Shown here piece by piece: positions 1 to 13,212 of a DNA stretch of 13,212 nucleotides. Made by a program: the position numbers and the translations under genes. The stretch covers positions 1-13,212 of the IMG/VR virus record IMGVR_UViG_3300045988_057159. One strand, written 5' to 3'. The notes beneath the pieces were generated by a model. The model saw nothing but the letters and a program-made list of their open reading frames with translations, had not been told where the DNA came from and ran no database searches. How positions within the stretch are numbered: the first letter of the stretch is position 1; the number at the start of each line of letters is the position of its first letter. The stretch is from a virus.

Positions 1-403
1 GTGTACACACAGCATAGACAGTCATATGACCATGTACAAAAGGTGCAACGTATTTGTTACTGATATATGTTTCACATGAAACATCACATAGTTAGTCGCT
101 CCTAACGCATCCGGGCACGGTGTCCACGGCTCACGCACAAAACAGTGTAGTTGTTTTCGAACATTTGATAGTTTTTGACGAACAGAGCCGCCGGGTATAA
201 GTATAGCCCCGTAAAAATCGTTGCGTACAGGGCCGTCCAGTGCCTCACAGACCATTGTGTATATTGCACAAAACAGAGGGCGAATAATTGGGTAATTATT
301 GTGTAATATTAAAACTTGAAATCGGAAGGATGTGTGGTATAATATAATCACAAAGGGAGAGGAACTCCCGATAACACAATGAAAAGGACGGTAACAAAAA
401 TGA
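1..403. repeat. Left inverted terminal repeat (ITR-L), 403 bp
   Basis: Bases 1-403 are the exact reverse complement of 12810-13212, checked block by block. The first mismatch is at 404 (a, versus c in the right-end reverse complement). It begins with the palindrome GTGTACAC. Confidence 0.95.
316..343 (+). promoter_or_regulatory. Sigma-70/sigma-A type promoter inside ITR-L, pointing inward
   Basis: TTGAAA (316-321), a 16-nt spacer, then an extended -10 TGgTATAAT (335-343). It sits about 35 nt upstream of the 379 ATG. The leader contains the hairpin GGGAG-aggaa-CTCCC (355-369), which overlaps the purine-rich RBS. Confidence 0.7.
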
Positions 404-666
404 AGGCATTGAATCTGAAAAACATGAAGGAAACTTTGGTAAACTATTCCGGAAACCGAGAAGAATTTTCTGTAATATGGAATAAGTTTTATGATTTGGT
501 TTGCTTAGGTTTTATAAGCCGGGGAACATGGTATAAGTTTGCTAAACAGTGCAGTGGATGGTATTATGATGAATATAGCGATTGCATTCGGGACGAACGT
601 AATTGTCAAGACGGGGCTGATTGTATAGTGTGGAAATACACTCCGGACGCTGAATATCACGCATAA
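379..666 (+). CDS. Hypothetical early protein (95 aa), the only plus-strand gene
   Basis: ORF downstream of the ITR-L promoter and followed by a hairpin terminator. The first 8 codons (MKRTVTKM) lie inside the ITR and are shared with ORF 12598-12834. The true start could be the second ATG at 400. I do not recognise any family. Confidence 0.6.
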   Translation: MKRTVTKMKALNLKNMKETLVNYSGNREEFSVIWNKFYDLVCLGFISRGTWYKFAKQCSGWYYDEYSDCIRDERNCQDGADCIVWKYTPDAEYHA

Positions 667-674
667 TATAACAA

Positions 675-709
675 AGCCCCCGGTTCTCGCCGGGGGCTAT
701 TATTATTTT
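675..709. terminator. Bidirectional rho-independent terminator between convergent genes
   Basis: AGCCCCCGG (675-683), loop ttctcg, CCGGGGGCT (690-698). It is followed by attattatttt on the plus strand and by tttgttatatt on the minus strand. It lies between the stop codons at 664-666 (+) and 703-705 (-). Confidence 0.8.
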
Positions 710-1524
710 GTCCTGACGTAGATGTTAAAATTGAAATCGTTGGCATCTCCAGCCGAATTTCCAAAAACGACATTGGACCAACCAAACTTATCGGGCTCTG
801 TCACCGGCTGTCCATGGCTCCCGGCTCTCGCCCACGTGCCGCCGATTGTGCTTTGTAACCTGTTAATAACTGATTCATCGCTTTCTACAGGCATTTCTTG
901 ATTACGATAGTTTACATATATATAACCGACAGGATATATATTGGTCATAGCGGTTTTCATCATAGACGCTAGATAAGCTACCGCATCCTGTGCGTTTGTT
1001 GCCGCCACCTGTGCGCTCTGTGCGGATGTCTGTGCGGTAGTTGCTGCCGCCTGTGCGCTTGTTGCGGCCGTCTGTGCGGTAGTCGCCGCCGCCTGTGCGC
1101 TTGTTGCGTCCGTCTTTGCGGTAGTCGCCGACGCCTGTGCATCATCGGCAGACGCCTGTGCATCATCGGCAGACGTTTGTGCATCATTGGCAGACGTTTG
1201 TGCATTTGCCGCATTTGCTTCTGCGCCGATTGCGCTAGTTCGGGCATTTGCCGCACTTGCCTGTGCGCTGGTTGCGCTAGTCTGTGCACGTGCCGCACTT
1301 GCCTGTGCGCCGGTTGCGCTAGTCTGTGCACTTGCCGCACTTGCCTGTGCAGTAGTCGCCGCCGCCTGTGCATCCGTCAATGCCTTCTGGATACCGGCTC
1401 CCGGCTCCCTTACATAGGTCCATAACTCCGTGACTTTATCCACACAATTCTTTACCGCATCGAGAATCCAGTCAAGGTTAAGCTGGTGTGTGTCCGGGTA
1501 TGGAAAATGGTTAAAAAGTCCCAT
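703..1524 (-). CDS. Tail fibre / appendage (receptor-binding) protein with a central alanine-heptad coiled-coil stalk
   Basis: Last gene of the structural operon, with a perfect RBS AAGGAGGTG 6 nt upstream of the ATG. The N-terminus carries an LNLDWILDAVK-type motif. About 19 heptads of AQxSAxx follow. The C-terminal globular domain (IYPVGYIYV...GGTWA) resembles phage fibre tip domains. Confidence 0.75.
   Translation of the reverse strand: MGLFNHFPYPDTHQLNLDWILDAVKNCVDKVTELWTYVREPGAGIQKALTDAQAAATTAQASAASAQTSATGAQASAARAQTSATSAQASAANARTSAIGAEANAANAQTSANDAQTSADDAQASADDAQASATTAKTDATSAQAAATTAQTAATSAQAAATTAQTSAQSAQVAATNAQDAVAYLASMMKTAMTNIYPVGYIYVNYRNQEMPVESDESVINRLQSTIGGTWARAGSHGQPVTEPDKFGWSNVVFGNSAGDANDFNFNIYVRTK
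973..1371 (-). repeat. Imperfect 21-nt tandem repeat array (about 19 units) inside the fibre gene
   Basis: DNA units of the type gcctgtgcgcttgttgcggccgtct recur in register and encode AQxSAxx heptads. The array leaves several frames open on both strands, which explains the spurious ORFs in the track. Confidence 0.85.
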
Positions 1525-1537
1525 AAATTACACCTCC

Positions 1538-2176
1538 TTAGTACACCATTACGCAAAACCGGTGTTTGAAATCGTCTATAATATACGTCTCCAAATCGTT
1601 GCGGCGCATATCAAGTTCTTCCCTCATCATCTGCTGAGTAGTTGTTACACCGATATTACCATATAGGTGTGCCGTATGTTTTACACTTGTTTCTCTTGTT
1701 ACTGTATTGTCACTTTTGTTAGTGGCACTTGCTGTGCTGTTCGCCGTGTCCGTCCCGGCATTTTTTGTGCGGTTTTTGAAACTTTCTGTATTAAATGCAG
1801 TTTCGGATTCTGTGCTTTCGTTCGTTCCGTTCGCTGTGCTTTCGGTACTGCTTGTACTGTTGCTTGTTCCTGTTTCTTTTTCCGTGTTTGTGTCCGTGTA
1901 GTCCTCATTGCGGTCAAAGTTGTGAATGGGGTTATACTCAGCCGTCAATGCGGCTTCCACCCTCTGCCACTCCGGCAATCTGGTATTGCTCCACGCTTTC
2001 AGAATCCGCTTGAATACATCTGCATTAGGGTAAAGGGCTTCCAACTGCCCCAACTCGGACAGAATTTCATCTACAAATTCTGCTTTAGTCGCAGAAATGG
2101 AATCTGGTAAAGCAAAATCGTCGAAAATGGTGGAATCGTAGTTATACAGTCCCAGGTAACTTACCGTCGGGCGCAT
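1538..2176 (-). CDS. Putative lower collar / head-tail adaptor protein (212 aa from ATG 2176)
   Basis: It lies between the portal and fibre genes, as phi29 gene 11 does. GGAG sits just upstream of ATG 2176, and the gene overlaps the portal stop by 35 nt. It has a central S/T/N/E-rich low-complexity segment and a conserved-looking C-terminus, GNIGVTTTQQMMREELDMR. The function is assigned by synteny only. Confidence 0.5.
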   Translation of the reverse strand: MRPTVSYLGLYNYDSTIFDDFALPDSISATKAEFVDEILSELGQLEALYPNADVFKRILKAWSNTRLPEWQRVEAALTAEYNPIHNFDRNEDYTDTNTEKETGTSNSTSSTESTANGTNESTESETAFNTESFKNRTKNAGTDTANSTASATNKSDNTVTRETSVKHTAHLYGNIGVTTTQQMMREELDMRRNDLETYIIDDFKHRFCVMVY

Positions 2177-3119
2177 CCTGCTCCAGCACATCAGCAAATT
2201 CCTCCTTGTTCTCCCGCCAGTCCACGGAAATTTCGATACCAAACATCTGTTTGGTTTTATCGCAACTCTCTCTCCATCCCTCTAGCCAGCTATCAGCCAT
2301 GCAACGGGTTTCAAAATTGTTTATACCAATTTCACCACTTGCTGTCCGCTCCCGCTTGTTATAGTTGGCGTTAGGTATGCCCACGGTTGTACAGAACATA
2401 TTATCGATATTTAGCAACGCTTCGATAAGCCGGTCTGAAATGTAGTTCTGCCCCACGTTTTGCTCGAAGAACGGGGTGCTAAAGTCGCCATCATCCGTAA
2501 ACATGGACTTGTCTACCACCACGGCGGGGTCACCGCTTGCCACACGGTCAAAAGCCTTCTTAAAACTTTCGGCTGTTGCCTGATTTTTCGCCCCGAAAAC
2601 ATACGCCAGCCGGGAGTTAAACAGATTGACACCCATAGCCTGCGCCGCAAGGGCCATATAGTCCCCGTAAAAGCTGACCATGTCCATAATGCCGCCCCAG
2701 TCCCGGGTGCATTTGAAAACGGTGCATTGCTCATTGATAATAGGGGATTTGATACCCTGCAATAGCGGGTTGGCAATATAATACTGTCGGGGCTGATAGA
2801 ATACATTGTATCCAGACGGTTGTCCACCCTGCGGAATCACTCCGTACTTGTCAGTCTCGACAATCGCAACGGAACCCCCGATATAGAGAGAGTAAAGGAA
2901 ATAGTCCTTGCTCCAAAACTCCGGCATTTTCCACTCAAAAACGCTCATTGCCTTCTGGAGCAAATACCTACGGAAAAACGTTGCCGTAGCGGTGTTGGTT
3001 ACATGGACCCCGGACGGGGAAGTTTTTGCATCAATCACGTTTGAGTAATCGTAATAGTATGGTAAATTCAACTGTATCACCTCTTTGACATATACGGCTT
3101 GAATTTGAAAAGCATCCAT
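2142..3119 (-). CDS. Portal (upper collar / connector) protein, phi29 gp10-like
   Basis: Segments FFRRYLLQKAMSVFEWKMPE and VGIPNANYNKRERTASGEI...FGIEISVDWR parallel the phi29 gp10 blocks (..LFEWENLP.., LGIKNANLEKKERM.., ..LNVKVKFR) as I recall them. ATG 3119 has GGGGA 7 nt upstream and gives 325 aa. The ORF is open up to ATG 3218, but that start has no RBS. Confidence 0.75.
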   Translation of the reverse strand: MDAFQIQAVYVKEVIQLNLPYYYDYSNVIDAKTSPSGVHVTNTATATFFRRYLLQKAMSVFEWKMPEFWSKDYFLYSLYIGGSVAIVETDKYGVIPQGGQPSGYNVFYQPRQYYIANPLLQGIKSPIINEQCTVFKCTRDWGGIMDMVSFYGDYMALAAQAMGVNLFNSRLAYVFGAKNQATAESFKKAFDRVASGDPAVVVDKSMFTDDGDFSTPFFEQNVGQNYISDRLIEALLNIDNMFCTTVGIPNANYNKRERTASGEIGINNFETRCMADSWLEGWRESCDKTKQMFGIEISVDWRENKEEFADVLEQDAPDGKLPGTV

Positions 3120-3643
3120 GCCGGTATCCCCGTTGGCGTTGGCGTTGGAACCGGTCCGGGCGGGAAATCCGGGTGGTAGATAAACCCTTGAAATGCGTAG
3201 TTGCCGTTGATTAGCCATTGCGCCATATTAGTGGTTCCTACCGTGGTATTAGTCCAGAAATACCCCTCCATATCCGGGGGATAATCGGTTAACGGTCTAC
3301 GCCATGCGGATTGCGATATAAGCAATGTCCCGTCCGTGTTGACCCGCTCCACAACTGCCACATGCCCGGCCCCGCCGTCCAGGTCCTCATAACACGCAAC
3401 GGCACCAACCTGCGGAACCTGTCCGGTCCGGTATGCGCCACTCGCTAGGGCATCTGCCCACCACTCGCCGCCGTTGGAAGTTGGTAGGGCCGGGCGGCCC
3501 CCACCAATTTCCCAAAAACGGCCCCATGCATAGCACGTACAGTTTGGCAGACCATAACCGGACTGATAAAACACATTATCAGCATAGTATTTTGGATTCT
3601 GCCACATTCTGCCAGAATCCAGACGTGGTATAAATGTAGCCAT
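3077..3643 (-). CDS. CHAP-domain peptidoglycan hydrolase (probable virion/tail-associated lysin)
   Basis: The catalytic Cys context NCTCYAWGR and His context GHVAVVE are typical of CHAP domains. It is embedded in the tail module between the knob and the portal. Its start overlaps the knob stop (TAATG). The C-terminus has a Pro/Thr-rich linker, PPGPVPTPTPTG. Confidence 0.8.
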   Translation of the reverse strand: MATFIPRLDSGRMWQNPKYYADNVFYQSGYGLPNCTCYAWGRFWEIGGGRPALPTSNGGEWWADALASGAYRTGQVPQVGAVACYEDLDGGAGHVAVVERVNTDGTLLISQSAWRRPLTDYPPDMEGYFWTNTTVGTTNMAQWLINGNYAFQGFIYHPDFPPGPVPTPTPTGIPAWMLFKFKPYMSKR

Positions 3644-5070
3644 TAGTCTAAATACACCCCGCTTTGTAACTGTGCGATAATCGCTTGTTTTTCCTCCGGG
3701 AACATTCCGACACCATCTTCAGCGGCGAGTACAGTACCGCATTGTACATAACCTCCTACATGTGTCCTCAACTGTGAAAAACCTCCAAAAGGCAGGCCTA
3801 CCACCTTAGCCGAAGGGGCTTGAGAAGTGTAAAACCGGCTATGAAGCACGGGATTTTCTGCAAATCCTGCAACACTGCCGTTGGTTCCGCTGGTAGACGG
3901 GGCCGGGATTAGAGATTCAGCCGCATTTAGCACGCCATTTACGGCCCCTCCAATATCGAGAGAAAAACCGGAACCAACGGAAGATAGCACGTTTTTAGCG
4001 GCTCCGATATAGTCATTGACGATTTGCCCAATCTGTAACGGTACACCGATTTGCACACTACCGGCGGATATGTCAGTTGTTTCACCGTGTACCCCAATGG
4101 TATAGATTTTATAAGGCGATGCCCCGGTGCAAAAATCAATCAATACTTGCAATCGCAGTTTTGCGTTGTGATTGCAACTCATGTCCAGCGGGATTGTCCC
4201 AATAGGTGCCCAGTACAAATCCCGCAGTGTGAAGGGTGCTGTCTCGACAAACATACCCCTGTCGTTAAACTGAGGGTGTAACGGCATTGTACACTCAAAT
4301 TCAAACGTTCGAGTTGTTGTACCTATTCTGAATCCGGTAACGGTGAAATTCCACCATCCAAAAGGCATAGAGAAAGTTGAATTTGCGAACCCCTGCGGAA
4401 AAGTCGGGAACCACATACAACTGGTAATATATTGTAGCGGATTGAATAGGGCTTTGAACAAACTTTCGGATATATCTGTAATGCCGGAAAATGCCCAGTT
4501 AGGGGATTCCATCAGCTTTTTGCAAAATGCCCGGAAGTTGGTGTTGTCAAATGCGTAGTATGATACACACCCAACGCTATTTGCATCACTGTTGAGAATA
4601 CCGACTACATAATATCCGTCTTTGAGATTGTAGGCCATATTACCCGCCAATGTGGGTAATAATGTGGTGGTGGTCTGGTCCCCAATGGCCTGAACCGGTG
4701 TGATATAATCTGGAATGCTGGTTCTAGTTAAGGTAGAAGACCGATTGACATACGCATTAAATGTCAAAATTGTGTTACGATATGTAGCCAATACATCTAC
4801 ATCAAGATAGCATATCCACATACCGGAATCATACTCCCAACGGCGAACCCAGTAATACCGGGACGTTTCCGGGATGAATGCATAGTTGATATTCCGGGGT
4901 ATATATGAAGCACCGGCTTCGTTTGCTCCCAACCACAATTTCACTACGGGGTGCAATATGTCAAATGGTTCGACAAATTCACCTTCATATCTCCATGTGG
5001 ATTTCGCAAAATCTTTTACTTGTGTAGAATTGTACGGTTTTCCGGTAGTTTCGAACACCAAATTGACCAT
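3643..5070 (-). CDS. Tail knob / distal tube protein, phi29 gp9-like
   Basis: The N-terminal block INYAFIPETSRYYWVRRWEYDSGMWICYLDVDVLATY mirrors phi29 gp9 ASYIMFQNADYGNKWFYAFVTE...HFEIDVLQTW as I recall it. The C-terminal GYVQCG...EEKQAIIAQLQSGVYL mirrors NYVQTKD...NDLQEIRTIFDNGITLW. The RBS AAGGGGTG lies 5 nt upstream. Confidence 0.75.
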   Translation of the reverse strand: MVNLVFETTGKPYNSTQVKDFAKSTWRYEGEFVEPFDILHPVVKLWLGANEAGASYIPRNINYAFIPETSRYYWVRRWEYDSGMWICYLDVDVLATYRNTILTFNAYVNRSSTLTRTSIPDYITPVQAIGDQTTTTLLPTLAGNMAYNLKDGYYVVGILNSDANSVGCVSYYAFDNTNFRAFCKKLMESPNWAFSGITDISESLFKALFNPLQYITSCMWFPTFPQGFANSTFSMPFGWWNFTVTGFRIGTTTRTFEFECTMPLHPQFNDRGMFVETAPFTLRDLYWAPIGTIPLDMSCNHNAKLRLQVLIDFCTGASPYKIYTIGVHGETTDISAGSVQIGVPLQIGQIVNDYIGAAKNVLSSVGSGFSLDIGGAVNGVLNAAESLIPAPSTSGTNGSVAGFAENPVLHSRFYTSQAPSAKVVGLPFGGFSQLRTHVGGYVQCGTVLAAEDGVGMFPEEKQAIIAQLQSGVYLD

Positions 5071-5087
5071 ATAATCACCCCTTGTTT

Positions 5088-5111
5088 ATATGCCCCCATA
5101 AGGGGGCATAT
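5088..5111 (-). promoter_or_regulatory. Perfect 10-bp stem / 4-nt loop hairpin between the MCP and tail genes (possible attenuator or mRNA-stabilising element)
   Basis: ATATGCCCCC-ataa-GGGGGCATAT. It lies 6 nt after the MCP stop and about 17 nt before the tail knob ATG. There is no U-tract after it on the transcribed (minus) strand. Confidence 0.55.
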
Positions 5112-5116
5112 TTCGC

Positions 5117-6286
5117 TCAGTCCAGACACAAAACAATTCCGTTTTCGGTGAAATCGTTCATCCAACGAACAGTGTAATGGTCCCAACGGACACTGTAGCC
5201 GCCCCTTGCGTTAAGCGGGGTAGTGCCGCTCCACTCGTTGATAAGGCTTGCCCGAATTGCTTCCTCGTCAAAAATCACGCCGAAAACGTCGGCGGTGACA
5301 GCAGACGTTGCAGTGGTAATGGTGCCATCGGGGGCCAGATAGGACGGAGTAACCTTAACTGTTGCGGGACTGTCAATCGACTGCCAGAAACTGACCGGCT
5401 CAAAATCCACAACTTTGAGATAATCGTCGTTGTAGGTAGTGGACATCACCGTCGTGTCAATCATGTTCGCATCGTCGGACAGCAAATACACCTTCTGACG
5501 GTCAAGCGGGGTATGACGGGTAATGGGCTTTCCGGTTACATTGATATGGTATTTGACGGTCCGGTTCGTCATTTTCTCGGACAGCGTGCGGATGTAACCC
5601 AGCATCCAGCGGCAAAAATCCGTCCAGTTTTCGGGCTGTCTTACGGTTTCGGCGGTGAGGGTCTTTCCGGTAATTTCGTTGTACTTGGTAACAAGGTGGA
5701 TAACGTTGTCCGTATCCCCCTTGAGTTTGCCGCCGATAAAGTTCAGAACAGCCAGCCGTGCTTCCGTTTCTTTGTCCTGCTGAACCATATCGTCAAGATT
5801 CTGGTACAGCATCGCCCAGAATCGGCCAAGTTCGGCGGGGCTGGAAAAGGCCACATCCAACTGGTCCTTAAAAATAGGCAGGTCACGGGAGTAGGTGTTG
5901 CCGCCATAGAAATTCAGCTGAAGAATCTTGGGCTTGTGAATCTCATACATATCAACGGACTGATTGTCCGCCAGCGTGTACTCCACATTGTTCTCCGGGT
6001 CTTTGTCAACAACCTGTACTTTACGGGTGTAGCCGCCCCACTTCTGACTGTCCACATAGAGACCGCCAAACTTGCCCCGATAGGGCCGGATAGAAAAATA
6101 GGTGGTAGACAGTACCTGACTGATTGCGTTCAGCAGGTTGTCATAACCGCATTTCAGGGCAGTCGTGCCGACACTTGCAAAGTTTGCAGTGGTAATTTCA
6201 CCAACCGGTTCCGCTCCTCTGACCTGCTTCAGGGTTGCTTTTAACAGGGTAGATACCTGTTCAAAATTGAGTTCATTCTGTGCCAT
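5117..6286 (-). CDS. Major capsid protein (phi29 gp8-like, presumed HK97 fold)
   Basis: 389 aa, immediately downstream of a small scaffold-like gene, with RBS AAAGGAG. The N-terminal ITTANFASVGTTAL and C-terminal GGYSVRWDHYTVRW blocks parallel phi29 gp8 (ATANNVAEVGAGIL, GLYWNYYYHVWQ) as I recall it. Confidence 0.75.
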   Translation of the reverse strand: MAQNELNFEQVSTLLKATLKQVRGAEPVGEITTANFASVGTTALKCGYDNLLNAISQVLSTTYFSIRPYRGKFGGLYVDSQKWGGYTRKVQVVDKDPENNVEYTLADNQSVDMYEIHKPKILQLNFYGGNTYSRDLPIFKDQLDVAFSSPAELGRFWAMLYQNLDDMVQQDKETEARLAVLNFIGGKLKGDTDNVIHLVTKYNEITGKTLTAETVRQPENWTDFCRWMLGYIRTLSEKMTNRTVKYHINVTGKPITRHTPLDRQKVYLLSDDANMIDTTVMSTTYNDDYLKVVDFEPVSFWQSIDSPATVKVTPSYLAPDGTITTATSAVTADVFGVIFDEEAIRASLINEWSGTTPLNARGGYSVRWDHYTVRWMNDFTENGIVLCLD

Positions 6287-6302
6287 TGTTCATATGCTCC
6301 TT

Positions 6303-6650
6303 TCACTTCTTCCCCCGAGTTCTGCCGGGGTCCAGGATACTAGCGGCAACGTCTGCCGCCGTCATTTCGGTTTCGGTCTGCCGGGAGCCGTTAATCATGG
6401 CACCCTGTACTACTTTCATCATATCTTCAAACTGTTTATGAATGGCGGACATCATTTCCTCCATGGGGGACTTCTCAGGCTCCTGCTTCTGCTCCTGCTT
6501 CTGCTCCTGCTTCGGTTGGTCCTGCTTCGGGGGGTCCTGCTTCGTGGCTTCCTGCTTCGGGGTTTCATCCGTCAAAATGGGGGCCAGTGCTACAATTTGT
6601 TCAGCCGTGAAACCCGCATCTTTCAGGGCGGTAATCTGTTCGATTTTCAT
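6303..6650 (-). CDS. Scaffolding protein
   Basis: 115 aa, helical and charged, with a KQ(E/D) repeat tract (KQDPPKQDQPKQEQKQEQKQEPEK). It sits directly upstream of the MCP, as phi29 gene 7 does. Its start overlaps the amidase stop (ATGA), and the RBS is AAGGAGAG. Confidence 0.65.
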   Translation of the reverse strand: MKIEQITALKDAGFTAEQIVALAPILTDETPKQEATKQDPPKQDQPKQEQKQEQKQEPEKSPMEEMMSAIHKQFEDMMKVVQGAMINGSRQTETEMTAADVAASILDPGRTRGKK

Positions 6651-7318
6651 ACTTTTCTCTCCTTTTCGGTAATATATACGTCATAACCGGCATTTTTCAG
6701 TTTCGCCGCCAGTTTTTCGGCGTTCGTTTTGTTCTTAAATGCGCCCATCTGGACACAGTAAAGAACATCCTTGTCCGTTTCCTGTTTGGGGGGAACATAA
6801 TCAACACCGAACTCTGCGCAAATGCTTTCGGCAATGGCTTCGGCAATATCCACCCTCCGGGCCATGATAAAGGCCGCTCCAGCCGGTGTGTCGTGGAAGT
6901 CAACTTCAAACAGGACGGAAGTTGCCGCCATCATGCGGCACTCGTAAAAGGTCTTGTTCTGCTGTACACTGGACCAACGGTCGGACGGCTGACCGATTTT
7001 CTTCATCGCGTAGGCTAGAGTGTTCGCAAGGCTTTTTCCGGCTTCGTAGTAATAGGCCACACACCCACGGGCAACACCTGCTCCACCTGCATTGCTATGC
7101 AAGGCCAAATAATAATCATAGCCCAGCTTGTCACAATCGGCTGGTCTGCCGTCAATGCCCATCTCCGTATGATAGCAGATTTTATGCTTTACGCCACATC
7201 GGTCCAGAGCCTTTCCGACTTCTGCGGCTAACAACTCCATCTGCTCCATCTCGCTACCATAGGTACCACACCCGTAGTTACTGTTCTGGTCGGACGGACT
7301 GATATAGATACTCGGCAT
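6647..7318 (-). CDS. Endolysin: N-acetylmuramoyl-L-alanine amidase (Amidase_3 / MurNAc-LAA type) with a C-terminal SPOR domain
   Basis: IYISPSDQ..N, an E-rich helix, YYLALHSNAGG and LFEVDFHD blocks are typical of the MurNAc-LAA family. The C-terminus LYCVQMGAFKNKTNAEKLAAKLKNAGYDVYI matches the SPOR repeat pattern, giving the same architecture as B. subtilis CwlC. The RBS AAGGAGGG lies 7 nt upstream, directly after the holin. Confidence 0.85.
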   Translation of the reverse strand: MPSIYISPSDQNSNYGCGTYGSEMEQMELLAAEVGKALDRCGVKHKICYHTEMGIDGRPADCDKLGYDYYLALHSNAGGAGVARGCVAYYYEAGKSLANTLAYAMKKIGQPSDRWSSVQQNKTFYECRMMAATSVLFEVDFHDTPAGAAFIMARRVDIAEAIAESICAEFGVDYVPPKQETDKDVLYCVQMGAFKNKTNAEKLAAKLKNAGYDVYITEKERKV

Positions 7319-7321
7319 ATA

Positions 7322-7525
7322 TCAGCCCTCCTTAATGGTAGACAGCTTGCCTTCCAGACGCTCCATGACCTGCGTGTTCCTGTCCAGAGCATCCACCCAG
7401 GCCTTGCTTTCGATTGCGTGTGCTTCCCGTTCTTTCTGCTGACTGTAAAACAGATAGCAAACGCATGCGATAGGGAATCCCACATTGCTAATCAATGTGG
7501 TAATCAACTGTACCGCTTCGTTCAT
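7322..7525 (-). CDS. Holin, BhlA/UviB-like (67 aa, single TMD)
   Basis: MNEAVQLITTLISNVGFPIACVCYLFYSQQKEREA..., with one N-terminal TMD followed by a charged coiled-coil tail. The RBS AAAGGGG lies 8 nt upstream of ATG 7525. It sits immediately upstream of the endolysin. The longer ORF in the track (to 7657) begins at a GTG with no RBS. Confidence 0.75.
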   Translation of the reverse strand: MNEAVQLITTLISNVGFPIACVCYLFYSQQKEREAHAIESKAWVDALDRNTQVMERLEGKLSTIKEG

Positions 7526-7554
7526 AATATTGCCCCTTTCATATTCGTTTTGTT

Positions 7555-7689
7555 GTTGTGGGCCGGGGGAGTTGCACACACCGCTCGCCATTCTCGCCGC
7601 CACTCGCTCCCACAAATGCGTGACCCCGTTCCTGCGGTGGACTGCCGCACGGGCCACCTTCCGGGTGTGTCCTTGCCCACGGGGTCACT
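7555..7689 (-). ncRNA. Candidate structured non-coding RNA or leader (about 135 nt, GC-rich), transcribed from the promoter at 7696-7724
   Basis: A perfect 10-bp closing helix, GUGACCCCGU (complement of 7679-7688) with ACGGGGUCAC (complement of 7620-7629), encloses two hairpins. One is CACC/GGUG plus GGGC/GCCC, the other UGCGG-CAGUCCA-CCGCA, which together form a three-way junction. A second G-rich domain has UGUGGG/CCCACA and GGGAG/CUCCC pairing options. There is no credible ORF or RBS. Confidence 0.5.
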
Positions 7690-7695
7690 ACACAC

Positions 7696-7724
7696 AATAT
7701 AGCACAAATGTTTGTTTTTGTCAA
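7696..7724 (-). promoter_or_regulatory. Near-consensus sigma-A promoter overlapping the ATPase stop codon
   Basis: On the minus strand: TTGACA (7719-7724), a 17-nt spacer ending in TGc, then TATATT (7696-7701). The ATPase TGA stop lies inside the -35 hexamer. The predicted TSS is near 7688-7689. Confidence 0.7.
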
Positions 7725-8764
7725 GCCCAAAAATAGCGGTTTAACAAAATTTCGCACAAACGTTCCTCAAAAATAATCTTGCCGGTTATATACTTCGCCC
7801 ATATCCAGTTATATTTTCGCCGGAAATTCGTCAATTCTGCATCGGACAGACCAAACCGGGCAGGACCGCCGGAAACGTGGGTAGTAATATAGAGGTTTTC
7901 GCCGCCCTTGCGGCGGTAGATACACAACTCGCCGATATTTACAACAGGGTCATAATTGCGTAAGTCCTCCGACTTGTTTGGCATCGCCAAGTCCTCCCCG
8001 ATATACTTGTTGTCCAGGGCCATTGCCCCAAACTCTGTCCCGGCTGTCATACGATAGAGGGCGGTTTTACTTTTTGCCGCTGAGATAGGGCTGTCCATGA
8101 TATTTACCAACATGATACCCCGGTCCGGCATATAGCTGAGTTGCTGGTGCTTACGTTGCATCTGTACTACCTTATTCACAAGGCCCAGCCCCATATAGAT
8201 TGCATTATCCAGCCGGTTAGAGTTGGAGAGACATAGCAACTTAACCGGCGGCTTCCCCAATAATTCCCTGTTACGGTTGATAGTTTCGTATGCGTTCATC
8301 AGGGCCATACATTCTTCCCGTATAGGCCTTGCGTGTGGTTCGGGGATAAATTCATCGTATACAATTATACTGTATTGCTCCCCGTTAAAACCTCTCAAAT
8401 TGCTGATAGTTGATAACGCCAGCATCATTCCAACCGGTGGCCCGTCCGGGACTAGCTTATCTCCGTCCGGCACTCTGCGGACAATTTCCGTTGTATATTT
8501 TCCTGATTTTGACAGTCCCACACATTCGCCGGTATCTTCATTAAGCCGGGCAAATGGGTTATTGCTTTCGTTCGCCGCCAAAAATTCAGTTTCCGTTAGG
8601 GTCCGGCGCAGATAAATAAAAGGTATATCGTTTTCAATGACATACTTCAAAGCACCATAGGTTTTTCCCACACCCCGTGCGCCGGTGCAAAAAATAAAGG
8701 GGTAAGGCTTCTCGACGATTTTCTGAACGTCGAGCCAGCCTTCCGGCGTGTAAATATTTTCCAT
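7721..8764 (-). CDS. DNA encapsidation (packaging) ATPase, phi29 gp16-like
   Basis: Walker A FCTGARGVGKTY, Walker B IIVYDEF, 347 aa (phi29 gp16 is about 330 aa). The RBS GGAGGG lies 5 nt upstream. Confidence 0.85.
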   Translation of the reverse strand: MENIYTPEGWLDVQKIVEKPYPFIFCTGARGVGKTYGALKYVIENDIPFIYLRRTLTETEFLAANESNNPFARLNEDTGECVGLSKSGKYTTEIVRRVPDGDKLVPDGPPVGMMLALSTISNLRGFNGEQYSIIVYDEFIPEPHARPIREECMALMNAYETINRNRELLGKPPVKLLCLSNSNRLDNAIYMGLGLVNKVVQMQRKHQQLSYMPDRGIMLVNIMDSPISAAKSKTALYRMTAGTEFGAMALDNKYIGEDLAMPNKSEDLRNYDPVVNIGELCIYRRKGGENLYITTHVSGGPARFGLSDAELTNFRRKYNWIWAKYITGKIIFEERLCEILLNRYFWA

Positions 8765-8780
8765 GCTATCCCTCCATATA

Positions 8781-8806
8781 GCAAAAGCCCGGTTTCCCGG
8801 GCCTTT
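8781..8806 (-). terminator. Hairpin terminator or attenuator between the early module and the ATPase gene
   Basis: Minus-strand RNA aaaGGCCCGG-gaaa-CCGGGCUUUUGC: a GC stem, a GAAA loop and a U-tract, 11 nt after the 8817 stop. It must be leaky or conditional unless the ATPase has its own unrecognised promoter. Confidence 0.55.
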
Positions 8807-8816
8807 GTGTTGTGAA

Positions 8817-9161
8817 TCAGTCTACGAACACGCAGTTAATAAATTCCCTGCCGCCCTTGCTGGTTCCGGTGGAAACACGGATATGGTGGACATCCAAACC
8901 CGTCTTAGCGAAACATTCCAGCATCGCCTCGAAAGATTCGATAAACGTTGCGGAGTTAGTTGCATACATCTTATCACCGGACTTGATGGAGAGGATTTTC
9001 TGCATATCACCGGTCTTGCGGTCTGCATCCGCAAACAATGCCCACTTGTCAAGTTCCAATGTCTTACCCTTAACAGAGGTCATTTTCTCGATTTCCGGGG
9101 ACGTGGTGAGAAAATACAGGTCAGCTCCCTCTACGTTCTTGCTCATTTTAATGATTTCCAT
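8817..9161 (-). CDS. Hypothetical early protein (114 aa), possibly a ssDNA-binding protein
   Basis: It has its own perfect consensus promoter and the RBS GAAAGGAAG. Its size and position next to the polymerase recall phi29 gene 5. The sequence pattern (..DRKTGDMQKILSIKSGDKMYATNSATFIESF...TSKGGREFINC) resembles small OB-fold phage SSBs, but I cannot verify this without a search. Confidence 0.55.
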   Translation of the reverse strand: MEIIKMSKNVEGADLYFLTTSPEIEKMTSVKGKTLELDKWALFADADRKTGDMQKILSIKSGDKMYATNSATFIESFEAMLECFAKTGLDVHHIRVSTGTSKGGREFINCVFVD

Positions 9162-9218
9162 TGTTGTTACTTCCTTTCAAGTTTTTGTTATTGTGTGTTG
9201 GTGTCTCCAACTGTCTAC

Positions 9219-9247
9219 ATTATATCAAAGACTTTCGTTATTGTCAA
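9219..9247 (-). promoter_or_regulatory. Perfect consensus sigma-70/sigma-A promoter overlapping the polymerase stop codon
   Basis: On the minus strand: TTGACA (9242-9247), exactly 17 nt, then TATAAT (9219-9224). The polymerase TGA stop (9244-9246) lies inside the -35 hexamer. Confidence 0.8.
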
Positions 9248-11373
9248 TGTTTTTCTTTTGTAATTTCCCGTAACAATTTGTCATATTCTGCCGTGATACC
9301 TAGTTGATACGTACTATCTCTAATCACTACATTAGCAGTTATCGGGAGTATGTGTCCGTCAACCGTTAAGGACGTGATAGCCGGGTGGTCATTGTACATA
9401 AGTTCAGCCCCGCCAGCTTTGCGGAAAAGGAAGCCGGGATTTGTGTTGACAAACCTATCCAACCCATTTCCATACTCGTCTCCTGCATCCAGTTCGGGGC
9501 CGCCCTCTTTTTTACTAACTCCGGCAATAGTTACGTGTGTTTTTCCATTTTCGTCCGTGTAGGCGTATTTTTTGGCCCCCAAAGTTGCAAAAGTGGGGTA
9601 TTTTCCATCCGGTTCATACACGCCCATGTAATGGGCTTCGCCTGACGGGTCAACCGCCCAGGCCCCGGACTTTTTACTTGCCGATATGCGGTCATTATTG
9701 TACTGTGTCCAGTCGGGAAGAATATCTGTCTCTAGGTACTTGACAGAATCGGTATCACAATATACAAATCTGGTCCCCACCAAATCAATACCGCATTGCA
9801 AATGGTATCTCGCCCAAGCTGTTGTCCAAACTCCCCACGCATAAGTTAGAAAAGCGTTTCGCCTAGCATCCGCAAGGGCTTCTCCGATATCTAGGGCATC
9901 TTCGCCCCATTCGCCATCGAAATAGACTTCGGGTTTTGCGGGGTTTTGGGCCGTCATGCCGTACACGCTGTTTAGTTTTGCCTTGCTTTTTGCGTATATG
10001 AGTTCCTGCCCTGCTACGTTTTTTAGTTCCGTCTTTTTGTGGTAAAGGTCGCACAAAACGCCCACCATTTCCGGCGGCAATTTGCCATAGGTAGAGTAAT
10101 AGCCGCTTATGACGGTATAGTTCCCGGTATAATGGTCAACGATAATCTGAAGGTCAATATCTGTCACTGTTAACTCTAAGTAATCAGCGGCAATAACTCG
10201 CCCATTGTCATAGACCCCGCCAACAATATTGCGGCATTTGTCCCTTGGGATATAAGGGCATCCGTCAGATATATGCCGCAAGTGGCAATTTGATATTACA
10301 ATCCGTGCCAGCGTTGCGGTTCCTCTTTTCTGCATATTCAAAAGTCTTTCCACTGTTGACATACCCAGCTTTTTGAACTCACCCATCGGAAATAGATTAT
10401 TGCACTGCACATCCGGGTAACTGCTGGAACGGTCTGCCGATATTACATTGTGTAACACTTTTCCAGCGTAGTGTCTGTTTGCGTGGGTATTGCCGCCCCG
10501 GAACGCTTCCCGCAGATAGGTATATACATCAGTGTCGGGGAAAATCGACCGAATTTTGTAGACCAATTCTTTATTGCTCCGTATGGCGTTTCGTACGTCT
10601 CGCCGAACATAACCGGTTGACGTGCGGGGGATAGTGTCCAGTGTATCGCCATCCGCTTGCATTTCATTCGCCAGTGCTTCGCATAGTCCTTGGGTATCGT
10701 TTGTACAGTAGGAAAGTTCATTTTGTGACATTTCTGTCCACGGAAAACGAATTTTTGTATAATCGAACTCTTTTCCTGATAGTTTTGTATGTTCGGCGTG
10801 CATTTTGTTCGTGAATGTGTCCAAACTCATATTTGAATGAAGATATGAACATCTAAACTCGATATTGCCCCATGTACACGCCAAGACTTTCCGGGACTTC
10901 ACCGCCATAACATCTTCCCGGCTGAATTTGTGAATACCGGACAGAAACTGAAATTCATATGATAAATTATGAACCCATATCACAAGCCGGTAATCATTTT
11001 GTATAAGATACTCGTTCCAACCGTCAATCATGGCTATAAATTCTTCCCACGTTCTGCCAATTATCATGCACTTCTCATGTAGACATAAAGTCCAGATATA
11101 CATGATTGATTGCTCGTTGCGGCGGGTTTCTACCCATTCGCCCCGGATTTTCTCCGGGGCTGATAATTCGGGAAAATCTTCCGGCTTTAGGCGGGTTGTT
11201 TCAATGTCAAAAGCCACTATCTGGTCAAGTGTTTCCAGACTTTGCCTTTCGCCGTTGGTATGCTTCCCGGCGTTTCTGCCGTTGCGCTTCTTTCCGCTTT
11301 TGCACGGTACCGGTTTCATAGAAGCCAGCAGTGCGGGGGTTGCGTTTTTTGGCTCTACGACGTTTAATTTCAT
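9244..11373 (-). CDS. Family B DNA polymerase, protein-primed type
   Basis: ExoI FDIETT, ExoII HNLSYEFQF, ExoIII YCTNDT, motif A DRSSSYPD, motif B KAKLNSVYG, motif C YCDTDS, and KxY as GAKKYAY. The start is uncertain. ATG 11373 has GGAGGTG 11-12 nt upstream, and the ORF is open to ATG 11397. Either start overlaps the upstream ORF by about 150-170 nt. Confidence 0.93.
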   Translation of the reverse strand: MKLNVVEPKNATPALLASMKPVPCKSGKKRNGRNAGKHTNGERQSLETLDQIVAFDIETTRLKPEDFPELSAPEKIRGEWVETRRNEQSIMYIWTLCLHEKCMIIGRTWEEFIAMIDGWNEYLIQNDYRLVIWVHNLSYEFQFLSGIHKFSREDVMAVKSRKVLACTWGNIEFRCSYLHSNMSLDTFTNKMHAEHTKLSGKEFDYTKIRFPWTEMSQNELSYCTNDTQGLCEALANEMQADGDTLDTIPRTSTGYVRRDVRNAIRSNKELVYKIRSIFPDTDVYTYLREAFRGGNTHANRHYAGKVLHNVISADRSSSYPDVQCNNLFPMGEFKKLGMSTVERLLNMQKRGTATLARIVISNCHLRHISDGCPYIPRDKCRNIVGGVYDNGRVIAADYLELTVTDIDLQIIVDHYTGNYTVISGYYSTYGKLPPEMVGVLCDLYHKKTELKNVAGQELIYAKSKAKLNSVYGMTAQNPAKPEVYFDGEWGEDALDIGEALADARRNAFLTYAWGVWTTAWARYHLQCGIDLVGTRFVYCDTDSVKYLETDILPDWTQYNNDRISASKKSGAWAVDPSGEAHYMGVYEPDGKYPTFATLGAKKYAYTDENGKTHVTIAGVSKKEGGPELDAGDEYGNGLDRFVNTNPGFLFRKAGGAELMYNDHPAITSLTVDGHILPITANVVIRDSTYQLGITAEYDKLLREITKEKH

Positions 11374-12067
11374 TTTTCGCCTGCACCTCCGTATCATACC
11401 GGCCCGGCTCCGGTCTGCCCTTGTTCTTTAACCGTTTATAATTCCGGTCTTTGATTTCGTCTTGTACGTTGTCCCATTCATGACGCATTTGTTTTCCTGC
11501 GGTAGATGCCAAAAATTTCTCAAAGTTGTCTTTGATGATTTGCGGGTCTATGCCGCCCTCTTTCATTTCCCGGAAAAGGTCAATAATTTGTTCGCTATCG
11601 TACATTTGAGCCAAGCCCATCTGTTCCCGCATATTCAGAAATTCGGTGAATAGGTGGAAATCTTCGTTCGTGCTGATAAAGTCAATGCCCCGGGACTGAA
11701 ATGCTTCTATATGCTTGTTAATGTTTTCTCGGATTCCTCTTATAGTGGTTTTTTGTGGATTCTCGAAAAATTCCACCAAATTCTGCAAGCCTACTGCAAG
11801 GTCTGCAGGTGTGGTCAACTTGCTAGCCGGTCTGATATATTCTTCAAACGTTTTATAACCGTCTGTCCACGCAAACCCGGCCTTTTTGATACTCCGTAGA
11901 CGTTGCATTGCCGTTTTGCGTAGTCTAATGTACTCGTCCTTTGCAGACCGGACGGCATCAGGATCCCCGGCCCAGTCATAGACTTTTGACGGGTCGTAAT
12001 AGTAATCCGGGAGCCGGTAGCGGCTCCCCTCTGGTTTTAACCATTTTGTTTGCTTTCGTTTTGCCAT
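11225..12067 (-). CDS. Putative terminal protein (replication primer), 280 aa from ATG 12067
   Basis: It lies immediately upstream of the protein-primed polymerase, as phi29 gene 3 does, and is of similar size (phi29 TP is 266 aa). It has a basic N-terminus, and the block DEYIRLRKTAMQRLRSIKKAGF parallels phi29 TP AEYARLVKNTKAKIARTKKKYG as I recall it. The C-terminal tail is very basic. The track start at 12073 is a TTG. Confidence 0.55.
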   Translation of the reverse strand: MAKRKQTKWLKPEGSRYRLPDYYYDPSKVYDWAGDPDAVRSAKDEYIRLRKTAMQRLRSIKKAGFAWTDGYKTFEEYIRPASKLTTPADLAVGLQNLVEFFENPQKTTIRGIRENINKHIEAFQSRGIDFISTNEDFHLFTEFLNMREQMGLAQMYDSEQIIDLFREMKEGGIDPQIIKDNFEKFLASTAGKQMRHEWDNVQDEIKDRNYKRLKNKGRPEPGRYDTEVQAKNEIKRRRAKKRNPRTAGFYETGTVQKRKEAQRQKRREAYQRRKAKSGNT

Positions 12068-12174
12068 TTCCAATACCCCAAATTATAGAGCCGGTTAAAC
12101 TCGTCCATTGCATAAGTCCACATCTGACCATAGGGGACACAATAGTCACCGGCAAATTTCCACACCTTTACCAT
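12037..12174 (-). CDS. Possible small ORF (45 aa, MVKVWKFAGDYCVPYGQMWTYAMDEFNRLYNLGYWKWQNESKQNG)
   Basis: It fills the otherwise empty gap 12074-12231 and overlaps the TP start by 31 nt. It is preceded by a 20-codon ORF (12168-12230, MKAVNMWKRILSMPDSRSKW) that has a good RBS (GAGGGG, 7 nt). That ORF's TAA stop ends just after, and overlaps, this ORF's ATG (ATGGTAA). The RBS of the 45-aa ORF itself is weak. Confidence 0.3.
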   Translation of the reverse strand: MVKVWKFAGDYCVPYGQMWTYAMDEFNRLYNLGYWKWQNESKQNG

Positions 12175-12231
12175 TTTGAGCGGCTGTCCGGCATGGACAA
12201 AATCCGCTTCCACATATTGACAGCTTTCATA

Positions 12232-12594
12232 TTATCGCCCCTCGCATACTTCGGCAATCTCGTCTGTAATGTAACAGTTCATTCCGGCACACGTGTGAAC
12301 GTACCGTTGGCACGTTTTGCAATTTGGAATAATCCTGTCGCGTATTTTCCATGGCAATTTACGGATATAAGAGCATAGGTCAATATCTTTAACCGTTGCC
12401 CAGGTGGTGGTGTATACATCCCCATAGTATGCCGTGGGGGCATAGGGGATATATTTCCCGGTAAATCTGTCCACAACATATGGAGCGCAGTGTGCGCCCC
12501 GGATAATTGCCGCCGCAAACTTGCCATCTTTAACTAAGATTGCATCGTTGTAGCCTTTGACCAAATGCCATCCGTCTGTATATATTTTACTCAT
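12232..12594 (-). CDS. Hypothetical early protein (120 aa) with a Cys-rich C-terminus
   Basis: Tight packing with the upstream gene and an AAGGA RBS. The C-terminal CKTCQRYVHTCAGMNC...C pattern suggests a possible metal-binding module. I do not recognise any family. Confidence 0.65.
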   Translation of the reverse strand: MSKIYTDGWHLVKGYNDAILVKDGKFAAAIIRGAHCAPYVVDRFTGKYIPYAPTAYYGDVYTTTWATVKDIDLCSYIRKLPWKIRDRIIPNCKTCQRYVHTCAGMNCYITDEIAEVCEGR

Positions 12595-12597
12595 TTC

Positions 12598-12834
12598 TTA
12601 CACATCCTTATAATATACCCGGTAGCAATAACTTGTACTGTCCCATCTGGGGAGCAACACATATTTCTCTCCGGCTCTCCGTCCTCTTGCAACTCCCGTT
12701 GTTAGAGTGTCGCTATCTTTCAAGCGGCGGGACACATAGCCCCGTTCAGATTTTGTGTCATACACCACGATTTTACCGTCTGCACAAGCCTTGCAAAATT
12801 CACCGTATGTCATTTTTGTTACCGTCCTTTTCAT
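12598..12834 (-). CDS. Hypothetical early protein (78 aa), first gene of the rightward-end early operon
   Basis: It is driven by the ITR-R copy of the promoter. The first 8 codons (MKRTVTKM) lie inside the ITR and are identical to those of ORF 379-666. The alternative start is the second ATG at 12813. Confidence 0.6.
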   Translation of the reverse strand: MKRTVTKMTYGEFCKACADGKIVVYDTKSERGYVSRRLKDSDTLTTGVARGRRAGEKYVLLPRWDSTSYCYRVYYKDV

Positions 12835-13212
12835 TGTGTTATCGGGAGTTCCTCTCCCTTTGTGATTATATTATACCACACATCCTTCCGATTTCAAGTT
12901 TTAATATTACACAATAATTACCCAATTATTCGCCCTCTGTTTTGTGCAATATACACAATGGTCTGTGAGGCACTGGACGGCCCTGTACGCAACGATTTTT
13001 ACGGGGCTATACTTATACCCGGCGGCTCTGTTCGTCAAAAACTATCAAATGTTCGAAAACAACTACACTGTTTTGTGCGTGAGCCGTGGACACCGTGCCC
13101 GGATGCGTTAGGAGCGACTAACTATGTGATGTTTCATGTGAAACATATATCAGTAACAAATACGTTGCACCTTTTGTACATGGTCATATGACTGTCTATG
13201 CTGTGTGTACAC
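12810..13212. repeat. Right inverted terminal repeat (ITR-R), 403 bp
   Basis: Exact reverse complement of 1-403. The identical 109-aa ORF translations in the ORF track (22-351 minus, 12862-13191 plus) agree with this. Confidence 0.95.
12870..12897 (-). promoter_or_regulatory. ITR-R copy of the inward-facing sigma-A promoter
   Basis: Mirror image of 316-343: TTGAAA, 16 nt, TGgTATAAT on the minus strand. It would drive the long minus-strand early operon. Confidence 0.7.

Follow-up and report, generated by a model that had tools for sequence, protein, structure and literature searches.

The window analysed here, the whole of IMG/VR record IMGVR_UViG_3300045988_057159, is a complete linear genome of 13,212 nt with perfect inverted terminal repeats (ITRs) of 403 bp. 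Nearly all of its genes lie on the minus strand, the exception being one short ORF at the left end. They include a type-B DNA polymerase of the protein-primed type (PolB, 9244-11397), a gp16-type DNA-packaging ATPase of 347 aa (7721..8764; PF05894 Podovirus_Gp16, E = 1e-18; phrog_2150 terminase, E = 2e-28) and a holin of 67 aa (7322..7525; phrog_4898 holin, E = 7e-11), which opens the late module and is homologous to a holin that also comes after the RNA element described below in a rearranged relative (L223). The remaining minus-strand genes encode an amidase-SPOR endolysin, a phi29-type capsid protein, a CHAP protein, a gp10-type connector and a tail fibre. Pfam matches in the genome are PF05894, PF05352, PF25622 and PF03175. 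The genome is that of a small phi29-like podovirus. When the whole window was compared by megablast with 50,697 GenBank phage records no match was found. By ATPase protein the nearest records are unannotated human-faecal contigs, and among cultured phages the closest are those of Amedibacillus and Clostridium innocuum, 12–15 kb in size.

The ATPase and holin genes are separated by a promoter and a non-coding leader. The sigma-70/sigma-A-type promoter (7696..7724, minus strand) matches the consensus at 11 of 12 positions and has an extended -10 element. Its -35 hexamer TTGACA (7724-7719) overlaps the ATPase stop codon (7721-7723) and is followed by a spacer of 17 nt and the extended -10 sequence TGcTATATT (TG at 7704-7703, hexamer at 7701-7696), in good agreement with the preliminary description of this DNA, which had placed a near-consensus promoter on the stop codon. 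An equivalent promoter with at least 10 of 12 matches and the same orientation precedes the RNA element in 55 of 70 unique related loci. The distance from the -10 hexamer to the closing helix of the element (helix A) is 3–10 nt with a mode of 6, suggesting that the 5′ end of the RNA is essentially the start of helix A. In the window, the near-consensus promoter likewise puts helix A at or within a few nucleotides of the 5′ end, which is predicted at ∼7688-7690.

A Shine-Dalgarno (SD)-like sequence, AAAGGGG (7533..7539, minus strand), was read from the sequence ahead of the holin ATG (7525-7523). The stretch between the promoter and these signals had been described as lacking coding potential, and this was borne out by close relatives, which carry indels of +2, -2 and -3 nt there. 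As the holin frame is open further upstream (ORF 7322-7657), an N-terminal extension of the holin was considered, and it is ruled out by the same frame-breaking indels (-2 in L004; +2 and -3 in L003).

The first 69 nt of the leader (7620..7688, minus strand) fold into a three-way junction. A perfect 10-bp helix A closes the structure, its 5′ strand GUGACCCCGU (7679..7688) pairing with ACGGGGUCAC (7620-7629). A 5′ bulge divides the first arm into helices C and E: the GGGC strand of helix C (7675..7678) pairs with GCCC (7651-7654), the bulge consists of the 7 nt AAGGACA (7668..7674, the “CE bulge”), and hairpin E (7655..7667) has the stem CACC/GGUG (7667-7664 with 7658-7655) and the near-invariant loop CGGAA (7663-7659). 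An A-U to U-A compensatory change in hairpin E is already present in 93–97% relatives. The second arm is hairpin D (7633..7649), with the stem UGCGG/CCGCA and the loop CAGUCCA (7644-7638), and a purine-rich strand leads from helix D to helix A (7630..7632; GGA in the window, AAGAA or AUGAA in relatives). The GGAC of the bulge (7672-7669) is complementary to GUCC in the D loop (7642-7639). This minimum free energy (MFE) fold coincides with the junction, the closing helix and the two loops that had been drawn by eye.

The preliminary description had further called the stretch the most GC-rich and self-complementary one seen in the genome, and highly structured. Among 70-nt segments of both strands the core ranked second for G+C and 14th of 5258 for stability, so that “among the most” holds and “the most” does not. 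For the 80-nt fold we obtained an MFE of -37.1 kcal/mol (z = -2.2), and 5 of 200 shuffled sequences were equally stable. The whole 170-nt leader is not more stable than its shuffles (z = +1.2), nor are its 3′ 90 nt taken alone (z = +1.8), and we rejected the idea of a highly structured leader of 165 nt. RNAalifold on five close relatives gave a tentative second domain of ∼60 nt (7556..7615, minus strand), in which an outer helix of UUGUGGG (7615-7609) with CCCACAA (7562-7556), carrying two compensatory changes among the five, encloses three GGCGAG repeats. This domain is specific to the narrow clade of the window; relatives with 55–56% identical ATPases have the core and lack the second domain.

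Loci of relatives were gathered via the ATPase. Nearly all of them carry an element of 66–80 nt with a common layout just downstream of a promoter, and the family is present in more than 90 related contigs, many of them from human gut samples, with ATPases 24–97% identical and one copy per genome. A covariance model built from 36 elements, R1, matched once per locus in 78 of 83 sources and always on the gene strand. The scores were 30–80 bits in 77 of these sources (E 1e-18 to 1e-5) and 19 bits in one (E = 0.12); in the window the core is the sole match (71.7 bits, E = 7e-16). R1 also finds members in the relatives with 55–56% identical ATPases, and it finds additional, weaker-scoring members in human-gut contigs with ATPases that are only 24–37% identical.

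A scan of IMG/VR with a loose DNA pattern returned mostly unrelated contigs, which served as a control of specificity. R1 matched nine of 80 pattern-retrieved contigs, and all nine are 9–14 kb in length; three had already been collected via the ATPase, and the other six all encode an ATPase homologue. On ∼650 kb of unrelated, pattern-matching phage DNA the model gave no matches. A search with all 4227 Rfam families at E up to 10, using the whole window and a 241-nt region alone, yielded nothing relevant, and we consider the matches to IS009, sR12 and Rev39 to be due to chance. The family is large and previously undescribed, and it is absent from Rfam 15. Two candidates were recognized by eye in cultured phages. 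In the Amedibacillus phage AD70P2 (OP172638) a variant that the covariance model does not detect may occupy the 123-nt gap after the ATPase (6404-6475, minus strand), and in Clostridium innocuum phages a candidate lies ahead of the ATPase gene, which there opens the late module. A topological descriptor meant to cover both the phi29 pRNA and the new family was dropped as too permissive, with 14–46 matches per genome; it missed the phi29 pRNA itself because of the bulged helices of that RNA.

All four helices covary strongly across the family. In an unfitted MAFFT alignment 80% of the helix cells can pair, compared with 54% in shuffles and ∼40% when the partners were slid. The covariation score was 0.65 against 0.19 for shuffles, none of 500 shuffles scoring as high, and the slid controls gave 0.13–0.22. 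Changes on both sides are seen in 26 of the 28 pairs. The alignment fitted to R1, with 55 distinct sequences, was 83% paired and scored 0.71. Helix A has changes on both sides at 10 of 10 pairs across the family, and helix C has double changes at three of four. The preliminary description had made its proposal depend on conservation and covariation of the helices in related genomes, and here the support is overwhelming. We are close to certain that this is a real, structured and conserved RNA family.

The pairing between the bulge and the D loop shows the same behavior, although it lies outside the R1 model: 73% of its cells are paired and four of five pairs show double changes. Watson-Crick complementarity to the D loop extends over the last 4–6 nt of the bulge, and the longest such run averages 4.7 within a genome as against 2.4 between genomes. 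The family includes at least 14 different pairings of 4 bp or more, such as GGAC/GUCC, GCACA/UGUGC, AACCAA/UUGGUU and GUAUCA/UGAUAC, and near-identical RNAs (e.g., L031 and L032) differ only here, by double compensatory changes. A different long-range contact had been proposed, between the GGA of the E loop and the UCC of the D loop. These triplets are complementary in the window, but the complementarity is not conserved (61% paired against 59% in shuffles; 39 of 52 sequences break one of the three pairs), and we rejected this contact; the pairing that the comparison supports is that of GGAC in the bulge with GUCC in the D loop. The E loop CGGAA is the sole unpaired stretch conserved at 90% or above. 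Besides it, only a few positions of the bulge and junction exceed 60–90% identity, and the family alignment shows no conserved junction core of the ligand-binding kind.

In genomes of the window type the element follows the ATPase gene and heads the late operon. Three types of rearranged genome separate the two. In the first (L103) the element, at 289-358, heads a late module that starts with an endolysin, and the ATPase is on the opposite strand. In the second (L223, with 211-bp ITRs) the element sits immediately inward of the right ITR and ahead of a holin gene, whereas the ATPase gene ends in a terminator facing the convergent late module. In the third (L224) it is located ∼1 kb from the left end. 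In all three it is the head of the late module, rather than the ATPase, that the element accompanies, indicating that its constant association is with the start of the late transcription unit.

Downstream of the element, the SD of the next gene follows after 10–45 nt. The downstream gene is mostly a holin or an endolysin, from non-homologous families, and in two loci (L019, L037) it encodes an unknown protein that is not a membrane protein. An intrinsic terminator after helix A was looked for and rejected: the tail is A/U-rich, but at least five U in the first 8 nt are found in only 11 of 71 unique tails, and there is no consistent terminator. In one locus (L092) a tRNA-Gln begins 2 nt beyond a weak match to the element (16 bits). 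Processing by RNase P at this tRNA would release a discrete RNA, and there is no ORF at that place to regulate. In ∼20 of 71 unique loci (∼28%) a short sequence 7–13 nt after helix A, which we call the anti-E site, is complementary to, and covaries with, the 5′ half and loop of hairpin E. Variants are UCCGGC with GCCGGA, UCCGGG with CCCGGA and UUCCGAG with CUCGGAA. In several clades the site directly precedes the SD; it is absent from the window's own clade and from ∼70% of unique loci.

The RNA was next compared with the prohead or packaging RNA (pRNA) of the phi29 family, Rfam RF00044 (Hill et al., 2016; PMC5066667). The preliminary description had noted that the genome encodes a gp16-like ATPase and a gp10-like portal and has no annotated pRNA. 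Both proteins are recovered as Pfam matches, and RF00044 gave no match at E up to 10 in the window or in the 241-nt region alone. Searching with this model had been suggested as a check, and the model does not detect the RNA at this locus. At the gathering score there was no match in 17 related loci, among them two complete genomes and a contig of 10.8 kb. The model found the phi29 pRNA, used as a positive control, at 145 bits. R1 in turn does not find the phi29 pRNA. As neither covariance model detects the other family, common membership by sequence or profile fails.

The architecture, however, corresponds closely. As in the RF00044 consensus, the strands follow in the order A, C, 5′ bulge, E hairpin, C′, D hairpin, A′. 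Helix A is formed from both ends of the RNA, nothing is found opposite the 5′ bulge, and C′ comes directly after E. The pairing nucleotides of the phi29 pRNA are AACC, the last of the bulge and abutting helix E, and GGUU in the D loop, and the covarying nucleotides of the new family are in exactly the same positions. The genomic setting is shared as well, both RNAs being encoded by phi29-like podoviruses with a gp16-type ATPase and a gp10-type connector. The parts that pRNA bridges in phi29, namely the ATPase, the connector and the capsid proteins, are all encoded by the phages described here, but a canonical pRNA is missing from them.

We therefore favor the interpretation that the 69-nt RNA is a compact counterpart of the phi29 pRNA, transcribed as the beginning of the late mRNA, since the architecture appears specific enough and the phage type is apt; we would give this roughly even chances. 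If so, gut phages with this RNA may use RNA in their DNA-packaging motor. The phi29 pRNA is attached to proheads and needed for packaging; its bulge/loop pairing is intermolecular and forms a ring of 5–6 copies, and its long, bulged helix A docks the ATPase. By analogy, the bulge of one RNA would pair with the D loop of the next, closing a ring of RNA on the portal vertex of the prohead, and helix A would dock the gp16-type ATPase. Intermolecular pairing, binding to prohead and ATPase, a role in packaging and processing of the transcript are what we infer from this likeness. The RNA would be produced, unlike the phi29 pRNA, as the 5′ end of the mRNA for holin, endolysin, capsid and portal, and it would have to act within that mRNA or be freed from it by a cut in the A/U-rich segment that follows helix A. 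To sequence analysis, pairing of bulge and loop looks the same whether it takes place within one molecule or between molecules. The same ambiguity applied to the phi29 pRNA until trans-complementation experiments settled the matter.

The phage type without a canonical pRNA, the covariation of the helices and of the bulge/loop pairing, the helix order, the side of the bulge, the positions of the pairing nucleotides, the start of the RNA next to its promoter, the single copy per genome and the tRNA-linked locus with its potential for a discrete RNA were counted in favor of a pRNA counterpart. On the other side we counted the mutual non-detection of RF00044 and R1, the smaller size, the shorter helices A and C and the position of the unpaired junction strand. 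The missing terminator, the linkage to the late module rather than to the ATPase and the lysis gene downstream were weighed in the same way, as was the covarying anti-E site in ∼28% of loci, which points to a switch between RNA segments in cis.

The connector was inspected separately. The phi29 connector binds pRNA through a basic segment at its N-terminus. The longest portal ORF of the window begins with MANQRQLRISR, and related portals begin ∼45 residues later with a start that is not basic; a conserved basic N-terminus was looked for in the related portals and not found, and this too was counted against a pRNA counterpart.

The strongest alternative is that the RNA acts in cis as the 5′ leader of the late operon with its lysis genes first, the junction being locked by an intramolecular pseudoknot between bulge and D loop. 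Such a contact is geometrically conceivable, since helices C and D are similar in length. A leader of this type could protect the 5′ end from RNases, gate translation through the E loop and the anti-E site, or act on RNA polymerase, either by put-like processive antitermination or as a checkpoint resembling the lambda pR′ leader. The element is always the first to be transcribed from the late promoter, and this invariable leader position, together with the lack of a terminator, keeps this explanation alive. The preliminary description had offered a lysis-timing leader as its second option, and with regard to position this part stands: the element is the 5′ leader of a late and mostly lysis-first operon. 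The persistence of the element with the late module in the three rearranged genome types fits a leader, as does the by-eye candidate in Clostridium innocuum phages, which precedes the ATPase gene exactly where that gene opens the late module. The unrelated families of holin or endolysin downstream and the covarying anti-E site just upstream of the SD in several clades are also in its favor, and an E loop that is invariant across ATPases of ∼40% identity would fit a conserved host partner. Position, missing terminator, lysis-first genes, anti-E site and E loop would all be better explained by a cis leader, and it is on these that we hold this reading, tentatively, as a serious but less probable one.

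Other observations are harder to reconcile with a leader. A stabilizer or antiterminator needs no such architecture, and the match to pRNA would then be a coincidence. There is no conserved junction core of the riboswitch type and, in ∼70% of loci, no expression platform. The downstream gene varies, to the extent of being a tRNA in one locus and an unknown non-membrane protein in two, and the pairing sequence turns over at a speed that would be unusual for the tertiary contacts of a riboswitch.

A combination of the two roles was also considered, and we regard it as unlikely. The packaging RNA would here double as a sensor. Still attached to the late mRNA, at the head of the lysis-first operon, it would restrain holin translation through an E loop paired to the anti-E site close to the SD, and the SD would become free once the E loop bound a prohead under assembly or the leader was cleaved. 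The E loop would in this way toggle between anti-E site and prohead, and holin expression, hence the timing of lysis, would be tied to assembly of the packaging motor. The pRNA-like architecture, the leader position, the covariation of the anti-E site and the holin or endolysin that is usually the first gene downstream are all consistent with such coupling. It does, however, stack two separate inferences, and the anti-E site is missing from ∼70% of unique loci including the clade of the window. In its widest form, in which a minimal pRNA of ∼70 nt would serve for packaging throughout a very large clade of 12–14-kb phi29-like phages of gut Firmicutes and would be coupled to lysis through the E-loop toggle, the proposal is likewise unlikely.

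A chance cluster of GC-rich hairpins, a DNA-level element or a known ribozyme or tRNA-like RNA is scarcely credible. In favor of this reading are the modest single-sequence z and the near-equal numbers of G-U and A-C cells in the helices across the family (64 and 59), which make the helices alone uninformative on the transcribed strand. It is effectively refuted by covariation in every helix over more than 90 contigs; a same-oriented promoter directly upstream in most unique related loci, the lack of a relevant Rfam match at E up to 10 and the ARAGORN search, which found no tRNA in the window, also speak against it. Hammerhead and other ribozymes were dismissed for want of an Rfam match, with junction strands that are too short and no CUGAUGA/GAAA core.

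Since 1987, pRNA has to our knowledge been the sole known RNA component of a viral DNA-packaging motor. A counterpart in gut phages would make the RNA scaffold look like an ancestral trait of phi29-like phages and not an oddity of those infecting Bacillus, and the question of why the motor needs an RNA could be addressed in a second and very different system, the cultured Amedibacillus phage AD70P2 appearing by eye to carry a variant. It would also provide RNA nanotechnology with a natural minimal pRNA of ∼70 nt and with dozens of orthogonal pairing codes. If the RNA is a cis leader instead, it still represents a new, abundant and strongly covarying family of phage RNAs that is absent from Rfam, and one that would control the late or lysis operon of some of the smallest tailed phages.

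Among known cis-acting leader RNAs are the put RNAs of HK022 and the lambda pR′ leader, or 6S RNA, which precedes the lysis genes S-R-Rz. The new RNA resembles these in being a structured RNA of ∼70 nt that comes right after a strong promoter and heads a long lysis-first operon. The put RNAs, however, consist of two hairpins without a three-way junction or bulge/loop pairing, and the lambda leader ends in a terminator and needs the protein Q, whereas neither a terminator nor a Q-like factor was identified for the new RNA. THF-I and purine riboswitches, whose aptamers are three-way junctions with a long-range loop/bulge or loop/loop pairing, likewise lie in the 5′ UTR, have two arms and a closing helix (P1), and form a tertiary Watson-Crick contact that covaries. 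The new RNA differs from them in having no Rfam match, an unconserved junction core and mostly no expression platform; in addition its tertiary pairing turns over rapidly, and the genes downstream are lysis or structural rather than metabolic genes.

As regards pRNA, the preliminary description held that it is known from Bacillus phages only, which agrees with the literature (PMC11476376; PMC5066667; PMC12670572), and none described outside Bacillus phages was found in the literature that we searched. A review from 2024 considers pRNA unique to phi29 and related Bacillus phages (PMC11476376), an Infernal-based survey from 2025 added 12 pRNAs using phi29, GA1 and DLc1 as seeds, those named being from Bacillus phages (PMC12670572), and a review from 2026 still treats pRNA as a peculiarity of phi29 (PMC13595956). 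The hosts differ, being gut Firmicutes rather than Bacillus; the cultured phages closest to those studied here infect Amedibacillus and Clostridium innocuum. At ∼70 nt (69–75 nt) the new RNA is about half the size of the phi29-family pRNAs (117–174 nt). Helix A has 10–13 bp (10 bp in the window, mostly 7–14 bp in relatives) and is unbulged, as compared with ∼25 bp and bulged in the phi29 pRNA; helix C has 4 bp rather than 9 bp, and the bulge 7 nt where RF00044 has 9 nt. The unpaired junction strand connects D to A and is A-rich in the new family, whereas in pRNA it connects C to D (UUU), and the E loop CGGAA is nearly invariant, unlike that of pRNA. The phi29-family pRNA is a separate early gene near the genome end, with a promoter and a terminator of its own, whereas the new RNA has no terminator and is located at the 5′ end of the late operon before the SD.

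Of the analogy with pRNA drawn in the preliminary description, the covariation and the matching architecture stand, the match being closer than had been described there, while the loop-loop pairing proposed there and membership in RF00044 do not. The phi29 pRNA begins at the +1 position of its promoter, and the new RNA is predicted likewise to begin at helix A. In both families, 4–6 nt of the bulge are Watson-Crick complementary to the D loop, and this complementarity covaries from phage to phage.

The window carries perfect inverted terminal repeats of 403 bp at its two ends (1-403 and 12810-13212) and thus represents a complete linear genome. Each repeat contains a strong promoter with 11 of 12 consensus positions plus the TG (316-343 on the plus strand; 12897-12870 on the minus strand) as well as a small hairpin (355-369 and 12844-12858, respectively). 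Aside from the three-way-junction element, the highest GC content and the greatest stability for a 70-nt region of this genome are found at 3430-3540 (minimum free energy of about -35 kcal/mol on both strands), inside a coding region close to the CHAP-domain gene.

In most relatives, the -35 hexamer TTGACA of the promoter preceding the three-way-junction element is embedded in conserved C-terminal codons of the packaging ATPase (Leu-Thr in ...LLTKY...), so that the protein sequence constrains the promoter of the RNA. The window differs in this respect, as its TTGACA overlaps the ATPase stop codon. The 3′ end of the polymerase gene holds a further minus-strand promoter (9219-9247), which matches the consensus perfectly (12/12) and has an extended -10. 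This promoter presumably drives a small ORF and the ATPase, which would make the ATPase and the late module separate transcription units.

Three genome types (L103, L223 and L224) have a late module whose orientation is inverted with respect to that of the replication/ATPase module. In all three the element heads the late module, 0.25-1 kb from the contig or genome end, and in L223 and L224 a terminator follows the ATPase. The early region of L223, a related 13-kb phi29-like genome, also has an Rfam match to the type II hammerhead ribozyme (807-871, plus strand), which scored 47 bits against a gathering score of 37.

Many related loci (L008, L015, L017-L032, L045, L067-L076, L019, L088 and L223) carry a site just 5′ of the Shine-Dalgarno sequence, 7-13 nt past helix A, whose sequence complements the 5′ strand of hairpin E together with the hairpin loop, and site and hairpin covary. 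The sequences of this "anti-E" site include UCCGGC, UCCGGG and UUCCGAG, and in L088 it extends to 9 nt (GCUUCCGGC). The clade of the window lacks the site. In L081 and L082, a perfect 20-nt palindrome, AAUGUUUCACGUGAAACAUU, follows the element directly 5′ of the Shine-Dalgarno sequence and could act as an operator in the DNA or fold into a hairpin in the RNA.

One subfamily comprises L070, L086 (Amedibacillus phage AD70P2) and L092, with the 5′ bulge (A)UAUCCAA and GGGA within the loop of hairpin D, which in L070 forms a GNRA-type tetraloop. If the D stem is kept, the only match between bulge and D loop is the 3-bp UCC/GGA; the E loops of AD70P2 and L092 deviate from CGGAA. L092 (MT836587) is a distant relative (ATPase identity 24%) in which the stretch 4082-4228 holds a weak match to the element, followed 2 nt on by a tRNA-Gln predicted by both ARAGORN and Rfam. 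By cleaving at this tRNA, RNase P would set the element free as a separate RNA.

A highly conserved second domain, specific to the clade of the window (7556-7615, minus strand), separates the core from the holin Shine-Dalgarno sequence and includes three GGCGAG repeats. Two compensatory changes across five relatives are seen in its outer helix, UUGUGGG/CCCACAA, and relatives with 55-56% identical ATPases lack the domain. By analogy, this second domain recalls domain II of the phi29 pRNA.
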